A stretch of 63,998 nucleotides of DNA, filler included, from Basidiobolus ranarum (Eukaryota), in the NCBI GenBank assembly GCA_040143965.1. It is 3 parts of 3 records of this genome, joined end to end, with 100 filler letters (N's around TTAATTAATTAA, not from the genome) between each part and the next. Parts side by side here need not be neighbours in the genome. Positions count along the whole stretch, not along the records: positions 1 to 22,212 come from JASJQH010000190.1; 2 more parts are not named here. The stretch is one strand, 5' to 3'. This document shows, piece after piece, positions 1-63,998 of this stretch. The translations under genes and the position numbers were made by a program. How positions within the stretch are numbered: position 1 is the first letter of the stretch; each line of letters opens with the position of its first letter. The notes under the pieces were generated by a model that ran no database searches, was not told the DNA's origin, and saw only the letters and a program-made list of their open reading frames with translations.

Positions 1-160
1 TACATCCTCTGAGCTAGATTACATTGGTCATCAGGTTAAGTATGGATATGATTCAGTATTGTCACAATATCTTAAAAGATTGATGTCTTGATTGTCACTT
101 TGTTTAGATTAATATTTAAGCTAAATAAAGTCCACACCATCTGGTGCTTTTCATCCCCCT

Positions 161-334
161 AAACACATCAATATTAAGCATCACTTCATTAGAGAGACTA
201 TAGAGAATAAGTTTGTTGACTTAACTTATTGTTCTACAGACGACATGATTGCTGATATATTAACCAAACCATTAGCTAGACAGAAATTTGAGAAATTTAG
301 ACCCTTATTAGGATTAGTTTATATGACTATTTAG
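161..334 (+). mobile_element. Ty1/copia retrotransposon RNase H C-terminus (5'-truncated relic)
   Basis: Translates KHINIKHHFIRE...MIADILTKPLARQKFEKFRPLLGL*, the classic copia RNase H end, followed by polypurine tract TTGAGGGAGAG. Confidence 0.9.
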
Positions 335-345
335 TTGAGGGAGAG

Positions 346-492
346 GGTTAGGGTTAGGGTTAAGTTTTGTTAACTGACTACTTTGTGCAGTTGTATAGAA
401 TGTATATAAGGTTATGAAATGGAATAAACATGGATTTAAATCTTCAAGAAGGGGATCAAATGTTAGTGGAACTAACTTGGCATATTATAACA
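346..492 (+). repeat. 3' LTR of the copia element
   Basis: Begins right after the PPT (GGTTAG, degenerate TGTTAG), contains TATATAA and AATAAA, and ends ...TATAACA. Confidence 0.65.
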
Positions 493-499
493 TCTTGGA

Positions 500-842
500 T
501 CTGGGAAAGTTGGTAGAATACTAAGGTATGTACAGAAATACAGAGTTTTCTTTTGGTCAATAGACTATTGACCAGTACTATAACACGCTATGTTTCAAAC
601 TAAATCATATCTATGGGAAGTCATTTGTTGCCTTCCTTACATATATGGCCCAAGCTATAATGTACTGGTCTACGCAAGCCCCAAACAATGTCATAACAAG
701 CATCTAACTTCTTGGAATAGAAAGCAGCAGGCTCTATGGAAGTTTTTTTCATATATATTGTGATTTTAAGTATTATGAGTAAAGTTTTCCAAATGCCATT
801 GTTGTCAATATTTAATTTATACTGGCCAGAGCAGAATAAACA
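500..842 (-). mobile_element. Degenerate Ty3/gypsy pol fragment (RNase H/integrase)
   Basis: EPAAFYSKKL...IVWGL resembles gypsy RNase H PVAFYSRKL...AIVWAL; downstream IVLVNSLLTK resembles integrase IVVVDRLTK. Confidence 0.55.
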
Positions 843-1190
843 TGCAGAAATTAGCATTGCCTGAGCACCTATGCAGTCATATACACCTTAGTGTTTAGTT
901 ATGTTATACTACACTAAGATATTACCAATAATTCTCAATTGGAATTTACTTTGAAAATTTTTACCAACTTATAAGTTCTCAGATCCATGGATTTTTCAAA
1001 CTTATGTTAGAAGCCCGAAGCTTTGTACACATGATCCTGGGACCTTTTTTGATACAATCTACATATTAGTTTGTTTACATCTTGACAAAACTAAAAACGT
1101 CCACTTTCAACTCAATAAATCAATAAGCGATAACAACCAGTTTCTCTAATTCTCCAAACCACTTCCAACAATCTCACAAATACTTTAACA
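843..1190 (+). repeat. Solo LTR, copy 1 of a dispersed ~345-bp family
   Basis: Aligns by eye along its length with 26783-27127 and at its 3' end with 44622-44729; termini TG...TTTAACA. Confidence 0.75.
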
Positions 1191-1469
1191 GACTCTTACC
1201 TAGGTGTATTAGCTTGTTGCACGTGGAGTAGCAAGAAGATTTAATAATTGTTTAAGGACAAAATATACCTGAACTAAGGCTTACAAATTTTCAAGACTAA
1301 GAGCGAAGTAGGATAAACATCTTGTTGTATGGATTGTAGAAAAATAGATATACTATTTTGTCAGTTAACACTGCATTAGCTATTGGCCTCTCTATATTAT
1401 CTTAGACGTTGACCTGTATGTGCATTGCTGAGAAATATAAGATCTAGGAACTGTTCAATGAGACAGATC

Positions 1470-3429
1470 CTAGTTTATGCGCTGATGGGAAAAATCAAGC
1501 ATTGTTTCCATTTTTCTGCCTGATTGTTTGTGGATAGCAACGAGCCGCAACTCAGTGAGTCCAAAATACATACTTACCTGGCACTCTTTATAATTCTGAT
1601 CTACTATGCAATCTGATGGATATGTTATCTTCAAACTTGCTAGCTCATGGCAACCTTCATCATCAGGGTAGCAGGGATGTTTCTCGGCGGTCGCATATAA
1701 TTTGAATTTGATTTGGCTTTGCGAGGGTATGAGAGGAACAAATGAGTGGGTTATAGACTCGTCCCTCTCAACCAGTTGTCCACTGCGAACAAAGACCGAG
1801 AGCACTTTAGTCATGTAGCAATGTTGTTCATCGCACCAGAACCTTTTTGATTTATCGTGGTGTATGGAATTAAATTTCTCGCTTGATCCTATTGCATATG
1901 TGAGCTTTGATTTGCGAGCTGTTACTATGGTTGGATCTAGGCCGCTAAGTACAGCCCCTTGAATGATGGCAGATCCTGGCTCAGAGATAGACAATATTTG
2001 TAGATGGTCTCTCTCGAACTCCCTTCGCAGGCAATGAAGTAAATACCTAGACTCGGCAAATCCACCAACAACAAGGAGATTTGAAGTGGTTATCTCCGCC
2101 TGGTCCAAATGCTCTGAAAGTGCCTTTACAAGTTTTTCAATAACCTTATCAAAGAACCCTTGTATAGTTTTCCCTGACAACCAGATAACATCGTCAAAGA
2201 ACTATGGGAAAACATCTCTCTTAGCTAAATTTAACTCTGTTCGAAGAAAGAATGGGGCTATTACCTCTTGATTTTCGGCCAAAGCACTCTTTTCTTCTTG
2301 TTTCATGCGCTTCTGCAATATATTTGGAAGAGAAATGACACCAAAATCCTGTTCGTCCAGTTTGGACCCGTCAAAGCTGCGCTTGATATTTTCCCACTCC
2401 CTAAGCAAAGATATTTCAATTGAAGGTGACTGCGTCAAGGCCACATCATACGCCTCGACTCCAACCATATTCTTAACATAGGCAAAGAAATAGCTGTCAA
2501 TGAACGTACTTCCTGCTAAAACGCCAGAGCTGGCGATGAGCTCGCTCATCTTTCCTCTATCCTGGATATTATACGTACTCATGTCGATAGTACCCCCTCC
2601 ACAATCACAAACACTTAAAGTATCACCAACTATTAACGGCTTTGCACCAGGAGTATGTCGAAGATAGACCGACGCTGCTTCTGGTTCGAGACAAATCAGC
2701 AGTCTATCAGATTCAAGGCTTTGGATCATTCCAACTGACAAGCAAGCCTGGCGCATTATGGACTTTGCTTTATCAGTCCAGATGGCTGGAACAGTTAAAC
2801 ACCTTAAAGTCAATGAGATTAGTCAAGCAAAGTAGATGTACTTATTTTTATTATCTGTACCAGAGAACATAATCCTCAGAAAAACTTCCACTGAACTTTG
2901 CGCGAAGAGCCTCAATAGCCAGATCTTTCATGTATTTTAGATAGTCAGCAATAACCACTTGTACAGTAGTTTTAGGCGGGAGGAGGATAGATTCCCTGCA
3001 GGAGGGATCCAACAAAAGTTTGAATTTCTCCACATAGAAATCATCATGTTCTAAGGGACGCCGCTGAAGGTAGATAGCCAGAGCATGGTATCCAAATGCT
3101 AAAGGTTTGTAGTCATCCTCGGCTGATACAAATTAGGACATGAGTGATAATTAAACCAAATTAGAACAAGAAGTGACTACCATCCCGCACATATAAGATA
3201 CTGGTTCTATCTTTGCAATATGGCTGAGGCTGCTTATTCCAGTTAAAGTTTGTCTTGACTATCTTGTCCACTCTATGGGCAAAGGCGTACCCAGAGTGTG
3301 TGGTCTATAGGATTCACAATTATCAGACGACTTGAATTGATAACCATTTAAAAGCATGCTTCTTACACCAAAGTCAATACCGATACAATATCTGGTTTCG
3401 GAAGCTCGTACATCAACTGTTGTATTCAT
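1470..3429 (-). CDS. HSPA12-type atypical Hsp70 (actin-like ATPase), 5 exons, ~572 aa
   Basis: Exons 3429-3367, 3304-3181, 3122-2861, 2802-2265 and 2201-1470 splice in frame through GT-AG introns; motifs GIDFGTTHSGYAF, WCLTVPAIW, LEPEAAS, DCGGGTID, LVVGGFAES. Confidence 0.9.
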
Positions 3430-3651
3430 GTCAATTTGCGAATTCAAACTAATGGGGACGAGCACCAACGGTATTAATAAACTTAATTTCCACGAACCGC
3501 AATACAGTGGCTAATACCAGTCACAAGATGGCTAAGCGTGATGTGTATGAATTATGATGACATGGGTATATCCATCCTTCCGTACTCCAGTTACTTCTGC
3601 TATATATTGCTGGTTTGGGATGTGGCAACCAGTGAATGAAAAAGACTCACC

Positions 3652-4875
3652 ATGCTCAATCAAATGCTCGGGCTAATATTCTCTAGCGTTGTTGATGATT
3701 CGCCCCCAAAAATAACGACTGAACAGCTGGAGAGATTCAGATGCGAATTAGAAACTTACATTGAGCTTTACGTAAAGCTTAGCAAAAGAGTAAACGAGTT
3801 GGAATCTTTGAACCTAGAACTGGCAAACAAGAAACAGGATATTAGTCTAGAGTTGATACAGGCTCAAGCAAAGATAGAAAATATGGCCACTTCCCACCGC
3901 ACTAGTTATAGTAGTGTTATCCAAAAAAACAGTTGGCTGCAAGAAAACCAGCAAAAGTGCTCTCTAAAAATGGCAGAGATCCAGAATCAGTTGCGATTAG
4001 CTAGTAACGAAAACAAAGTACTTCGTTTACAAGCAGAAGAATCCAAGCGCTTGAAGGGCATACATGAAAACATAGTTAAGCAGCTGGCCGAACTTGAAGC
4101 AAGGACTAGTATTCAGGATAACATCGATATTTCAGAATACGCTTTCAACATTAGTGAGGTACAAGCACACCTTGCCTCTGTGCGAACGGACATAGTAGGA
4201 GGCAAGCTGAACAGGTGCATTAGAAAAGGCATTAGGGCAAAAATTGATATTCTAGAATTCAGTCGCGTACACTTTACTGATCGCAAATACAAGACCGTCA
4301 AGTTAGCAAAGCCTATATTGGAACGATACGTCGCAGGGTATATACTTAACAGTGTGATTGAGAGCCTTCACGTGTCCTCATGGTTTCAGAAATTAATTCG
4401 CTTGGTAGACTTTCTTGCTGCTCAAGCTAAAAGTAAATGTGCTGCTTATCAGTTCATTAACGAACTTATTGATCAGGCAATCAAGGATAGTCAAGTGTTG
4501 CATATAACGGCGCTCCATGTAGCGACCGCCTTAAATTGGAATGACCTGTATTCGGAATTGATTCCTAGTATCAGTCCTCTTACCATTAAGGTTGTTCAGC
4601 TCCTCTGCGCTTCACGGCTTCTATCAGACAATATAGTAATAGTTGCCACCAAGTCAAATATATTTCAACGGTACGATTCCACATCGCAAACTCAAATTGG
4701 AGTTATTTTGTCCGCTCCTCATGTCACAGCTGATGAAGAAAATACAATGCTTGTATTTCAAAGCATTTGTCCTGGAATTATGCGCGGTACGGAAGTCATC
4801 GAACAAGAGGTTGTACTGATATGTGACATTAATGTTCTACCACAGTCACAAGTTGTACCAGCAACAATCCAATAA
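3652..4875 (+). CDS. Uncharacterised intronless coiled-coil protein with possible GrpE/MIEAP-like C-terminal beta head
   Basis: 407-aa ORF; heptad-rich N-terminal ~150 aa; C-terminus LVFQSICPGIMRGTEVIEQEVVL; divergent from the Hsp70 gene. Confidence 0.75.
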   Translation: MLNQMLGLIFSSVVDDSPPKITTEQLERFRCELETYIELYVKLSKRVNELESLNLELANKKQDISLELIQAQAKIENMATSHRTSYSSVIQKNSWLQENQQKCSLKMAEIQNQLRLASNENKVLRLQAEESKRLKGIHENIVKQLAELEARTSIQDNIDISEYAFNISEVQAHLASVRTDIVGGKLNRCIRKGIRAKIDILEFSRVHFTDRKYKTVKLAKPILERYVAGYILNSVIESLHVSSWFQKLIRLVDFLAAQAKSKCAAYQFINELIDQAIKDSQVLHITALHVATALNWNDLYSELIPSISPLTIKVVQLLCASRLLSDNIVIVATKSNIFQRYDSTSQTQIGVILSAPHVTADEENTMLVFQSICPGIMRGTEVIEQEVVLICDINVLPQSQVVPATIQ

Positions 4876-5504
4876 TTGTCACAAGGCCTCTAGTCATAGG
4901 GATTGATTGTGTATAGAGAGTGTATACAGAGATTTTATGTTCACTATTACTAGTGTCGGTTGCTTATTGCGTCAACAAATATCGTCACATATATTTCAAC
5001 AATTTGCACTAACAATAAATTCACATGTTTGCTTAGATATTGTACGATTCATTATATATACCTTATTAACTTCAGAAAGATTAGAATATCATCGCATTCT
5101 CAACCATAGATATGACCGGGTAGACTCATTTTTACTAAGTGCTAGCCTTTGCTCATGACTGCTGTGTATTCAGCATGTAAATTAGTTGAGAACAATACTC
5201 CAGGTATTGCACTAACCGAAGCAATGGCAATAAGTGTTATACTAGTGCTAAACAATATTAATAGATATCACTATAATGGCTGCAGTAACTGAAAATATTG
5301 AATGTGGCTTAGCAATTTAACCAAAAATCAAACCATATTTGAGGATCAAAATTTATCTCAGGAAATCGGCATGCCGAATTAATGAGAAACTAACGAAATT
5401 TGTCACCCCAATATTGATAGAATTAGTCATCTAAGTATCCGATTTTTCACTTTATGAATTTACCGTAGTAGCGTTGTTGTACCTAATTTCAACAATTTTT
5501 TCCT

Positions 5505-7923
5505 ATGTTATCTTTCAATAGAATAGTCAAAGGAGGCAAGTGTTTAACAGTTGGTTGCAACATTCTTCGCCCTAAGCACTCGAAGATATCCTCCGTTTTA
5601 CCTTTCCAACACTCTGCCTTTACTTTTTCTAGACTTTCACGTTCCGTGACCACTCTCACTTCTGATATAGAGGCTCAACACTATGCTGACCACAAAGCTC
5701 CAGTGTGTCAGCTAGAAATCCGAAATCACTTTGAATTATTACAGGAAAAAGAAAAGCGTTATGCACACCATATCAGTCGAGCCAGTTGGTACGGGGCGCG
5801 TGTTTTATTGGCACAAACTACTAAAGATAGTGAAAATATTTATGATTTTATTATCTCTTTATTTAAAGAGGAAAAGAACAATCAGATGGTTGCGTTGGAC
5901 CAGTTACAACAAAAAAGTGGTGTTGACACAGAGACGTTCCAACATTGGCTTCAATATTCCGGGCAGTTTCTTGGAAATATGGGGAATTACAAATCCTTTG
6001 GAGATACAAAGTTCATTCCTCGAATCTCTGAAGCAGCCCTTGAAGCCATTGTTAAAGCAAGAGGCAGTCAACGCGTTACAGACTTGTTTAATTCTGTTAA
6101 ACAAAACATATTTTCTGTCACCCCAGCATCCAAAAACCTACTCGGCTATGTTGACGATGGCCATGTTTCAAACTATTACTCCGAAAATGTAACCAAAAAT
6201 GACATCCTGGAAGTTCAGAAGTTTCTAGAATCCATCGAAGTAGATTCACTCAATACCAGGTGATTTTCATTATTGGTATACAGATACAGATAGCTGGTTG
6301 ACACTAACGCTTATTCGAAAATTAACTATATAGACTATTCAAAATTTCTGAAACAGAATTCGAAGTGAAGGTGGCCTCAGCTATAGTAAAAGACCCCGAG
6401 GTTCACAGAACAAATCAAGGCAAAACCATTAAAATAGTTTACGGTGATCACCACGTTAGCATGAAAAAAATTGCCAAAGAGATACAAGCCGCCATCGAAT
6501 ATGCTGCTAATGACGATCAACGTTTGATGTTGGAAAAGTATGCAGAGAGCTTTACGACTGGCTCTATATCTGCGCACAAGGAATCTCAGAAATACTGGAT
6601 TAATGATGTAGGCCCCACCGTAGAGTCTAACATCGGGTTCATTGAGACCTATCGTGACCCAGCAGGCATTCGTGCCGAGTGGGAAGGGTTCGTTGCAATG
6701 GTCAACAAAGATCGTACGAAGAAGTTTGGGGTATTGGTGGATAACGCAGAGCGTTTTATTTCTAAATTACCTTGGTAAGTAGTATTTTGTAAGCATGGAT
6801 TTTCCACTACAACTTCTCACATCTCATTCAAGGGGTGCTGACTATGAAAAGGATAGCTTCCACAAACCTGACTTTACTTCGTTGGAGGTAATGTCGTTTG
6901 CTACTGGGGGGATTCCAGCTGGTAAGCTAATCACGATGTGGTTCAGAAATGCATTTAATTTAAAGTTTGTATCATATAGGCATCAACATCCCTAATTACG
7001 ACGATATTCGAGAATACTATGGTTTCAAGAATGTAAGCTTAGGTAATGTCTTGAACGCGAAATCCTCCAATGAGAAATATCCCTTTCTCAATGAAGCTGA
7101 TCGTATCCTGTATGAGAAGCTGAAAGGGCCTTCTTTTGAGGTTCAGGTTGGCATTCACGAACTTCTAGGTCATGGCTCAGGAAAGTTACTAGCTGAGCAA
7201 GAGCAAGGGAAATACAACTTTGACATTAATAATCCTCCCATATCACCAATTACCAAAAGTCCCATCACCACTTGGTATAAGCCCGGAGAAACTTGGGGAT
7301 CTGTGTTCAAAAATATCGCTTCATCTTACGAAGAATGCCGTGCAGAATCGGTGGCTCTTTACCTGTCCACTGACAAGGATGCGTTGAAAGTATTCGGTCA
7401 TACAGATATCAGCCACGAGATAGGATTAGCCGATGATATCATGTATGTAGGATGGCTATCAATGGTGCGAGCTGGTCTTCTTGGATTAGAGTTCTACAAT
7501 CCAACCGTCAAGAAGTGGGGACAAGCCCATATGATGGCACGCTACGCCATATTGCGAGTGCTACTTGAGGCAGGACAAGACTTCGTTAAAATTGAACGAA
7601 ATACCGATGACACTGATGCAATCATCACTTTGGACCGTGGTAAAATCATGAGCGTGGGAATGCCTGCCATGCATACCTTCTTACAAAAGATTCAAGTGTA
7701 CAAGGCTACCGCAGATTTCGAAGCAGGATCTGCTTTATATGCGGAAATGACTCGTGTTCCAGAAGATTGGAATACTCTACGTGATATTGTCATATCTCAT
7801 AAGCAACCCAGAAAGTTGTTTGTTCAAGCAAATACCGTACTCGAAGGAGATACCGTGGCAATGAAGGAATACCCAGCCACCGTTGAGGGCATCGTTCAGT
7901 CATTTGTGGAGCGCAGTATATAA
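5505..7923 (+). CDS. DPP3: Dipeptidyl peptidase III (peptidase M49), 4 exons
   Basis: Zinc motifs HELLGH and EECRAE, plus [11 protein letters not shown]; exons 5505-6259, 6334-6774, 6833-6921, 6980-7923. Confidence 0.96.
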
Positions 7924-8861
7924 TATAAATCGAAAAGGGAAGAGAGCAAGTATATAAAGAGTATCAAAAACCATAAGAAGCTTCAATGGACCAATGATTT
8001 GTTTGAAACAATGTTGATTAACGTTTGCATCAATAATGATAAAATGACAAGAATGCATGGATCCGAATATTGATTTATTTTAGGGTTCTATGCGCTTAAT
8101 AAGAAGCGACTTACTTTATATGGCTACCATCAATAAGAGTCCAGTAACGCTTTTGTAGGTTTTCGGTAGGCCCGTCATTTGCTTCTTACAACAATAGAAT
8201 GATGCCATCTTATTGTGGTTTTAGTGGCGATTAAACAAATGTAGAAGATAACGGCATCCGTTACAGTGACGATACTTTAGAATTCACTTGCATGCACAAA
8301 CGCAATAAACACATAGATATATATATAATGATCACTCGGGGGCAGATACGCCTGCACAACAATGCTCAAATATTTAACAATAAAGGGGTAGTGGATTGAG
8401 TAGTAATTGGAATTTACCGACGATCTGCTTTTCTTAGTGCTTGTCCATCGTAGAGTCCTCAATGTTTTATTTCCATTTTAAGGGGATCCTCGTGAGTTAG
8501 CATATACAGATGGCTATTGACTGTTTGTTATAAGACAAACTCTCTAATCGATCTACAAGTAAACCTCTCTCTCTTTCTTTCTCTTTCTTTGGCAAGAGCT
8601 TGGCTAATTGTCATTTCATGAAACAGCAATAAATCTATGCTGATTCTCCACCATTTAGTCCAGCATAGTAAGTTTATTGGCGTTCATAATAATTACTGAC
8701 AAGATCCGTTCAAGGTTTCACTTCATTATTCTACTTAATAATAACCATTGTGTAACGCATTGGTGTTGATCGTCTGTACCTTATATAAATATCCAGTCTG
8801 GACGCCATTCGAAGACAACAAACACAGCGTCTTTCTAATTTACCTGAATTACTTCTGAAGT

Positions 8862-11800
8862 ATGTCTTCTGTTATTTCCAAATTACATGAAAGCCAGAGC
8901 TGTGAAGAGGAATGTGATTCAATTTCCCTGTCTAGAAAAGAGCAACAACTGATTAAACGAGATCTACTTGCTCGACAAATTCATGGCGAAATAGATAGAT
9001 TTAGAAGCACACTCTCACTTAATCACCTTGTTCACGATCAGTCTCTACTACAACCACTAGCCGACTCTAGAAATCATTTTTTTTTACATTTCCTTAATAG
9101 AAAGCGTGACTCCTCTTTAGACCTTACCAAAACTAATTCCGACATAGATGTTTCCTTATTACCAGCGAGATACGATGATACTCCTCTATTAAGGTTCGCC
9201 TTTACTCAATTCGTGTTGACTTTTCCTTTTCTCAAAGGAGTCAATCCAAATTTCTGGCCCAAGATACAACAATTTCTACAAGCCTTTAACGAGCATCGAT
9301 CTGGAACCCGGTCAATAGACCCAAAACGAAATAGGAAGCAAGATAAAATTGCCTCAAAACTTGAGAAAATTTTAGTTTTATTATTCAACACTGGGATACC
9401 AACCAGTATTGAGAATTCGGTACCAACAAAATCTAAACAGAAGACTACTCCAAAAGAAACCCCGACCATCAAATCGAACTCTCTGTCCAACAGCCCTGAA
9501 CACCTTCCATTCGTGGAGATAGTCTCTGTTAGGCGGCAAGTCAAGAAGACATTCCTTATTCAGAAAGAAAAAGCGGTAAATCACTTGAGAAAATATGATT
9601 TTGTTTGCCTAAACTCACCTTCGCAATTCATATTTAAATATCAGATGTTTATCGTCAAATGCAGTTTGCCTGATTGGGAAGGAGATTTATACGTTCTACG
9701 AAGCTACTCTCAGTTCACCAGATACTTTAACCAAGTAAGCACATTGAATAGTCACCTATGAGGTAGAATGAGACAGAATTCCGTTCTAAATATTCAACTC
9801 TAGATTAGACACGCTTTCCCTACTTTTGAACTACCTTCTCCTCCTCCTAAATTCAAGAACGCATCACAAGACATCTATTTCCGTGAAAAAGATCGGATTT
9901 CACTACAGAATTATATACGGAATATTCTGAGGAATCCATTGATACTGCAATCTCAAGCAACCAGGAATTTCTTAACCTTTACGCCCATTGAAATGGAAGA
10001 GGATGATCTCTTTGATATTGAAAGAAGAAAACAGCACATGACTAATAGGAATCACGAGTACCAAAAAATTATGCGAATGACCGAAGAAAAGGCTGAAGAG
10101 CTAAAAGAGACTATTGGACAGTTTAAGAAAGAATTGCTTCACGAAGGTAAGTTCATAATTATAGAGATCATCAATTAAGAGATAAATGCGAGTAATTCTT
10201 TTAGGTGGATTCAAATCATTTTCCGATACACTTCATGATATCCCAAACATCTCTGGGTTACCTTCGCACTATCGAAAGCTCATCGAATTATTTACTATAA
10301 AGTAAGAGTGAACAATCCTTTGGGCAATTGATCATCACTAATGTATCTTCTTGGGGCCATAGCTTTGCATTCACGCTATATAGAGTCTTTTGTGCGGATG
10401 ATAGTGCTACCTGTAATTTTCATCAACTGAAGCAAACACACAGTTTGATTCCATATCGGACACTGGGTGGTATTTTGAGAATTGCAAACCCTACGATCAT
10501 GATGAAAGGAGTGTTGGATTTATTTCTTGCGCAGCCTTTCGGGCAACCTAGTATACTTCAGAGGTATTCCACACTAATCTTTCATTATTGAACTTGAGCC
10601 CTTACTAAAGATATTTCATCAGAGCGGTATCAATTAACCTTAACGAATCAATCAGTCGGAAGAAAGAAGAGATTAAACGGATCGAAGGGACAATATCAGA
10701 AATAGCTTTATGTGAGAAAGTCCACAACTACATATATTTGAGTGAGAATCCCAAATGGGATAACGAACAAGGTATATCATATCTCTCCACTACACTACTT
10801 TTGCCTAGATATTGGCTGATCCTGTCTTTCTAGTTGAAAACGACCTAGATCGTCTCATACAAGCTATTCTGGATCCGAATATTTCCCCTCCAATCACCCC
10901 TGAAACTGGTCTAATTCTTTCTGAGTCTCTCAAGTACTTGAAAGAGGCGAACCTGGTAGATTCTCTAATGAATTTAGCAATCAGTGGAAGTAATGAAGAT
11001 TCAGACATAGATGAGAAGATGTGTTCTTACGGGGAGAATGAAATGACTCTTAAGAAGTTGTACAGAATTATGATATTACACGGGCAAATCCGAGAAACTG
11101 AGAATGTCATCAAACTTGTATTTGAGGTTAGTTGAAAAACGTCGAGTATTCACTCTGGTCTGATTTGTTTCTTAGCTAAACCTCACATGTATACTAAATC
11201 TTAGGGAGTCACTGGTGAGCTCCTTAAAGAGATTCTTACCATATTCTATCAGCCTTTAGCTCAGATATATAAGGTAAGAGCACGATTAACTAGGATACAC
11301 CACTAAATACTAAAATGTTTGTTACAGGATGCAAATATAAGTGACTTCATCACAAGTTCATCGAAGTTTATCGAAGATCTTATTAAAGTAGTAGAAGAAA
11401 CGAACCGTAGCCCAGGTAAATAAATTGAAGTACCAACTCTCAAAGCACAATAACTGATCTGTAGTTATAGATCATTCAGCAATAGATACACTGAAAAGAT
11501 TCACAAAACTGGTCGAGTCCCATCAAGAGATCTTTTATCAATTCGTCCACTCGCTTTACAAACAACGACGCGATGGCTTATTTCAACAACTAATCGGTTG
11601 GTTCGAACACATTCTCGGCACTTTGCGAGATGGCATTGTTTCGGAAGCAATTGATTTAGAAGATATAATTAGAACCAATATAGAAGCAACTGAGAATACT
11701 GAGTTTCAAGCCGAGGTGCATACCCTGAAGGAATATACCTTCCGTACTAAACTTCGCCAATTTCGAAAATTAACTCAGAAGATGTTGGCAAACACTGAAC

Positions 11801-12192
11801 CTGATATTCTCTATACTGCGGGAACCCCAATACCAAAGGAGGTTTTGAGCAGATTACTGCGTAGTTCCGGTTTAAGTCACATATCCGAGGATTCTGACTT
11901 ACTGAAAGATATCAAATTATCAAAAGAAGGTGATGCTAATGAGGAAATGACCCAAGAAATCCAAGAAATTGAATTTGAAGATATCAATATCTCACTTGAT
12001 GATATGCTTGAGGTACAATCCTCCACAGTAGATGATTCTGAGGAGGAATTTATCGGTAATTGGACCTCAGTTCCGCAAAGCAAATCCCAGTTCGTAGAGC
12101 CCAAACTAGATTATCCGGAATTCAAATTACTACCAAAACTAGCGAAACCGTTTATGACTAGGATACTTCAATTGTTAACTCCACAATTCTAA
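8862..12192 (+). CDS. PX-associated + PX + DUF3818 protein (yeast YPR097W/Lec1 family), multi-exon
   Basis: LIKRDLL..QI..EI; PLLRFAFTQFVLTFPFL; FREKDRISLQNYIR; LKQTHSLIPY...MMKGVLDLFLAQPFGQPSILQR; many GT-AG introns. Confidence 0.85.
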
Positions 12193-12482
12193 TCATGCAT
12201 TCACTCATTCATTCATTGCATTACAATCGAAATAAATATCTCACGTTTTGTTGGTTAACTCTTGTTTCCAAGATAATCTTGAAATTCAATCTGATTGAGA
12301 TTGTAATCTACGATATGTAATATCACTTTTCTCGGTGAAATGTATGACGGTCATAGGACCTTCCACACGCACGTTTGATGGAAATATTAGATTTTGTGAA
12401 ATTTATTGAGCTCTTACCAAGTAGTAAACGAAGCACTTCCATTTGCTTCTTACTTTTTTACTTTTGTTAAATAGAAACATAA

Positions 12483-14429
12483 ATGAGTATAGCAACTCGA
12501 CGTGTAGTCGTTACCGGTTTAGGCTTAGTAACACCTCTAGCGACTGGTGTTAAAGCAAGTTGGGAACGACTAGTTAATTCCGATTCAGGCCTGATTTCTT
12601 TAACTAAAAAAGACCGACCAGATAATTTTGCCCACACTCAACATGACTATGACGGTCTTCCTTCGACCGTTGCTGGTGTTGTCTTGCGAGGCAGCAAAAC
12701 CCAGAACCTCTTTAACCCAGCCGAATGGTTAGAACGTGGTGTAAGTACTTCATAGATTGGTCGAAAGATTCCTAATTTTAGAAAATGTTCACCATTTACA
12801 CCTATCCTTGTACTTTCCAAGTGACCAAACTCATTTCTTCCTTGAATTATTAAGGACGAACGGAAAATGGCCGATTTCACTCAGTACGCTTTGTGCGCAG
12901 CTCAGCAAGCATTAGAGGATGCTGGTTGGCTCCCTGATAAAGAAGAAGACCGCATTCGCACTGTATGTACTGAAATTCTACTATAGAATACTATAACACA
13001 ATTATTAATTGAGCGCTAACATCAACTGTAGGGTGTCTGTGTAGGCTCCGGAATAGGAAGTGTAGAGGATATTGCGAGTACTGCAAACACGTATTATAGT
13101 CAGGTAAATGACTAATGAATTTCTTCGTAAAATTTTATCAGTATTCTCATTTTCCATGGTATTCAGGGTTATCGTCGAGTTAGTCCCATGTTTATTCCAC
13201 GTATTCTTATTAATATGGCCGCTGGACATTTAACCTTAAAATATGGATTCAAAGTAAGGACAAAGCACTAGAAATCAGAAGATTATTAGAGAGCTCATGC
13301 TATTTTTTCTTCAAGGGACCCAACCATGCCGCCTCTACAGCCTGCACAACTGGGGCCCACTCTATTGGTGATGCTATGAGGTTCATTCAATACGGCGATG
13401 CTGATGTTATGATTGCTGGTGGAAGTGAAGCCAGTATCAACCCACTCTCCATTGCAGGATTTGCCCGGTAATTTCACCAAACCAAAGTATATTTTTGCTG
13501 GCTATCTCTGATATCTGTTTAAAACAACAGTGCCAAATCATTATCCACTGGCTTCAACGATAATCCAACTGCTGCATCCAGACCTTTTGATCAGGGTCGG
13601 GATGGGTTTGTGATTGGTGAAGGGGCAGGAATTGTTGTATTAGAGGTAAGAATCTCAAGTATGCACCAAAATTTCTCGACCTTGACCTGATTTTATTTCG
13701 TCCTTCTTTACAAGGAACTCGAGCATGCAAAGAAACGTGGTGCCCATATTTATGCAGAAATCCGAGGATATGGACTTTCTGGTAAATTTCAGCATGACCT
13801 TTACTCTCATACATTACCTTTCTAATCCAATATTTGAATGGACTTTAGGCGATGCCAATCATATGACTGCTCCCCCTGAAGACGGAAACGGTGCTGCTAG
13901 AGCAATGAAACGTGCGATGGAGATAGCAGGACTCGCCGCCTCTCAAATTGACTATATCAACGCGCATGCCACATCTACTCCATTAGGTAAGTACCACAAG
14001 CTTAACGTAAGCCCCATCTCCATACTAACCAAGATCCATATGATCCAGGGGATGCGGCCGAGAACCGAGCCATTCAGTCGATTTTTAAAGATGAAGATGC
14101 TAAGCGTATTGCGGTATCCTCCACCAAAAGTGCCATTGGACATTTACTAGGAGCCGCAGGGGCTGTAGAAGCGATCTTTTCAATTCTAGCTGTAAACAAA
14201 GTAAATACTGAAACACTTGATTGAATTCATTTAATTGTGTACTAATAAGGATTTGATGAATTAGAATATAGTACCACCAACCTTGAACTTTGAACAACCT
14301 ACTTGTCAGAAAGAGTTCAATTTAAACTACGTGCCCAAGTTTGCCCAAGAAAAAGAAGTACGTGCTGCCATAACCAATTCCTTTGGCTTTGGTGGCACCA
14401 ATGCCTCTCTGTGCTTCTCAAAGTACTAA
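12483..14429 (+). CDS. CEM1: Mitochondrial 3-oxoacyl-ACP synthase (KAS II type), multi-exon
   Basis: [69 protein letters not shown]. Confidence 0.95.
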
Positions 14430-14838
14430 AGGGTTGAGCAACGAACATTCCAGTGATATTTTAATCATACCAGCAAATCCATTCACCCATTGAAACATAC
14501 AGCGTAAGCCGATCAAATATAAATCTATACATACAAACAATAAACTCGATCCGACAAATCAATGCCCATCTTTTCTCATGATACAATAGGACCATTAATA
14601 GCCTAAGTAAAATGACTATAAGCTAAAAGCCATAGGATACTATAGAAAACCATACTAATCCACAAGATAATTCTGATCCTTTTTTTTTTCTCTTTATCCC
14701 CATGTCGATAATACATTTTCTTTAGAATTTCTCGGAACCTATTAATTTCCAATTGGAAATTCAACATTTCCCTTCACTTTTGATTTATTCAATTGTTTCA
14801 CCACACCACCTCAAGTCACCTTTAAACCATAGAAAGAG

Positions 14839-17800
14839 ATGGCGAAAAAGAAGGGAGGAAATAAGAAGAAGCAAGATGATTACTGGTAAAGTAAACCACA
14901 TTCTCCCTAAGAGTTCTACTTAAAGTATTTAGTTTTAGTATTTAAAGTAGTTAAAATAATAATAGACATAGTAAAATCCCATTTAGAAAATCCCTTTTTC
15001 TCACCTAGATTTCGTAAACTTCCCTTAAATTCTTTGTAATGGGAATATTTAGGAAATCCCTTTTTTCTAACGTTATTTTTTATCTGTATTTAGGGATAAT
15101 GAGTTCGAAGAAGATGCTCAAAACCTTGAGGCTGCTCCCCCAGTAGAAGGTGAGGAACCAGTAGTAGAGGATGGTATTGATGAGTTTGGTGGTGGTGGTG
15201 GTTTAATGTCTCAGATATCTCGTGCTGGTAAAAAAAACAAAAAGAATAAGAAGGTTGCTGAAGTAGTGGAAGTAACCGAAGACGCTATGGAGGTTGAAAT
15301 CCCCGAAGAGCCCGTCATCACTATCAAGTCAAAGAAAGAAAAAGAAAGAGAGAAGAAGGAGAAACAAAAGGAAGCCAAGAAAAAGAAGGCTCAAGAGAAG
15401 AAAGCTCAATCTGCTTCTAAGCCTGCTGACGAACCTCAAGAAAAGGTCATAGAAACTCCAGAGCAACCCACTGTGGAAGCTACTCCTCAAGAATCTGAAG
15501 ACGAAGAGGGTGAAGGCGAAGGTGAAAGTAAGAGTGCTAAGGACAAGAAGAAAAAGAAGAAGAAGAAGAAGGCTGCCGAAGAAGAGAAGCCCAAGAAAAA
15601 GAAGGGTGGTCCTAATATTGCTGCTTTGCAGAAAATGCTAGAAGCTCAAAAACTTGCTGAAGAAGAGGCCAAGTTAAAGGAGGAAGAGGAACAACGTAAG
15701 CTTGAGGAAGAACGCAAGAGAATTGAAGAAGAAGAACGTGCTATTGAAGAGGCCAAGAGAAAGAAGAAGGAGAAGGAAAAGGCTAAGCGCGAACAACTCA
15801 GAAAGGATGGCAAACTTCTTACCAAGAAAGAAAGAGAGGCAAAGAGATTAGCTGAGTTACGACTTCAACAAATGCTTGATTCCGGTGTTATTGTCCAAGG
15901 TATTACTGAGCAACAAGATAACGACAATGACAACAAACCCAAGAAGATTGTCTACGGAAAGAGAAAGAAGAATAACAACAATGCCCCGAAGAAGGAACCT
16001 GTTGAGAAGAAACAAGAAGCTGTAAAGCCTCAACCCAAGCAAGAGGAGGCCAAGCCCGAATTGAAGGAAGAAGCCGATGCCAAAGAATCTTGGGAGATGT
16101 CTAGTGAAGATGAGAAGCCTGAAGAAGAGAACGTCAAGGAAAGCTGGGAGCTTTCTTCTGAAGAAGAAAAAGAAGAATCTGTTAAAGATAACTGGGATGA
16201 ATCTTCTGAAGATGAGAAGGAAGAAGAAAAAGAAGAGGAGAAACCCGAGCCTAAGAGTTCTGCCAAGGCTGCTCCTAAAGTTACTCCTAAAGCTGCCCCT
16301 AAAGCTGCTCCCAAAGCTGCTCCTAAGCCCGCTCCTAAGGAGGAGGAAGAAGAGGATTCTGAATCTGAAGAATCAGAGGAAGATTCGGATGATGACTCTG
16401 ATTCCGACTCTAGTGATTATGACAGTGATGATTCTGAAGAAGAACTTACTGCTGCGCAAAAGCAAGCTCTTCAACGTAAGCAAGAGGCTGCTGAGCGTCG
16501 TCACAAGCGCCACGAAGAAGCTATGGCTGCTAGGTCAAAGGATGATCTTCGCTCCCCTATTTGTTGTATTCTTGGACACGTAGATACTGGTAAAACCAAA
16601 CTTCTTGATAAAATTCGTCAAACCAATGTTCAAGAAGGTGAAGCTGGTGGTATTACTCAACAGATTGGTGCAACATACTTCCCTATGGAAATCATTAAGC
16701 AAAAGACTGCTGTTCTTAACAAGAACGGTGATATGGAATATAAACTTCCTGGTCTTCTCGTTATTGATACCCCAGGTCACGAATCTTTCACCAATTTGCG
16801 TTCCCGTGGTTCTTCACTCTGTAACATTGCTGTCCTTGTCGTCGATATTATGCACGGCTTAGAACCTCAAACCCTGGAATCTCTAAGACTTCTCAGAGAG
16901 AAAAAGACACCTTTTGTTGTTGCCTTGAATAAGATTGATCGTATTTATGGATGGGAGGCTATCCCCGATAATTCTTTCCGTGATTCTTATGAAAAGCAAA
17001 ACGCCAACGTAAAACGTGAATTCGAGAACCGTGTTACCAAGACCATTACTGAATTTGCTGAACAAGGATTAAACTCTTGCCTTTACTTCGACAACAAGAA
17101 TTTGGGTCGTAACGTTTCCTTGGTTCCAACCTCTGCCATCACTGGTGAAGGTATTCCTGATCTCCTTTCTTTACTTGTTCACTTGACTCAAACCAGAATG
17201 AGCGATAAGCTTATGTATCTTTCTGAGCTCGAGTGTACTGTGCTTGAAGTCAAGGTTATTGAGGGACTTGGTACTACCATTGATGTTGTATTATCAAACG
17301 GTGTACTGAATGAGGGTGATCGAGTTGTATTATGCGGTCTGAATGGACCTATTGTAACGACAATTCGTGCACTTCTTACACCTCAGCCTCTTCGCGAACT
17401 TCGTGTGAAATCAGCCTACGTCCACCACAAGACCGTCAAAGCATCACTTGGTATCAAGATTTCAGCCCAAGATCTTGAAAAAGCCATCGCTGGTTCACGA
17501 CTTCTTGTCGTTGGCCCTGATGATGATGAGGAAGATCTTATGGAGGAGGTGATGTCTGATTTGCAAAATTTGCAAAATTATATCGATACAACTGGACGTG
17601 GTGTTTGCGTCCAAGCCTCTACACTTGGTTCTTTGGAAGCTTTGCTTGAGTTCTTGCGCTCTTCCAAGATTCCTGTCTCTGGTATCAATATTGGACCAGT
17701 CCACAAGAAGGATATCATCAGATCATCAGTAATGCTGGAAAAAGCCAAGGAGTTCGCAGTTATGCTCTGCTTCGATGTTAAGGTCGATAGAGATGCTCAA

Positions 17801-18355
17801 GATCTAGCTGATGAGCTCGGTGTTAAAATCTTCAAAGCTGATATTATCTATCACTTGTTTGATCAGTTCACTGCATACAACAAAGAGATTACCGAGCAAA
17901 AGAGAAAGGATCAAGCTCCTCAAGCTGTATTCCCCTGTGTTCTGAAGATCATTCCCGGATGTGTCTTCAACAAGAGAGATCCAATTATTCTTGGTGTAGA
18001 TGTTGTCGATGGTGTGTTGAGAACCGGCACCCCTATCTGTGTGGTTAGAGCCGACCCTGCCACTGGCCAAAAAGAGATTACAACTCTCGGACGTGTTACT
18101 AGTATGGAACAAAACCACAAGAGTGTTGATCAAGTCAAGAAGGGACAAGCAGGTGGTGGTATCGCTATCAAAGTTGAATGCGCCGTTTACGAGAATCCCA
18201 AAACCTTTGGTAGACACTTTGTCGAATCTGATGAGCTTTACTCACGCATCACTCGTGGTTCCATTGATGTCTTGAAGGAATCATTCCGTAATGACTTAAG
18301 TAAGGAGGAGTGGGCCTTGATTGTTAAATTGAAGAAGACCCTTGACATAAATTAA
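14839..18355 (+). CDS. FUN12: Translation initiation factor eIF5B
   Basis: Exon 1 14839-14885 ([16 protein letters not shown]), intron, exon 2 15094-18355; K/E-rich N-terminus and GTPase motifs [20 protein letters not shown]. Confidence 0.97.
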
Positions 18356-18665
18356 ATATGCTTGTTCATTACAACCCACGCAGAAAATTCCTCACCATAA
18401 AATGGATATCCTCTCATGTATAAAATCAAAAATAAAGTTACCTTTGATTCGCATATGTTTTCCATTCCAATCCCACTAAGGCTATATATATATATGTATT
18501 GTAATATTATATTGTAATGGAACACTTTCGTAATGTCCAGTCATCTTACATAATATCTACTACAGAAGATTTATTGTGTGAATTGAGATAATTGTAAACA
18601 AATTTTTACATTGACTCTGGTATTAAAAGTTTTATTATTTTGTGAAGATTATTCATTGATTTTCA

Positions 18666-21600
18666 TTACCTTGGAAAATAAATGTCCGATTCTTTTGGGG
18701 TGGAGTTTGTGGTGATAGTGGTAGTCGCATTCGTGGGAGTGTAAGATGACATTTGTGGCAAAGTATTGGCGACCTGTGATATTGACCCTGGTGGTGGTGG
18801 TGTGTTGGAGTATGTTGAATGTGAATTAAACGGTATTGAGGCTGGAATGGATGGCAAAGGTTGGGCAATTCTAGAAGTATTGGCATCTTGGGCAGGGGTC
18901 GAGAGATGCAGTTGCGATGGAGTATGTGAGAACTGAGTACGTGACCCGGTTGGGGTATCCATTACACTGGGGGATAGAGCTTTCACTGGTCGTGGCGTAT
19001 TATTCTTTTGATAATAGAGACCTATGGAGATTCATATTAGTATCATTCTCAGGGCTGTAGAGTTGAAGCAATGTCTAAATACTTACCACATGCATTACAT
19101 AATGTCTAATGTACGCCAGGCAATTGAAGAGGTGTTAGTAAATATCCTACGGACAATAGAGAAAGAAACACGAGGATCTCACCTTTTCTCCGCTAGGCCC
19201 TTTTCTCAATAAAGGCGTACTACTGGAAGAGCATCCACAGTTGGCACAGGCCCAGTCATCAAGTCCCTTATCAGCTCTGGAGGGTGTTCGCCGTGTAACC
19301 TCTCTGACAGGAGTGGTACGGCTAGGTGAATCAGCTTTTGCCCGGATTCTAGCTGATGTCCTTGAGAGCGCAGATAAATTACTGGTAGAGAGAATAGGCG
19401 CTGCGGAATGTGTCGATCCAAAACTGGTTCCAGATAAATGAGATTTCCAAATATTAGGAGTACTAGGTGTGGTGGAGGCATCAGAACCAGTCTGCCCATT
19501 ATCCACCGAAGGCGAAGTAAACAAAGAACGACTTGTTTTGGGTGGATCTCTATCTGGCAAGACAACACCTCTACGTCCACGATTCTGTCGGCGTTTGCGT
19601 CTAATTGGAAAATAAGTATCTGGCCGTGTTTAATGATGTGTCTTAGTGTTTACCTTGTTTCTCTTTCTCTGTCACGTTCCAATTTCTCGACCTCAGCATC
19701 AGTCAATTCCACAAGCATTGGTGTGAACTGATCCACCAGCTCTTCATCACGGATAACACTGATAACATTAGGAAGAAAGCTCGATGCAAGATCACCGTCG
19801 TAGATTGGTGAGCCATCAAAGGAATATCCTAGTAATATTAGTGATTTTACATAGATGTATATTTGTTCGCGGATGGAATGGGCGATTGCAGTTCTGTATT
19901 TTGAAAACAAGTGGAGATGAACAACAGTGACTCGCTTTCAATTAACTTTAAAGCGCTACTTACTTGAATTCTCCACCCAATCCGAGCTCGTTTGCCAATA
20001 CTTCAGCAAATAGTTCTGGATCGTTCTTCGGACAGTTTATGTCCCATTCAAACTGATCCAAGAGAGACACATTTCCGACGGTAATGTCAATTTTGATGGG
20101 AATACGAAGCTCGGTATTCGAACCTTCAAACGGTTGCTCTAACTCGTCAACCTCATATGATTCCTCAGCGTCCCCAGAATCTTCTGGAACATCACTTACC
20201 TCCGAAGGAGAGGGCTTTCGATTGTGAATCATAAAGTCTTCCACTTGCTCTTTGATTGAGCTGGCAATTGCTGGAACAAATGCTGAAACTGGTAAATGGA
20301 AATCTTCGCACAACACCTCGGCAAAATGTTCGTAACTAATCGTAGTTTCTATCAAATAAACTCAAGTTAACTACATGTCCTCAATATTCAGAGTCTTTAA
20401 TCGGTGTAAATGCAATATACCATTGACATTCCATGTAAACGTATCTCTTAGCTTCTGTCCATCTCCATCAACCTCCAGTCGAATAGGAACAAGAAATTCT
20501 TCTTGGTTGGCCTGCTCTCTGAGCTTCTCCCTTGGACTATAAATCAATGAAATTATTAAGTGATGGTCATATAAGTTTGTAAGGCTCAGCAAAAAACTGT
20601 ACAATTTGAATTCTCTAGATTTACGGACGCGCTTCCTTCTGGATGGTAGAACGATTTGGAATCTTTGTCCGGTATATCCATTCCCATACCCATTATACCC
20701 GATTCCAAACGCGTAAGGTCCATTCACGGCTATATTACGTTGCTCCATGATCATCAGTTCGACCTCTTGGCGCTTATGGTTTAGTAACTGGTTTTGGCGG
20801 GCTTGCTGTTTCTCCAAAACGACCTTATATTGCTGTTCCTTTTTTATGTATTGTTCAGCCAATATTTTTTGTTTTTTTAGAACCTCTGAATCCAATGAAA
20901 ACCTTCATGAGAAAAATCATCTACGTTTAGATTGCCAAAAGTTAAGAGACATTACCTGGATCGGTTACCACCTCTTCTTCCGACTCTTCTTCTTCCTCAG
21001 TAAAATCAGCGACAGCACTGGTTAGGTTCGTTTGTAATGGGACAGGTGAGTTTAAGTTAGCGTTGCCAGCATTGACTTGGACTTTTTGCTCTTGAAAGTG
21101 AGCTGGTGATAGACTATTTCTAACCCTATCCATTCGCATTGGTTCCGGTGACTGATTCTGGCTTACACGGCCAGATAAAGTTGGGTTTGTTGAATATTGA
21201 TTTGGAGCTATTTGATTGTCAGAAATAGGTGGGGTTCCCATCTGCATTTGCGCTTTTGGCAACGAATCCGAGTTTTTTCTCATACTCTCCTGCTGGGATT
21301 GCAAAATTTGCATAGGTTGCAGTTGAGAATTGGACTGCCCTAGTCCTTGTTGTTGAATGCGTTGCATGTTTAAAACAGGCGACGGCTGTTGACTGTGCTG
21401 TCGCGGCTGTAATTGAGGGAATTGAGAACCTTGAGGTGTTGATTGTCTGCTTTGACGTTGCTGAATTTTTGCTTGCAATTGTTGCTGACTACCTTGATTG
21501 CTCTGTATTGGAGAAGACTCTTTCGAAAAATTACCAAACGTAGGCTGAGTAGAAGCAATGGACCCTTGAGAACTAATTGACTGATGTTGTTTAGACGCCA

Positions 21601-22212
21601 ATATTTGCGCATATTGCTGTTGGACTGTGAGGGGTTGAGCCTGTTGAGGGAGGAGTGTTGAGTTCAAATGATTATTTGTTAGGAAGGAAGCAGAGTCATT
21701 GGAATAATTCTGCTCTAAACCATTGTTGTTGGGGAAATTGCTACCAACACCAAACGTATTTACTTGGTTTTGCTCGGTTGTTTGTTGCGGTATAGGGGAC
21801 TGGCGGGAGATGCCTACAGTTCTGGAAGTAGGTACGTTATTGTGAAGAGAGGAGTACATGTTTGGCATTTGCAACGAAGAAGAGCCAGGAATTTGGTTGG
21901 TACTAAGGTTATGAGGAAAACCAGTTTGTTGACTTGTCTGAAGCTGCGGTAACGTGGAATTCTGGAAGTTAGCTGAGTTCAGGCTCAAGGAGTCATCCTT
22001 AGGGCCAGTACCATAAGTTTCCTGGTCTTGGAAAGTGGTTTGTGTAGCATTTTGTTGATGCTGTAGTTGCTGATTTCTCATAAACAAAAGTTGTTGTTGT
22101 TGTTGACCAGGACTCATAAATTGATTATTTTGAAGACCCGGAAAAGATCGTTGTGTTGTGGATTGATGAGATTGTGCCTGATTGGGTGAAGATTGCTGAA
22201 GCATCTGCTGTT
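18666..22212 (-). CDS. SNF5: SWI/SNF subunit Snf5 with Q-rich N-terminus and C-terminal GATA zinc finger (5' end cut by gap)
   Basis: [59 protein letters not shown]-x20-CNAC finger. Confidence 0.9.
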
Positions 22213-22312
22213 NNNNNNNNNNNNNNNNNNNNNNNNNNNNNNNNNNNNNNNNNNNNTTAATTAATTAANNNNNNNNNNNNNNNNNNNNNNNNNNNNNNNN
22301 NNNNNNNNNNNN
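22213..22312. other. Artificial contig-joining spacer (N44-TTAATTAATTAA-N44)
   Basis: Exactly 100 nt with a six-frame stop linker; identical to 44522-44621. Confidence 0.97.
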
Positions 22313-22480
22313 GGACTGTTTTTCGAAAGAATGCAATGTAGACATACTAGAAGGATTGGAAAACTTGGGGTATGTGATAAGCGACAACCACACCTTTTAT
22401 ACTTTCGTGTTGAGTCGGTGTTTCAACTTTTGGAAAGCGTCCCAGTCTAATGAATACCAACATGAAATCTAGATATTGGG
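22313..22480 (-). mobile_element. Gypsy RT/RNase H linker relic
   Basis: WDAFQKLKHRL and ITYPKFSNP resemble AFQKLK..L...PVLAYPDFSKP. Confidence 0.45.
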
Positions 22481-22899
22481 ATCACGTACTGCGGGTAGGG
22501 TGATACCAGAAGATCCCTCTCCACCTGGCCAGGACCGATCTTGTATCCGGATCCAATGGAACGTATCAGGGCAATTTACTCCATATTCCTTCATGATTTG
22601 GTACTAAAGTTATACTCGGCCTACTATGATGTGTCCCAACCGCATAATCAACAGATATGTCATCATCAAGGTCATCAGTAGCTTTGTATGTAGAGAAAGT
22701 ATATCTCACTAATACCATTAGAGCCATACAGGAGATCTGGAAAAATACCGGGTCAAGCCGAGCTTGATCGGCGCAATTGTTCGGATCGGCGTATGGGAGA
22801 TTGAGATCGCTTACCTTCTCAATGGAATTCCCTGTTACCCAGGCCATTGATCCCTTCTCATAGAAGATTGAGTTCAGGAGTAATTATGCAGAAAGGGTC

Positions 22900-23950
22900 A
22901 AAGGAAGGTTTAGATTGAATTGGGACAAACCTTATTTTCCTGTGGTACATCTGGATATGAATTCTATTTCATCCAAGTTCCACATGCTAAGAAAGAAATG
23001 ACTGAGGGTCATCAATGGGATCAAATGATGCGAGACAAACTTAAGCTTTATTTGTGTAACGGCGTATTTTCCACAACACTCAAAAGATCTATGCTAATAG
23101 GCGCTAAGCCCTGTTTTGAATTATACTAATACTTGGTGATGGTAGCACTTTACCGCGTACATTATTGGTTTAAGAAGAATAGGAGATACTTTTGTAGGAG
23201 TCTCGGCAAACTTGAGTAATTTCAAAACACCTTCACACATCTCCGTTCCTGCGAATAAACGAAATACAGTAAGGTGGACCTTCCTATCTCCTAAACTTTG
23301 GGACATTCATCTCAAGGGAGTTTGAGCCAATTTTTTTCTTCCGGTGTGTCATGACATAGCTAACTTTGAACCATTTGATACTTAACAAGTCCTCAATCAG
23401 AAGAAGGATTCAACTATTTTTGATGAAGTCGTGTCTAATTCATTGCATCCCTTTCTAGCAACGCACGTTAATGACTTTAAACCAGTTATTGTATCAATCC
23501 TCAGAATCCAGTGCCTATAGTGCCGTTTGTTGATACTTTGATAAAGAGATGGCTTCTGGGAGACTTCGACTTGCCGGATGAAAGATACGACTCGCTACAT
23601 TAGCTGATGCAACGGGTAGAGTTAAGTTAAAAAGGATGACTCCTTGCAGCATGCCCGGATGCACTGCTAACAAGGGCCAAGAAATGGCAACAATATTGTT
23701 GTACAGCCTCTCCTGTATTCCCGAGATCAATCCTTTTTAATCTGCAGTATAACAGTTTACCATTACACTAGGCTATACATCTGCAGATAGGTTAACACAA
23801 CCAAAGCCTATTCGTAACCGTAATCCTTACTATTAGGTATCTGGGAGATATCATTCGGATTGTGTTGGGAATATGATGGTATAGCAGTATGAAGTGATGC
23901 TTTCTGAAATGCGCATCGATTCGTACCTAAACACTGAAATTTATTTCTTA
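22900..23950 (-). mobile_element. Degenerate non-LTR (LINE, L1/Tx1-like) reverse transcriptase relic
   Basis: Collinear degenerate blocks IIFPTQ (I.P.Q.GF), RIGFG, SGIQE...ISWPLL (GIRQG...AIEPL) and TLSHFF; many stops and frameshifts. Confidence 0.5.
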
Positions 23951-24049
23951 TCAACTAGGAGCTTGAAATGGATCTTCGTTTATGCTAGTATCGAGTCTGC
24001 TGAGGTACCCCCTTGACATAGCATGAAGAAGAAATTTTGAGTCACAAGA

Positions 24050-25750
24050 AAGAGGCTTGCTTTTCTTGGGCTCTAAATGGAATAGTTGTTTTCTAGAGCT
24101 TGCCAAGTGTCTCTCTAGCCAAGCACATTGATTTGCACAGGCTGATATAGGCGTACAGAAGGTGTACAGGCCATCTTAGTAACTACCCTAAGTATTAATG
24201 GAGATAGATAGGATATATATAGATTTCACTTAAGCATTGCTTAATTAAACGCCCAATTATGCACGGGATCATTTCTATTATGGCCAAATATTACTTGGCA
24301 CAAATGCAGCATATTTTGAACCATTATTTGAGAGCTCTCTGCAGCTTTATTAACATTTCTAACCAATCTCAGATTACCCCAAAGCATATGATTGTGCTCT
24401 CATATCCTCTGTATGGCTTGTGTTTAGTGCATTTCTACAAAAGTTCGCTATTTTTAGTACTACAAAATCTATACTCCAACAGCAACTCTTCACTTCCCAC
24501 GTTATTTCAAGCTTCTCAAACTCGTGCCACCAAAATCCAATACCAATTCAGGTATTTCCATCCACGATGTCTTATCCAGCACTCTCTTTGTACACAAGCA
24601 TCAAGTTCTCTGAAATTGTCCGATATTCAATTAGTATTTTGGTTTGAGAGAGGCCAGAATAGGCAGCCTTGCAATCTTATTCCCCATTGATGTATATTTG
24701 AAGCATCAGCAACATTCATGAGTGAGCTTGTAGATGAATTGCATATCTATTTCTGGTTACTTTCCGGTTAGAATAGATCATTGGGCGGATTCCAAAATGA
24801 GTTTAAATGTGTACAACATGCCTTGAAAAATTACACATGCGTGCTTGAGCTTATGGTGGCCATAAGATTTGAAATATCCTAACCCTTTACCTTTTCAGCA
24901 GAACACTTATTGATATAACTTACCAATAGGATAATATCCAATTTTATATCGTTAAATGAATTCCAAATACCATCATGATGAATACTAGCTGAAAAAGGTT
25001 AGGCATCAGTTCAACAGAATACTCTTGTATTATCCCATAGTGGTTTGAATAGAGTATATGCTTTGGAATATAGAGAAATTGTCAATATTTGGATTCAGTG
25101 TGAGAAAGGATTGCATAAGTGTTTTCCAAAAACATACAAAGTTGCCTAACTTGAAATATCTTCAATTTATTTGAGAATCTATATAGTCTTCTTCCAGATC
25201 TAACAAATCATATGGCCCATTGTTGAGGTTAACTATCTTTATTATACTTGTAAACCCTGTCTTAGCCAAACTATCCTCTTTACTGCATCTGAGGTAGCTA
25301 ACATTATTTAGTCAACTACTACTGAACTCAAAGTTAGGAATAATTGTTATTGCCAATTATCAATCAATCATCCATATCAGTTATCATACCCAATAGTCCT
25401 TTCTGGTTTCTATTTAAATTCCCAGTGTTACAAGCTGAAAATTCATTTTTCTCTCTTGGTGCTATTGTTTTTCCTTTCCCTATGATCTTTATTACTTCAT
25501 CAATTAGTATTCCTTTTGTATGGAACTCATTATATGACATTGCTATGAATAGTAAAATTAATACTGGTTTTCTAGCATTGATATAGTACCAAAAACTGTT
25601 ACCCTATGAGTTATATCTTAGTCATAGGACACCTTTGCTACAATCATGACACATATTAGTATGTAGCAACTTCAAGGATGTCTTTGGCTTAAATAATGGT
25701 AGACCATTGCACATGACTGCTTTTCCATTTAGGCAAGATGTAGAATATTC
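24050..25750 (-). mobile_element. Highly degenerate Ty3/gypsy pol relic
   Basis: Ordered remnants resembling GYYQI, MPFGL.NA..TFQ, GIRP, VADAS and N..ADALSR motifs; AT-rich and CpG-depleted. Confidence 0.45.
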
Positions 25751-25799
25751 TGTCACTCTTCTTTTGGATGCAAATGTGAGCCTAAAGTTTTAGAACTTA

Positions 25800-26460
25800 T
25801 TTGTAGATATACCAATACTTGACAGGAATTGAAGAAATGAGTGTACATAGAGTATTCATCCTATTAATGAATACATATAACCAAAGATTATATAGTTATT
25901 ACCAGAACATTGCTTGCAATACTAAGAGCTATGCCTGAACATATGTATGAAATATAATTACCATACTCTTACACCATAGGAAATATTATCTTGTATTTAA
26001 TAATAACTGAACATTTTGGCTCACTTAATTGTGATGAATATGCCAGAAGCAAGAAAGCAACATGTCAATAGCTCATGTATTCTGAGTAGGAACATCATTA
26101 TATCTATATACTAAGTTTGTCTCATTACCTCTGTTTACCTGTTGTATCATATTACACAAACTCCAGCATATTGCAAACATTTGATTTACTTCTCTGCTAC
26201 ATAGATTGCCCTAACATGTTACAAAAAAACCAACTAAAGCAATAACACCAGTAACATAATCTATCCTCATCATAAGCAGATCCTACAGTAAACATATAGA
26301 AACCAAAAAATGATATGTATTCAAAACATTTGTGCAAGCAAAATGCACCATTGTAGAACAGATCTTGAGCACTCCAGAATATGAACCTCAACCTTAGCAG
26401 TTCTTGTACTGTTCATGTGTATCAGAAATATGTTTAAGTATTGAGATGAGGAATATATAA
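25800..26460 (+). mobile_element. Degenerate Ty1/copia RT-RNase H relic
   Basis: ARKQHVNSS (SKKQ..VA.S) near 26050, SKHIETK near 26287, and a degenerate PPT TTGAGATGAGG near 26441. Confidence 0.55.
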
Positions 26461-26782
26461 CCTATTAGTGCTATCTAACTTAGCTATTAAAAGTGAAATA
26501 TGGAAGAAAATACATATGGATCTAACTACTGCCATGGAGACAGGACCTATTCAAAATATGCTCACACTATATGAGTTACTTTCCAAGTTAATTAAAAATA
26601 TTATTGTTAATTTTGATCTCAGTTATAGGACAGTATATATAGGTGAAACTAGCTTATATAATCTATATATATATATATGAATAGTAATATTTCCAGACCA
26701 ATATAATTATTGGGTAAAAAGGAGCTTTATGCAAGAAATTTCAAGATATGGAGGTATAGTTGGGCAGCTATAGTATTTTATA

Positions 26783-27127
26783 TGTTGAAACTAGCATTAC
26801 CAAAGCACTTATGTAGTCATATAGACAGGTACTTAGTTATCTTATAGCTCACTGAGATATCACCCATTATTCTTAATCAGAATCTACTTGGAATATTTTC
26901 ACTAGCCTAGAAGTTCTCAGATATATGGATTTTAAAAATTGTACTGGAGGCACGAAGCTTTGCACACATGTTTCTGGAGCCTTGCTTAGCACAGTCTATA
27001 TGCTTGTTTGCCACATTTTGAATGAGGTATAAAGGTCAACTCTCTACCAAATAAATCTACAAGTAAAAACCACCAATTTCTCTAGTCTTCAAATTCACTT
27101 CCAACTGACTCCCAAAATACTTCAATA
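26783..27127 (+). repeat. Solo LTR, copy 2
   Basis: TGTTGAAA...TTCAATA termini flanked by TTATA/CTATA (4 of 5 match, candidate target-site duplication); homologous to 843-1190. Confidence 0.75.
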
Positions 27128-27399
27128 CTATATTGCAGGCATTAGAAGTATCTCTAGTTTGGAGTAATCAAAGCAACAAACAATAGGTTAATATTTACGC
27201 CACCTATGCAAATGAAATGAGCAATTTCAGGGTCAATTTCGAAGACTTAAAAGTTAAATCATGTCAATACCTATGTATGTCGACTTTCTGAGTTGTTGCC
27301 AAATGACCAATTAGGCTAATACAAGTCTATGCCTATGGCATATTTCTTGGTCACAAATTAGGGCCTTACTAGTTAGCTATATAATATGTTCACAAAATA

Positions 27400-28870
27400 A
27401 TAATAGCTTGTATATTAGCAAAATTATGAAATGTTTTGCAGATTTAACCACCTTTAATAGATTATTTGGTGTTCTCATTCACATTGATATAAAAGTATAT
27501 ATAAAACCAACACAAATTTTTGGTTTAGTGTGTGTCTGACTCAGTTCAGTATTAACTTCTGATTGCTTTCAAAGCCCAGTGTATTTGGCATTTAGAGAAC
27601 ACCAAACCTAGCTGCCTAGCATGCTCTAAGCACTTCGACAGTAATTTCAAGAATGTTGACACCTAGACTAAACTATATAGATATTAGGAAGTACATGAGC
27701 TAGGAAAGTACTCAAGCCAGCTTCATTCAAAATATGAATTCAGGATCACACAACAAATATGACTTGATCATGACATATTCCACTTGTCCATCCTCTTGAC
27801 CAAGCATACTTAGTACTACTATCTTCCTACTCTTAAGATACTTAGGTATTAATGCCAACTAATCTACCTACTTCTATCATAACGTGTCATACAATCATTT
27901 TTTATACATTCTGCTACTAAATAGTCATTTGTGGTTTATCATCCATACTGATCTAATTGTAATGTTTTTGCCACTTGCTAATACCTGCATTATTACTTCT
28001 TTCATAGCTTTTCTCTTATAGATCCAATAATTAAATTTCTGGGCTATTGTTAACCTAAATTGCTATGGGAAGTAGAAATAGAACATACCATATCATTCAC
28101 TTAACTATGGGTCCTAGTAACAACTATCTTCTCTATCAATACCAAGTGTTCCTGAACAAATCTTTTATACATTTACCAGTATGACTCTGTGAGCCTGGTA
28201 TTTTAGTGTTCACGATGCAGCCAGCCCACATACCTAGCTAACCATCTCCCTATCTGGATATAGCAATTCTTTGATATTGTCAAAACTCATATTAGTTGCT
28301 ATCTACTCCCATAATATCTCCTCTTTGAACAGTTCAAGATTTTGCACTCAACCGTGGTTCCTATCAAGTTTATTGCATGAACTTGCATCACTTTAATTGC
28401 CACAGCTAGAAATCCCATACCTTTTCAAGAACTACCTCCATGGAAACAAAATCAGTGCTCTCAGTGGTTGCTATTCCCACAGGTGTTCATCTTGTGACAA
28501 GCTTAATGAAGCCAGTCATAGAGTAAGGTTATCAACACTTTTAGTAAAACTCATAATCCATCAGATATTTGTAAAGTATACTGTACAGATAAATGTTCCT
28601 CTGATTTGGATTTGAATATATACACTTTCAGATTAGCTGCCGAAATAACCACTATGACTAAGTGCAAATTATTGACTGATTCATATTGCAATACAAACAT
28701 TTTCCAAGATTGGTGTTTCCTTTCCGACTCATTATCGAATCTAGCTAGAGATGATAAGCTTACTGGTAGTACACATTATGAATGTAGAAGATCAATATGA
28801 AATATTTGTCCATGTCCTACTCGGTGATAATTCTAGTCATAAGTAATCAGTGGCTATGGCATCTGCTATA
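27400..28870 (-). mobile_element. Degenerate Ty3/gypsy RT relic
   Basis: Eroded blocks corresponding to CVDYR.LN and MPFGL.NAP (ccatagcaatttaggttaacaatagcccag); AT-rich, no long ORF. Confidence 0.4.
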
Positions 28871-29329
28871 TAATTTAAGGATTTTAGGGTTAAGGCAACT
28901 CTCAGACCTAGGCTTAAGAGGACTTTGTATTGTGGTAGAAAATACTGGACGCACCTTTTAGCTTAATGGGATAGAACATTTGCTATTTTGTATTTTCTCA
29001 TCACTTTGTGACCCATTGTGCACATTCAATAGTGTACTAAGTGTGGAGATGGCAAATGCTGAAAAGATCAATAAACGGAAATTACCAGCCTGCTGTGCAA
29101 AGTATTAGGTAACTGTGAGATAGTTACTCACCCACACTACTTGTCGTAGATTCTTAGAACATCGAGCGCAATTTTTTTCGAGAGTTTAGGTTTTTGACTT
29201 TACTTAGAGTCATCATTACATAGCACATTGACCGTCCTGCGGTGGATTTTCCAATCATCTGATGTTATACATATGGGAGAGTAGCGGAAAATGACCTGGT
29301 TAATTAAGTGTATATTAGATAAGTTTAGC

Positions 29330-30150
29330 ATTAATCTGGATAGTAATATAAAACCCGCTGACCGTGTGTTGATAAACAATGCTGGGAGAATGGGTCAAGA
29401 TAGTATTCTGGGGATACCACTTAGATTACCTCGTGTCAATAGCCTCTTCTGGGTGAAGAAGACTTCTGGCTTGATTGTATATATGGGACTGATTCAGGTC
29501 GTATATCCACGATAAAGCCTAGTTCCAAGAGTCATATGAATCGGTATTGGATGGCTGTGAATATTCAACGATGGATGGGGCAAAGATCAATTTGGTATAT
29601 TTGCCATGATCCGAGTCCAAGATAAATGGATTCAATGAAGGTGGGTGATTGAAGTCTCCATCTACCCCTCCCCTATCTAAAATGATGTCAATATTCGACG
29701 CGTTTAGTATCCATTACCTAACCACTACATAGAGAATTATCTGCCGGCTATGGACGATTAGCAGAGTCACCCAACGATGCCAACGACCAACCCAATTTTC
29801 GAAATAAAATAAGAGGTTCATTAGATCCCCTTGCTCCCATATCAGGTGTAGAGATTGATCCATCTCCGATCCACGTGAAACCGGCGTTATAAATCCTATC
29901 GCGTGTGAGCTAAGTATTTCCGAAACCAATATGGTCACACTAGTAACTTGTAATTTCCAAACTGCCCGACTGCATCAATGTCCTTGGGTATTGGGAATCT
30001 GATTAGCATATCGAAAGGTTCAAGGGTGCACTTGGGGTACGCATTTGCCGGCAACACATATCACATTGGATAAATTTCCCATACTCTGATGGTCATAGCA
30101 AGCCACTGTGAACTCATTGAGCGTGGTGTGGGAACCAGATGTAACTTACC
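29330..30150 (-). pseudogene. Possible decayed membrane-bound O-acyltransferase (wax-synthase-like) fragment
   Basis: Frame-broken pieces GDFNHP..S, W.R.W-like and FFTQ in the expected order; weak. Confidence 0.22.
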
Positions 30151-30740
30151 TCCCCTGTTTATTTTTCGGCGAGCTAGTAATACATCAAGCAACAATACAT
30201 GAAGAGTGAGATGGCCAAATTCAAAGAGTTACATTCATTTAATCATATGTAAGTGAGGCTAAACACCAAATGGACTGAATACAGTACAGCAAATCAAAAT
30301 CTGAGACTCGGATTCTTAAGGGGTGTTAGGAGGTAAAATAGAAGTCCCACATATGTCAGAAAGGGAGGGGGGTGGAGGAGTCAACATACGAGATATGTGG
30401 AAGTGAATCTCAGACAAACACTAGGTTCTCTGAATCGGTTTGGGATACGAGTGGATGACAAGAGGGAGGTAATCGGAATATATCTATGTTAGAGGGGAGG
30501 GGAGTGCTTGGAATCGTAAGTGCATGTAAACAAAGTTCATTTGGTTTTGGTTGAAGAATAGATTTGATAATAATTCACAGAAAGGGATATGGGGTACGGG
30601 ATTAATGGGGTATTTTAACTACAAGGGGTTAAAGGGTGACGCCGATCAAGAAGATCGATCATAGTATGTAGAAGGGGAAAGGGAGGGCAGAGATTGTATA
30701 TGAACACATTAGTAAAGCTTATGAAAATTCGAAGAAATGT

Positions 30741-32573
30741 TCATACGCTGATGTCCATAAAATAATCAGTATCTCCAATAGAATCACGACGAAAGTCATC
30801 GATGTTGACCACTGATCCAGTGTTACGAGCATGCTCGGCAGCGAGCACATAAAGGTGGTTTTCTATAGTTACATGTTAGAATATGGAAAGCATGAGCAAT
30901 AGGTATTTCAGAAAGTATCTACCAAGAACATCTTGAGGCTCGCAAAAGACGCGACCTTGAGAATCAAAAAGGGCTACACACTCTAGAAAAAACCGGATTA
31001 CACCATAGTCGCCACCTAAGATAATAAATAATCAGCATCACTCATATATAGCGTAAGAAAGTTAAGACATACTGTTTAAAGTGTCATCTTCGTGCTCGTC
31101 ATCTCGGTCAGGACGAATGATTTCACTACGACGAGTTAAGAAATCAAAATGACGAACTACATGACCATCCGCCTCTAATTCACCCAACGTCCCGAAGATT
31201 CGTATCTTACGCTCACACATGGATTCTGTACAAACGACCATAGTGAAGTTACACGTCTTACCACCATCAAACTCCATGTTAATAACCTAGCGAAACACTG
31301 GTCAACAAGGTATACTTCTAAAGGCAATTGCACGAACCTAACATACCTGATTATCACAAGAGTCTCCTATTTCATTATCAGAGTAAGTATCATCTCTTGA
31401 ATCATAGGAGCTGGCAAGACTTTCGATTTCGTCTACAGGGCTAGTGGCTCGGTGTCCCTCGGACCAAGGTGAGGTATCCAGATACATCTGCTTTGCCAAG
31501 TAGGAGCATTCCTGCTCATGGGGGCATTGTCGGCACCGAACGGAGTTTCTAATTTGGAAATTTTTTCCTTTGTACACCTTATACAAGTTTCCAAATGAGC
31601 TAACACGCCGACATTTGGTGCCCATGAACCAGGAGATCAGGTCGATATCATGGATATTTTTCGCCATCAACGATAGCGAATTCTCGCGTTTCTTCATCCC
31701 ACTACGACTAAAAGATGGCCTAAAGTGGTAGAAGCCAATAGGCTCCATATGCTGAATACTCATGACCTCACCAATGGCACCTGAGTCGATCAACCGCTTC
31801 ATTGTTCGGTTATAAGAGCTGTGCCGTTCTGGATGGCCAACCATGAATATTACCTAAACAGTATTCAAGCATGCTGTAGTTAGCACCATAGGCTAATGAG
31901 TAAACAGTGGAGTGAACTTACGTTGTAACGAGTAGCAGCGTTCACCAAACTAAGGCACTCTTCAAGATTGAGTGGTGGTGGGTTCTCCAACATAAAATGA
32001 TATCCTTTTTCTATGAAAGCTGAAATCAATGAGTTAAGTGCTGAAGCCTCAAGAACAAAAGTAGATATGGTTAATTACCAAGTGCGGAACGATAGTGTAA
32101 GGAATCCAAGTTAGTGATGATGACAGCATCAGCAACTCGTGGCCGCATCGCAAGCTGAAATAAAAAGAACAAGTAAGTACAGCTTCAACTTAACATCATA
32201 CAGTTAGGTAGGTTACCTCTTTCCAATTAGAAAAAACATTCTCTGGTGGGATATCATGGCGCTATAAATACCGTTAGAAGAAAGTAAGGTATCCAGTTTA
32301 CAACAGTAACAATACTAACCTTGGCTAAATTAAATCGGCGAAACTCAGTTGGAGAAGCCACGGCCACTACTTTCATCAAATGTGGGTTTTTAAGGGCAAA
32401 ATTTGCATATACAGAGCCCCTACGATATTGGTGAAAAGATTCATTACTTAGTGTTAAATAATATGTGACTGTGTTTGAGCCAGTGAACCCGGACTCCCTA
32501 TTCACCTGTTTCCAGCCCCAATGATGCAGATAGTCACTGGTCGTTCAACAGAGACATGAGTAGATTGAAGCAT
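30741..32573 (-). CDS. Gfo/Idh/MocA-family NAD(P)-binding oxidoreductase-like protein, 9 exons, divergent active site
   Basis: IIGAGNRG Rossmann motif, DAVII, IGEVMSIQHMEP, HDID, RVSSFG, CDNQVINMEF, HLYVLAAEHAR; all eight introns GT-AG and in frame. Confidence 0.88.
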
Positions 32574-35229
32574 TAATGTTAAGTTTCTTGAGTGTTGTGA
32601 AAGGGAAAAAGCAAATGCGCAAGGAGGGAAGAGAGAGGGAGCAGTCTCTAAATGTAAATACGTCGGTACAATAAAACGTTCACAACCTGAAACTTTGCTC
32701 GTTTTAGTGCTCTTGTACTATGATTAGACCTAGTTGAGCAAAATTTCTTCTCCTAACAATGCCCTCTTCTCTTTTTCAATTGTGGGAAGAGGGGTGAGAG
32801 GATGTGTAGACTTTATGTTGGAGTATCAGAACTGACCAGTATAATGGTAGCTCAATGTACAGTGATGGAGACTTATATTTCTGATAAGTTTGAATTTTGT
32901 TGCACCAACGTAGTTGAGGGGTTAAGAAAATAAAGAGAAGACGAAAGGTGTGGAGATGAGGAGAGGAATCAAGAAAAGGGTGTCAAAAAGCTCGGCTTCT
33001 CCAGCTGTTACAAACAATGTATTTAAATTAGATACTGAAGGCTACACAGGCCCAAGTCCAGATTTACTTTCAGACAAAAATTTAATTTGCACTGCCGGCC
33101 ATTGCCTAGCCCCTTCAATATATTTACAATTTCCCGTTACTGATCAGTTCTGTATTCTCTCTTCACCATTTGTGTTACGGTTGAATACTAAGTAGTCTAG
33201 TGATGCGGAATACATCAGGCTTTGCCATATCCACTCCAATCCAATCCAGTCCAATCAACAATCAAGTATCGCTCACTCTACCAAAATAAAGATGGAGGGC
33301 GGAGATGCACAGGAGTAAATTATTGTCTGCCTATTGATGTTTGCAGTTAGAATACCCCAAATATGGAGTGGATGACCCAAATATGCGATAATTTTCTCGC
33401 TCAGAATCTAGCATCTGAAGCAAATAAGCGTGGCTTTAGTTGAGCTCGGGCCTCCGCAGAGCCAAATGCGTATTAATCTGAAGGTTTGGATTGGCTGCTA
33501 ACCCGTATCAATAAATTTGACCATTCTCTAAGTCGAATCTGGCACTTTACGGCTTCGTGAATCAACTCCAATGAATTGTAAACACTCAACAAAGAGGGAG
33601 TCTATCTATAGCAAGAAATCATGTAAATGGAATCTATTTGTATTTGAAATTAGAGATAATTAAATATTTGGAGCCTAACAACATCTTCGCTATAGCACGT
33701 AGCCTTATCTTTGCTAATCCTGAATGCCACAACACAAAATCTATACGGCTGTGGTCCAGCAGGTTCCACTAATTGCTCGAAAGCCCTCGACCATTCTGAC
33801 ATAAGTGCTGCTACTCTATAGTAAGCTTTGGTAATATCTTGATTTTCAATCAAGTAATGACAACTGTTGAAGAACCAAGCTTCGTATCACCAACTTTTGG
33901 TTGCCTCTATATCCTAAAAAAATCGACAGTTTGATATTTTTCTTGACCTTGGAGAGCCTGAAGAACTGGGGTAGGTATGTGTATTAATTTAAGGATTCTA
34001 TTCATACACGGTCTAGAGCTCTTAATCACTCTGGATTTGCCTAATTTCGTCAAATATCCAGGTCAACAACCGCAAGATACTAGCACACCGCACACACCAT
34101 ATGTATTTTTTATGAGAGTTAAATGGATGCTTATTTGATTGCTCTCTCAGCACCTGTTTGTAATACCTGCTGAAATTTGCAACAGGCCTAGGCCAACTAG
34201 CGTACTCAATATCTTTATATATCCCACATTGTATGTAGGAAGTAGGAACTCATTGGAGCTCTGACAAGTATAATCCATATAAATAAAACAGTGATTTATT
34301 TGAAGCCATACTTAACGGTCCAGAAAACCAGATATCAGGAATAGCTGGATATTTTGGGTAGCGTATGTTGAAACTGCCTATTAAATTAGCAACTCATTTA
34401 TTATGTGTAGGTTAGTTTTGATCCGTATTTGTTACCACATTTGCTATATCAATTATTATACTGGCCAGGGTTTTTGATTGATATAATATGACATCACGGG
34501 GCTAGTTGTTGATATGTGTAGCATGCCAGTTCGGAAATCGACGATGCACGATCTGGAGCATTTGTCGTAAAATAACCTGACGTCAAACGTGGGTAATCAT
34601 GTCATTTCCTGTATCGCAACATCTCAACTAATAAAGAATCACTGCGTCATTTACCAGACCCACTCTATCGGCCACGCAATTCAAGCAGAATGCAGAACCA
34701 CTTCTATCAGTGCCAATTGAGATGGCACTAGAATTTTAGTCTCCCAACGAGTATACAGATATCGAACACCTCTTCTATCTTACAGCACGAGAGTTTTTCT
34801 TTGGAGTATTGATATCTTCAGTGATTACGAGTTGGATTTTGGTCCTAAACTGTTACAATCCTGCTTAGATTGGATAATGGTTTCTCATTAACGTAACCAT
34901 ACCCATATATGGACAGTTTGTTGCCTCTGGTGTCCACCTCTTACCTATATTTGTAATAATTCTTAGATGAACCATTCACTAATAAAGGCCTTCGTGGATT
35001 ACATCAGATCCGTGTTAAGGATATACCAACCTTAATACCATCTATGACTAACCGAAGATCTAGATGGACCGACTGACACGTTATCACATCATTAGTTTAA
35101 GAATGGGATCTGATCCCCGTTGTATCCTTAATAGCACTAGTTATCTCAAATTCTAAGGATGGCTTAAAAGCACAGGAATCCGACCAAAACTCTAATGTTA
35201 GGATCAGCAGAAAAATCTTCCAAACTTAG

Positions 35230-36900
35230 TCGTGATGATTATAAATCATAAAAGGAAAAATGGATATCCCCATTAATCCCTCCAAGAGAGCAATCTGGAC
35301 ACTTGGCAATATAAAGCAATCAAGAATTGTGCAATCTTGATAGATCTCCTGAGTAAAGAATATGTGAACTCTCTCAGAAAGTAATATTATACACTTCGAA
35401 GTTATAATACAAGTGAGTCTAGATTCATCTTTATGTGAACAAGTGCGGTAACCACTCCATGTCTAAGATTTAGTTTTTGCTATAAGATTGATAGAATTAC
35501 TAAGCTGGTTTACTATAAAATATTGAAGCAATATACATTCCATTTTTTGTGTCTAGGTTTATGTTGAGGTAGGAATGAACCCAGCTAACTTCAAAGGCAT
35601 CAGTACTGGCCCAAGATAATGCTCGGTAATACGTTTGGAACAAAAAAATCAATATAAGATATTAGTCGAGAGTGTTCTGTTATTGATTGAACTGGTTCCA
35701 TAAAGTATTGAAATATCAAGAATGTAATTCTGAGATGGTATGATATGGGAAGATTAAGCTGTCAAAATATTAGCTGGCAATGAAGACCTTGGTTTATCCA
35801 GTTAAGTAGCATTAACGAGTGAAGAAAGTGCTACAAATATCATGATAGCCCAAGACGGATACCAGACAAGGACCCACACCAAAACCGAAACAAGCATACC
35901 ATGATAATCACGCTCAGGTTTGAACCTAGTCAAATTTATTTGAGTACTTTTATTGTTCTTCACAAAGTGATGTAGTAAGGAGGAGGTTATCGACTTAAGC
36001 GTGTAAGTTACTGCCTTATTTATGCAAGAGAACAGTCCAGAGTCAAATGGATTGCATGTGATCTCCAAGCGTACTACAAAAGTTCCTTAACTTTTGTAAA
36101 GACTATTGTACTTTGGTTGATAGAAGAATGGAGATACTATTCTATTACAATATACTGTGAATATGGTGACGCAAACACTTAAAGATATCATAATAGCGTT
36201 TGGAACACATACCTAGCTTGAACTCATTGTAGTATTAACTTGCAATTCTGAAGATGCAAGATTCAGCTCAAAATAGAAACTAGTTGGCATATTTGTCAAC
36301 TGAGTGATACTTATATGTTTCTCACTATTCTCATTTAGAGCTCGGTTGATTGGTGTAAAGTATGATACCAACAGTTTGAAAGTTCAGTATACAACCAAAA
36401 GATTCATTTACTATACTTGCTTAGCAAAGTATTCTTATCACTCAGACTACCAATTTATCAACCATTTTACCTTAACCCGACGACGTGATCTTTGAGATAC
36501 TATCATTTTATCACCTCACTACTCTGGTTCTTTTAGATAATTGAGGTTTCTTTTACAGCATACGAAAGTATTGAATATTGCTGTTTATCCCATTTGGTAA
36601 CTTGACAAGAAAATACTTTTATCTGCTATTCAAATGTAACATTTTTTGCAGCAATACTTGGTGATATATACTAGCTTATTGCAAAGTGAAGAAAAGCAAG
36701 GATAAATTTCATCAGTAGATACCTACTTCAACCAGTTTATTACTGTTGGAGAACTTTTTTTGCCCATCTACCTACCAATTCTGAGAATACAATGCTCCAA
36801 CATATGAACCTTTCGGACTGTTCTGATTGTATATAAATTCATTGATGGGTTTTCAACTGTCACAGAGTTTTGCTTTAGAGAATTGAACCATTTTGCAGTA
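35230..36900 (+). mobile_element. Degenerate Ty3/gypsy pol relic (RT, RNase H, integrase)
   Basis: Ordered eroded motifs WISP (SPWASP), GISTGP (GISTDP), LVYP, VL.Q..E.VI and FYH (T.YHPQ); no intact ORF. Confidence 0.5.
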
Positions 36901-38217
36901 CTGATTGTTGAGCAAAATGATCGTGATGAAAGAAGTATGCAAGCCATAAGATGATAGGAGGAGTACCAAGGTATGGGAAAATCTAGTGACGTTACTAAAT
37001 CATCTGAATCTATTAACCACTTAGAGAGGACCAATTGGATCTTTTGGAAATGGAGCAGATTTGTCAAAACAGACTTATAGTATTCTGGTTGATATACTAC
37101 AAAGGCTCATTACTAGAAAGGTACGGTGACTCGGATCATAATTGCTCTTCTGAATGATTAACTTGGAATAAATGCGACCATCAAGAAATGGTTCACTCTA
37201 AGAAAGGATGACTAAAAATCAGTATGAGAGCACTGCCATACTGACTGCAATATGACGATTGGAGGTGTACTAATGAGACAATCATATTGAAATGCTAAGC
37301 CACATCTATCACTAAATGGTTTTGATTATGCCATAAAGGTCGGGGATTATGAACCATTCCTTTCCATCAATGATGTTTAACATCCAACACCGGTTTAGTT
37401 GCCTAGTTTATTCCAAATCTCATCTCACTAAATCTTGGTTCTATTAATTGATATTTACTAAGTTAAAGGGGAAACTGAAACTACTTTGCACACTCCACGG
37501 CCACTACTGACTTCTAGCCAATGGGTTTGAGAATCTGAATCTTATGACCCGCTGATAAGAGTTTGTTGGTATATATTTTTCTTAAACACGACTCAGATGG
37601 TGATTCGTCAACCAGAACACGTCACTCAATAATTAGTTGAAGCAGGAGCCCAGATGACACTTTAGTGAATATACACAGAATAACGAATAGCCCCTGATCT
37701 CTACACTTGATGGAGTGGAATCAGCATACTGAAACCGCTCAAAAAAAGCATTTGGTGTCTTATAAGCTAGTAGCACATTCTGAACCAGTGTTTGATGTAT
37801 TTATCACTTTCATATGCTTTTCAATCATGGCTTATCTCAATCTGGAGTTGCTAACATAACGTAGGAAAGTAAATCTAAGCGTCCAGTTGTGATTAGCCGT
37901 TCTACAAGATATCTTGACTTATGCACACGTATACACACTCTTACAGCTGTCGCAAGGAATGAGCAATCAATGAGTGATTAGGCATTACCTCCCAGATATA
38001 GGCACCAAATGCTTGTATAGAAGTTGGATTCCAGGAGGGATTAAAATGTGGATATCAATGCACATTGAATACGTCAACGTATAGATTTGGATGATTCTTG
38101 AACATCAGTGTATGCTTTAAGCACAGATCCAGTAGGTTACGTAAAAGTGGTGTATGTGTGCAGAAAAAGTATAAATAATAGATCAGTTACTCTCGATTTC
38201 TTTATACTATAGCTACC

Positions 38218-38889
38218 ATGCCTTCTTCTCATTACGAACCCAACATTCAGGAATATCTTGACTTTGTCCTTTCTAACTCCCAGCGTGGTGACGTTAACTC
38301 GGTCCTTTCGGCAATCGATAAGTACGCTTCAACACATCCCTTCATGCACATAGGTGAAGAGAAAGGAGCAAGTATCGAAGAATTGATGAACCAGAAGCCT
38401 GTACAAGTGATGGTTGAGCTGGGTGGCTATTTAGGATATAGTGCCATTCGATTTGCTAATCAGTTGCCAACAACTGGCCACTACTACTCCTTCGAAATTA
38501 GCCCCGAGTTCGCTAAAGTGGCAGGTAAAGTTATCGAGTATGCTGGCTTATCATCCAAAGTCACTATCATCATAGGAGAGTTCAAATATACTAGCAAGAC
38601 CTTCACCGAAAAATATGGTGTTGAGAAAGTAGATTTTGTTCTCATCGATCACTGGAAAGACGCCTACCTACAAGATTTAAAAATCATTGAGAAACTTCAG
38701 TGGCTAAACATCGGTACCCTTGTAGTTGCTGATAATGTGTTATATCCAGGAGTGCCAGAATACAAGGCTTACGTCGAAGCCCAAACCGAAAGGTACACAT
38801 CGAAAATGATCCACTTTAAAGTCAGGCATGCAAGTGAGTTAGATAAAGTTTTAGATGACGCCTTACTTGTTTCCGAGTTTCGCGGTTAA
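38218..38889 (+). CDS. Catechol O-methyltransferase-like SAM-dependent methyltransferase (intronless)
   Basis: MHIGEEKG, VELGGYLGYS, DFVLIDHWKDAY, VADNVLYPG; TATAAATA box about 48 nt upstream. Confidence 0.92.
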   Translation: MPSSHYEPNIQEYLDFVLSNSQRGDVNSVLSAIDKYASTHPFMHIGEEKGASIEELMNQKPVQVMVELGGYLGYSAIRFANQLPTTGHYYSFEISPEFAKVAGKVIEYAGLSSKVTIIIGEFKYTSKTFTEKYGVEKVDFVLIDHWKDAYLQDLKIIEKLQWLNIGTLVVADNVLYPGVPEYKAYVEAQTERYTSKMIHFKVRHASELDKVLDDALLVSEFRG

Positions 38890-39160
38890 AAAAATGTATA
38901 AATCCACTTGGGTTCTTTTAATCAAATATTGAAATAAAATACATTGAACTGAAATTAGCGCTAATTGAATTGAGATGTCTTACCAATGTGACTGAACGTC
39001 ATTAGTATAGTAATTCGCATGATCAAATTTATTTCGTAATTTCGAATACTGTTGCATGTTAATTTGATAATCCATTGAATGATCATATAGATAAACCAAC
39101 AAGAGATGAGGGAAAATCGATAGTTCTCAAGTGATGCATTGGTGTGATATATGCAGATAT

Positions 39161-40113
39161 CTATTGGAAACTCCAAAGTAATGGCAAAGCGAGAACTCCA
39201 ACTAAAGCTACATTTGATGTATGGGCTTTAACTCCAAAGCTTGGGTTTCTGGTGTTAGTAGACATAGGCTTGCCTGTAACTCTCACAGTGGCCAATACTA
39301 CGGCATCTGTTCCTGACACCTTGGCCGTTGCAGTCACGACTACATCCTTAACAACATCAGAGTTTGGTAATGTTGTGACTGCTGAACCAGAAGCAGTACT
39401 GGGAATACTAAGAGTCATCGGAGGGGCTGTAATCCCATTGGAACCTGGGAGGGTAAACTGAAAGGTTCTCGGAGTTAGTTATCTTAACACAAGTTCAAAT
39501 TGAGATAATTACTAACCGTAACAACCGGTGGAATTACTACAACAGAAGAATCTACAACTTTAAATTGATGGCATTACTGTCAATAACCTCATCACCAAAA
39601 ATCATTCTCTCCTCTGCATATCAAGGGAGTGCCTGCGATTGGGTACTACTACTTAATATCAGTGCAAGTAACTTACTTTTACTAGATGTATTTCCTCCTG
39701 GTGTTTCACGACTTCCGGTTGCACTAGGATTAGTGTTTGAGTTTGAGCTAACGCTAGGGCTTGAAGGAAGAGTAGATGGAGTTTGTGTAGTAGGGGTAGC
39801 TGGGACATTAGTAGGTGAAGGTGGAGTAGTAGCAGTGCCAGGGTCAGCGGTTGGTGGTTTAGATGGCTCTGGGTTGGAGCTTGGTTGCACAGCTATCGAA
39901 CGGACAATAATATTAAGTTAGTATAATAACCAGAATGAGGTATTCTCAGTGTTTTTGCACACACCTGAATTAATAACAGATAACTCAGAGGCAATTACTT
40001 GTCCATGTACTATAATATACAAGAGTCAAAACGAGTTTCTATGTGAACAAGGTGATAGAAGTACCATAAAGAGCCGAAAGGCTGATCAAAGTTAATAGCG
40101 CATAAACCTTCAT
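39161..40113 (-). CDS. Ser/Thr/Pro-rich secreted protein, probably GPI-anchored cell-surface protein, multi-exon
   Basis: Signal peptide MKVYALLTLISLSALYVHG, PST-rich middle and hydrophobic C-terminus SNVALVGVLALPLLWSFQ; internal exon boundaries uncertain. Confidence 0.72.
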
Positions 40114-42982
40114 TTGCTTTTAGATCTTGGACGCGATGAGATAACAAGAGAGTATAGACACTTTATCGTCTATCGCTCAAATGGAAGGTTTTATAGTTGA
40201 AAGGAGAACATAAAACCTGAAAAGTATCAGTTTTTTGAAGACAATTAGTCTAATTGTATACATTGGTTTGTAAATCGTCAGAACAATATTATTAGCGCAC
40301 ATCTCCAAACAGGTCCAGACAGAATATGAAATCTCCGTGCGAGTTTATGCAGGAAGAAGCGCCAAATCATTAAAGTGAAATAAAGACTCATATTGATGCA
40401 CTGGGCATTCAGACATTATCATTGCAGCATGAGGAATTGTCACTAGATCTATATTTCCACATCGAATCCGATTGTCAAGACAACAATTGCATCAAACGAA
40501 ACATTTATTTATATGCAACCAGATGCAAGCAATCACTTCAGCCCTGCTACAAATCTTTAAAATATAGCATTCACCAAGAACCATTCCTTAATTATAGTGA
40601 TATCCATATAGCGAAATGATTCATCTTCAGCATTTCACTCCCACTCCCTAGCAGGATGGATTGATTTCATTCTTTTGATATTAGGCAAGGGGCTGACGAT
40701 GAAACAGATGCAAGTGAATATACTAATAATAGGTTACCCAGTCAAGTCCCTTGTACATTGATTTGGGACACTCTTGGCATTTTACATTCACTTGTTAGTA
40801 TACAGCTGATACGCCAAGGCATATTAGGCATAAATTGAAAGGATTATGATTTTATGCCAGTCAGGCACAAGAATCCAGGCCAAAAAGACGCATCTCCTTC
40901 GCAACTGATGAGGTATGCAAACTAAACTGCCCTCGAAGGCCTTTAGCTCAAGTAGTCTTCCATGTGTAATAACAACTAATCTCAAGCGTCTTCCCTAAAC
41001 AAACACCGATTAGATGCTGGTAGTAACTGAAAGTAGCCAATCTGGACAATAATAGGCTAGTTGTAACAATAATACTCCCTAAACACTCACTACTGACTTC
41101 TTCACAATATACATTCGCTGATAATGGTGAAGGACATGTAAGCTGGCTACGAAGAAACTCCTGAGCATGGAAGCCGAGTTTATCTGAAATTTCCTGAACT
41201 CTTTTCAACCATTGCATAATGTCCATGATGTGCTTTAATCAGTAGGCCATTAGTGCCAAACCATAGGTATGGAGGATCCAGCGAGTGCCGTGTTCTAATG
41301 ACCAAACCCTATTTTTCATTATTTTCTTATCAATCAGAAAGTGTATGCACCAATTTAGCAATACCCATCTGCTGATAGGAAAAGGTTTCAAAATCGTCGA
41401 TCGAGAAGACATCTATTTCTTATATGTCTAAATTGTCACATACAGGTGCCACAAAAGCTTGCCAATCTTTATCGCATTCTTGATCTTTAAATCAGATTGA
41501 TAATGCCTTACTAGTGGCCACGGGTAAATCCCAGCCTTCATCAAGCCAACCACCGAATCCGTAACTAGCAGAGGTAGGTGGTATAGGGCTAGGGCTAGGG
41601 CTAGGAGACACCTAAGCCGGGTACGATAGAGGAAGGACGTTAACAGCTAGGGATGTGGTTGGGTAAGATATGGCTTGATGTACAAAATGGACAGCAATAT
41701 AGAGTCGACCTGATATGTTCCAAAATCATCAACATCCCATTTGCCGAAGTTACGCCAAGCAAGCCTCGCACAAATAGCATTTCAATACAAAACCTGTTTA
41801 AATAATTGTCATCCTAAGAAAGTAGACTTGCAACGTTCTGCGATCAGACTTTGCGATGAAGGATATCAACGCCAATCATTGTCCCCCATTCCAATTGTTG
41901 ATTTGGTCCGAACTGCCCTCGCCTGTCCACGGCCGTGGTGGGACAATCCACATTAACAGAAATATTGTTCTTTGGTTGCTGCTCTTCATTTAGTCACAAA
42001 TCAAATACCCACCTCAGATCGGAATGATAGTCAGTTGCATCGCTCTCCCCCGCCGGTTGGCCAGTGTGCGCACCACATGTTTCGTGGTCCACCCGATTCG
42101 AAGAGAATAGATGCTGATGTTGAGAAATCTCATCTGCACCATGGCCAATCAGCTCGCAAAGCCAATTTAAGCTGTGTTGCTCGCCTCATCTAGCCCTATT
42201 CAATGTAGCAATTGATTGCCGCCTGCTCACTCTATTTCTGGTGCCTGATGAGCATGCATTGTGCTTTGTCGATGAGGGCGATATCACCAAGGCTCACCGT
42301 CAGGATGCTCTACGAGTCATGCAGACCCCATTCTGCACCACTGTATCCGCCCACCACTTACACATCACTCGACCCTTACTTGATACGCTTAGACATCGCT
42401 CACTCAAGATCCATATCCAGCTCAGGTCAACTGACATGAGTAACACAGCTCATCCTATATGGACTGCTCATACAGAAAAATCACGTTAGACCAATCCCAT
42501 TTCAGCATACTCCGCGAGTCAGCAAATCAACTATTTGGAGACAATTCCAAGTCAATGCACAGAATCTTCTTCACACAAAGTCTATTGGTTGCTCATCTCT
42601 GTTACCCAATCTTCCCTCATTTCCTGTTATGGCATTTGCTTAGGTTGGCAGATATTCAACGAGATAAATTGAACTTGCCTGTACAGAGGACCGGTTCGTA
42701 TTTCAATTTATCCACTCTTATTCATCAATCTCTCTTATTTATATTAATCCTGCGACACTTTCCTCGTCTGTTTTTCTCATATACAACCCTTCGGGCAGAA
42801 TCACCCCTTATTATATTTGTACTTCACTCTTGATTCAATTCACTCGCTAATAGTGGGACCCCTTGTATTTGAGATACTGATATCCTGCTGGTTACTTACT
42901 CTCCTCACTCCACTACCCAAACAGCTGGGTTAAGCTTAGTACCTTTCCACAACGACTTCAGATTTAACTGTTGGAATCGGAT

Positions 42983-44185
42983 ATGAGTTCTGAATCGGCT
43001 TCCAGTATATCACAATCTACTTGCAAAAGAAAACTCCCTTCTTCTTTTGAATCAGGTACCATTCTTACTGGCAAATACATACACCTATATAACATCACTA
43101 AACTGTATACATTTTCAGTTTCTCTTCTAGAGAATTCTAATAAAACTGACGACTCTTGGAAAGATGTCAATGCTAACATTCGAAAAATGGACGCTTTATA
43201 CGACGCCTCCTTCTACACATGGTTGAAGAATGAAGAAAATGTATTAGTTACTTCGGTATATCTTCACCGTATCGCGAACGAATACAATTTAGAACGTATT
43301 GTTGCCGCTCTTCAATGGCTAATTGCAGAATGGCGGATAGAGTCGGTAGTATTATTGGTCCGACATATTACGCTTGATTGGGCTGTGCCTTTGCCTGACA
43401 TGACAGAGCAGGCTGTGCAAACAGTATTAGATTTGGCTGAACGTAGACGAGCACACTTGGTAAAGGATTTAACAAAAAAGTGGACTTGTAACTCTATGGC
43501 TCAATTGGCAGGTGGACTCATGAATGGTTGGGTTTGCATGAAGCAGAAAGAACGTTTTTTGGCCGCTTTAACATTTGATTGGGATTTTCGTCGACTATCC
43601 GAGTTCTTCAGTTATTTACAAACATCAGCAAATCTCGATTATCGCATTAAAGTCTCCCTACTTCAAGAGGCTGTACGTCGAGATAAAGTACGCCACGCGA
43701 AATACTCAACATCAGCTAAATCTCCCACTGTATTATCTCCACCAAGACGTCGCCGCAGCCGACAAATATCTAATCTGGCATGCAAGAAAGTCAAGACTTG
43801 TCCTGGTAGCCAGGATGACATAGAGATGTTTACTCAGGTATCCGAGGATTCCCACAAAAGTGGTGTATCATCTGGATCGTTAACTACGGAATGTATTAGT
43901 TCACTTGGACCTACTAATCCTTTGGCCGATATCACTGGCACACGGTACATTTTAGAGGCTGGTATCGATTGCTGTTGCCCCTCCAACACATCGTGTAGTC
44001 ATCAAGCGCGACATACTAGCGGTGCGTCCTCAAGTAAAACTGATTCACCATCGACAGAGATTGTTGATTCGATTGTGATATCACCTACTAATGAAGACTC
44101 ATTATCTGCAAAAACCAATTTACCAAATCCCGAAAACTCTAATCCACAGAGCCAGACATCTAAACGTCGCACCTCTTTGATTTAA
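42983..44185 (+). CDS. Uncharacterised protein: helical Trp-repeat domain plus Ser-rich disordered tail
   Basis: ~400-aa intronless ORF (ATG at 42983); periodic L-[TIM]-x-x-W motifs; basic PPRRRRSRQ stretch. Confidence 0.78.
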   Translation: MSSESASSISQSTCKRKLPSSFESGTILTGKYIHLYNITKLYTFSVSLLENSNKTDDSWKDVNANIRKMDALYDASFYTWLKNEENVLVTSVYLHRIANEYNLERIVAALQWLIAEWRIESVVLLVRHITLDWAVPLPDMTEQAVQTVLDLAERRRAHLVKDLTKKWTCNSMAQLAGGLMNGWVCMKQKERFLAALTFDWDFRRLSEFFSYLQTSANLDYRIKVSLLQEAVRRDKVRHAKYSTSAKSPTVLSPPRRRRSRQISNLACKKVKTCPGSQDDIEMFTQVSEDSHKSGVSSGSLTTECISSLGPTNPLADITGTRYILEAGIDCCCPSNTSCSHQARHTSGASSSKTDSPSTEIVDSIVISPTNEDSLSAKTNLPNPENSNPQSQTSKRRTSLI

Positions 44186-44521
44186 AAAGTTAACATTCTA
44201 AATACTTAACTGACTGATCGATCGCACCCCATTGCTATACGTATATTCATGCTGTGCTCTAGACATATTCATTCCCTTACCCTCACCCACTCTTCTGTAA
44301 AACCTCACCTCTTTTCTTTCAGCACTGTGACCAAAGTCACACGCAGTATACATAGAACAATGTATATGATTCTGTTGATTCGTCTCACCCCAAGTTTCCA
44401 CTCTGTTTCTCATATACTTCGCACACTCTTTTGATTCCTTTTGAAGCCTCCCCATGACTAACCAATCTCCATTGGCTCTACGTAAATAGTAGGATTCCTG
44501 TGATTCAACTGATGTAATAGA

Positions 44522-44621
44522 NNNNNNNNNNNNNNNNNNNNNNNNNNNNNNNNNNNNNNNNNNNNTTAATTAATTAANNNNNNNNNNNNNNNNNNNNNNN
44601 NNNNNNNNNNNNNNNNNNNNN
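44522..44621. other. Artificial contig-joining spacer
   Basis: N44-TTAATTAATTAA-N44. Confidence 0.97.
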
Positions 44622-44729
44622 TGACAAAACTATAAATGTCAACTTTCTACTCAATAAATCAATAAGTGAAAACCACCAATTCCTCTAATTCTCCAAACCA
44701 CTTCCAACAGGCTCCCAAATACTTTAACA
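44622..44729 (+). repeat. 3' part of solo-LTR family, copy 3 (cut by contig end)
   Basis: Closely matches 1083-1190 (ctcaataaatcaataag...ctctaattctccaaaccacttccaaca...aaatactttaaca). Confidence 0.8.
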
Positions 44730-45177
44730 AGAGGAGCATATATTGGTCATCAAACTCTTATAAGCTTGTATATTTTATATATTGCATGCAGAGTATAATG
44801 TGAGCAAGTTGGTACTATATCCTCAAACCTTATCTTTGAGTTTTAATATTGTGTTACATTAGTATTTCCATGGACTTTCAATCTATCACTATCATCATCA
44901 TGACCATTTACCATCACCGTGCACATGCATCTAAATTAATTTCAGAATTGGGTCAATTCCCAGCCATATTTCAACATGACTCTAGGCTAAACTATTAAAT
45001 AACGATGGATCAATACCATGGCCACTCATTTTTTTCGTTGTATTCCCTAATCCCCTTCACTGGTTGATCATATTTTGGTTGTACGTTTAATTCAATTTAC
45101 TCCTTTAAGACCTACTTAGTAACTTTCATTCACACAGCCCATACATTTTTTAACTTCCAAGTGTTTGAGTTGCAACC

Positions 45178-46028
45178 ATGCGTTCACTCACTTTTTGTTT
45201 ACTATTTTTCTTGTCCATGCTGAATGTCATCAACGCTTTTGACGAATTGCCGGGAAGTATAACAGGTCGGCACTTGAAGTTTATCCTTGCTTTCAACGCC
45301 AATGTATTAATATCTTTGGAAACTTCCCATTATTTTAATAGAGATTTGCAGCATTTACACAGATTGCTCCACTTGCAGTACTCTCTCTGACTGCGGTTTC
45401 TGCAGTACTGTAAGTTTAAATTACTCTCTTCCCATTTTTCTCCAGTTGTTAATTTGTTAGAACCAACACCCTCTAGAGCAAGCAGTGTATACCAGGGGGT
45501 TGGTTCGAACCATTGAATGTTACAGATTGCCAACCAAAGGATTATCTATATCGACAATGCTATGGTAATTCACTAAGCACGTATAACTCGTTTGACAACA
45601 AATTTATGTTTTAGATGTTATTTTCAGTACCCAATACACATGTGTTCCGTGGAGTGGTTTTAAGCCTTGTGGTTCTTTTACTCCTTGTATCTTCATATAG
45701 TGTATGGATATGTCTAGCAAGCATATTTTCTTCAGCTGAAAAGGTGTATCTGCTACCACAGAATGATCGACGTGTATCGTATAGTGCAGTTTGGGAGGAA
45801 CCTGAGGCAGAGCCTGAACCGGAACAATCCCCTTCCACGTGGGAATCTTGGTTTATTCATGAACAAGAATCAACTTCAATGCCAAAGCAAAAGAAGGACC
45901 AAGATTCCATCGAAACTTCTTCTACCACTTCTTCCATACTAGGCGGCTCTCCTGAAACCGGTACATGGTTAGCGAGGAAAAGAGATCTCATAGAGAAATA
46001 TCTTAACTCTGGCTATCGACGCCATTAA
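45178..46028 (+). CDS. PSI-domain single-pass membrane protein, PTTG1IP-like, 4 exons
   Basis: Signal peptide; spliced C-SIYTD-CSTC-STLSD-CGFC-STSKQ-CIPG...C...YRQC; one TM helix; C-terminal RKRDLIEKY. Confidence 0.72.
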
Positions 46029-46449
46029 ATATACTTTCGAAATTCACCTTGTAACCACACAGTAATTAATTTATCTCTTTCCTGCATTTACGAAATTGTA
46101 TCTCCGATACTACTATACCTACCCTACATACTAATGACCACCCACTCTACCTATCTGTATCATTATTTCGTTCACGGATTTTTGAATAATTTTGATATTA
46201 ATTTCCGATATAAATTAGGAGCCAACACTAGCTAAATTTTGCTCTTTTACTGCAATATTTGCTACAGAAGATGCTTATTAATTTTGTTAGGGCAACTGAG
46301 TAGTTTAACATGATGTTTATTTTCTGGAATGTTAATATATGAATAATGCAACTGATGAGACTCAGGGTGTTGTAGAAGCGTTACTAGGTAAATGTACAGT
46401 TGAAAAGGTCAAGTGAAAATGAATTGACGATGAAGGGCCGGAACGAGAA

Positions 46450-46674
46450 TCAAGGGAACTTGGTCTTCTCGGCTTCACTTTTCAAGTTTTCTTTGAATGT
46501 TTGAGCGAAAGTGGTAGCTCTCTTAGAAGCATCAGTTACAAAAGGTACACCTTTCTGGGAGATGGTAGAAACGTGCTCATGAGTTTTAGCAGCAAGACGT
46601 TGGAATCCTGGATTGGAGACAAGCTTCTCAGTGATAAATTGGTTAGCCCAGTAGTTGATAAGTTTGCCGAACAT
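46450..46674 (-). CDS. Small 74-aa protein, Mrx7/NCBP2-AS2-like
   Basis: MFGKLINYWANQFITEKLVSNPGFQRLAAKTHEHV resembles the L..SP.F.R motif of this microprotein family. Confidence 0.6.
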   Translation of the reverse strand: MFGKLINYWANQFITEKLVSNPGFQRLAAKTHEHVSTISQKGVPFVTDASKRATTFAQTFKENLKSEAEKTKFP

Positions 46675-47416
46675 ATTGACTAGTGAAGATTTTCTGAAAG
46701 AGAGAAAACGGAAGAGAAGTGAGCTTCCATAGAAATTATTTATATCCAATTTTTGGTGACCATTTTTGAATAGAATTTTCGAGATAGATGTATCTTTGTT
46801 TGCCGCAGCCGCAGTTTTTAGATTTGGTAATTTTGACTCTCCAATTCAAATCTGTACAATGCTTGATTTGTAGTAAACTACCGACAATATGAATACCCAT
46901 CCAATGGCAACGATGGGGTCATCCGTCCCCTCCCCAAGGTTTTGAGTGTTTCACATTGATTTTAGCGCTTTTACTTAATTCCCCACTAATTTCCCCACCA
47001 AATTGAGGTTTAACTCGCCAAATGAACAACACTGTTAACTATGATGAATAACGGCAAAGTGAGGTGTGATGGCAGCGTTTGATTTGATTTTTGACCTGAC
47101 AGATGCTCCCTTTTTCAAGAGATGAGGGTAACTTAGGGTGATGATTCCTGTTACTATATTGCAAACAGGATGTGCAGGAAAGCGCAGTCCTATTGACTAT
47201 ATGTTTCCCAAATATTAGGAGGCCACTTTATTGGCTTCTCCTGAAATGTTCTATATATCACTGCCTACTAGACTAGTTTATATATTAACTTGCTGAAGAA
47301 GGGATAAAGTTCAAGTGATATCTTCTGGATAGTCTTACTACCTATACCAGTGTAAAATCCAAGTAGAAACCTCGCGACTATTCTCTAGTTGAAAACGTTC
47401 CTTTCGCTTTGTATCC

Positions 47417-48646
47417 ATGTCATTTTATGAGTTATCCACTACGGTAGATATACTAGATTCAGAAGAAGTTTCTGACTGTGTACTGTTGAACTTGAGTACA
47501 CCAGGTAAATTTATGTCTACAAAAGTATTTTCGTTCGGATATTTATATTTGACATTAGATTCCTCCGCAAGACAATACGATGATCTGGTAAATTCACTCA
47601 CACATCGCACTTCTACTATATCCGGGAACGTCTCAGCCACCCAAAGATTGATTACAACATTAGGGACTACTAGAGAGACCATAAACACCCGGGACTCTAT
47701 GTAATTTCCTTTGCAATGAATTCCTTCTTTTCTACCCTGAGACTGACTTTACCCACTGCAGAATTAACCAAGTCAAAGTGACTAGAGAATTAGTCAAATG
47801 GGTCAACACAGACCTCAAAAAATTAGGAAGTTTTAACTGGAGTGATGAAACAACTCGGGTAAGTAAAAAACATCTCACTTCATCTGCAAATTACCCTAAT
47901 TATTGAACCAATCGGGTGGATTGTAGAAACAACGAAAGACAGAATATCAAAAGTTGTTGAAAGATTTTCAATATGTTCTCAAACAATTTCAAAGCGTCCA
48001 ACGCACCTCTGTTAATAAAACCAAAGACTATGTAGACTCTGTAAAGAATCAAGACATCCGAAACGATGAGAGGTAATTGTGTATTCGTGACGTTCCACGT
48101 CCGGAGATGTAACTCACTGAGCTTCTGGTTCTAGGCATAATATTTGTTCAGAGGATCAGGAGGATGAACAACCACTACTCAATACCTCCGAAGAACGGTA
48201 TTTATGCATATATATCCCATCTACAGCAACGTCCAATCCGTAGTAATGCATCTCGAATAGGTACCAAACTCAAATTCTGTCGAATGAACTGGACTGGCAT
48301 GAGTCCTTAGTACAAGAACGTGAAGCGGAGATTCGCGAGATTGAACGAGGCATAACAGAGTTAAACGAGATATTTCGTGATGTTGGAAACATTGTACACT
48401 CCCAACAATCCTTATTAGGTAAACAAATTCACTTTTGGTCCGATTGAGCATAACTGACATGGAATACTTTCTAAATTAGATAATATCGAAAGTAACGTCA
48501 CTTTCATGTCGATGAACATCTCCCATGCCAACGATGAACTTTCTAAAGCAAACAATTACAGCCGCAAGAAGCGTGACTGTTTTTCGTGTATGATGATGGT
48601 GGGATTTCTAGTGTTCTTTCTGCTTCTGTTACTCTCAATCACATGA
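47417..48646 (+). CDS. Syntaxin t-SNARE (Pep12/Vam3/STX7-like), multi-exon
   Basis: Habc region (LGTTRET; QQRKTEYQKLLKDF..VLKQFQSVQR), SNARE motif EREAEIREIERGITELNEIFRDVGNIVHSQQSLLDNIESNV, C-terminal TM helix. Confidence 0.88.
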
Positions 48647-48878
48647 TATTTAACACTGTAACCATAAAAATTAACCTGACTTTACTGGAACCAAAACAAT
48701 CTATCATTTCGAAATAAATTACTTGTATACTAACCAACTCCAAAGCCACCCCTTTTGCCTGCTGAAACATGTCTAGTTGTCCATATACATATCTAAAATC
48801 ACCGACGGTGTAAGGTACTAGTGTTTATTTCGTTTAATGTTATTAACGTCTACGGAGTTATCAATTCTTTTAAGCGAG

Positions 48879-50488
48879 TTATTTGTATGGATTAAAGCGA
48901 GAAGAGCTTGGAGTGGCCTACCAAAATAGCTAAGTAAATGGGTTCGATAGAACATGCAGGTAAGTGATAGTGAAGTACCTTGGCTACAGAAGGCGATTGC
49001 TTTGAGGTAAAAGAGCTTACTGTATTGGTGTTATTAGCATCCCAGTAGCAAAGTTTGGCATCTTCTCCACCAGAAAGCAATATTCCAGACTAAACAGAGT
49101 ATTAGAAATCAAGTAGACTTAAGTTGTGAGTTTTTATAAGCTGGACTTACTGGAACATCCCAATATACACTTCGAACAATATCCGTATGACCACCACTCA
49201 AAATATCACATAGTTGAAGAGAGTCAGCATTCACATGGAAGATACCCATATCACCACTAATAAAAACCCATGTTAGTATCGCTTAGCTAACTTTGCTTAA
49301 CTAAAATTCGACAAAAACTTACTCGATTGTGCCTCCTAGTAAGTACAATCTCTGAGCAGAGGTGTCATAACGACAATCGATTGCATAGTTCAAGGGGAAT
49401 TGCTGTTCTACCGCTTGGCGTGTATCTCCGAAATTAGCCAGTACCTCGCCCTATCAACGCATGGTTAGTTTCAACGAGAGTAAAGGATCGGATCGTTTAG
49501 AGTAATTTCACAAAGCCTCATGTCGACACCTTTCATAATATATAGTAACATATACCTCATGGTTCCAGAGGGAGAAGGTCTCCATATGATTTAGACAATA
49601 AATGTACTCGAAAGATGGGCCAAAGAATCCGATTTTCGATACAGATGATCCAGTGTTAGCCACCGCCAACAGAGCATCATCTTCATTGATAGAGATATCA
49701 TAGGTACATATGAGTCCGTCTACTGCACCACTAGACAACTTCTTCGGGTCATTTGGATGAAAGCGAACCTGTAATTCTATCGTTAATTACCGGGTTTTAT
49801 GAATGATACTCTATGTTGGGGCTTACTTGAGTGACATCGTCGTTATGAGATTCAACGAATTCTGTTACTAAATTATTGGTTCGAACGTCCCTAAAGAAAA
49901 TTTAATCTTTAATTTCCAAGATGTATGATTCAGTTAATAGTATAATATTCCCACCAGAATAGAATCTTGGCGTCGTCATCAAGCTCTGTTCCAGCGGCAA
50001 GTGCAGTATCGTCCGAATTAAAGTCAAAAGTGAGTAGAGACTCGTTCTTCTTAGCTATTTCAAGATTTGTAAGTTCATGTTCAACCAAATTTGGAGAATA
50101 AATGTTCTTCTCTTTCGACTTTTCGTCACTAAAGAAAAGGTGGTATATATTTAAATACACACTTACATTTAAAGATTTGAGCAGGGCCGTCATTACTCCT
50201 CAAGTCCCATACGGCGACGGAACCGTCTTTAGAGGAAGATATCAAGATATTATCTTGTTTGTATTTAATCTCGGTCACATTGTCTTTATGAAATTGGAGT
50301 GTATTCAAAATACTCAACTTCTCTCTATCGTATAGTTTTATTTGGTGATTAGAGGCAGAGACGGCGAATTGTGTTGAATTGACGGCACTTGCCACGTCGA
50401 AGATGTAGCTTTGGTCGAGAGAAAATAAAGTGGACTTCTTCAACCATAATTGCGGAAATATGTTGGAATTAGGTTTGGTTAACACCAT
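48879..50488 (-). CDS. WD40-repeat protein, WDR89/YNL035C family, multi-exon
   Basis: SSSKDGSVAVWDLR, AAGTEL, ESHNDDVTQVRFHP, SGAVDGLICTYD, GGHTDIVRSVYW, SGGEDAKLCYW, C-terminal RFNPY. Confidence 0.88.
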
Positions 50489-51000
50489 ATCTATATAATG
50501 TGTACTTATATCTATATCTCAAGGAATAGTTGGTAACCAAAGTTTCGAACTATTAATTATAATATGATAGTCATCAAATAGTACCAATGGTAGTGAACAT
50601 GTTGAAAAATTTCAAAAAAAAAATGGTTTCCTGAATCATTGGAAAAACTCAATCTGCGTATAGACTGATTTCATAAACTCCGTAAGCAAATAGTTACACT
50701 CATAGGGTTGCCATTAAAGAAAGTTCGATTGATTGATTGCACACCCTAACCCTCTCTTTAAACAAGTTAAATTATAGCATACATCTCTGAGAGTGGAGCT
50801 GAGCCAGATGTTTGCAAATATTTAGAACCAGTCATGTTATATGTAACGTAATCTACAATGTACCAGGTTTAGAAATGTACGAGGTGGCTTAGTACAATTT
50901 GTTTTCTCTTTAAGACTCTCAAACAACAGAACATCACCAAAGAGTTCCGTCCCATTTTCTATTAAACCAAGTAACTCAAAAGAAACGAAGAAATACAAAA

Positions 51001-51597
51001 ATGAAATTCACCACAGGCATTAGCTTAACATTCTTGCTGCTTGTACTCACACATAATTCTTTGGTTCAAGGAAAGTTCGACCCTGACGAGGAGCATAGTA
51101 ACTATGGTGATATGGAAAAGGCTCGCTCGTAAGTAACATATAATTCATTTTTGGTTCTTTACTCAATACTGTTATGGAGGAACTTTATTGATGAGACAGA
51201 CAGAAGACTATGGTTATTTACTTTTTGTGTTTAAGGTTTGTGAAGTCATTTCTGGCACAAAAAAAGTCAAAGGACTCTTTGGAGGTGAATGAAGCGGACA
51301 CTCCTTACTTCCTTTTCAATGTATATGACACTGATGGTGACGGTTACTTGGACGGAAATGAATTGCGTAATGGATTCAAGGAGTTTGAAGAAAAGGAGAA
51401 CGGTAAAAAACACCATTCTTTAGAGGCATTGAATGAATACGTGGATCATGTATTAGGAGAAGATGATATTGACGGAGAGTAAGTTGAACAAACTGAAGAT
51501 ATCTCTTTGAAACTCATCACTAACCTTACCATTTTCTAGCGGTAAAATATCCATGGAAGAGTATTTAGCTAGTCAGGAATACCATGAATCCGATTAA
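51001..51597 (+). CDS. Secreted/luminal two-EF-hand protein, MCFD2/Ssp120-like, 3 exons
   Basis: Signal peptide; EF-hands DTDGDGYLDGNEL and DIDGDGKISMEEY (second hand split by an intron). Confidence 0.85.
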
Positions 51598-51874
51598 TGC
51601 TTCACCCACCCTGAATGCTTGTTTATCTAACTAAATATATTTCTGCTAAATTATTTTAATACGAAACAAACATAAAGTTAAATACTTTACATAACAATTA
51701 ATCATTGGTCAATTACCTTACCTTCCAATATTCGTTTGAGATTGAATGAAATTGATTTCCAGCAGAAATACAAAAAGAAAAAAAATTGTAAGCATACTTT
51801 TTTACGAAAGAAGACAAGTGGATTTATTAGCTTGAACATAACTGCCAGTCTAGGTTCATTTTGTTTTCAACACC

Positions 51875-52403
51875 ATGTCACAAAAAATCTCTAAAAAAGC
51901 TTTAGAAGGACTTTTGCGTGACCTCAACGGTAAATCTACTCGCAAAGAGGTCAGCAAAGTAAAGAAACCTAATAAGTTACCGGATACCAAGAAGGGTTTG
52001 AAAAAATTCAAACTTGCTCAACGTCTTCTATCAAAGAAGAAGGAACAGAAGTCTCATGTCAATCCACTCGGTGTGTAGAAGTTTACTCTGTATTAGGAGC
52101 AATGAAGTACAACCTTACTAACATGGATCTTCTCCATTACTAGACGAGCTTCGTGGCGAAAAAGAGATCCAAGAAAAAAATTTCCAAAAGAATCTAGAAT
52201 ATTTCAAGAGCACTACAAAAACTAGTTCGTCAGAGAAGGAACTCAGAAAACAGGTATTTATTACTATTTATTAGTTTTGGTGATAAGTTTATGTTACTAA
52301 AACCCTGGGGTTTCTTCAGGTCCTTGAGCGTTTGAGCGCTTCCGCCGTACCCAAGAGTTCGAAAAGAGATATTGATTCTGATGATGAGGAATATTACCAG
52401 TAG
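51875..52403 (+). CDS. Small Lys-rich, probably nucleolar protein (AROS/Rrt14-like), 3 exons
   Basis: MSQKISKKALEGLL, KNLEYF and acidic tail DSDDEEYYQ; family assignment tentative. Confidence 0.55.
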
Positions 52404-52815
52404 CTACATAGTTAATCCACCACTTAGTGTAATTGTCCGGTCTATCAACAATGGCTGCAAAGGGAACTTACATAGAAGGTTAAACTCCCTATATATCAAT
52501 AGAATGTTCGCTTAATAATATATCAAACGAGATCTCCTAGCGTGCCGTTATTTACCGACTCCTCGCCTTTCTGTCAAATAAAATCATTCTAACTCAAACG
52601 AGATCTAAACATACTGAGCGGGATGTCTCGGTAACACATGTTGAATTCATTATAAGGATTAGTGGCTATTTATTACGAGTGTGTATTCGTTGTATTCCAT
52701 ATAAATGATACTCTCTACGTCAACAGGTGATGATTCATGAACTACAATGAAAATCTAAAGTAAGCCAAGTTTTGTTCTAGTCGATGTTGGTGGATATCGT
52801 GCTAATTGGTACAGC

Positions 52816-54765
52816 CTAAAAGTCAGTTGATACAGCATCTAAACAAATCCATAGAGTTTTAGTGGGCATATTTCTAAAGGATGATGATGATGGTCGGCCT
52901 ACCTTTCCTGCTTCGTACGGTATCATTTACCATTCGATCCACGAATTCATCAAATGCCTCAACATGCTCTTTCAAAGAGGTTTTCTTGTAGTCTAAATCA
53001 ATGCTGGTGTTAACATTGACGGCATTTAGTGTACTAACGCAAAGACATACATACCTGCCAACTTGCGCTCATTATCTTGTACAGGGTTTAGTTGGTCATA
53101 GTCATTGATCTCTTGTATAAGCTGGCTGACGGTAGGCACTTCTAGGGGATTGAACTCATCGCAAGTCTTGGGATCAATGGGCACACATACACGTCCTAAA
53201 CAGTAATTTAATACCATCCAATCCAGCAATATATCTGCAATAAATACCTGTCTTGGGATGCACACAGAACGGACTCTTCAACAAGTGATTGATTTGAATG
53301 GACACATTTCCATCAAGTCTAGGGTAGCAGTATTGAAAGATAATATCTCGCTTGGCTAACTCGAGGCCTTTTGTCTTCTGCTTAGGTTTCTATTGGAACA
53401 GCCATGGTGAGATTAGTTGGTCAAGAGATGATATTACTAAGTTAGATGGCATACCCTTGAGTTACAGGCCAATTCGATTTCATGTGCTAGATCATCCCAG
53501 CGTTCGGTGGACGGGCGGCCAGGATTGTTTTCCCATTTTTGAGATAATTCGTTGCGTATATCTGTTATATGACGAATTCACATCAATAAAAATACTTGCG
53601 AAATTAAATGAAGACTCATACTTTCGTCAGGGATAAGAGCCAACACTTTAGAGTAATTCTCCTTTTCACGTAGAACATCCTGATCCTTTAAGATCAGTTG
53701 GGAAAAGCTTTCTTTTAAGATATCCAATGATGCACTAGATATCAACAATAATCGTTTAGTACCACAACAATTTCCCAAAGCTTGATTTCAGAAACTCACA
53801 CGAGTGCTGGATGCAGTGTGCCGGGTAGATTCACCTTCTTTGTTTGCTGAACACCACCCTAGATATTTGGTGAGAGTGAGCGTGAGACTTTACTAATGAA
53901 CGTTAACTTTCTGATTATTCTTGAAATTACCCTGATAACTTCTATAAAGCCTACAATGGCTTTACGTCCTTCATTCGTAAGTTTACGTGCTCGCTCATCA
54001 CATATCCAACAATGGACACCACGACGACCACTGTAGACCCATAGTATATTTTCGAAGCCAAAATCCTCTATTGTCAGAAGTTAGTGGTGTATCCAAGTAG
54101 CACGAACATATAGGACTGAAAGTTACCACGCAATACCCGATCAATGACTTTAATGGATATCGTCATGAACTCCCAGCATTTCAAACAAATCTCGCCTCCG
54201 CTGTCATAATGAGTTAGTAAGTTCAACCAGGATTCAACTTTACCAAACACATTAAAATGGAGGTAAACTTACGAGCAACAAGTACGTATCTCATCGTAAT
54301 CTGTCATATCTATATCAAATACTAGCTCTTTCTCAATAGGTTGAAATGCCCCCGGTTTAATGGCCTTCTTATCTTTAGGCTATGGGTAAAGGAAACTATG
54401 TTGAGTATTTATCAACCTACGTCGACTTTAAGAAGATTCGAAAAACCTTGGCAGTATATACAGCACCGATATCGATTTTGGATGGACAAAGTCTAAGCAA
54501 TTCTTCCTTAAATTCCTTCCCGTCTTTGAAGGATAAATACCGCAGATATGTATCATTTCCCAAGGTGAAACTGAATTCTCGGTTCGTGAAAGATTTCGTA
54601 GGAACTACGGTTGAAACGGTTCTCAGTTAAATCGAATGGATTCTATATGAGTAAGTTATTCAAACTCTTACCATTATCATAAGTTAACCACCGAAAACAT
54701 GACTTGTGCGGGAACAGTCGTTGATAGAATTGACGTAAAAGTATTGGCAAATTCCCTTCCTCCAT
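52816..54765 (-). CDS. PRI1: DNA primase small (catalytic) subunit, multi-exon
   Basis: [74 protein letters not shown]. Confidence 0.96.
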
Positions 54766-55106
54766 TATGTTAAGTACGCAACGTTATTTGGAATCAACAG
54801 AGTGGTTGTCTAGTTTAAGACAGTTTTGTCAATTCATAGAGTACAAATGTCCAAATATTGTTGTGGGGTTTGTTGATTGTTTTGATACTGAAAATATTTC
54901 AGTAATCCGAGTTAGAAATAGCTTTCATCCCATAACTATTAGCCACACCAATGAAAATGCGGAACATTCATAATTTCTATCAATAATTTAACCTATCCAA
55001 CATGCAACCTTCAAACAGACGAACAGACATGATACCAAAGCTTCAAGGATAAAAAGCAAGGAGAATTTTAGATGATTTGTAGTAGTATAATTTATTTATG
55101 AGCCTT

Positions 55107-55751
55107 TTAATTTGCAGTGTCCAACTTAGAATCGACTTTTTTCTCATCATTCCCATTCCTAACCGTAGAACTTTGTTCACCCAAATTTTCGACTTTTGGT
55201 TTCTTTGCGTTTGAGGCTTGATTATGCTTACGTTTTTGACGTTTAGCTCGATTTTTAGCCGTTTTTTCGTCAGCTTTTTGTTGAAGTTCTTGACGTTTTT
55301 GGTCGAATTCTAATTGCTCTTGTTCCTAAGAAAAAGGGGAAAATCTTAATAAACATTAAAATATATTAACAGACGTGAAAAGAAAACGTACAGCTTTGGT
55401 TTCCTCGTCCATCATTTTTGTGCGCGCGTATTCGCGACGTCTATGAGCTCTATAAATGTGAAATTCTCCACTACCAGCACCGGCACTTGAGCCTTTGACA
55501 GGGGAGGAAGGTTAACTAAAGGGGTCTTTCAAAGTATTGGAATAGATCTACTGCGTACCTGGCACATTTCGAACAATGTCCTTTGGTGCTTTGAGGGTTT
55601 TGTGTTTAGGCTCTGGTAAGGTAATCGGTTTATCTACACGTTGTAATAGCTTATCTAGTTGCTTCTTTTGTAAATCATAAGGGGTTAAGTTGTGTCGTTT
55701 CTGTGTTTCAACTTCATCGTCACCTGAAAGGTTTGGGGAGTCGTGTGGCAT
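55107..55751 (-). CDS. PRKRIP1: PRKR-interacting protein 1 (DUF1168), 3 exons
   Basis: [29 protein letters not shown]...[13 protein letters not shown]. Confidence 0.92.
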
Positions 55752-56447
55752 TTGTTGACAAAGTGAAGTATAAGGATTACGTTAAAAATGATCGGTGTTC
55801 AAGTATAGAATCTAAAGCGAATTTAGCTGTAGACATCACCTTGGAATAAATTTGAATGATTTTTTTAAATTGAATGCGAAATCCAAATGATTAATCAACT
55901 TCCTTTTTTTCGTGGTATTTATTGGGATAAAATGGGTTAGGGTTGAAGGTAAATCAGTGAATCCTAGAATATTGATAAAGTATTTCGAGGTAAATGGTTT
56001 GATGGGACTTGTAACATTTACTATAGCAACCAAACATTCTCTTACTAGAATAGAAGTAGTGTTTAAAGAGTAATGAAATGTCACTCATACATACCTTCTT
56101 CCGTATAGTGAACCAAGTTTTAAAAGAAACGCATCCATAAATTTCTCTTAATTTTTTATATAGAACTTAGGCAAGTCACCTTGACTTTCCTTAGCTCTCC
56201 TCTTCAACTTCTTGCCTATGTTAATCCTGTCACCTATATTTACTTTTAGAAGTGTACTATTATACACCAGAGTCAAGTACCAAACTAGCAGAAAGTACAG
56301 TTAAGGTATCAACAAGAGATCAACTGGTGGATAATCACCATAATAGAGACACTTTAAGCACTATATGCAACTATCAAACCTATGCCGATAAACTCTTTCC
56401 GACCATCTATTTGTATTTAAACTAATCATGTTTATTCCGCAACCATT

Positions 56448-57143
56448 TTAATTGTGCCACATAAAGCCTACTCCCGTGCCCACTTGAAAAGTGACAAATG
56501 TTAGCACATAAGGACCTCCATTATAATTGTAGTTGCTTGTATAGACACTACCATCTGGATTGATCCGTTCAACGACAGCTACATGGCCAAGATTTCCAAC
56601 TCCTTGAAACCCTGGCTGTATCGAAATAATGGACGGTGTCTTGGCTTGGTTTGAAACGGTCCATCCAGCATAATTGCGGGCTTTGGATGGCCAAGTAAGA
56701 GCATCGCCCGACCAACTTACATGATATCCAGTCAACTGAGCATAGCGAGCATCTGCCCAATCAGTACACTGTCCGTTTTTAAAATGGAATTGAAGAGAGC
56801 CAACAGAACTAGTGGAATTAGTAGGGCCACGGGATCCATCATTTGCAGAAGTGCGATCATTGTTGTTATTACCCCTACTATTCCCAGTATTTCCTCTGTG
56901 ATTTCCCAAGGCATCGTTAATAGAGTGATCTTTGTTAGCTTTAGGATTTCTTGTATTTCGATTTCTGTTCGAGTGGTTCCCCGACGAGTAACCTGGTTCT
57001 CTCTTTGTAAGTACTCCAGTAAAATTCTTCTTTTGAGAAACACTTGTATTCAGTCTCTTTACAGTGTTGCTCAGTGGTAGGGGTTGCACGGTGAATTCAG
57101 TGATGCAAAGCACCAAAATGAAGAAAGTAGTGATCGAGTGCAT
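56448..57143 (-). CDS. Secreted CHAP-domain protein 1 (peptidoglycan amidase/endopeptidase fold), intronless
   Basis: Signal peptide MHSITTFFILVLC, KR site, N/G/S-rich linker, GQCTDWA...GHVAVVE...TSNYNY. Confidence 0.92.
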   Translation of the reverse strand: MHSITTFFILVLCITEFTVQPLPLSNTVKRLNTSVSQKKNFTGVLTKREPGYSSGNHSNRNRNTRNPKANKDHSINDALGNHRGNTGNSRGNNNNDRTSANDGSRGPTNSTSSVGSLQFHFKNGQCTDWADARYAQLTGYHVSWSGDALTWPSKARNYAGWTVSNQAKTPSIISIQPGFQGVGNLGHVAVVERINPDGSVYTSNYNYNGGPYVLTFVTFQVGTGVGFMWHN

Positions 57144-57704
57144 CCTAGTTGGATTCACTTTGGATAAGAAGGGAAGTACACTTGAATGGTGGTTTTCCTT
57201 CGCCATATATATATGAATACTCAAGTCACATATTGAATGACTGGTTACTCGATATAGGAAAGTTGGACCGGGAAAGATGATCGTTGTAGTTAGCGAGGCC
57301 AGTGTAAAATGATCATTAGTTATTGAGGTTGGGATTGATCAAATTCTTAATTACTATCATTTCAGTTGGGTTGATAGGATTCGTTGTTTGATCCTTATTA
57401 ATCAACTAATTGAACGCATCCAACCAAAAGATGCTGCAAAGAAAGAGAAATATCTTGGAGTGGCTGGTGGCGTTGTATTCGAGTAGACAGTCAGTAATTT
57501 CATTCGTAGAAATGGAATCTGATGTAGATATGCAAGATAGAGTTAGAATCAACTCCTAATGATGAACCAAGTAGTATGCACAAGTGTGTTACTTTATTTC
57601 TGCAAAGTTTGGATCATTCGAACAATACTGACTAGCAATATTGATATACAAAACTCAACATCAGTGTCACAATTACCTCACAGAGGATTTCATGAAATGA
57701 GCAA

Positions 57705-58370
57705 CTAATTGTGTGAAATGAAGCTCACACCATTGCCTGGCTTGAAGGTGGCATATTTTTTTATATAAGGGCCTCCGTTGTAATTGTAGTTGCTCGTATA
57801 TGCATCTCCGTTAGACTCGACCCTTTCAACAACGGCAACGTGTCCAGCGCTACCAGTTCCTTGAACTCCAGGTTGTATTACTATTATACTAGGCTGCTTT
57901 GCTTTAGTCGATACTGTCCACCCTTGAGTACTCTGGGCCTTGCTAGTCCATGTTCGAGCATCACCCCACCACTGTATGTGATGCCCAGTAAGTTGAGCAT
58001 AACGCGCATCAGCCCAATCGGTACATTGTCCATTGTTAAAGCGAAATTCCAGTTTTCCAATAACTCCAGTGGCGGAGTCCCCATTACTGTTTGAATTTTT
58101 GGCGCTGCCTTTGTTGTAAGTAGGAGTCTTTGGGGTGGTATTACTGCCTCCATTTTTTGGATTATAATTACCACCTGAGTTATTGTATCCGTTGGTATTC
58201 TTTGGATTGGAACCCCAGGAGTTTTTGTACGAGTAATAGTAGCGAGGTTTTAAGATGGAACTCTCTGCTTGGGTTGAGCTCTCAGCATGAAGCTCATGTA
58301 CTGGCAAAGCGTGTATCCATGAGATAGCTACAGTGATCAACAAAGTGCATAGAAAGAAGCCGGAGTACAT
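57705..58370 (-). CDS. Secreted CHAP-domain protein 2, intronless
   Basis: Signal peptide MYSGFFLCTLLITVAISWIHA; CHAP domain with catalytic Cys (GQCT) and His (GHVAVVE). Confidence 0.92.
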   Translation of the reverse strand: MYSGFFLCTLLITVAISWIHALPVHELHAESSTQAESSILKPRYYYSYKNSWGSNPKNTNGYNNSGGNYNPKNGGSNTTPKTPTYNKGSAKNSNSNGDSATGVIGKLEFRFNNGQCTDWADARYAQLTGHHIQWWGDARTWTSKAQSTQGWTVSTKAKQPSIIVIQPGVQGTGSAGHVAVVERVESNGDAYTSNYNYNGGPYIKKYATFKPGNGVSFISHN

Positions 58371-59085
58371 GATTTTTTCCACTTTTCCAGAAAGTTGGGG
58401 ATGCTGATGTAAAGACAAGAATAATGTCACTGTCTGGCTTGTACAGGTGAATATATACCAGTGTGAAAATGCGAGTGTATCGAGCATTCAATATTTTAAT
58501 AAAATTTGTACCTCCAAAGAGTAATGCGGTCTAGGGAGCTCATCTTCGAGAAAGATTGAACTGCAGTTGGTTTCTCCAATTAGTTGAATTAATAGTGGCC
58601 ATATGTATGCCTTAGGTGCATAACCTACATGAGAGTTTAGTATTCGGTAGTCAATCTCTGCACTCTCCTTTTTACACCTGATTTATTCCTCATATGGATA
58701 CATGCTGTTAACTAATTGGTGAGTTTTCTCGAGGACTCGTTTTTCGTAGGCACCCGATCTATTTTATAGAAGAATATTGGCATCTTGTGACTAGTAGTAT
58801 TTGATAGTCACATATGATCCTGGCTACAAACATCGAGCTCTCTCCATATACATATTACCTCTACCCCTACCCCTACCCCTAGACCTTTCTACTTGGCGAA
58901 ATTGTCTCGCGTGCTAATTGCGAGCCTACTTTATAAAGTATGAATCATTCAATTTTATCTGGTTTTTCATTGGTTTATTTATTGAGATGACAACCAGTGT
59001 CGAAAGAACTCCGCTATAATCTAACAAGTCAATTGAGATTTGAATACAGGAATAGAACACAGGAATTGAACACAGATGAATTGGT

Positions 59086-59916
59086 TCAATTAAACCAAAT
59101 GAAATCAACGCCATTTCCTGTCTTAAAGGTTGCGCTTTTTTGAATGTAAGGACCACCATTGTAATTATAATTACTTGTTGATACACTACCAGAGGAATCG
59201 ATCTTTTCCACAACGGCAACATGCCCAGGACTACCAGTTCCCTGGACTCCAGGCTGTATGACAATTATACTTGGTTGTTTAGGAGTCGCTGACACAGTCC
59301 AACCTGAAGCACTTCGTGCTTTACTAGCCCAGGTTCTAGCGTCGCCAGACCAACTAATGTGGTGACCTGTAAGTTGAGCATAACGAGCATCCGCCCAATC
59401 AGTGCATTGTCCGTTGTGAAAGCGAAACTCAAGTTTGCCCGATCCAGTGTTTCCTTCGGTTTCTTTACTATTTTTCTTACTGCCATCAGTGGAAGTCGCA
59501 CTATCATCATTATTTTGCTTTTTTTTGCTTCCAGTGCTTGATTGAGAGCCATAATCACTGCCTTCACTATCATCATTGTTGTCGTCATTGTTTGAGCTAT
59601 TTTTGGTATTTTCTCCATAACTGCTGTTATTATTTCCCTTCGATTTTCTCTTTCCGCTGCCGCTTTGATTGTATCCCTCGTTATCAGATCCGCTATTACC
59701 TCCATTGCTATAGTCGCTAGAATTATTATTGTTCCCTTTTCTTCTGTAATCTCCAGAGGGTCCGTAGGAATAATACCTTCCTCGGCGATGAATGGTTGAA
59801 CCAGTCAACGATTCATCATTTAATAAGCCGATATTGGTATTGCTGAAAGATGGAAGAGCTTGTAAGGCAACGGCAAAGTAAAGAGCCACGGCAAGACATT
59901 TAGAAATAGAATGCAT
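59086..59916 (-). CDS. Secreted CHAP-domain protein 3, intronless
   Basis: Signal peptide MHSISKCLAVALYFAVALQA, RR site, long N/S/G/D linker, CHAP domain. Confidence 0.92.
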   Translation of the reverse strand: MHSISKCLAVALYFAVALQALPSFSNTNIGLLNDESLTGSTIHRRGRYYSYGPSGDYRRKGNNNNSSDYSNGGNSGSDNEGYNQSGSGKRKSKGNNNSSYGENTKNSSNNDDNNDDSEGSDYGSQSSTGSKKKQNNDDSATSTDGSKKNSKETEGNTGSGKLEFRFHNGQCTDWADARYAQLTGHHISWSGDARTWASKARSASGWTVSATPKQPSIIVIQPGVQGTGSPGHVAVVEKIDSSGSVSTSNYNYNGGPYIQKSATFKTGNGVDFIWFN

Positions 59917-60521
59917 TCTTAAAATTGCCACTTTTCCTGAAAGTACGGCTTGGTAGATGAAATTAACTGAAGAGAAGTAATTTACAAATAAAGAATTTTC
60001 AAGATTTATATAGATTTATGGATTGCAAGAAGAATGAACTTTTACAAGTGTATTCTCAGGAGTGTTCAATAAGTAACTTCGGTACTAACAGGGAGTTCTG
60101 TTTACGTGTATAGATTTAACGGAACATACAAATGATATCAAAGAGTAATCAGTAACTGAATGTTTTCGTTCTGAGACATCATTTGTGCGTGTGGTATTTT
60201 GAGGGAAATATTGAATCATCTAACCTACCACTGCATCATGTTTACCTTGACTGAATTAACCTTATACACTAACTAATCAACACCCAGGAATGGTTCGGTT
60301 AGGGTCTAATTAATTCACTCTATATATGAGGAACCAGCTCAGATGACAGAGTGTTGTAGTATATTTCCGCAAAGGACCCGATCAACCTAATTTCAAAATC
60401 AGTATCACTATAGCCATAACCTTCTCGAGCTTTTTGGCTTAGCATCTACCCTTCGCAGTTGCAATCCAAGACATCATTAGGGATATGATTTCATTTAGGT
60501 CATTTCAATCCGATCTTCAAT

Positions 60522-60583
60522 TGAATCTATTTTACTCTTTAATCTGAATCTATTTTACTCTATACTCTGAATCTATTTTACTC
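60522..60583 (+). repeat. 23-bp tandem repeat (~2.7 copies)
   Basis: TGAATCTATTTTACTC core at 60522, 60545 and 60568. Confidence 0.9.
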
Positions 60584-60876
60584 CTAAATTAGGGAGACTT
60601 TTACCTTTATAATCCACACATGGCTAGGGTCAGGGATAGGCCCAGAGCTAGCATATTAGGGAGAGAGTTGGGATAGCAACTGAGTGTTTTGTGGACTATC
60701 CTTCACATTTGTGACATCATAGTTCGAACAATGATTTTGTCAATGCGTATATAAACAACTCTCTTCTCTACAATGACATTGATGAAATGTAGGAGAATGT
60801 ATTATGGTCGATCCACGTGATGTCGGAAGTATGTTATATACTCGTTTGTAGCAAGAACCTCGCTAATGATTTCCTG

Positions 60877-62053
60877 ATGATGATTTCCATTGTACATGGA
60901 TATATATTTTTCATTGGTTTGGTATACTCCCATCCATATTATCATGACTTGGTTAAACTGAATAAGGGAAAAGAGGTTTACCTATTCGAAACTGAATATG
61001 ACAACAATCCTGAGTTCAATGGTGACTTCGAAAGCAATGATACTACAGGTTGGCTGTTCCCTGAATTGGACTCTCCTACTCATACTTTCAGCGAAACTTA
61101 TGAGCGCTGGGAGAGTTTTGATTTTACCCCACCAGCCTTTCATAACTGGGGGATAACCAAAGAGAGATACGGACACCAAAATATAGTGATTATTTCTGAT
61201 CCAACTGACTCCAACACAACTGTACTGAAAGTGATCTATCCGAAAGGTAGTCGAAATCCGTCTCATTCTCCTCTAGGTGGAGCTGGCTATGAATCCACCC
61301 CAATCTCCATTTTGGATGGTATTCGACAAACTGCGCGATTATCATATCAAGTGTACTTCCCCGAAGAGTTCAATTTTACGCAAGGTAATGGAATAGTTGT
61401 AGGTTTTATAAGTATTACTCAGCTTCTCATATGATATTACTTCTTGACTATTTAGGTGGGAAATTACCGGGTCTTTATGGAGCTAGTGCAGAGTGCTCTG
61501 GTGGAAATTCCGCCCAAAATTGCTTTAGTGCCAGGTAATGTATAAATCATGTACCCTCTTCTGGATACGGTTCTGATGCTTTTTCTTATCGTATAGATTC
61601 ATGTGGCGTGAAGAAGGACTTGGTGAGATTTACCTTTATGTACCAAAGATGGCACATCATCTCCCTAGCCTCTGTCAAGTTCCACCTGTATCCGTGTGTG
61701 ATCCTAAATATGGGTTCTCGCTTGGTCGTGGAAGTTTTCGATTCAAAAGAGGAGCTTGGAATAAGCTGAGTGTAGCGGTCCGAGTTAACCAGGTTCCTGA
61801 TGAACCTACCGGACAACTACGAGTATGGTACGACGATGAAGTGGTGATAGATTATAATCAACTAATATGGAGAGTGAATGATACGGTAGGCTACACTGGT
61901 ATAGACTTCGAGACTTTTTTTGGAGGATCCAGTGACCGTTTTAATACTCCAATTGATACATACACTCTCTACAAAGACTTTCGGCTTGTAGTTGGACAAA
62001 ATGTAGAACAAATAGAATCCACATCAGGTGAAGTTGCGTCCACTTCTGAATAG
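60877..62053 (+). CDS. Secreted polysaccharide lyase family 14 (alginate/glucuronan lyase) 1, 3 exons
   Basis: LKVIYPKGSRNP, LSYQVYFPEEFNF, GGKLPGLYG, FSARFMWR, SLGRGSFRF, FETFFGGS; N-terminal hydrophobic signal. Confidence 0.9.
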
Positions 62054-63024
62054 AATGGATGTATGGTATATCTCATACCATACTGAATAGATACCTAAAC
62101 TCATATTCTAATTGGAATATGTTAATTAATCAATAGTGATATGGTTTGAAGCATCATAACCTTAGAATATGAAGATGTGAAATAAAAATACGAAACAAAG
62201 TGCAAAGCTAGTTGGAACCCTGAAAATTTGTCTGCATTTATGGATTGAATGAGAGTTTCTGGTGACCATTCCCAGAAGTATTAAACTACGGATCTCCACA
62301 CTCGTGTTCCTAAACATAGCCTCCTTTAATGATTACACTTGACTATGCAAGTATTGCTCCACAACAGAAAATTCTCATGAAAGTTCACCTTTTGAGACAT
62401 CATTTGTGCGTGTGATAATGTATTCGAAGAATCCAATCTACCACTACTTCATGTTTACCTTGGCTAAGACACCTTAGTTGGAGTTTAATTAATCCTAAAA
62501 CTCCATCATCTGAGTCGGTTCTCTCGATGAAATATTTCCTCCTCAGGACCCGATCAATCTGACTCTAACAATCCTCGTACTACTGCCACACTACTCTAGT
62601 TTATATAGTCACCTTAATCCGATCCCATTTCAATCTAATCTAGCCCAATGCTAATCAATGCTTGCTTGTATCATATTCAGTTCAAAATAGACTTTCGTTG
62701 AATCCGGATGAACCTGACAATAGAGGTATATAATTAGAGGTCGGTTATTCGCTTTCTATGCATGTACAAATAAATACCAACAAAGTCATTGAAGGAGAAT
62801 TTGTATTACTAAAATCGTAGCAACTGACGGTTCAGTTGAGATAGATCAATGACTAGAGCATGACAGTCTCACACCGGGAATTTTACCCTCCTCAATAAAC
62901 AATGAAAGGAGTCACGTGGTGTGGGATGTTATTTATATATCCACTCCAGAGGGAAACCTTTCGTTTGGTGTAACCCGCTAACTAACCAAACACACTAACC
63001 GAACCCATTAACCATTAACCTTCA

Positions 63025-63998
63025 ATGATGACCTTGATACCACTCTGTATATTTTCTGTTAGTTTGGTGTACTCCCATCCATTTTACTATGATAACCTAG
63101 ATACTGATCACTTGGGCACTAGTAACTTGGATGCTAGTAACCTAAATCAAGAGGTTCACAGATTCGAATCAAGCCACAGCCAGAATGAATATGACAATAA
63201 ATCCGAATTTTACACCAACTCTCACCAAAATGACAAAGCATCTAGTTGGTTCTTTCCCGAACTGGATCCCCCTACCTATTCCTATGGTGATATCAGTGAA
63301 ACATACCAACGCTGGGAGAGTCTTAACTTCACTCCACCGGCCTTCATAAATTGGGGAGTAACCAAGGAAAGATACGGATATGAGAATAAAGAACTCGTTC
63401 CTGATCCCACTGATTTTAATACCACTGTGCTGAAAGTGATCTATCCCAAAGGTAGTCGAAATCCAGCACATTATCCACGAGGAGGTATTGGATTTGATGC
63501 AGTTCCAATTTCACTTCAAGATGGAGTTGGCCAAACTGTTCGATTATCGTATCAAGTATATTTCCCAGAGGATTTCGATTTCAAACATGGTAAACAATAA
63601 GATGGTTAATCATTTTCTAACATGACGATATTTATTATCATTCAACAATTTCTAACATGATATTGACCATTTAGGTGGAAAATTACCCGGCCTTTATGGA
63701 GGTCACTCCGGGTGCTCTGGAGGAAGATCAGCTAAGAATTGCTTTAGTGCCAGGTAAAATATAAATCAAGTAGAATCTACTGGTTACGATTTACTGGGCA
63801 TAATGTTAATGTTTTTTCATATTATGTAGATTCATGTGGCGTAAAGAAGGACTTGGTGAGATTTACCTTTATGTACCAAAGATGGCACAGCATCTCCCTA
63901 GCCTCTGTCAAGTTCCACCTGTATCCGTGTGTAATCCTGAATATGGGTTCTCGCTTGGTCGTGGAAGTTTTCGATTCAAAAGAGGAGCTTGGAATAAG
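63025..63998 (+). CDS. Secreted PL14 polysaccharide lyase 2 (3' end beyond window)
   Basis: Paralogue of 60877-62053 with the same intron positions; signal peptide MMTLIPLCIFSVSLVYS. Confidence 0.9.

Follow-up and report, generated by a model that had tools for sequence, protein, structure and literature searches.

Head-to-head with an HSPA12-type Hsp70 gene in Basidiobolus ranarum lies an open reading frame (ORF) for a coiled-coil protein: is it a dedicated partner of the Hsp70 or an ordinary neighbor? HSPA12-type Hsp70s range from bacteria to humans and have undergone a massive expansion in bivalves. To our knowledge, no nucleotide-exchange factor has been described for them, and we know of no cofactor of HSPA12A or HSPA12B. 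A passage of a 2026 review calls HspA12 function "presently unknown" (PMC13580251). We analyzed the pair and its surroundings in a window of 63,998 nucleotides, the whole stretch of DNA considered here (filler included).

Two real genes in head-to-head orientation

The locus comprises the following features, in window coordinates.

1470-3429, minus strand: HSPA12-type Hsp70-superfamily ATPase gene, 5 exons, 572 aa (splice model)
3429-3367, 3304-3181, 3122-2861, 2802-2265 and 2201-1470, minus strand: Hsp70 exons (stop included)
1470-1577, minus strand: actual 3' end of the Hsp70 coding sequence, absent from the deposited model
3430-3651: divergent spacer between the two ATGs, 222 bp, GC 0.41 (read from sequence)
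3652-4875, plus strand: partner ORF (protein P0001), single exon, 407 codons, candidate Hsp70 partner
125-334, plus strand: open frame of 69 codons at the contig end, 1.1 kb beyond the Hsp70 stop (ORF list)

In the sequence, the Hsp70 ATG (minus strand) lies at 3429 and that of the ORF (plus strand) at 3652, which confirms on the B. ranarum contig the 222-bp separation and both gene positions given in an earlier note on this DNA. The Hsp70 gene has four introns of 62, 58, 58 and 63 nt, all GT..AG. The splice-model product is identical to the deposited B. ranarum protein K7432_005075 up to residue 537 and differs at the 3' end, which the deposited model loses by reading GTAAGT at 1577 as an intron donor. 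Read-through of 1577-1470 encodes VSMYFGLTELRLVAIHKQSGRKMETMLDFS, which fits the family consensus VxMxFGxTEIxVxAxDxxSGxxxxxxLxFS, kept in 12/12 aligned relatives. The noncanonical C-terminal domain ending FGxTE...SG...F is present only with this read-through 3' end.

The gene product scores 24.3 bits against Pfam HSP70 (cut-off, 20.6), and the DnaK and HscA NCBIfam models give 17-43 bits against cut-offs of 620-1002. Among the 430 relatives found, the named animal ones are HSPA12A/B, with 26-30% identity over 93-97% of the length. Residues D19, G21 and T22, E189, P190 and E191, D216, G218-220, T221 and D223, and G375 and G376 are all kept and form invariant columns in a 56-sequence alignment (A5); we take these columns to be the phosphate-1, phosphate-2 and adenosine motifs. 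Thus, the fungal ATPase is of the HSPA12 type, as first proposed, and its ATPase motifs are intact.

In a tree from a quick maximum-likelihood search, midpoint rooted and with several long branches, the window's Hsp70 pairs with P0003 (support 99), its closest Hsp70 relative. Both fall, with Phycomyces, green algae and moss, in one clade (support 99) that is separate from the bacterial sequences, and on this placement in a eukaryotic clade we reject a recent transfer from cyanobacteria. Vertebrate HSPA12A and HSPA12B belong to the same ATPase family but fall in another clade than the window's protein. Metagenome scans with P0003 and with the last Hsp70 exon recovered no related locus, and a scan of longer HSPA12-like proteins (seven of 789-948 aa and two of 680-693 aa) revealed no fused MIEAP or GrpE domain.

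The partner ORF is likewise real. A run of 411 open codons has a chance of ~1e-12 per start at local composition (~4e-8 over the whole contig), and the ORF is therefore too long to be an accident. Its GC by codon position is 0.50/0.32/0.40, compared with 0.50/0.37/0.42 for the Hsp70 gene, its codon score is higher in frame than in all five other frames, and P0001 is also present as a called protein in the protein collection searched.

Head-to-head neighbors are common in compact fungal genomes. The spacer holds one TATA-like word, at 3601, and a sequence scan found no GAAnnTTC heat-shock element core in it. It is presumably the shared promoter region of both genes, through which they may be co-regulated. 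The pair had been described as sitting directly beside retroelement debris, which is loose: a candidate fragment does exist, but 1.1 kb past the Hsp70 stop, at the contig end. This frame, at 125-334, is the only retroelement candidate near the pair; we take it to resemble a Pol C-terminus from a copia-type retroelement, and it has zero Pfam matches. The window contains no paralogues or repeats of either gene.

Coiled-coil partners of bacterial HSPA12-like Hsp70s

In bacteria, the gene immediately after a relative of the fungal ATPase encodes a coiled-coil partner with a GrpE-homologous wing. This partner family lies directly 3' of the HSPA12-like Hsp70 in 10/10 bacterial loci reached via the Hsp70. 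A search with the Stigonema relative found eight loci, and in each of the seven with downstream sequence a coiled-coil ORF of 401-610 aa begins 1-171 bp past the Hsp70 stop. The same arrangement occurs in Streptomyces, where an ORF of 222-245 aa begins 0-12 bp past the stop in 3/3 loci. The reverse test started from the partner profile: in 4/4 further cyanobacterial genomes where it matched a protein other than canonical GrpE, an HSPA12-like Hsp70 lies directly upstream. The pairing thus recurs in other genomes, namely those of bacteria. The dedicated two-gene module proposed in the earlier note holds for the Hsp70's bacterial relatives, while for the fungus we infer it.

The wing was linked to GrpE through hhalign and genome matches. 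The partner-family alignments include two with cyanobacterial-type partners (A2 and A4) and one of the Streptomyces trio (A8). The A4 wing matched four canonical GrpE proteins over 80 columns (hhalign probability 94.6, E 6.7e-8), and the A4 profile found canonical GrpE at about 20 bits in four genomes; against PDB sequences it found no GrpE chain at E<=10. Streptomyces partners were undetected against GrpE directly and join the family via A4 only (E 8.7e-5). Weak Pfam MIEAP matches were obtained for 3/7 members of the partner family (best E 0.017 for the whole protein and 0.0052 for the domain alone), falling on the C-terminal part of the MIEAP model. In the literature searched, we found no published account of HSPA12/GrpE-like pairs.

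The bacterial partners diverge far faster than their ATPase. In pairs whose Hsp70s are 42-47% identical, the partners reach Smith-Waterman scores of only 40-190, and identity between the window's Hsp70 and its bacterial counterparts is 32-37%. Bona fide Streptomyces members score near noise on the cyanobacterial profile: an orthologously placed Streptomyces partner obtained 0.9 bits on the core profile, versus 1.6 bits for the fungal tail. Given this difference in rate, failure to detect a fungal partner is to be expected.

The fungal pair resembles these modules in its ATPase family, in the adjacency of the HSPA12-type gene to a partner gene, and in the size and layout of that partner. It differs in that the fungal genes are head-to-head and the bacterial ones co-directional in an operon, and in that the match of P0001 to the partner profile is not significant. 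The Hsp70 of the fungal pair falls in a clade of eukaryotes, so that the bacterial operons serve as remote analogies.

The candidate fungal partner and the bacterial GrpE-like wing

Three parts of the partner ORF are referred to below.

3718-4104, plus strand: N-terminal coiled-coil region, two long predicted helices, residues 23-151 (AlphaFold helices 23-81 and 89-151, pLDDT 50-78)
4150-4614, plus strand: helical middle region, residues 167-321 (AlphaFold secondary structure, low confidence)
4744-4830, plus strand: tail motif TMLVFQSICPGIMRGTEVIEQEVVLICDI, residues 365-393 (hhalign and HMMER against the bacterial wing)

Judged by sequence, the partner is a lineage-specific orphan. Two protein searches, one scoring 7,999 candidates and the other covering 1.84 billion representative proteins, returned P0001 alone, and the PDB yielded no match. 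Pfam assigned no family either, even when the tail was scanned by itself at E<=10. GrpE (PF01025) was absent at E<=10 from the whole protein, the C-terminal half and the tail, and MIEAP (PF16026) was absent from the whole protein at E<=1 and from three parts scanned separately at E<=10. No match to GIL1_IRKI_C (PF24994) appeared in the Pfam scan, the scanned set being unconfirmed as including PF24994. Alignment by hhalign to four canonical GrpE proteins gave nothing in the tail (E 0.47, in a different region).

Within P0001, a match to the GrpE-like wing of bacterial partners is confined to TMLVFQSICPGIMRGTEVIEQEVVLICDI. This tail was the top hhalign match in 4/4 partner-family alignments containing cyanobacterial-type partners, spanning 23-30 columns, with E values of 0.072 (A2), 0.015 (10-sequence domain alignment), 0.069 (A4) and 0.025 (17-sequence wing alignment) and probabilities of only 0.8-3%. 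In HMMER comparisons of tail and wing, shuffles did equally well or better in 33/3000 (p 0.011) and 80/5000 (p 0.016) cases. Neither the Streptomyces trio alone (A8, E 0.4) nor a control, the upstream Zn-ribbon coiled-coil family A3 (hhalign E 0.5), matched P0001.

Over longer spans the likeness fades into the background. When Smith-Waterman and semi-global scores were summed over 10 partner domains, P0001 stayed at shuffle level (z -0.5 to 1.5): 90-662 of 1000 shuffles did at least as well, and the reversed P0001 sequence scored about equally. On the full-domain HMM, 1162/3000 shuffles ranked above the real sequence. The match to the family's conserved C-terminal domain is accordingly not significant. 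P0001 shows nothing that clearly corresponds to the conserved F..(D/S)..HEA part of the wing. The GrpE signature reads F-x-P-x-x-H-x-A ... G-Y-x-x-x-x-R-V-x-R-x-A-x-V, and P0001 has a look-alike for its second half only (PGIMRGTEVIEQEVVL).

AlphaFold predicted helices up to residue 321 and strands at 337-392, in agreement with the coiled coil, helical middle and strand-rich tail described earlier, although confidence beyond the coiled coil is low (pLDDT 50-78 in the coiled coil alone). Both models were poor overall: pLDDT was 44 for the single-sequence model and 41 for the one given the bacterial partners as its alignment. The order of elements fits the GrpE fold (long helices, C-terminal wing), yet pLDDT is <50 from residue 148 on. 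A complex prediction for ATPase residues 1-412 with partner residues 150-407, run without controls and without use of the supplied alignment, scored 0.00 twice and is neutral on binding.

We also compared P0001 with the ESM Atlas, counting its rows as one source of leads; they were flagged "under the bar" or scored <0.9. By structure, over residues 150-407, a Mucoromycota cluster reached TM 0.64; a MIEAP cluster reached 0.57 by query and 0.37 by row (194 residues aligned, sub-threshold), and GrpE clusters 0.29-0.34 by query and 0.37-0.46 by row, under the tool's bar. By features, MIEAP scored 0.88 and 0.85 and GIL1_IRKI_C 0.86, and the tool grades values <0.9 as "a lead only." The top feature neighbors, at 0.91-0.92, were a "MEI5 protein" cluster and Ascomycota clusters lacking annotation; according to the tool, shuffled proteins score this high 4-10 times in 100. 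A GrpE-like structural match is thus present solely as sub-threshold leads. The GrpE/MIEAP-like tail itself is neither shown nor refuted: the marginal best match to the wing and the Atlas neighbors speak for it, but it matches neither a Pfam family nor GrpE by hhalign.

Exchange-factor pair or chance neighbors

We see about an even chance that the fungal pair is a diverged Hsp70/exchange-factor pair in which the ORF encodes a very diverged GrpE-like (MIEAP-like) partner. P0001 has the layout and size of the bacterial partners (coiled coil, helical part, C-terminal strands; 407 aa), to which it may be homologous, and it would bind the neighboring ATPase and act on it as an exchange factor. The partner would dimerize via its N-terminal coiled coil and dock its C-terminal strand-rich wing on the nucleotide-binding domain of the ATPase, opening the nucleotide cleft. 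This opening would speed ADP release, as GrpE does for DnaK. A further role of the partner may be to anchor the ATPase at a site or client.

The locus resembles DnaK-GrpE (PF00012, PF01025) in having an Hsp70-fold ATPase gene beside one for a long-helix/coiled-coil protein with a small, predicted strand-rich C-terminal domain, and the partners of the ATPase's bacterial relatives are demonstrably GrpE-like in that domain. Unlike DnaK, the fungal ATPase is of the HSPA12 type, has a C-terminal domain ending FGxTE, and lies far below the DnaK model cut-offs. Unlike GrpE, the fungal partner is twice the size, fails both Pfam GrpE and hhalign, and lacks the F..P..H.A half of the signature. The fungal locus also has no adjacent J-protein gene, and its genes are divergent rather than co-transcribed. 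MIEAP/SPATA18 (PF16026) and plant GIL1/IRKI (PF24994) share with P0001 a coiled coil and a C-terminal domain and are its sub-threshold Atlas neighbors, but P0001 has no Pfam MIEAP match at E<=10. The literature searched contained no link between MIEAP and Hsp70, and none of the papers listed concerned a SPATA18-HSPA12A/HSPA12B interaction.

The strongest competitor, which we regard as a real possibility though short of even, is that the genes are chance neighbors, the ORF encoding an unrelated lineage-specific coiled-coil protein (e.g., one with a scaffold or structural role) and having no more than a short intergenic region in common with the Hsp70 gene. The tail likeness and the Atlas neighbors would then be noise of the sort that a coiled coil joined to a small alpha/beta tail produces. 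This would fit an orphan in every sequence search, whole-domain alignment scores equal to those of shuffles, a tail match at p of merely about 0.01-0.04, top Atlas feature matches to unannotated Ascomycota and "MEI5 protein" clusters at a level that shuffles can reach, and the failure of AlphaFold to give a confident fold even with the partner-family alignment. However, it needs several coincidences at once. The ORF adjoins a gene of the only Hsp70 type with such partners, agrees with bacterial partners in layout and length, and has its sole profile match on the wing motif, at the equivalent C-terminal position; the Atlas leads are to GrpE and MIEAP, both of which the bacterial partner matches by sequence, as well as to GIL1/IRKI.

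Two further explanations fare worse. The earlier note had also raised an immune or allorecognition sensor-effector pair, with the ATPase and coiled-coil protein as a conflict system like other head-to-head fungal pairs. The extremely fast-evolving, lineage-specific partner, the retroelement-like fragment nearby and the neighbors of the cyanobacterial modules (WD40, AAA+ with weak IetA-like matches, and SMC-like coiled-coil genes) would suit this idea, which we nonetheless consider very unlikely and for which we found no support. Pfam detected no HET, HeLo, NACHT/NB-ARC, TIR, patatin or other death or effector domain in either fungal protein, PADLOC assigned 0 families to both of them and likewise to the bacterial Hsp70 and partner, and the window lacks paralogues or repeats of either gene. 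It is still more improbable that the 407-codon ORF is a nonfunctional, decaying or never-expressed frame. P0001 homologues were found nowhere in our searches, as might be the case for such a frame, but 411 consecutive open codons would arise by chance with a probability of only ~1e-12 per start at this composition, and its codon-position GC and codon usage resemble those of the neighboring genes in the correct frame only.

If the ORF is unrelated to the bacterial partners, the locus is an ordinary gene pair that leaves a corrected gene model and one orphan gene. If the exchange-factor pair is confirmed, it extends to fungi the case for a dedicated GrpE-like partner, for which the bacterial operons already make a good case, and the sub-threshold MIEAP and GIL1/IRKI likenesses point to candidate partners in animals and plants. 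A broader proposal, which we hold to be rather unlikely, is that the fungal ORF, animal MIEAP/SPATA18, plant GIL1/IRKI and the bacterial partners all descend from one ancestral GrpE-like exchange factor dedicated to HSPA12-type Hsp70s. Under such single ancestry, HSPA12 proteins would be half of an ancient two-protein machine found from bacteria to animals rather than cofactor-less orphans, the Basidiobolus head-to-head pair would be the fungal form of that machine, and the described cellular roles of MIEAP would run through HSPA12A/B. A dedicated GrpE-like partner would supply the HSPA12 family with a testable biochemical cycle.

The divergent gene pair and its Hsp70

The window consists of three contigs, with the gene pair on the first (22,212 bp). 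Because runs of N separate the contigs (22213-22312 and 44522-44621), physical linkage to the pair can be read only within the first 22,212 bases. The head-to-head arrangement described in the earlier note was borne out: the start codons diverge from 3429 (minus strand) and 3652 (plus strand), with 222 bp between them.

Features on the first contig (window coordinates)
125-334, plus strand: 69-codon open frame (contains KHINIKHHFIRETIENKFVDLTYCSTDDMIADILTKPL), on the upstream side, at the contig end
3429-1470, minus strand: HSPA12-type Hsp70 gene, ATG to stop, five exons (3429-3367, 3304-3181, 3122-2861, 2802-2265, 2201-1470)
3652-4875, plus strand: partner ORF encoding P0001, from ATG, 407 codons, uninterrupted
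5505-7923, plus strand: dipeptidyl-peptidase III gene, multi-exon, downstream neighbor (Peptidase_M49 pieces at 5505-6260, 6461-6775, and 7441-7920)
8862-9761, plus strand: PXB-domain protein gene, downstream neighbor

The partner ORF is not a chance open frame, since 411 open codons would arise by chance at this base composition with a probability of about 1e-12, and its codon-position GC and codon usage resemble those of the adjoining genes in the correct frame only. The 69-codon frame presumably resembles the C terminus of a copia-type retroelement Pol; a Pfam scan of this frame gave no match.

The Hsp70, P0002 (deposited for Basidiobolus ranarum as K7432_005075), narrowly passed the Pfam HSP70 model (24.3 bits; cut-off, 20.6), and of 8,000 candidates scored against it, 430 were relatives at E<=0.001. 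The closest, just 31-35% identical, are unnamed JGI, ENA, and Logan proteins and proteins of the cyanobacteria Stigonema, Calothrix, and Scytonema, followed by a second tier from green algae, a moss, and Phycomyces. After those come numerous animal proteins annotated as HSPA12A or HSPA12B, whose alignments cover 93-97% of the length at 26-30% identity. P0002 fell far short of the cut-offs of the DnaK and HscA models, and the nucleotide-binding motif columns were invariant in a 56-sequence alignment. These HSPA12A/B relatives, low DnaK/HscA scores, and invariant columns uphold the assignment of the gene, by sequence, to the HSPA12-type Hsp70s.

The introns are GT..AG, with lengths of 62, 58, 58, and 63 nt. 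In the deposited model (543 aa), a GTAAGT at 1577 serves as a splice donor and the protein ends with KNGNNA. If translation instead continues unspliced across 1577-1470 (minus strand), the result is VSMYFGLTELRLVAIHKQSGRKMETMLDFS and a total of 572 aa, and this end fits the conserved C-terminal motif of the family, FGxTE...SG...F, in 12 of 12 aligned relatives. Judged by this family motif, the deposited 3' end is wrong.

In a quick rather than careful maximum-likelihood tree, midpoint rooted and with some long branches, the gene grouped with that of its closest Hsp70 relative, P0003 (support 99). Phycomyces, green algae, and moss make up the enclosing clade (support 99), which is separate from the bacterial and animal groups. 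The tree thus gave no sign of a recent transfer of the Hsp70 gene from bacteria.

Bacterial HSPA12-like Hsp70s and their partners

A 2026 review calls HspA12 function "presently unknown" (PMC13580251). In the open-access literature, we found no paper tying HSPA12 to a GrpE-like factor.

We examined eight bacterial loci that carry close relatives of the Stigonema Hsp70, from cyanobacteria, one Flavobacteriaceae MAG, one Thiotrichaceae MAG, and one unclassified bacterial MAG. One locus ends inside the Hsp70 gene, leaving seven that are informative downstream. In all seven, an ORF of 401-610 aa lies 1-171 bp after the Hsp70 gene and encodes a coiled coil and a conserved C-terminal domain ending in ADPPGxLWIEKEGxxFxSDxHEAxLGCEExGKIxxTVYPGYxVGxRVFEKALVFT. 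A profile of this domain (A4) found matches in 6 of 401 sampled cyanobacterial genomes. Source genome aside, four of the matches were partner genes, each immediately downstream of an HSPA12-like Hsp70, and the fifth was a canonical grpE preceding dnaK. In 401 sampled genomes each of Pseudomonadota and Bacteroidota, the profile matched nothing outside the source genomes except three canonical grpE genes; Pfam confirmed two of these three, and the cyanobacterial one, as GrpE. Compared profile to profile with four canonical GrpE proteins, the domain matched at a probability of 94.6 (E 6.7e-8) over 80 columns corresponding to the GrpE beta wing.

Each of the three Streptomyces loci has, 0-12 bp after the Hsp70 gene, a shorter ORF of 222-245 aa whose tail is of like kind. 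The Streptomyces partner matched the cyanobacterial partner profile (E 8.7e-5) and had no match to GrpE directly. The downstream ORFs in these loci and the profile match to the GrpE wing show that the bacterial HSPA12-like ATPase has a GrpE-like coiled-coil partner of its own.

The bacterial partners also resemble MIEAP. Three of seven whole partners gave weak Pfam MIEAP matches in the C-terminal half of the model (best E 0.017), and the domain alone gave E values of 0.0052 and 0.012. The partner gene was the top genome-wide match to the MIEAP model in two of five genomes, below the cut-off; 3 of 14 control genomes also matched at E<=1, likewise staying under the cut-off.

Possible relationship of P0001 to the bacterial partners

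P0001 retrieved only itself, both when 5.8 billion clusters were searched by word index (1 match among 7,999 scored) and in an exhaustive phmmer search over 1.84 billion representatives. Nothing fell below E 0.34 against PDB sequences, the tail alone matched no Pfam family at E<=10, and the window holds no paralogue. A single-sequence AlphaFold model has long helices at residues 23-81 and 89-151 (pLDDT 50-78); further helices follow as far as 321 and strands span 337-392, with pLDDT under 50 throughout.

An ESM Atlas entry identical to P0001 (model pTM 0.51, pLDDT 0.65) gave neighbors that were all under the tool's bar or leads only, and its structure and feature searches count as one source. 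By structure, residues 150-407 aligned over 194 residues with a MIEAP cluster (TM 0.57 by query), over 228 with an unannotated Mucoromycota cluster (TM 0.64), and with three GrpE clusters, for which TM was 0.29-0.34 by query and 0.37-0.46 by row. The feature neighbors were an unannotated Mucoromycota cluster (0.91, 170 shared features), MIEAP clusters (0.88 and 0.85), and a cluster with GIL1_IRKI_C in 44% of its members (0.86). The three families noted earlier, GrpE, MIEAP, and GIL1/IRKI, are all among these sub-threshold neighbors; against Pfam, P0001 came close to no cut-off, with no GrpE and no MIEAP match. A search of the open-access literature gave no paper tying MIEAP or GIL1/IRKI to GrpE or Hsp70. 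A MIEAP link, which would run through the bacterial partners' weak Pfam matches and the Atlas neighbors of P0001, is the boldest thread.

P0001 shares with the bacterial partners the order of coiled coil, helical part, and strands at the very C terminus, and its size is similar (407 versus 401-610 aa), whereas the F..D..HEA half of their wing has no clear counterpart in it. Its single hhalign match placed the tail, residues 365-396 (VFQSICPGIMRGTEVIEQEVVL), on the wing end TVYPGYxVGxRVFEKALVFT in four of four comparisons with partner-family alignments that included cyanobacterial-type partners (E 0.072, 0.015, 0.069, and 0.025; probabilities only 0.8-3%). Control alignments gave E 0.4-0.5 in other regions. 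With HMMER, 33/3000 and 80/5000 composition-preserving shuffles scored as well as the tail, and the match to the wing is marginal. A full-domain partner HMM detected nothing in P0001, its pairwise scores summed over ten partner domains equaled those of shuffles and the reversed sequence, and AlphaFold with the bacterial domains as alignment brought no gain (pLDDT 41 overall, 29-38 in the tail).

Where two bacterial Hsp70s share 42-47% identity, Smith-Waterman scores between their partners reach only 40-190; by this comparison, divergence is much faster in the partners than in the ATPases. Identity between the window's Hsp70 and the bacterial Hsp70s is 32-37%. Against the cyanobacterial core profile, a Streptomyces partner in orthologous position scored 0.9 bits and the P0001 tail 1.6 bits. 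Given the fast divergence and the 0.9-bit score, sequence methods would be expected to miss an orthologous fungal partner, which softens the negative results.

The earlier proposal of a dedicated two-gene module thus gains from the recurrence of the pairing in bacteria (7/7 loci, and 3/3 in Streptomyces) but is held back by the marginal match of P0001 to the partner family. For the fungal locus, no other single explanation does better than a dedicated Hsp70/cofactor pair, which has about an even chance of being correct; the case draws on gene context in distant relatives, a single marginal motif match, and language-model neighbors that fell below threshold. The main rival is that the Hsp70 gene sits by chance beside an unrelated orphan coiled-coil gene. 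The self-only searches fit such an orphan and the bacterial pairings speak for a dedicated pair; we consider chance adjacency less likely than the pair but a substantial possibility. The suggested immune or allorecognition role found no support. PADLOC and NCBIfam know neither the bacterial Hsp70 nor its partner as part of a defense system.

Further features of the bacterial loci

The cyanobacterial module exceeds a pair. In a Stigonema MAG (L001:959-12224; similar in L002, L003, and L005), it runs from a WD40 protein and a double AAA+ ATPase (weak IetA/TRIP13-like PADLOC matches) through a Zn-ribbon and coiled-coil protein, whose end overlaps the Hsp70 start, to the HSPA12-like Hsp70 and the GrpE-like partner. 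The module also includes another Hsp70-like ATPase, of 536 aa, and an SMC-like coiled-coil ORF of 358 aa. One cyanobacterial copy (L023, G279:C1:1910000-1925000, about 7100-9850) looks broken, with the Hsp70 match in two frames and a TGA inside the partner match.

Some cyanobacterial partners (L022:6330-8120, minus strand; L024:6424-8316 and L025:6365-8338, plus strand) extend past the GrpE-like wing by ~130-180 C-terminal residues, which shows that the wing need not be the end of the protein. In Streptomyces (L033:2791-3996, L034:2804-3994, and L035:2803-3996), a conserved ORF of 396-401 aa ending in RSTMRSLGW lies just upstream of the Hsp70, its stop 4-6 bp before the Hsp70 match in all three loci, and may be a third component.

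What the first reader, a model, noticed from the sequence alone, without database searches (positions are those of the whole stretch)
56448..59916. Tandem trio of intronless, secreted bacterial-type CHAP peptidoglycan hydrolases in a fungus
Seen: three co-oriented paralogues, each with signal peptide, pro-region, low-complexity N/G/S linker and a C-terminal CHAP domain keeping Cys (GQCT) and His (GHVAVVE). All lack introns while neighbouring PRI1, PRKRIP1 and PL14 genes are intron-rich, and they share a contig with those fungal genes, which argues against contamination. Known: CHAP domains cleave peptidoglycan and are typical of bacteria and phages (SsaA, PcsB, LysK); fungi have no peptidoglycan. 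Inference: a horizontally acquired, domesticated and amplified antibacterial enzyme family. From memory the RY.QL.G..V.W and QP.VQG..GHVAVVE signature resembles Ktedonobacteria (Chloroflexi) CHAP proteins; this is unverified.
Basis: partly seen in the sequence, partly recalled or inferred. Interest (0 to 1): 0.88.

Follow-up and report, generated by a model that had tools for sequence, protein, structure and literature searches.

The report
Bacterial-origin CHAP cell-wall hydrolases in Basidiobolus
Three neighbouring intron-free genes in a Basidiobolus fungus encode secreted-looking enzymes of a bacterial type that cuts bacterial cell walls; the family seems to have come once, long ago, from Ktedonobacteria-like soil bacteria into the ancestor of Basidiobolus and the insect-killing Entomophthorales, and then multiplied.

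Summary
Three co-oriented, uninterrupted minus-strand genes (56448-57143, 57705-58370, 59086-59916) each encode a hydrophobic N-terminal leader, an N/S/G-rich linker and a C-terminal CHAP domain (Pfam E 2e-13 to 4e-15) that keeps Cys and His. They lie between intron-split PRI1, PRKRIP1 and PL14 genes, with no N in 50-64 kb.

The window is Basidiobolus ranarum or something nearly identical. The family has about 19-21 clusters (at 90% identity) per Basidiobolus genome. New here: it also occurs in Entomophthora, Massospora and Conidiobolus, and no other named eukaryote turned up. All 39 fungal domains form one clade (100/98).

The best non-fungal matches are Ktedonobacteria-type: 62 of 77 best genome loci are so named and the other 15 are Chloroflexota MAGs, at 50-63% identity against at most 41% for my outgroup rows. 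They share an Asn/Asp at the third catalytic position, where 16 of 18 outgroups have Glu. GC3 is fungal (0.33-0.42 against 0.59).

Two AU tests did not reject alternative placements, so the donor rests on similarity and branch support. The best reading is a single old bacterium-to-fungus transfer followed by tandem expansion.

Peptidoglycan hydrolysis, secretion and expression are inferred, not shown. It is a new member of a known kind.

The parts
56448..57143 (-). CHAP gene g1, 231 aa: leader (about 57078-57143), N/S/G-rich linker, CHAP domain 56451-56801. The ORF extends upstream to 57206, but the downstream Met opens the hydrophobic leader.
   Evidence: ORF. Pfam CHAP 51 bits, E 2e-13. Leader, linker and GC3 0.37. 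Identical to a 231-aa database gene call. Falls in an 8-row Basidiobolus clade, 99/97.
57705..58370 (-). CHAP gene g2, 221 aa: leader, 80-aa linker, CHAP domain 57708-58058. The ORF extends to 58487.
   Evidence: ORF. Pfam CHAP 54.9 bits, E 1.2e-14.. Identical to a 221-aa database gene call.
59086..59916 (-). CHAP gene g3, 276 aa: leader, 135-aa linker, CHAP domain 59089-59439. Catalytic Cys171 and His232; Asn249 and Asn251.
   Evidence: ORF. Pfam CHAP 56.7 bits, E 3.6e-15. Invariant columns C171, H232, E237, N251 across fungal homologues. AF2 model of the domain: pLDDT 90.1, pTM 0.85. Foldseek TM 0.82 to the S. aureus amidase CHAP 5t1q.
53177..54080 (-). Flanking fungal gene: DNA primase small subunit (PRI1), split by intron(s).
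   Evidence: PF01896 on 53862-54080 (E 1.1e-16, profile 36-91) and on 53177-53389 (E 9.5e-12, profile 119-160), in different frames. The top protein hit is 'p48 polypeptide of DNA primase [Basidiobolus ranarum]', 100% identical over the exon.
55110..55511 (-). Flanking fungal gene: DUF1168/PRKRIP1 family, interrupted.
   Evidence: PF06658 on 55359-55511 (E 1.7e-17, profile 27-62) and on 55110-55325 (E 6e-7, profile 63-127), with a stop-containing gap between them.
60793..62053 (+). Flanking gene: polysaccharide lyase family 14, interrupted. A second PL14 copy begins at 63019.
   Evidence: PF21294 on 60793-61434 (profile 3-61), on 61577-62053 (profile 88-215, E 2.8e-38) and on 63019-63600 (profile 4-61).

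Best explanation
The three genes are tandem paralogues of a CHAP (Cys-His amidase/peptidase, MEROPS C51) family. A Ktedonobacteria-like bacterium (Chloroflexota) donated it once to an ancestor of Entomophthoromycotina, the group that holds Basidiobolus and the Entomophthorales.

After the transfer, three things happened. The bacterial N-terminal cytoplasmic tail and membrane anchor were replaced by a eukaryotic cleavable leader and a disordered N/S/G-rich linker with glycosylation sequons. Codon composition drifted to that of the fungus. In Basidiobolus the gene multiplied, mostly by tandem duplication, to about 19-21 clusters (at 90% identity) per genome.

The proposed mechanism is that the protein is secreted and its C-terminal papain-like domain (Cys171-His232-Asn249 in g3) cleaves an amide or peptide bond of peptidoglycan in bacteria around the hyphae (gut, dung, soil). 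This would lyse competitors or free nutrients.

Shown: domain identity, catalytic residues, fold, linkage to fungal genes, taxonomic distribution, and purifying selection in the sense that dN stays low while dS is saturated.

Inferred: secretion, expression, peptidoglycan as the substrate, which bond is cut, and the ecological role.
For: Family and fold:
- Pfam CHAP scores above cut-off in all three genes.
- The AF2 domain model has pLDDT 90.1. Its best PDB matches are all peptidoglycan-hydrolase CHAP domains: 5t1q TM 0.82, rmsd 1.9; phi812 hub CHAP 0.76; 2k3a 0.70; LysGH15 0.67 and LysK 0.66. Glutathionylspermidine amidase reaches only E 0.03.
- Sequence hits to 2k3a (3e-12), 2lrj, 9eum and 5t1q.
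- Cys is kept in 39 of 39 fungal rows and His in 38 of 39.
- Atlas structural neighbours pair CHAP with LysM, SLT, glucosaminidase, M23 or phage lysozyme domains.

Bacterial origin and donor:
- phmmer over 1.84 billion representatives gave 13 hits at E<=1e-30. Two are window-encoded (g3 and g1) and 11 are Basidiobolus-named. Bacterial-type proteins of 300-390 aa follow from 1e-29.
- The bacterial proteins that carry a name are Ktedonobacteraceae, Thermogemmatispora or Chloroflexota.
- Of the 77 best genome loci, 62 are Ktedonobacteria-named, 13 are 'uncultured Chloroflexia' and 2 are 'Chloroflexota'.
- Among 301 sampled Chloroflexota genomes, 21 have E<=1.3e-19. Then there is a gap to 3.8e-14.
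- The best phage match is 39% identical. The plasmid rows listed are 32-45%.
- Basidiobolus domains are 50.4-62.8% identical to Ktedonobacteria-type loci, against 32.1-41.3% to my 18 outgroup rows.
- ML tree of 115 rows x 118 columns (LG+C20): the fungi form one clade at 100/98, and fungi plus Ktedonobacteria-type rows form one clade at 95/94. The 12 other-Chloroflexota rows and 5 of the 6 phage/plasmid rows sit outside the 99/81 fork. The Rhodococcus plasmid row (end branch 2.49) attaches just outside the 95/94 clade.
- The third catalytic position is Asn/Asp in 38 of 39 fungal rows and 219 of 252 Ktedonobacteria-type rows, but Glu in 16 of 18 outgroup rows.

Not contamination:
- PRI1, PRKRIP1 and PL14, all interrupted, flank the trio, and there is no N in 50-64 kb.
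- Database gene calls identical to the three proteins, and a PRI1 named B. ranarum that matches the window's exon, are all recorded on a contig of 19,377 bp.
- GC3 is 0.33-0.42, against a median of 0.586 in 76 Ktedonobacteria-type homologue stretches.
- Homologues in other fungi lie on contigs of 113-370 kb.

Age and constraint:
- dN is 0.13-0.26 with dS saturated. DNA similarity is confined to the domain.
- Basidiobolus (97/83) and Entomophthorales (99/87) are reciprocally monophyletic.

Among the named hits, no eukaryote outside Entomophthoromycotina appears. The same database does hold Kickxellomycotina, Zoopagomycotina, Mucoromycota, chytrids and Dikarya, as the PRI1 search shows.
Against: - Neither AU test rejected an alternative. 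Holding all 58 Ktedonobacteria-type rows together without the fungi costs 7.35 lnL (p 0.392). Holding them with the other Chloroflexota, so that the fungi fall with the phage/plasmid rows, costs 26.4 lnL (p 0.213). With only 118 columns, nestedness and even the specific sister group are not statistically secured.
- The enclosing forks inside the Ktedonobacteria-type set are unstarred (84/88, 89/93, 87/91), and the bootstrap had not fully settled.
- The patterns for the genome scan came from my own alignment of top hits, which favours Ktedonobacteria-like motifs.
- Outgroups are few (18 rows), and 12 of them are unnamed.
- Of the 46 rows I grouped as Ktedonobacteria in the tree, 7 are titled only 'uncultured Chloroflexia'.
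- The Entomophthorales rows are long branches (1.07-1.31), so their union with Basidiobolus could be helped by branch attraction, although the mixture model gave 100/98.
- Nothing shows expression, secretion or activity.
- The third residue is Asn, not the Glu of the characterised staphylococcal enzymes.
Confidence: 0.75

Rival explanations
1. The origin by transfer is the same, but the proteins no longer act on peptidoglycan. They might serve as amidases or peptidases on another substrate (for example a fungal wall or host molecule, or a glutathionylspermidine-like amide). They might instead trim peptidoglycan fragments so that an animal host does not sense bacteria or the fungus, rather than kill bacteria.
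For: The CHAP superfamily includes non-wall amidases: Gsp amidase and trypanothione synthetase-amidase appear in the fold search at TM 0.56-0.61. The fungal proteins carry no recognisable wall-binding module such as LysM or SH3b; Pfam finds only CHAP. The third catalytic residue differs from that of the characterised staphylococcal enzymes. The family persists in obligate insect pathogens (Entomophthora, Massospora), which live inside hosts.
Against: The closest structures and sequences are all peptidoglycan hydrolases, and Gsp amidase is far weaker (E 0.03 against 9e-7). The nearest bacterial relatives are extracytoplasmic, membrane-anchored proteins of wall-bearing bacteria. The Asn variant is shared with 190 of 252 Ktedonobacteria-type rows, so it is not a fungal novelty.
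Confidence: 0.17
2. The donor was not a Ktedonobacterium. It could have been another, unsampled bacterial lineage, or a phage or mobile element, whose CHAP domain merely resembles the Ktedonobacteria type. Alternatively, Basidiobolus and Entomophthorales acquired it separately, or one fungus passed it to the other.
For: The AU tests do not reject alternative placements. Of 148 unnamed metagenome rows, 41 are less than 60% identical to any titled locus. CHAP domains are common in phage tail lysins and on conjugative plasmids. Basidiobolus is called a 'rogue' taxon (passage in PMC9391592).
Against: Every named close bacterial hit is Ktedonobacteria or Chloroflexota. The best phage match is 39% identical and the plasmid rows listed are 32-45%. 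The shared Asn/Asp state points the same way. The Thermogemmatispora homologues sit as a chromosomal tandem pair next to malate/lactate dehydrogenase and a tetrapyrrole methylase, not in an evident phage. Fungal monophyly is 100/98.
Confidence: 0.06
3. Bacterial contamination or a chimeric assembly: the CHAP genes are not part of the fungal genome.
For: The genes are intronless with a bacterial-type domain. No read data could be examined.
Against: The sequence is contiguous and free of N between interrupted PRI1/PRKRIP1 and PL14 genes. The genes have fungal GC3, eukaryote-style leaders and N/S/G linkers where the bacteria have a membrane anchor. Database gene calls identical to the three proteins are recorded on a 19,377-bp contig, as is a B. 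ranarum-named PRI1 that matches the window's exon. There are dozens of paralogues in two Basidiobolus species and in three other genera. No bacterial protein exceeds about 63% identity.
Confidence: 0.01
4. An ancient eukaryotic or fungal gene that was inherited vertically and lost everywhere except Entomophthoromycotina.
For: The family is shared by two orders whose gene tree mirrors the species split.
Against: No other named eukaryote appears among the hits, although the database holds those taxa. The fungal clade sits within or beside one bacterial class rather than outside the bacteria. The genes lack introns in an intron-bearing neighbourhood.
Confidence: 0.01

Closest known systems
Membrane-anchored CHAP proteins of Ktedonobacteria (for example the Thermogemmatispora tikiterensis CHAP domain-containing protein WP_112429574.1, 308 aa; Ktedonobacteraceae MAG MBO0793193.1)
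   Same: C-terminal CHAP domain, 50-63% identical to the Basidiobolus domains. There is an identical 21-residue run around the catalytic His between g1 and the Thermogemmatispora protein. Both have Asn at the third catalytic position, no other Pfam domain, and tandem gene arrays.
   Different: The bacterial proteins start with a low-complexity cytoplasmic tail and one transmembrane helix. A linker follows that carries a conserved short Ala/Thr-rich motif. The fungal ones have a short cleavable-looking leader and an N/S/G-rich linker with N-glycosylation sequons. GC3 is 0.59 in the bacteria against 0.33-0.42 in the fungus.
Staphylococcal SsaA-like CHAP proteins and phage CHAP lysins (PDB 5t1q, 2k3a, 2lrj, 9eum/9euf phi812 hub, 4olk LysGH15, 4csh LysK CHAPK)
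   Same: Same fold (TM 0.64-0.82). The GQCT and GH.A.VE motifs and the NYNGGP turn are conserved. These are the experimentally studied peptidoglycan-cleaving CHAP domains (names as given by PDB depositors).
   Different: Only 19-37% identical. They have Glu where the fungal and Ktedonobacteria-type proteins have Asn. They are usually combined with wall-binding or other lytic modules. The bond cleaved cannot be read across.
Secreted CHAP family of the oomycete Saprolegnia parasitica (Jiang et al. 2013, PMC3681718; passages and Table 3 read)
   Same: A eukaryotic osmotroph associated with aquatic animals that carries an expanded (7 genes) family of secreted CHAP proteins, attributed to bacterial transfer.
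   Different: It is a different eukaryotic kingdom. No donor is named in that paper. No Saprolegnia protein appeared among my hits, so it is probably an independent acquisition. I did not compare the sequences.
Other bacterial wall hydrolases domesticated by eukaryotes: GH25 lysozyme (Metcalf et al. 2014, PMC4241558; abstract seen) and tick Dae2 amidase (bioRxiv 10.1101/2020.04.10.036376; abstract seen)
   Same: The same kind of event: an antibacterial peptidoglycan-cleaving enzyme moved from bacteria to a eukaryote and kept as a secreted factor.
   Different: Different enzyme families (GH25 muramidase; Tae/NlpC-P60-type amidase) and different recipients. Those have experimental proof of antibacterial activity, which is lacking here.
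Horizontally acquired genes of Basidiobolus (Tabima et al. 2020, PMC7466969; passages read)
   Same: That paper reports 212-806 bacterial-origin candidate genes per genome. They are mostly intronless (61%), have fungal codon usage and are flanked by fungal genes, which matches these genes.
   Different: Its main text has no occurrence of 'CHAP', 'peptidoglycan' or 'Chloroflexi' and concentrates on secondary-metabolite genes. Its Tables S4 and S5, which I could not open, may list these genes. It treats transfers as Basidiobolus events, whereas this family predates the split from Entomophthorales.

Membership tests
CHAP domain (Pfam PF05257; MEROPS C51) | Profile score above the curated cut-off (26 bits) | tested here: met
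   51, 54.9 and 56.7 bits.
CHAP domain (Pfam PF05257; MEROPS C51) | Catalytic Cys at the N-terminus of helix 1 and catalytic His on a beta-strand | tested here: met
   GQCT and GHVAVVE are invariant in g1-g3. Cys is kept in 39 of 39 and His in 38 of 39 fungal rows. Both align with Cys/His of 2k3a, 2lrj and 9eum.
CHAP domain (Pfam PF05257; MEROPS C51) | Third polar residue (Asn/Asp/Glu) completing the triad. That this residue defines the family is recalled from Bateman & Rawlings 2003, which I did not read here. | tested here: met
   Asn249 (g3) aligns with the Glu of staphylococcal CHAPs, and Asn251 is invariant. The geometry in the model was not inspected.
CHAP domain (Pfam PF05257; MEROPS C51) | Papain-like alpha+beta fold | tested here: met
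   AF2 pLDDT 90.1, two helices followed by six strands. TM 0.82 and rmsd 1.9 to 5t1q.
Peptidoglycan hydrolase (functional class) | Cleaves a bond of peptidoglycan | not testable with these tools
   This rests only on similarity to characterised enzymes.
Secreted protein | Cleavable N-terminal signal peptide | tested here: inconclusive
   A hydrophobic core with KD 2.5-2.75 lies within residues 6-16, followed by HA-LP or QA-LP in g2 and g3; g1 has QP-LP. No dedicated predictor and no proteomics were available.
Bacterium-to-fungus xenologue | Fungal sequences form a clade within or beside one bacterial group, away from other groups | tested here: inconclusive
   In the free ML tree the fungi form one clade (100/98) inside a fungi plus Ktedonobacteria-type clade (95/94). 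AU tests did not reject the alternatives (p 0.392 and 0.213). The similarity gap and the shared Asn state support the link.
Bacterium-to-fungus xenologue | Patchy distribution: absent from other fungi | tested here: met
   The named eukaryotic hits are only Basidiobolus, Entomophthora, Massospora and Conidiobolus. The same database holds other fungal phyla. This means 'not found with these queries'; no fungal genome collection could be scanned.
Bacterium-to-fungus xenologue | Physically integrated in the recipient genome (not contamination) | tested here: met
   The trio is flanked by interrupted PRI1, PRKRIP1 and PL14 genes with no N. GC3 is fungal. Read coverage was not testable.

The most novel reading that the evidence does not exclude
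The CHAP xenologue is a rare genomic change shared by Basidiobolus and the Entomophthorales. On this reading, one transfer from a mycelial soil Ktedonobacterium entered their common ancestor, hundreds of millions of years ago. It would independently support placing the 'rogue' genus Basidiobolus inside Entomophthoromycotina. It would also give a relative-time link between Ktedonobacteria and this fungal lineage. The enzyme has since been kept under selection as a secreted bacteriolytic weapon or feeding enzyme, and it expanded about 20-fold in the gut-dwelling Basidiobolus.
Probability: 0.45. Interest if true: 0.65.

Novelty: new member of a known kind. Interest (0 to 1): 0.55.

Why it matters
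Fungi have no peptidoglycan, so a conserved and expanded family of bacterial wall-cutting enzymes in a gut and dung fungus points to direct enzymatic antagonism of bacteria, or feeding on them. This would add a protein arm to the chemical arsenal already ascribed to gene transfer in Basidiobolus.

The shared presence in Entomophthorales dates the transfer before the split of the two groups. That makes it a candidate marker for the disputed position of Basidiobolus. It also gives a possible cross-calibration between a bacterial class and a fungal subphylum.

The enzymes are small, have a single domain and carry a single Cys. This makes them easy candidates for testing as lysins.

Tried and rejected
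- Own genome: none is held, so copy number in this assembly could not be counted.
- Earlier notes of the scan: nothing for this place.
Single open pieces were scanned instead. Sixteen pieces gave no family (5, 9, 2).
- AU tests for nestedness and for the Ktedonobacteria link were both non-significant.
- dN/dS: dS is saturated, so no ratio could be given.
- Phage origin: the best phage match is only 39% identical (Twortvirinae tail lysins). Plasmid origin: the rows listed are 32-45%. Both were kept only as outgroups.
- Literature:
  - 0 papers hold both 'CHAP domain' and 'Basidiobolus'.
  - None of the 15 listed papers on Entomophthoromycotina terms holds 'CHAP domain' (439 papers matched at least 2 terms and only 15 were listed).
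  - 23 papers hold Ktedonobacteria + horizontal gene transfer + fungi. None of the 15 listed is about such a transfer, judging by title or abstract.
  - 12 papers hold Basidiobolus + peptidoglycan. The secretome paper PMC9391592 has no 'CHAP' or 'C51'.
  - Ciach et al. 2024 (PMC11291939) has no 'peptidoglycan', 'lysozyme' or 'amidase'.
  - PMC8778642 has no CHAP-domain mention; its 3 'chap' hits are other words, and it has 0 for 'C51'.
  - Supplementary tables of these papers were closed and may list the genes.

Full report
**What is there**

Taking the Met that opens a hydrophobic leader, the coding sequences are:
- g1: 56448-57143, 231 aa
- g2: 57705-58370, 221 aa
- g3: 59086-59916, 276 aa

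Two of these lengths equal database gene calls for identical proteins. Each protein scores above the Pfam CHAP cut-off (51-57 bits against 26). The three share GQCT and GHVAVVE and are 69-79% identical over the 117-aa domain, but only 47-52% overall.

Between leader and domain lies an 80-135-aa stretch that is 65-77% N/G/S/T/K/D and carries N-x-S/T sequons. No intron is needed: the frames are uninterrupted and the domain aligns end to end with bacterial proteins.

DNA similarity between the copies is limited to the domain (75% for g2-g3). dN is 0.13-0.26 while dS is saturated. These are therefore old duplicates under constraint.

**Surroundings**

- Upstream on the same strand are pieces of DNA primase small subunit (PF01896), at 53862-54080 and 53177-53389 in different frames.
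- Next come pieces of DUF1168/PRKRIP1 (PF06658), at 55359-55511 and 55110-55325.
- Downstream are two PL14 lyase genes, the first split between 61434 and 61577.
- There is no N between 50 and 64 kb.
- The primase exon is 100% identical to 'p48 polypeptide of DNA primase [Basidiobolus ranarum]'. That protein is recorded on a contig of 19,377 bp, the same length as the contig recorded for the three identical CHAP proteins.

The window is therefore B. ranarum or something nearly identical. The database records are consistent with the same gene neighbourhood lying on a second, shorter contig.

GC3 of the CHAP genes is 0.33-0.42 (window GC 0.386). The median is 0.586 in 76 Ktedonobacteria-type homologue stretches. 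Contamination is not a tenable reading.

**The family in fungi**

The word-indexed search gave 57 hits:
- 3 are the window's own proteins.
- 28 are Basidiobolus proteins (16 B. meristosporus, 12 B. ranarum), all 'Peptidase C51 domain-containing'.
- 26 are bacterial-type.

Further look-ups added 3 B. meristosporus clusters and 6 B. ranarum clusters. That makes about 19 and 18 (21 with the window's) clusters at 90% identity.

Several share contigs or have adjacent locus tags. Examples are K7432_012408/012409 on one 7,726-bp contig and K7432_005503/005504, which fits tandem growth. Because the window is itself B. ranarum-like, the 012408/012409 pair (84% and 57% identical to g3) is a second, paralogous g3-like/g2-like pair, not an orthologue.

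The unexpected result came from naming the long-branch rows that FastTree put next to Basidiobolus. They are Conidiobolus coronatus, Entomophthora muscae (3) and Massospora cicadina, plus one unnamed row. A profile search added 4 more Entomophthora proteins and 1 more Massospora protein.

No other eukaryote is named among the 120 listed of 140 hits. The same database returns primases from Kickxellomycotina, Zoopagomycotina, Mucoromycota, chytrids, Dikarya, plants and animals.

**Relatives in bacteria**

An index-free phmmer search of 1.84 billion representatives found 911 hits. Thirteen were at E<=1e-30, all window-encoded or Basidiobolus-named. The list then continues from 1e-29 with proteins of about 300-390 aa that carry the domain at the C-terminus.

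Those that carry names are Ktedonobacteraceae, Thermogemmatispora and 'Chloroflexota bacterium'.

A scan of one genome for each of 185,579 prokaryote species gave 360 confirmed relatives. Of the 77 best loci, 62 have Ktedonobacteria-class names, 13 are 'uncultured Chloroflexia' and 2 are 'Chloroflexota'. One caveat applies: the scan patterns were derived from my alignment of top hits.

In 301 sampled Chloroflexota genomes, 21 have a best E<=1.3e-19. The next is 3.8e-14, and 57 more are weaker. Three of those weak ones are unpublished genomes, and nothing here rests on them.

The best phage match is 39% identical, and the plasmid rows listed are 32-45%. Domain identity of Basidiobolus rows is 50.4-62.8% to Ktedonobacteria-type loci, against 32.1-41.3% to my 18 outgroup rows. 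For the Entomophthorales rows the figures are 42.5-49.5% against 29.6-38.1%.

Ktedonobacteria carry 4-14 CHAP genes per genome, often in tandem. The Thermogemmatispora pair lies beside malate/lactate dehydrogenase and a tetrapyrrole methylase, not in an obvious phage.

**Tree**

From 316 domain hits I kept 311 with full coverage, which gave 291 distinct rows. I merged bacterial rows at 72% identity (252 reduced to 143).

The careful tree used 115 rows:
- 33 Basidiobolus rows, including the 3 from the window
- 6 Entomophthorales-type rows
- 46 rows from titled loci
- 12 of the 97 unnamed representatives
- 12 rows from other Chloroflexota genomes
- 6 phage/plasmid rows

The results under IQ-TREE LG+C20 on 118 columns were:
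- Fungi form one clade (100/98).
- Basidiobolus is supported at 97/83 and Entomophthorales at 99/87.
- Fungi plus Ktedonobacteria-type rows form one clade (95/94).
- Other Chloroflexota and 5 of the 6 phage/plasmid rows sit outside the 99/81 fork. The sixth, the Rhodococcus plasmid row (end branch 2.49), attaches just outside the 95/94 clade.
- Inside, the fungi sit with Dictyobacter, strain brp13 and a Ktedonobacteraceae MAG protein, at unstarred forks (84/88, 89/93, 87/91).

The AU tests did not reject either alternative:
- Keeping all 58 Ktedonobacteria-type rows together without the fungi: delta lnL 7.35, p 0.392.
- Grouping them with the other Chloroflexota, away from the fungi: delta lnL 26.4, p 0.213.

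So 'nested in Ktedonobacteria' is the best tree but is not statistically secured.

An independent character agrees with the tree. The third catalytic position is Asn/Asp in 38 of 39 fungal rows and 219 of 252 Ktedonobacteria-type rows, but Glu in 16 of 18 outgroup rows.

**What changed on the way**

The bacterial proteins begin with a low-complexity tail, one transmembrane helix and a linker with a conserved Ala/Thr-rich motif. Pfam sees only CHAP in both the bacterial and the fungal proteins.

The fungal proteins have a short leader and an N/S/G linker instead. Around the catalytic His, g1 and the Thermogemmatispora protein are identical over 21 residues.

**Function**

The AF2 model of the g3 domain (42-sequence alignment) has pLDDT 90.1 and pTM 0.85. 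Foldseek against the PDB ranks peptidoglycan-hydrolase CHAP domains first:
- 5t1q: TM 0.82, rmsd 1.9, 34% identity
- phi812 hub CHAP: 0.76
- 2k3a: 0.70
- LysGH15: 0.67; LysK: 0.66

Glutathionylspermidine amidase comes far lower, at E 0.03. Sequence search agrees, with 2k3a at 3e-12. Atlas neighbours combine CHAP with LysM, SLT, glucosaminidase, M23 or phage lysozyme domains, and the nearest structural cluster is a Chloroflexota 'Peptidase C51' cluster.

I therefore commit to a secreted peptidoglycan amidase/endopeptidase used against, or to feed on, surrounding bacteria, with roughly 0.6 probability for that function on its own. Secretion, expression, substrate and the bond cut are all inference.

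**Literature**

I found no paper that describes this family:
- 0 papers hold 'CHAP domain' with 'Basidiobolus'.
- Further searches on Entomophthoromycotina, Ktedonobacteria and peptidoglycan gave nothing pertinent among the papers listed.
- Tabima et al. 2020 (passages read) report hundreds of intron-poor bacterial-origin genes in Basidiobolus with fungal codon usage. These genes fit that description, but the main text never uses the words CHAP, peptidoglycan or Chloroflexi.

A parallel exists in the oomycete Saprolegnia parasitica, which has 7 secreted CHAP genes ascribed to bacterial transfer. The general phenomenon is known from GH25 lysozymes and tick Dae2 (abstracts).

PMC9391592 (passage) calls Basidiobolus a 'rogue' genus that it resolves inside Entomophthoromycotina. 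A shared xenologue would bear on that placement.

**Verdict**

The correction is that the transfer is old and is shared with the Entomophthorales.

The caveats are that the donor is not secured by topology tests and that the antibacterial role is untested. This is a new member of a known kind of event, of moderate interest.

Noticed in passing
window 60793-62053 and 63019-63600 (+): Two neighbouring PL14 polysaccharide-lyase genes lie in tandem. The first is split by at least one intron. PL14 has a patchy distribution, but that statement is recalled and was not tested here.
   Followed up: partly
B. ranarum proteins P0002/P0006 (K7432_012408/012409), one 7,726-bp contig: A second adjacent g3-like/g2-like pair exists in B. 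ranarum. P0002 is 84% and P0006 is 57% identical to g3 over the aligned part. In the tree P0002 pairs with g3 and P0006 groups with g2. Since the window is itself B. ranarum-like, this looks like a segmental duplicate or a diverged second haplotype of the cluster.
   Followed up: partly
L013 753-1805 and 2416-3342; one search places G243:C54, G204:C39, G141:C1, G003:C1, G033:C1: The closest bacterial homologues also stand in tandem pairs or triplets in Ktedonobacteria-type genomes. The fungal copies are monophyletic, so the fungal trio is not an inherited array.
   Followed up: partly
g2 residues about 42-52, g3 about 44-52; P0003, P0006: A short Tyr-rich motif preceded by Lys/Arg-Pro/Gly-Arg lies about 20 residues after the leader. 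It is conserved in g2, g3 and their B. meristosporus and B. ranarum relatives, and is weaker in g1. It might be a processing site or a binding motif, but this is untested.
   Followed up: no
alignment of 309 CHAP domain rows: One of the 33 Basidiobolus rows has Tyr in place of the catalytic His, and a few Ktedonobacteria-type rows lack the Cys. These may be inactive paralogues.
   Followed up: no
Entomophthorales homologues P0142, P0171, P0172: The Entomophthorales proteins carry long Pro/Gln/Lys-rich repeats in place of the N/S/G linker, and extra Cys residues in and before the domain. Linker composition has been replaced lineage by lineage.
   Followed up: no
window, outside 50-64 kb: The window holds 176 N somewhere before 50 kb. 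Their position was not looked up.
   Followed up: no
window 50129-50518 (-) and 51195-51482 (+): There is a WD40-repeat piece and an EF-hand piece. Ordinary eukaryotic genes fill the stretch upstream of PRI1.
   Followed up: no
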